Part shown: positions 1 through 13,382 of the stretch, in pieces
Numbering within the stretch: position 1 is the stretch's first letter
Layout: every line of letters begins with the position of its first letter
Origin: a bacterium
Lineage (GTDB): Bacteria; Eisenbacteria; RBG-16-71-46
Reading direction: 5' to 3'
Assembly: GCA_043779265.1 (NCBI GenBank)
Contig: JAYWEM010000030.1
Span: 1 to 13,382 of the forward strand
DNA length: 13,382 nucleotides
Notes under the pieces: model-generated
Told to the model about the DNA's origin: nothing
Seen by the model: the letters and a program-made list of their open reading frames with translations, nothing else
The model's database searches: none
Made by a program: the position numbers and the translations under genes

Positions 1-1497
<1,497 letters not shown>

Positions 1498-1517
1498 GGC
1501 GGGCTGCACGGCACGTG

Positions 1518-1549
1518 AAGCGCCGGATCCGAGACCGGGTCCGGCGCTT
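1518..1549. terminator. GC-rich hairpin between convergent ettA and chrA, probable bidirectional terminator
   Basis: AAGCGCCGGATCCG-agac-CGGGTCCGGCGCTT: 14-bp stem with one G-U pair, lying between the two stop codons. No long U tract. Confidence 0.6.
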
Positions 1550-1552
1550 GGC

Positions 1553-2716
1553 TCATCCCCTCAACACCACCGCACCCGCGATGCACAACGCGACCACGAG
1601 CAGCGTCGGGACTCGGCCCCTGAGGAGCAGGGCGAACGAGGCGCCCGCGATCGCGACATCCAAGGCGCCCCGGAGCGCGCTCGTGGCGACCGGGTCGATC
1701 CAGGCGGCGGCGAGCAGTCCGACGACAGCGGCGTGCACGCCCGCGATCGCTCGCGCCGCGTACCGGCGGCGCGAGATGGATCGCCACAGCGGCAGGACGC
1801 CGGCGAGCAGTAGGAAGCCCCGCAGCAGGATCGCGACCAGCGCAACCAGACCGCCCATCGCACCGCCGGTCGCGGGCATCCGCGCTCCGAGGAACATGGC
1901 GACCGAGAACATGGGACCCGGCACCGCCTGCGCCGCGCCGTAGCCGGCTAGGAAGGTCTCGCGATCGAGTGCGGCGGAAGCCACGACCACGTTCTCGAGC
2001 AGCGGCAGCACGACGTGGCCGCCGCCGAACACCAGTGCGCCGGCGCGATAGAAGCCGGCCGCCATCTCGCTCCAGGCCCCGAGCCGTTGGCCGACCACGA
2101 ACGAGAGCGTGAGGATCGCTGCGAACGAGATCATCAACGACACGCCCAGCCTCGCGCCATGCGGCAGTCGCAACTCCGCCGCCTCGGGAGCACGAGCCTC
2201 GCGGCACAGCGCGACGCCGGCGACTGCGCCTCCCGCGATGACGACGAGTTGCGCCCACGGCTCTCGCACGAGCAGGAGGAAGACGAGCGCTCCGATCGCC
2301 AACGCGATTCGCATGCCATCGCGACCGAGAGCGCGAGCCATCGAGACGACGCCGTGTGCCACGACGACGACCGCGACGAGGCCCAGACCGTGCACGATGT
2401 CGGGGCCGCGGCCCGAGGCGAGACTCGGAACGAAGTCGGCGAACAGGAGCAACAGCAGCGCCGAGGGGAGCGTGAAGGCGACGACGGCCACGAGTGCCCC
2501 GGGCCATCCAGCTCGGATCACGCCGATCCCGAACCCGAGTTGACTGCTCGCCGGGCCCGGCAGCAGCTGGCAGAGCGCGAGCAACTGCGCGAACCGGTTC
2601 TCGTTCAACCACTTACGACGCTCGACGAACTCGGTGCGGAAGTAGGTCAGGTGCGCGATCGGCCCGCCGAAGGAAGTGAGTCCCAGCCGCAGGAAGGCCA
2701 AGAACACGTCGCGCAT
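1553..2716 (-). CDS. chrA: Chromate efflux transporter, long-chain CHR family
   Basis: Two homologous halves with CHR motifs FLRLGLTSFGGPIAH...CQLLPGPASSQ and GALVFGGGHVVLPLL...GYGAAQAVPGPMFS; many hydrophobic helices. Start set at ATG 2716 (MRDVFLAF), preceded by AGGGGG. Confidence 0.9.
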   Translation of the reverse strand: MRDVFLAFLRLGLTSFGGPIAHLTYFRTEFVERRKWLNENRFAQLLALCQLLPGPASSQLGFGIGVIRAGWPGALVAVVAFTLPSALLLLLFADFVPSLASGRGPDIVHGLGLVAVVVVAHGVVSMARALGRDGMRIALAIGALVFLLLVREPWAQLVVIAGGAVAGVALCREARAPEAAELRLPHGARLGVSLMISFAAILTLSFVVGQRLGAWSEMAAGFYRAGALVFGGGHVVLPLLENVVVASAALDRETFLAGYGAAQAVPGPMFSVAMFLGARMPATGGAMGGLVALVAILLRGFLLLAGVLPLWRSISRRRYAARAIAGVHAAVVGLLAAAWIDPVATSALRGALDVAIAGASFALLLRGRVPTLLVVALCIAGAVVLRG

Positions 2717-2814
2717 GCGAAGAGCCCCCTGGTCCGCAGCCCGGCGCCTCGCCTCGGCGCCACGGCCGCAGTATCGCATGGCGGCCTTGCGTGCCGCGGG
2801 GCGGGCCCACGGCC

Positions 2815-2844
2815 TTCAGGCCCGCGCGATCCGCCCGATACTCC
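2815..2844 (+). promoter_or_regulatory. Possible sigma28 (FliA)-type promoter for the orphan HDOD gene
   Basis: TTCAGG-N13-CCCGATACTCC, resembling TCAAG-N14-GCCGATAA but with a spacer 1 nt short. Shares CCGA(G/T)ACTCC with the site at 6312-6321. Confidence 0.35.
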
Positions 2845-2939
2845 GAGCCGTAGCCTCGATGGACTCCTCGGCCCACCTTGGCCGCGGCGCTGGGATCCAC
2901 CCGCTCTCCTCACGGACGGCAGAACGGCAGGAGTGCCCC

Positions 2940-4112
2940 ATGGTTCGCGTGCTGTGTGTGCATCCGGATGCGTCAGCCCAGGAGCGGCTGCGCCGTGTCC
3001 TGCTCGAACATCGCCGCGCTTGGCTCGTCGTGAGCGCCCACAGTTCCGAGGAGGCGCTCGCCTTGATGGCCGAAGCGGCTCCCGATGTCGTGCTGACGGT
3101 GTCGAACGCTGCCTACGATGGCGTCGAGTTGCTGAGCCAGGTGCGAGACGAGTCGCCGCAGATCGTGCGCGTGCTGCTGACCGATGGACGGCTCCAGGAC
3201 GGCACGATCCGATCGCTCAAGATCGCCCATCGCGTCCTGCCCGAAGGCGCGGAGCCCTCGCTGCTCGTCGAGACCATCGCGCGCACGCTCACCATGTCGC
3301 AGCTCGTCACGCAGCCCGAGATGCGGCAGTTGCTCGGCCGCGTCGGTCATCTGCCCGTCGCCCCGCGCGTGTTCTCCGAGCTGTCGGTCCGGCTCGAAGA
3401 TCAGTCCAGCTCGGTCGATCAGCTGGCGGAGATCGTCAGCGAGGATGCCGGGCTCGCGGCGCAGGTCCTGCGGCTCGCGAACAGCGCCTACTTCGGTCGC
3501 GACCAGAACGTCACGTCATTGAGCGTCGCCGCCGCGCGTCTCGGCACGCGCCTGCTTCGAAGCATCGTGCTGGCCGCCGAGGTGTTCGATCGCTTCCACA
3601 CCGGCGACTCCCCCCTCTCGCTCGAAGCCGAGCAGAAGCACGCATCCCTCGTTGCCCGCATTGCCGCGAGCCTCGAGCCACGCGCGCCTTGGAAGGACGA
3701 CGCGTTCACCGCCGGACTCCTGCATGACGTGGGCAAGCTCGTGTTGGCGACGCGCACGCCGGAACTCTACGCCCCGGTCGTGATGCAGGCGACGGAGGAG
3801 CGGAGGTCCCTGCATGAGGTCGAGCGCGAGACGTTCGGCGTCGATCACGGCGCGCTCGGTGCCTGCCTGCTCGGCACGTGGGGTCTGCCGGCGTCGATCC
3901 TCGAGGCGGTGCATCGGCATCACCTCGAGGTGCTGAGCGGTCCGATCACGCTCGACGTGGTGCAGGCCGTTGCGTTGGCGAACCGCTTGGCGCATCAGGT
4001 CGCGCATCCCGAGGACACGGCGATCGCCTCGCTGTCGCCGGTCGCCGATCCGCGTTGGGAGTGGTGGTGCGACCTGGCGCAGCAGCTCGCCGACGAGTGC
4101 GCAGCGGTCTGA
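2940..4112 (+). CDS. HDOD-domain protein with degenerate (pseudo-)receiver domain
   Basis: ATG 2940 after CAGGAG. HDOD motifs LPVAPRVF, EDAGLAAQVLRLANSAYFG, AFTAGLLHDVGKLVL, DHGALGACLLGTWGLP. The N-terminal region follows a REC-like pattern but lacks the acidic pair, phosphoacceptor Asp and Lys. Confidence 0.85.
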   Translation: MVRVLCVHPDASAQERLRRVLLEHRRAWLVVSAHSSEEALALMAEAAPDVVLTVSNAAYDGVELLSQVRDESPQIVRVLLTDGRLQDGTIRSLKIAHRVLPEGAEPSLLVETIARTLTMSQLVTQPEMRQLLGRVGHLPVAPRVFSELSVRLEDQSSSVDQLAEIVSEDAGLAAQVLRLANSAYFGRDQNVTSLSVAAARLGTRLLRSIVLAAEVFDRFHTGDSPLSLEAEQKHASLVARIAASLEPRAPWKDDAFTAGLLHDVGKLVLATRTPELYAPVVMQATEERRSLHEVERETFGVDHGALGACLLGTWGLPASILEAVHRHHLEVLSGPITLDVVQAVALANRLAHQVAHPEDTAIASLSPVADPRWEWWCDLAQQLADECAAV

Positions 4113-4150
4113 GCCGAGGCTCCGCCCGGCACGCACGCAGCGGGAATTGG

Positions 4151-4187
4151 CAGCGGCGGCCGACCCCCGAAGGATCGGCCGCCGCTG
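4151..4187. terminator. Strong hairpin between the convergent HDOD and beta-barrel genes
   Basis: Perfect 13-bp stem CAGCGGCGGCCGA/TCGGCCGCCGCTG. On the minus strand the loop reads UCC-UUCG-GGGG, a C(UUCG)G tetraloop, favouring a role in the minus-strand OMP transcript. Confidence 0.7.
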
Positions 4188-4213
4188 GACTGCAGAACTG
4201 CGCGTGACGCGTG

Positions 4214-4801
4214 TCAGTTGCCTCCGAAATTCAGCACGCCGCCAACCGTGAACAGGTTGGCCGACTCGCCCTCGCTCGAGATCGAGTGGTAGAGCAGCTC
4301 GACGCCCATCGCCATCTTGTCGCCCAGCTTCTTCATGCCACCGATGCCGAGGTTGTAGCCGAAATCGGACGACGACTCCTCGGAGTCGCCCGACGTGGCC
4401 GTCTCGATCTTGAACTTCGTGTTGTAGATGCCGAGGCCGACGCGAGCGTACGGGATGAAGTCGCCGCCCTTGCTGAACAGGAACTTGGCGTGCGGCGTGA
4501 CCTGGATGGCCGACCAGCTGACATCGACGCTCTCGCCCGCGAGGACGGCCAGGGCCTCCTCGTAGTCGTTGTTGACGCCGAAGCTGTGGAAGTTGATATC
4601 GCCACCGATCCCGAACTGGTCGTTGATCATCATCGTGCCGGTCACGCCACCGAAGTAGCCGAGGCTCGCGATGTCGCCGAAGTCGCCGGTCGGCAGGTTG
4701 ACGCCGACATTGATACCGAACGAAGTCGAGCCCGCGGCATGCGAGGGCGAGGCGGCGAGGGCCAATGCGAAGGCTGCGGCTGCAAGGGTCTTGAACTTCA
4801 T
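4214..4801 (-). CDS. Outer-membrane beta-barrel protein (OmpA-like 8-stranded TM domain) with signal peptide
   Basis: ATG 4801 with GGAGG 7 nt upstream. Sec signal [22 protein letters not shown]; alternating amphipathic strands ([29 protein letters not shown]); terminal strand FTVGGVLNF. Confidence 0.85.
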
Positions 4802-4948
4802 GAGGAACCTCCATGTGTGAGTGGAAACACCGCGCGGGGGACGCCCGCTGCGGTGCGCGTCGAGCGAGGGGTACTCCCCTCGCCTCGAGGCCGGGTCCAG
4901 CGCCCTCTCGGGGCGGCGGACCAGGCTCATTCGAGCGGATGGCGGAGC

Positions 4949-4977
4949 AAGGTTCCCGCTGTCGCGCTCGCTGTCAA
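4949..4977 (-). promoter_or_regulatory. sigma70-type promoter for the beta-barrel gene
   Basis: Minus strand reads TTGACA (4977-4972)-N17-AACCTT (4954-4949). Perfect -35; the -10 keeps only the conserved A2 and T6. Confidence 0.5.
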
Positions 4978-4997
4978 GCAGAGCGGCCTGAGAAGAA

Positions 4998-5027
4998 TTG
5001 ACCCGCTGTGGCGAGGGCTCCTACGCT
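4998..5027 (+). promoter_or_regulatory. sigma70-type promoter for ispG (probably leaderless)
   Basis: TTGACC (4998-5003)-N18-TACGCT (5022-5027), with the ATG 8 nt further on and no Shine-Dalgarno. Confidence 0.55.
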
Positions 5028-5035
5028 GGCCGCCC

Positions 5036-6286
<1,251 letters not shown>

Positions 6287-6290
6287 GCCT

Positions 6291-6321
6291 CTCAAGTCGG
6301 GGCTCCTGAGGCCGAGACTCC
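6291..6321 (+). promoter_or_regulatory. Probable sigma28 (FliA)-type promoter for the signalling operon
   Basis: TCAA (6292-6295)-N15-GCCGAGAC (6311-6318) versus consensus TAAA-N15-GCCGATAA; about 60 nt before the GTG start. Confidence 0.5.
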
Positions 6322-6381
6322 AAAAGAAGGACCGGGTGCCCCTGCCCCCCGTGTCCTGGATCGCACCCTCGAGGTATCTCC

Positions 6382-7524
6382 GTGCGCATCATGTTCGTGG
6401 ACGATGAGTCCCGCGTTCTGGATGGGCTCCGTCGCATGCTGTTCAAACAGCGTGGGGTCTGGACCATGAGTTTCGTGACCTCCGGTGCGGAGGCGCTCGA
6501 AGCCATGGCGCAGGAGCCCTTCGATCTGATCGTCACCGATATGCGCATGCCCCAGATGGATGGGGCGACGCTGCTCGAACGCGTGCGCGAGGCCCATCCG
6601 CGAACGGTGCGACTGGTCCTCTCGGGCCATGCCGACATCGATCAGGCGATGCGCGTGATGACCGTGGCGCACCAGTACCTCGCCAAACCGTGCGAAGGGC
6701 CGACGCTGATCGCAACGATCGAGCAGGCGATGATCGTGCGCCGGCTGCTCGAGACCGATGAACTGCGCGAGTTGGTCATTCGCATCGGCAACCTGCCGCC
6801 GGCGCCCAGCACCTACACACGGATGATGAAGCTCATGTCGGACGACAACACCGGCATCGACGACTACGCCGCGTTGCTCGAAGAGGATCCGGGGCTCACA
6901 GCGAAGTTGTTGCAAGTGGCGAACTCCGCCTACTTCTCGAGCGAGGGACGCGTCAGCGAGGCCGGTGCCGCGGCATCACGCATCGGTCTCAATGCGCTCC
7001 GCTCTCTGACACTGTTCATCGAGGCCCCCGGACAGTTCGGAACATCCACGCCCGCGGTCGAGGCGATCGGACGCGAGGTCGCCGAGCGCGGTCAGCGGGC
7101 TGCCACGCTCGCGCGTCGATTCTGCGAAGTCGCCTCCGGTCGCGAAGCCGCGACCACCGCGGCGCTCCTTCATGAACTCGGCCGACTGGCACTCGCGGCG
7201 AAACTCGAGACGGAATACGCCCACGTGCTGACCAGCCTCACCAAGACCCACAGGCCGCTGCAGGAGGTCGAGCAGGAAGTGCTGGGGGCGGACCACGCCG
7301 CAGTCGGCGCCTACCTGTTCGCGCTCTGGCAACTTCCCTCGGAAGTCGTCGAGGCGATCGCCCGCCATCACGAGCAGGAGTCGCTGCCGACGCCGCTTGA
7401 CGCAGCGGGCGCAGTCCGACTCGCCGCCGCCATGATCACCGGCGTGATCCCCGAGGACTGGCGCCAGGACCCGCGCTGGGACACGTGGCAGTCCCACGGA
7501 GACGAGATGGAGAAGGCCGCATGA
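6382..7524 (+). CDS. Response regulator, REC + HDOD
   Basis: GTG start after GAGGT. Intact receiver (FVDDE, VTDMRMPQMDG, LSG, LAKP) and HDOD (LPPAP, EDPGLTAKLLQVANSAYF, LLHELGRL, DHAAVGAYLFALWQLP). Confidence 0.9.
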   Translation: MRIMFVDDESRVLDGLRRMLFKQRGVWTMSFVTSGAEALEAMAQEPFDLIVTDMRMPQMDGATLLERVREAHPRTVRLVLSGHADIDQAMRVMTVAHQYLAKPCEGPTLIATIEQAMIVRRLLETDELRELVIRIGNLPPAPSTYTRMMKLMSDDNTGIDDYAALLEEDPGLTAKLLQVANSAYFSSEGRVSEAGAAASRIGLNALRSLTLFIEAPGQFGTSTPAVEAIGREVAERGQRAATLARRFCEVASGREAATTAALLHELGRLALAAKLETEYAHVLTSLTKTHRPLQEVEQEVLGADHAAVGAYLFALWQLPSEVVEAIARHHEQESLPTPLDAAGAVRLAAAMITGVIPEDWRQDPRWDTWQSHGDEMEKAA

Positions 7525-7616
7525 GTTCGATCGCCACGCACGCGAAACGTCGGAACCCCGCGAACCCGAGCACCGACCCGTCACCTTTCGTCTGACCCTT
7601 CACGAGGAGAGAGCGC

Positions 7617-8744
7617 ATGCGAGTCCATCAGCATCTCTGGCTGCAAGGCCAGCCCATGCTCCAATCTCCAGCCGAGTCCGCACAGCTCCTGCTGGTGTTC
7701 GCTGACGCAGCGCGACTGCGAGATCCCGCGCTGTCGCAAGCGCTCGAGAACGGTTGGCCCGGAGTGCCCTCGATCGGGTGCTCCACGGCAGGCGAGATCC
7801 ATGACACTCGGGTTCACGAGGGATCCGTCAGCATCACCGCGATCTCGTTCGATCGGACGCCGTTCCGCATCGCGGTCGAAGAGGTTCGTGAGCGAGGCGA
7901 CAGCCGAGCAGTCGGGCGCGTGATTGCCGAGCGTCTTGCCGCTCCGGACCTGGCCGGGATCTTCGTGCTCTCGGATGGACTCATCGTGAACGGGAGCGAA
8001 CTCGTGCTGGGCCTCAGCTCGGCGCTGCCGGTTGGGCTCCCGCTGACTGGCGGACTCTCGGGCGATGGCGCACGATTCCAGCAGACACTCCTCCTCGCCG
8101 AGGGGGAGGTGCGCGGCGGCCGTGTGGCAGCCGTCGGATTCTATGGTGACCACATCCGAATCGGATGCGGTTCGCGAGGAGGCTGGGACCTGTTCGGTCC
8201 GACGCGGGTCATCACCCGGTCGGAAGGCAGCATCCTGCACGAGTTGGATGGCGAAGCGGCGCTGGATGCCTACAGGCGCTACCTGGGACACCACGCGGCG
8301 GACCTACCCGCGAGCGCGCTGCGATTCCCGCTATCCCTCGATATCCCCGGGCACAGTCAGGGCATCGTCCGCACCGTGCTCGGAGTGGACGCCTCCACCG
8401 GCTCGATGACGTTCGCCGGGGACATGCCCGTTGGCGCCCGAGCGCGGTTCATGCACGCGAACTTCGAGCGGCTGATCGACGGAGCTCAGGCCGCGGCCGG
8501 CGTGTGCGGACCGTCGATCCGTGAGCCAGCGGAACTCGCCATCCTGATCAGCTGTGTCGGCCGGAAACTCGTTCTGGGTCAGCGGACCGAAGAGGAGGTC
8601 GAGGGTGTTCGAGATGTTCTCGGCCCCACGACTCCGATCTCGGGATTCTACTCGTACGGTGAGATCTCGCCCTTCACGCCCGGCGCAGCCTGCGAGTTGC
8701 ACAACCAGACGATGACGATCACCACGTTCGCCGAGGCGGCCTGA
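7617..8744 (+). CDS. FIST N/C-domain sensory protein (NosP-like)
   Basis: RBS AGGAGA. FIST motifs IGCSTAGEI, SDGLIVNGSEL, GGLSGDG, ELDGEAALDAY, ISCVGRKLVLGQRTEEE, GFYSYGEISP, LHNQTMTITTF. Confidence 0.92.
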   Translation: MRVHQHLWLQGQPMLQSPAESAQLLLVFADAARLRDPALSQALENGWPGVPSIGCSTAGEIHDTRVHEGSVSITAISFDRTPFRIAVEEVRERGDSRAVGRVIAERLAAPDLAGIFVLSDGLIVNGSELVLGLSSALPVGLPLTGGLSGDGARFQQTLLLAEGEVRGGRVAAVGFYGDHIRIGCGSRGGWDLFGPTRVITRSEGSILHELDGEAALDAYRRYLGHHAADLPASALRFPLSLDIPGHSQGIVRTVLGVDASTGSMTFAGDMPVGARARFMHANFERLIDGAQAAAGVCGPSIREPAELAILISCVGRKLVLGQRTEEEVEGVRDVLGPTTPISGFYSYGEISPFTPGAACELHNQTMTITTFAEAA

Positions 8745-8745
8745 A

Positions 8746-10110
8746 ATGCACCGGCTTCTCGAACGACAGGCACAGCGGGCCTTCGGGGCGGCGGACCGGA
8801 TTCCTGAGGGTCTGGCTCCCTTCTTGGCTCTCATCTCAGCCGCCTATGACGACGCGGACCGTGACCGGGAGCTTGTGGAACACACGCTCGAGACCATGTC
8901 CCAGGAACTGTGTGCACGAAATGAGCGCCTCGCGAGTGAGCTTGTCGAACGAAAGGGCCTTGAGGCGGAACTCCGCCGACAGGCGCTGGTTCTCGGCGCA
9001 CTCAGTGAGGGGGTTCTGATGACCACGGGGACGGGTCGCATCCTGGATGCGAATCCGGCCGCCGAGCGCACACTCGGATTGAGCCGCGATCGGCTCCTCG
9101 CTTCCGGCCTGGATGAAGTCCTGAGAGGGCTCTCCGGCTCGCTCGACCTCCGTTCCATCTCCAGCACGCTTGCACGCGACGGTCGGTGGCACGGGGATCT
9201 CCGAGGACCGATGACCGACGGAACCGAAGGCGTGTTCGAGACGGTGATCGTCCCCGTTGAGGGGGCCCGCGCGGGGACCTGCTGGGCGGCCGTGCTGCGA
9301 GACGTCACGTCCCGACTCCTGCTCGAACAGCAATTGTTCCAGGCGCAGAAGCTCGAGGCGATCGGCAGCCTCGCGGCTGGCGTCGCGCATGAGATCAACA
9401 CGCCATCGCAGTATGTCGCCGACAATCTCACGTTCCTCCAGGATGCCTTCTCGACGTGGGCGGCGAGTGATGCCACGCCCGAGGGCATCGAAACGCGTGC
9501 CCAGTTGATGGAGGAGATCCCGAGCGCCATCGAGCATGCCCTCGAGGGCATGCACCACATCGCCAAGATCGTCCGGAGCATCAAGCGCTTCGCCCACCCG
9601 GGAGGCGGGAGCCGAGCGCCGATCGACTTGAACGGCGAGATCGAGAGCGCGGTCACCGTCTCACGCAACGAGTGGAAGTACTCCTCCGAGGTCGAACTCG
9701 ATCTCGCCGAGGACCTGCCCGACGTGGCCTGCTATCCGGGCGAGATCGGCCAGGTCGTGCTCAACATCCTCATCAATGCCGCGCACGCCATCGTGCAAGG
9801 CCGAGGGGATGAGTCGGTCACGGGCCACATCAGGATCTCGACTCGCCGACACGGAGACGACGTGATCGTCTCGATCGCGGACGACGGCTCAGGAATCCCC
9901 GAGTCCGTCCAAGCCCGCGTCTTCGACCCGTTCTTCACGACCAAGCCCGTCGGGAAGGGCACGGGGCAGGGGCTGGCCATCTGCCACCGCCTCGTCGTCG
10001 AGAAGCATGGCGGCGGCCTCACGTTCGAGACCCGCGAGGGGCTCGGAACCACCTTCTTCATCCGGCTTCCGATCGAGGCGCCTCTCGAGGGAGACGCGCT
10101 CGCGGCCTGA
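8746..10110 (+). CDS. Soluble PAS-domain sensor histidine kinase
   Basis: PAS (GRILDANPAAER...VLRDVT); H-box QAQKLEAIGSLAAGVAHEINTP; N-box NILINAAHA; G1 DDGSGIP; F-box FDPFFTTK; G2 GKGTGQGL. No TM helix. Starts 1 nt after the FIST stop. Confidence 0.93.
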   Translation: MHRLLERQAQRAFGAADRIPEGLAPFLALISAAYDDADRDRELVEHTLETMSQELCARNERLASELVERKGLEAELRRQALVLGALSEGVLMTTGTGRILDANPAAERTLGLSRDRLLASGLDEVLRGLSGSLDLRSISSTLARDGRWHGDLRGPMTDGTEGVFETVIVPVEGARAGTCWAAVLRDVTSRLLLEQQLFQAQKLEAIGSLAAGVAHEINTPSQYVADNLTFLQDAFSTWAASDATPEGIETRAQLMEEIPSAIEHALEGMHHIAKIVRSIKRFAHPGGGSRAPIDLNGEIESAVTVSRNEWKYSSEVELDLAEDLPDVACYPGEIGQVVLNILINAAHAIVQGRGDESVTGHIRISTRRHGDDVIVSIADDGSGIPESVQARVFDPFFTTKPVGKGTGQGLAICHRLVVEKHGGGLTFETREGLGTTFFIRLPIEAPLEGDALAA

Positions 10111-11255
10111 TGGCCACGACCCTGGAGAAGACCATGCCAACACCGCGCGTGCTCTGTGTCGACGACGACCGCAACATCCTGGAGGCGATGCGCCGTTCGC
10201 TGAAGGGCGACTTCGAACTCGTGATCGCCGTCGGCGGTGTCGAAGGGCTCCAGAAGCTCCGTGAGGAGGGCCCGTTCGCGGTGGTCATCTCCGACCTCCG
10301 GATGCCGGTGGTCGACGGTCTCACCCTGCTGCGCGAACTCTCGCAGATCGACCCCGATACGGTTGGCATCCTGCTCACCGGCAATGCCGATGTGAATGCT
10401 GCGGTCTCCGCGATCAACGAGGGACAGTTGTTCCGGTTCCTCACCAAGCCCTGCCCCGTGAAATACCTGCATGCGACGATTTCGGCTGGAATCGAGCAGT
10501 ACAAGCTGGTCACGACCGAGAAGGTGATCCTGCGCGAGACCCTGTTCACGAGCATGCGAGCCCTCTCGGAGCTCGCCTGTCTCCAGCGCCCCGATGTGGC
10601 CACCCGCGTCCAGCGCGCACGGCGTTTGGCAACCGGTCTGAGCGAGCACGCGTGTCCGCAGCAGACATGGGCGTGTGAGATCGGCATGCTCCTGCTGGTG
10701 ACCGGCTGGGTGACGCTTCCCGAGGCCGTGATGGCGCGCGCCTCCCAACCGGGAGCGCTGATGCCGTCCGACCTCGCGCAACTCGCCCGATTGCCAGCCC
10801 TGGCGTCACGGCTGATCGCCGATGTACCCCGACTCGAACTGGTTCGCGACTCGCTGGAGCAGCTGCAGCACCCGCGATCCGACGACGAGGCGCCCGTCAT
10901 CCAGGTCCTGCGCATCCTGTGGGACTACGACCGCGAATCATCGGCGGATGATGCCATTGCGCTCGAGGCACTTCGCGGCCACGGCCATCGTGAGGAGCTG
11001 AGGACTCGCTTGCATGGGCTTCTCGTCGCCGACGAGCACTCGGGCCCCACGATCGAAGTCCGGATCGGCGATCTCCAGCCCGGGATGATCCTCACCGAGA
11101 ACGTGTTCGATGAGAAGGGCTCCCTGCTCATCGGGCGTGGCACCGAAGTCGGACCGGGCCTATCCGAGCGCATTCGGAACTACTGGAGCGAGGAGTCGCG
11201 CGAGCGATCGACCAGCGTGCGTGCCCCGCAGCAGTCGGTGCGCGCGGCGGCCTGA
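10110..11255 (+). CDS. Response regulator, REC + degenerate HD-like output domain (start may be ATG 10134)
   Basis: Intact receiver (CVDDD, SDLRMPVVDG, LTG, LTKP). Helical output region without HD or GYP motifs; C-terminal DLQPGMILTENVFDEKGSLLIGRG module. TGATG overlap with the kinase; the alternative ATG at 10134 has GGAG upstream. Confidence 0.85.
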   Translation: MATTLEKTMPTPRVLCVDDDRNILEAMRRSLKGDFELVIAVGGVEGLQKLREEGPFAVVISDLRMPVVDGLTLLRELSQIDPDTVGILLTGNADVNAAVSAINEGQLFRFLTKPCPVKYLHATISAGIEQYKLVTTEKVILRETLFTSMRALSELACLQRPDVATRVQRARRLATGLSEHACPQQTWACEIGMLLLVTGWVTLPEAVMARASQPGALMPSDLAQLARLPALASRLIADVPRLELVRDSLEQLQHPRSDDEAPVIQVLRILWDYDRESSADDAIALEALRGHGHREELRTRLHGLLVADEHSGPTIEVRIGDLQPGMILTENVFDEKGSLLIGRGTEVGPGLSERIRNYWSEESRERSTSVRAPQQSVRAAA

Positions 11256-11258
11256 ATC

Positions 11259-13199
11259 TCAAGCCGAGGCGTGTGCCGCGCCGAGGCGGTCGAGCAGCGT
11301 GCGCGCGAATTCGGTCAGGGAGGGATCTCGCGCCCCCATGACCAGAACAAGATCGCCGGGCGTGGCCTCGGCGGTGATCCGCTCGATCAACGCCTCCCTC
11401 GAAGTCGCGAACTCGGCGGCCGTTCCGGCATCGGCCATGTCCGAGACCAGGTCGGCAGCCGAGAAATCCCGCACGGCGGTGCCTCCCGCGTAGAAGATCT
11501 CGAGCAGCCAGACGCGGTCCTCGGGTCCAAGCGTGTTGCAGAAGGTCTCGACCAGATCCTCTCTCAGGAATCGAGTCGGGCCGTAGCCGTGCGGCTGGAA
11601 CACGGCCAACACGCGGCGCGCACGTCGATGCGCCGTGTCGATCGCCGCCGCGATCTTGGCGGGATTGTGCGCGAAGTCATCGATGACCTCGACGCCGCGT
11701 GCCGTACCGAGCGACTGGAATCGCCGGCCGACGCCGCGGAATCGGGACAGCGGGGCGGCGAACTCGGCGAGCGGGACCCCCAGCGCGAGACCCACGGCCA
11801 GCGCGGCGAGTGCGTTCTCCACGTTGTGTCGTCCTGGCACGGGAAGGGTCACTCGCGTGCCATTCACCGTGAACGCACTGCCTCCTGCTTCCAGCACAAC
11901 GTCCGTGGCACGCACCTCGGCCCGCTCGCCGAATCCGAAGAGGAGCGATCCCGGATGCAGGCTCGCGAGCGCGTCGGCCTCACCGCAGACGAAGCGATCG
12001 CGCGTGCGATTCCGGAACTGCTCGAACATCGTGAGCACCTCGGCCTCGGTCTTATGATCCCGCGTCAGGTTGAGTGCGACACCAAGGGCGGGCCGATAGC
12101 GCACGAGCGAGCCATCACTCTCGTCGGCCTCCACGACGAGCAGATCGCTTCCGCCGGACCACGCGTTGCCCCACAGTCCCTCCTCCTCAAGGCAGACCAG
12201 TTCGCCGCCGGTGATCACGGAAGGGTCGCGCCCCGACCCCCTCAGGGCCTCGAACACCATCGCCACCACGGTCGACTTGCCACTCGTCCCGGAGATCGCG
12301 ATCGAACGCATGCTGGCCACCCAAAGCGCGAGCATCTCGGAGCGATGCACGATGGGAAGCTCGAGTCGGCGGGCTGCTGCGACGTCGGGAACGCTCTCCT
12401 CCACGGCGGTCGAGACGACCAGAGCGGATGCTCCCTCCACGCCGCTGCCGTCCTGCGCCGCGATCGAGATCCCCATCCGCTCCAGCCGCGCACGCGCATC
12501 GTCGCGCTCCGCACGATCGAAGCCGCGGTCGCTGCCGCTGACCGAACCGCCGCGCATCGCCTGGAACTGCGCCAGCGCGCTCATGCCGCTCCCGCCGACG
12601 CCTGCGTAGTGGAAACGCCCGCCTGCGATCGGATCGGGCATCTCGCCGGGGCCGGGGGCCACGATCACGACGAGATCCCCTTCGCGGACCCGATCGAAGA
12701 GATCGGTCACGGCCTGATTGGAGAACCGGACGCAACCGTGCGAGACCGCCTGACCGAGGGAGTCCTCCTGATTGGTGCCATGCAGGTAGATGAAGCGTTC
12801 GAGCGAGTCCCGCTCCCCACCCTGATTGACCGTCGGCTCGAGACCCTCGAGCGTCAGAATGCGTGTGAGGATCAGGTCGTCGGCACGCGTCTCACCCGTC
12901 CATCGCTCGCCGGTCGGTTCACGGCTCACGAAGATGGTCCCCGATTCTGCGCCGTCGCCCACCTTGCGCTGGATGCGATGCCACCCGGGCGGCGTCTTGA
13001 AAGACCCTCGCAGTCCGCCGATGCCCTCGGCCGCGGTCGATACGGACCAATCCGCCACGACCCGACCATCCTCGTACCACCAGGCGTGCTGCGCCTCGGT
13101 GCCGATGACGAGCACACGCGGAGGTGCCTCGCGCAGTGGCGAGCGGGCGCGCTTGAGTGCCGAGGCGAGCAGTGAGTTGGGGTCCGCAGGATGGGTCAT
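11259..13199 (-). CDS. Fusion protein: N-terminal YkuD/L,D-transpeptidase-family (ElsL-like) domain + MurC-like Mur ligase
   Basis: One uninterrupted frame from ATG 13199. YkuD: KTPPGWH, ILTRILTLEGLE, FIYLHGTN...SHGCVRF. Mur ligase: HYAGVGGSGMSALA, GSD, SGTSGKST (P-loop), VVEADESDGS, DH, GRHNVENALAA, GVGRRFQ, DDFAHNP, FQPHGYGPTR, VLVMGARD. Confidence 0.88.
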   Translation of the reverse strand: MTHPADPNSLLASALKRARSPLREAPPRVLVIGTEAQHAWWYEDGRVVADWSVSTAAEGIGGLRGSFKTPPGWHRIQRKVGDGAESGTIFVSREPTGERWTGETRADDLILTRILTLEGLEPTVNQGGERDSLERFIYLHGTNQEDSLGQAVSHGCVRFSNQAVTDLFDRVREGDLVVIVAPGPGEMPDPIAGGRFHYAGVGGSGMSALAQFQAMRGGSVSGSDRGFDRAERDDARARLERMGISIAAQDGSGVEGASALVVSTAVEESVPDVAAARRLELPIVHRSEMLALWVASMRSIAISGTSGKSTVVAMVFEALRGSGRDPSVITGGELVCLEEEGLWGNAWSGGSDLLVVEADESDGSLVRYRPALGVALNLTRDHKTEAEVLTMFEQFRNRTRDRFVCGEADALASLHPGSLLFGFGERAEVRATDVVLEAGGSAFTVNGTRVTLPVPGRHNVENALAALAVGLALGVPLAEFAAPLSRFRGVGRRFQSLGTARGVEVIDDFAHNPAKIAAAIDTAHRRARRVLAVFQPHGYGPTRFLREDLVETFCNTLGPEDRVWLLEIFYAGGTAVRDFSAADLVSDMADAGTAAEFATSREALIERITAEATPGDLVLVMGARDPSLTEFARTLLDRLGAAHASA

Positions 13200-13243
13200 G
13201 TGCGCGAGGGTGCCACACTGGCGAGGCGACAGCACGGCGTACA

Positions 13244-13322
13244 ATCGGGATAGGGGGTAGCGGGTTTGCCCCGCTACGCCCCTCCCACACCACCGGACAT
13301 GCGGGTCCGCATCCGGCGGTTC
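13244..13322 (-). mobile_element. 3' end (domains V and VI) of a class C (IIC) group II intron; may be a remnant or extend beyond the window
   Basis: Minus strand: 32-nt D5 ACCGCCGGA-TGCG-GACC-CGCA-TG-TCCGGTGGT (13320-13289) with CGC triad. D6 GGGAGGGGCGTAGCGGG-GCAAA-CCCGCTACCCCCT-A-TCCC with a bulged A (13251), ending in GAT (AY 3' splice site at 13244). Confidence 0.88.
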
Positions 13323-13382
13323 GGAAAGTTGACGGCGTGCCACAACGGCCCGCCTGTGCTTGTGATTCGTGCAGCGTCGTCG

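Follow-up and report, generated by a model that had tools for sequence, protein, structure and literature searches.

What is the role of a protein that carries a YkuD domain resembling the L,D-carboxypeptidase ElsL and a complete Mur ligase in a single chain? Such a protein is encoded in the window (the whole stretch of 13,382 nucleotides that was analysed), and the YkuD-ligase fusion is confirmed here as real. Stem-peptide recycling by an L,D-carboxypeptidase and the peptide ligase Mpl is established mainly in gammaproteobacteria. The fusion is probably a cytoplasmic bifunctional enzyme which would combine tetrapeptide trimming and an Mpl-like ligation, and it points to an unrecognised wall-recycling ligase family in many bacterial phyla. 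In the literature searched, no description of the fusion, of the paralogue family to which its ligase is assigned below or of the activity of any member was found, which agrees with the statement of the sequence-only reading that it knew of no characterised fusion of this kind.

Architecture of the fusion gene and its product

The 646-residue product is encoded by one open frame ending in a stop codon, and the catalytic His and Cys lie exactly where the sequence-only reading had placed them, with the linker and the three ligase domains that it described also present (Table 1). The frame is open upstream of the ATG at 13199 as far as a GTG at 13343, but the product that starts at this ATG is covered over 100% of its length by homologues of 646 residues, and positions 13244-13321, upstream of the gene, hold the 3'-terminal part of a group II intron. 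All four Pfam domains (YkuD, Mur_ligase, Mur_ligase_M and Mur_ligase_C) exceed their cut-offs, the YkuD match (cut-off 23.4 bits) spanning positions 2-146 of the 146 of the profile, and the Pfam scan found no further domain in the N-terminal part of the protein.

Table 1. Positions in the window of the fusion gene and of the domains and motifs of its product
Feature	Residues	Positions	Strand	Evidence
Whole CDS, 646-aa fusion protein		11259..13199	(-)	open frame; stop codon 11259-11261
YkuD catalytic domain, ElsL-like	28-179	12663..13118	(-)	PF03734, 75.1 bits; NF040925, 116.5 bits
Catalytic His (YLHGT)	140	12780..12782	(-)	invariant, 122/122 fusions
Catalytic Cys (SHGCVR)	156	12732..12734	(-)	invariant, 122/122 fusions
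Pro/Gly linker APGPGEMPDP	181-190	12630..12659	(-)	sequence
Mur ligase N-terminal (UDP-binding) domain	196-294	12318..12614	(-)	PF01225, 49.3 bits
Mur ligase middle (ATP-binding) domain	302-469	11793..12296	(-)	PF08245, 39.7 bits
P-loop GTSGKS in the middle domain	304-309	12273-12290	(-)	G304-S309 invariant; EADESD in the same domain
Mur ligase C-terminal (incoming-substrate) domain	492-624	11328..11726	(-)	PF02875, 74.7 bits
Paralogue signature DDFAHNP	507-513	11661..11681	(-)	alignment to H. influenzae MurC, motif table
Paralogue signature QPHGYGP	535-541	11577..11597	(-)	alignment, motif table

The Mur N-terminal domain contains a glycine-rich loop, GVGGSGMS, whose residues are invariant in 53 fusions, and the P-loop, EADESD (E357-D362), DH and UDP loop are likewise unchanged in all 53 of the fusions aligned. 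The linker region measures 19 residues in 105 of 122 fusions and forms the lowest-confidence internal block (mean pLDDT 67) of an AlphaFold2 model that is confident for both parts of the protein (mean pLDDT 88.3). A two-chain prediction of residues 1-186 with residues 191-646, run without controls and with a 53-row alignment for each chain, gave a score of 0.00, which counts neither for nor against contact between the domains. Reads agree with the continuity of the frame across the domain junction, as one 7170-nt contig from two runs covers 11000-13272 with zero differences or indels, these runs being possibly the source of this DNA and hence non-independent. The contig pieces from two other runs (X3 and X4) were short and none of them bridged the junction.

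An ElsL-like domain joined to a MurC-derived ligase

ElsL (LdtK) is described as a cytoplasmic YkuD-family L,D-carboxypeptidase of Acinetobacter baumannii (Dai et al. 2021, PMC8649774) that acts upstream of Mpl, and an mpl null suppresses the elsL ldtAb defect (PMC8649774). The likeness to ElsL that had been proposed for the N-domain is borne out by profile scores, on which it rests. The ElsL model NF040925 was the best curated family (116.5 bits, E 1e-33, profile positions 26-158 of 164) and the periplasmic Ldt models gave 22-25 bits, about 90 bits lower. The N-domain is not an ElsL equivalog, because its score is below the model cut-off of 270. A near-length search with the N-domain returned mostly stand-alone forms of about 194 residues and fragments, none of which was named ElsL.

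The sequence-only reading had seen neither a signal peptide nor a transmembrane helix, and hydropathy, a crude measure of export signals and not a signal-peptide predictor, points the same way. Among windows that begin within the first 60 residues of the protein, the highest 19-residue Kyte-Doolittle mean was 0.53, and it did not exceed 1.48 across the first 70 residues of 122 fusions. By hydropathy and Pfam, the N-domain appears to have the features expected of ElsL, being apparently without a signal peptide, a transmembrane helix or a peptidoglycan-binding domain. It shares with ElsL a single YkuD domain, the catalytic His and Cys and the absence of a secretion signal, and it is the sole YkuD match in the genome. 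ElsL is however a stand-alone protein of about 164 residues, whereas the YkuD domain of the fusion is covalently joined to a ligase. The orthologue search reported for ElsL dropped proteins longer than 200 residues (Dai et al. 2021, PMC8649774), and such fusions were therefore invisible there.

The ligase had been called MurC-like. This holds in so far as MurC is the best-scoring family and supplies its best PDB relatives (MurC E 8.5e-52, against E 4.6e-19 for the PDB Mpl 3HN7), but the term passes over a distinct paralogue with an altered amino-acid pocket. The ligase scored 290.3 bits on the murC model TIGR01082 (cut-off 335.1) and 93.9 bits on the mpl model TIGR01081 (cut-off 388.7), thus below both cut-offs. 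The same genome holds a canonical murC of 522.6 bits on another contig (C179), beside other mur ligase matches, and searches of this genome, whose completeness is 92%, found neither mpl nor LdcA, as would be expected from the sequence-only reading.

A tree of 82 rows placed canonical MurC in one clade (SH-aLRT 99) opposite 74 paralogue rows (SH-aLRT 93), and the ligase of the fusion fell inside the paralogue clade, with 572 bits on the paralogue profile A1. The tree held these 74 rows, seven canonical MurC and one Mpl (that of E. coli, the outgroup, on a long separate branch); it sampled every third representative of 420-480 residues and 4 of 16 alphaproteobacterial relatives. The paralogue family is defined by the signatures DD[FY][AG]HNP and QPHG[FY]xP and by a clade apart from canonical MurC. 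On these sequence grounds the ligase is assigned to a distinct and widespread MurC-derived paralogue family and is neither canonical MurC nor Mpl. Among the 600 stretches listed for the signature in species-representative genomes, 598 encode a relative, and the matches listed range over Planctomycetota, Bacteroidota, Elusimicrobiota, Nitrospirota, Alphaproteobacteria, Latescibacterota, Fibrobacterota and others. A Chryseobacterium isolate (L078) is among the cultured carriers of a stand-alone paralogue.

The paralogue departs from MurC mainly where the incoming substrate binds. The residues Y346, H348, H376, R377 and R380 (numbered as in H. influenzae MurC) are given as the binders of L-Ala in MurC (Das et al. 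2011, PMC3060825). They align with F, H, H, G and P in the fusion, so that Gly538 and Pro541 take the places of R377 and R380, the two arginines by which MurC holds the carboxylate of L-Ala. The same G and P replacements were found in 9/9 fusions and in 2/3 fusions with LdcA, and in unfused Eisenbacteria paralogues the G stood at the R377 position in 13/13 and the P at the R380 position in 12/13. The motif HR[YF][ST]R is kept in five of five canonical Eisenbacteria MurC and in E. coli MurC. MurC and the fusion have the UDP loop, P-loop and EADESD motifs in common, whereas GSDR plus an insert, QDGSG, YYAGGT and MGARD are features specific to the paralogue family.

With Mpl the paralogue shares the three-domain Mur ligase organisation, the loss of both MurC arginines (S and M in E. 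coli Mpl), D-F-A-H in place of the D-Y-G-H of MurC (DDFAHNP in the fusion, DDYGHHP in canonical MurC, DDFAHHP in E. coli Mpl) and the partnership with an L,D-carboxypeptidase. The motifs GI(C/G)GTFM and (S/T)AFFDKRSK are reported as specific to Mpl (Das et al. 2011, PMC3060825). The ligase aligned with E. coli Mpl has neither: its loop reads GVGGSGMS, and the FFDKRSK insert is missing. If the paralogue has the same function as Mpl, this function had an independent origin in it. We lean, with somewhat better than even confidence, towards the view that the ligase half represents a second and as yet unnamed type of murein-peptide ligase, of wide occurrence, which arose from MurC independently of Mpl.

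Recurrence of the fusion and linkage to L,D-carboxypeptidases

At least 120 protein clusters, drawn from several sources of data and mostly of Candidatus Eisenbacteria, contain the fusion, which also occurs in Fibrobacterota, and the best 120 of 7919 matches all have the four Pfam domains at 62-80% identity. A fusion of 46% identity bears the name Chitinispirillaceae, and both parts lie in single open frames in G201 and in a Fibrobacteraceae genome (G212). The ESM Atlas also has clusters with YkuD and Mur ligase domains, whose taxon labels rest on few members and were left out. Exactly one ElsL-like match was present in 89 of 201 genomes of the phylum; it lay at the ligase locus in every case of this sample in which coordinates were compared, and within open frames of at least 500 residues in 74 of the 89. 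Five relatives carry a separate YkuD gene (186-218 residues) and a ligase gene as same-strand neighbours, which overlap by 4-38 nt in G045, G113, G176 and G083 (with longest-ORF starts) and adjoin without overlap in G063. The architecture thus recurs in relatives, where the sequence-only reading had advised looking for it, either fused or as adjacent genes and not unlinked.

In other phyla the same ligase family is also independently fused or adjacent to LdcA, a carboxypeptidase not homologous to the YkuD domain, and this linkage, which the sequence-only reading had not anticipated, is the strongest support for a role in recycling. Three protein clusters consist of the paralogue ligase followed by a C-terminal Peptidase_S66/S66C domain, by our own Pfam run for one cluster and by precomputed Pfam for all three; two of them are 85% identical to each other and the third is 45% identical. 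In named species genomes, an LdcA gene lies directly downstream on the same strand at 14 of 80 paralogue loci and 4.5 kb away at 1 further locus of the 80, and an ElsL-like gene or domain lies directly upstream at 4 of 80. LdcA recurred more often than any other neighbour family, at 12 of the 72 loci handled by the gene caller. No S66 gene was found in the source genome or in the other genomes of its family (0/86).

The distribution across genomes follows a similar pattern. Paralogues were called at a profile E-value of 1e-109 or less (full-length matches 493-586 bits, whereas canonical MurC reaches 362 at most), and 135 genomes of a 200-genome phylum sample carry one. An ElsL-like protein or LdcA accompanies it in 134 of these 135, including the unpublished genome G015; the one genome with neither (G200) is 70% complete. 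Neither carboxypeptidase was found in the eight families of the phylum without the paralogue (33 genomes). Of the 65 phylum genomes without the paralogue, 18 do have a carboxypeptidase, and 4 of these 18 carry truncated or broken fusions. As kin genomes are non-independent, these 2x2 counts overstate the association, and the pattern of co-occurrence at family level is the safer statement.

Mpl did not exceed its cut-off in any of 201 phylum genomes or of 33 paralogue-bearing genomes of other phyla, so that the paralogue and Mpl were never found together in the 234 genomes tested. A canonical MurC that exceeds its cut-off is present in 32 of the 33 genomes of other phyla. Neither an LdcA nor an ElsL-like match was found in 10 of the same 33 genomes, whose completeness is not given: four Elusimicrobiota, three Brocadiia or Brocadiaceae, one Porphyromonadaceae and two others.

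A putative one-protein recycling step and its alternatives

In the proposed mechanism, the N-terminal ElsL-type domain would act as an L,D-carboxypeptidase, as its family likeness suggests, and the ligase half would put the trimmed peptide back on the wall precursor UDP-MurNAc, which is the reaction of Mpl. Ligation of the tripeptide by the paralogue is predicted from the linkage to carboxypeptidases and the changes in the pocket only. MurF would next add D-Ala-D-Ala, a step well established in the pathway. The same pair of reactions is proposed for the fusion as for the two-protein route of LdcA and Mpl in E. coli, although LdcA has the S66 fold and the carboxypeptidase of the fusion the unrelated YkuD fold. 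In the known pathway trimming comes before ligation, and loading of the tetrapeptide onto UDP-MurNAc by mistake is described as harmful to ldcA or elsL mutants (both PMC8649774 and a further paper). A fused trimmer and ligase may keep untrimmed tetrapeptide off UDP-MurNAc.

The two activities might also be exercised in another order, the ligase loading the tetrapeptide and the YkuD domain then trimming UDP-MurNAc-tetrapeptide, or the YkuD domain trimming anhMurNAc-tetrapeptide before the amidase acts. Tetra- and pentapeptides are reported to serve Mpl enzymes as poorer substrates (Das et al. 2011, PMC3060825), ElsL is drawn in a figure legend as acting on anhMurNAc-tetrapeptide (PMC8649774), and a fused trimmer could just as well proof-read the product. 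As the carboxypeptidase stands at the N-terminus of the ElsL-type fusion but at the C-terminus of the LdcA-type one, gene order leaves the order of reactions unfixed. The precedence of trimming in the known pathway speaks against such an arrangement, which we consider unlikely. The altered pocket beside the kept UDP- and ATP-binding motifs implies a new substrate and does not give its identity, so the ligase might not be a murein-peptide ligase, and what it adds to UDP-MurNAc, or to a similar nucleotide sugar, might be another single amino acid, a dipeptide or some other amine, with the YkuD domain editing or exchanging, for example, a terminal D-amino acid. YkuD enzymes do catalyse exchange reactions, and the ten paralogue genomes of other phyla with no recognised L,D-carboxypeptidase would fit. 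This proposal, to which we give quite a low probability, leaves unexplained both the linkage to two unrelated L,D-carboxypeptidase families that share only tetrapeptide trimming and the absence of genomes with the paralogue and Mpl together.

It might finally be argued that an exported L,D-transpeptidase makes up the N-domain, and that the fusion is either an artefact of annotation or assembly or a pseudogene. In G043, G064, G145 and G026 the two parts are in different frames or interrupted by an internal stop, and the sole full-length public read support for the present gene comes from the runs that may be its source. Against this stand the intact fusion in all those clusters of diverse origin, the long open frames around most ElsL-like matches of the phylum, the missing N-terminal hydrophobic stretch, the lack of any other YkuD domain in the genome and the confident model of both parts. 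We regard this explanation as close to refuted and extremely improbable.

If the paralogue ligase indeed does the work of Mpl, it would complete stem-peptide recycling in many bacteria currently believed to lack it, so that a revision would be needed for many phyla, and the fusion offers a way to test this in a single protein. One reaction would then clearly have evolved twice from MurC, with two unrelated carboxypeptidases recruited to the same ligase, and lineages with the ligase but neither LdcA nor ElsL (Elusimicrobiota and anammox bacteria) would hold a third kind of L,D-carboxypeptidase or use the tripeptide directly. Where it has been studied, the recycling pathway is relevant to beta-lactam susceptibility (PMC8649774).

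As for the other recycling genes of the source genome, AnmK (337 bits) and a GH3 NagZ-like gene are present, along with two AmpG-like MFS genes that both score below the family cut-off. The source genome yielded no AmpD-type amidase, the enzyme required for releasing the peptide within the cell, and such an amidase was found in only 5 of 61 genomes of its family; Amidase_3 enzymes were the only amidases found. Import of peptides may take the place of this step. Cell-wall genes were not found among the neighbours of the fusion gene in the window, and none recurs beside it in five relatives. Opp-type ATPase genes lie next to the fusion gene in one genome only (G097).

The fusion protein and its conservation

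Translation of 11259-13199 on the minus strand gave one uninterrupted frame of 646 aa carrying four Pfam domains, each above its own cut-off (Table). The fusion of a YkuD domain to a complete three-domain Mur ligase, reported in the sequence-only reading, is thus confirmed; the positions it gave for the catalytic His and Cys are exact, and the linker APGPGEMPDP is present between the domains. Both catalytic residues were invariant in all 122 aligned fusion homologues. The claimed lack of a signal peptide or transmembrane helix agrees with an N-terminus free of any hydrophobic stretch (no 19-residue window that begins within the first 60 residues has a Kyte-Doolittle mean above 0.53) and with means of at most 1.48 throughout the first 70 residues of 122 fusions, hydropathy being a crude measure and not a signal-peptide predictor. 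An AlphaFold2 model from a 53-fusion alignment was confident in both parts (mean pLDDT 88.3, pTM 0.71), with a pLDDT of 67 in the linker block. The frame is open upstream as far as a GTG at 13343, and ATG 13199 was taken as the start because 646-aa homologues cover that product end to end and because a group II intron 3' end was recognised at 13244-13321. This intron end stops 45 nt upstream of the ATG, and the window ends inside the intron. Read depth there reached hundreds to thousands in public runs, with many different loose ends, and it is therefore a repeated mobile element.

Coordinates of features in the window, in the fusion protein (residues) and at two loci of other genomes
Feature	Location	Strand	Remark
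Response-regulator/HDOD protein	2676-4112	+	
ispG/GcpE	4211-6286		
Response-regulator/HDOD protein	6382-7524	+	
FIST protein	7617-8744	+	
PAS histidine kinase	8746-10110	+	
Response regulator with HD-type domain	10110-11255	+	convergent with fusion
Catalytic Cys156	12732-12734	-	
Catalytic His140	12780-12782	-	
Group II intron 3' end (domains V/VI)	13244-13321	-	Rfam RF00029, 41.5 bits, E 4e-7; gathering score 40
YkuD	residues 28-179		Pfam
Linker APGPGEMPDP	residues 181-190		
Mur_ligase	residues 196-294		Pfam
Mur_ligase_M	residues 302-469		Pfam
Mur_ligase_C	residues 492-624		Pfam
SLT-domain lytic transglycosylase, representative	L118:5568-7286	-	
815-aa Mur ligase/alanine racemase, representative	L107:3788-6235	-	

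The fusion is genuine and conserved. When 5.8 billion proteins were searched, 7919 of 8000 candidates scored as matches, and the best 120 of these 7919 share the same four domains over about 646 aa at 62-80% identity, being named Candidatus Eisenbacteria where a name is given; the architecture hence recurs in related genomes. Among the 50%-identity representatives the fusion made up three clusters, two full-length and one partial. One of these, 46% identical to the window protein, is named Chitinispirillaceae (Fibrobacterota), and both parts lie in a single open frame in two further genomes, an unclassified bacterium and a Fibrobacteraceae genome. Across the phylum sample (200 genomes of the phylum plus this genome) an ElsL-like match was found in 89 genomes, exactly one in each, within an open frame of at least 500 aa in 74, as a short separate frame in ten and fragmentary or frameshifted in five. 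Wherever coordinates were compared it coincided with the ligase match, and the sole YkuD domain of this genome is that of the fusion. In five relatives the ligase gene adjoins a separate same-strand YkuD gene of 186-218 aa; by longest-ORF starts the two overlap by 4-38 nt in four (G045, G113, G176 and G083) and are adjacent without overlap in the fifth (G063). Relatives do not, then, always carry two unlinked genes, the outcome that the sequence-only reading had counted against itself; the parts are fused or same-strand neighbours.

The name 'UDP-N-acetylmuramate--alanine ligase' is borne by many YkuD proteins that stand alone at about 194 aa (e.g. P0411, P0419 and P0420); it is probably a misannotation copied from fused forms. 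P0472, a relative of 232 aa with 55% identity to the N-domain, also stands alone; it is named as coming from Methyloceanibacter stevinii and lies on a 581-kb contig.

Class and substrate pocket of the ligase half

The ligase half fell short of both equivalog cut-offs, with 290.3 bits for MurC (cut-off 335.1) and 93.9 bits for Mpl (cut-off 388.7). Its closest solved structures are MurC (E 8.5e-52), the Mpl structure 3HN7 being a far weaker match (E 4.6e-19). As the sequence-only reading had anticipated, a separate canonical murC is present (522.6 bits, on contig C179 of this genome, beside other mur ligase matches), and neither an Mpl match over the cut-off by profile search nor LdcA was found in this 92% complete genome. 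When 82 ligase domains were placed in a maximum-likelihood tree (a short IQ-TREE search under LG+G4, with SH-aLRT as the sole support measure), canonical MurC of E. coli and Eisenbacteria formed one clade (SH-aLRT 99), all 74 paralogue rows fell on the other side of the tree from it (SH-aLRT 93), and E. coli Mpl was a long outgroup branch; with only one Mpl and seven canonical MurC in the tree, its deepest branching order is provisional.

Das et al. 2011 (PMC3060825) name Tyr346, His348, His376, Arg377 and Arg380 of H. influenzae MurC as the likely binding residues for incoming L-Ala. At these five positions the window protein has F, H, H, G and P in a HMMER alignment to the H. influenzae chain, so that DDYGHHP and QPHRYSRTR of MurC are replaced by DDFAHNP and QPHGYGPTR. 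The combination DD[FY][AG]HNP and QPHG[FY]xP was present in 9/9 fusions, in unfused Eisenbacteria paralogues, in 16/16 alphaproteobacterial relatives, in two of three LdcA fusions (the third having QPHGFSA) and in almost every one of 137 representatives, whereas the arginines are kept in canonical MurC of Eisenbacteria (n=5) and E. coli. Both arginines are missing from E. coli Mpl as well, but the FFDKRSK insert and GICGTFM loop of Mpl are absent from the window protein. Because the UDP loop, P-loop and EADESD motif are all invariant in the fusions, the ligase is probably an active enzyme that uses ATP and a UDP-sugar, while its incoming substrate is predicted to differ from that of MurC.

Association of the ligase with two L,D-carboxypeptidases

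A paralogue profile built from 35 diverse members scored full-length paralogues at 493-586 bits and canonical MurC at no more than 362. With presence set at E <= 1e-109, and two contig-end fragments (G078 and G090) called by score per residue, the paralogue was found in 135 of the 200 phylum genomes. An ElsL-like protein or LdcA accompanied it in 134 (including one unpublished genome, G015), the exception with neither being G200 (70% complete). Among the 65 genomes without the paralogue, 47 had neither carboxypeptidase and 18 had one, four of these 18 carrying truncated or broken fusions. As kin are not independent, weight is placed on the family pattern and not on a test: family f1 has ElsL-like proteins (76/86) and no LdcA (0/86), f7 has LdcA (39/41) and no ElsL-like protein (0/41), LdcA occurs in 12/12 genomes of f10 and 9/9 of f2, and in the eight paralogue-free families (33 genomes) neither was found. 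Mpl exceeded its cut-off in 0/201 genomes.

LdcA is a second carboxypeptidase, unrelated to ElsL, that is independently linked to the paralogue ligase. The 742-aa P0240, a 50% representative, consists of a paralogue ligase with Peptidase_S66 and S66C (LdcA fold) C-terminal to it; its homologue search gave two more ligase-LdcA fusion clusters, one of which, named Alphaproteobacteria, is only 45% identical. A scan of species-representative genomes for DD[YF]AHNPxK gave at least 600 stretches, 598 of the 600 listed encoding a relative. The 80 loci kept came from Planctomycetota (Brocadia), Bacteroidota, Elusimicrobiota, Nitrospirota, Alphaproteobacteria, Latescibacterota, Kiritimatiellia, Fibrobacteraceae, Gemmatimonadales, Armatimonadota and others. 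When neighbour genes were clustered without a prior at the 72 loci handled by the gene caller, LdcA was the commonest family (12/72), always on the same strand and directly downstream. By tblastn it was directly downstream in 14/80 loci and 4.5 kb away in one more, and an ElsL-like gene or domain was directly upstream in four.

At four alphaproteobacterial loci (L075, L083, L094 and L118) the ligase-ldcA pair has a gene for an SLT-domain lytic transglycosylase two to three genes upstream, an arrangement that would suit a gene cluster for turnover and recycling. Four Flavobacteriales loci (L054, L063, L078 and L107) carry, two to three genes away from the paralogue ligase, an 815-aa gene in which a Mur ligase middle domain is joined to a complete alanine racemase.

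Proposed placement in recycling and genomic surroundings

On the best-supported reading, which we consider probable, the protein joins an L,D-carboxypeptidase to a murein-peptide ligase that is Mpl-like but arose independently of Mpl: the YkuD domain would act as the carboxypeptidase and the ligase half as the murein-peptide ligase. The comparative evidence supports the trim-then-ligate interpretation of the sequence-only reading; both activities are inferred. That the same two steps run in a different order is unlikely, and a ligase for another substrate with an editing YkuD domain seems rather improbable. Bearing on the use of the ligase are 33 paralogue-bearing genomes of other phyla, drawn from the signature-scan loci, in which canonical MurC exceeded its cut-off in 32 with the paralogue as second match, Mpl in none, LdcA was present in 20 and an ElsL-like protein in three. 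Ten of the 33, whose completeness is not reported, had neither carboxypeptidase (G203, G204, G206, G209, G211, G216, G218, G226, G230 and G233: four Elusimicrobiota, three Brocadiia or Brocadiaceae, a Porphyromonadaceae, a 'Proteobacteria bacterium' and a 'Clostridia' MAG); all ten, mostly Elusimicrobiota and anammox Brocadiia, have canonical MurC and the paralogue and lack Mpl. Such genomes may hold an unrecognised L,D-carboxypeptidase, feed tripeptide to the ligase without trimming or put the ligase to another use. An artefact or an exported L,D-transpeptidase is hardly credible. One 7170-nt contig from public runs that may be the source of this DNA spanned 11000-13272, the junction (12640-12680) included, without a difference, and independent public runs gave only short contig pieces.

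The pathway logic of the carboxypeptidase-ligase reading is already known, ElsL being shown in PMC8649774 to be a cytoplasmic YkuD carboxypeptidase acting upstream of Mpl; the orthologue search of that paper left out proteins above 200 aa. What is uncharacterised is the ligase family, together with the two fusion architectures: no description of a YkuD-Mur ligase fusion or of the paralogue family was found in the open-access literature and bioRxiv, which is not proof of absence.

This genome encodes AnmK, a GH3 NagZ-like protein, two AmpG-like MFS proteins scoring below the family cut-off and four Amidase_3 matches. An AmpD-type Amidase_2, which would free the stem peptide from anhMurNAc for the ligase, was not found in it (92% complete), although AnmK and the NagZ-like gene are there, and is rare in its family (5/61 genomes).

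The fusion faces a run of signalling genes at 2676-11255 on the plus strand, and ispG, which lies within that run, is the convergent neighbour of the fusion in two relatives. In a single relative (G097, L139:9890-11898), two Opp-type ABC ATPase genes (ABC_tran plus oligo_HPY) directly adjoin the fusion and may hint at peptide import.
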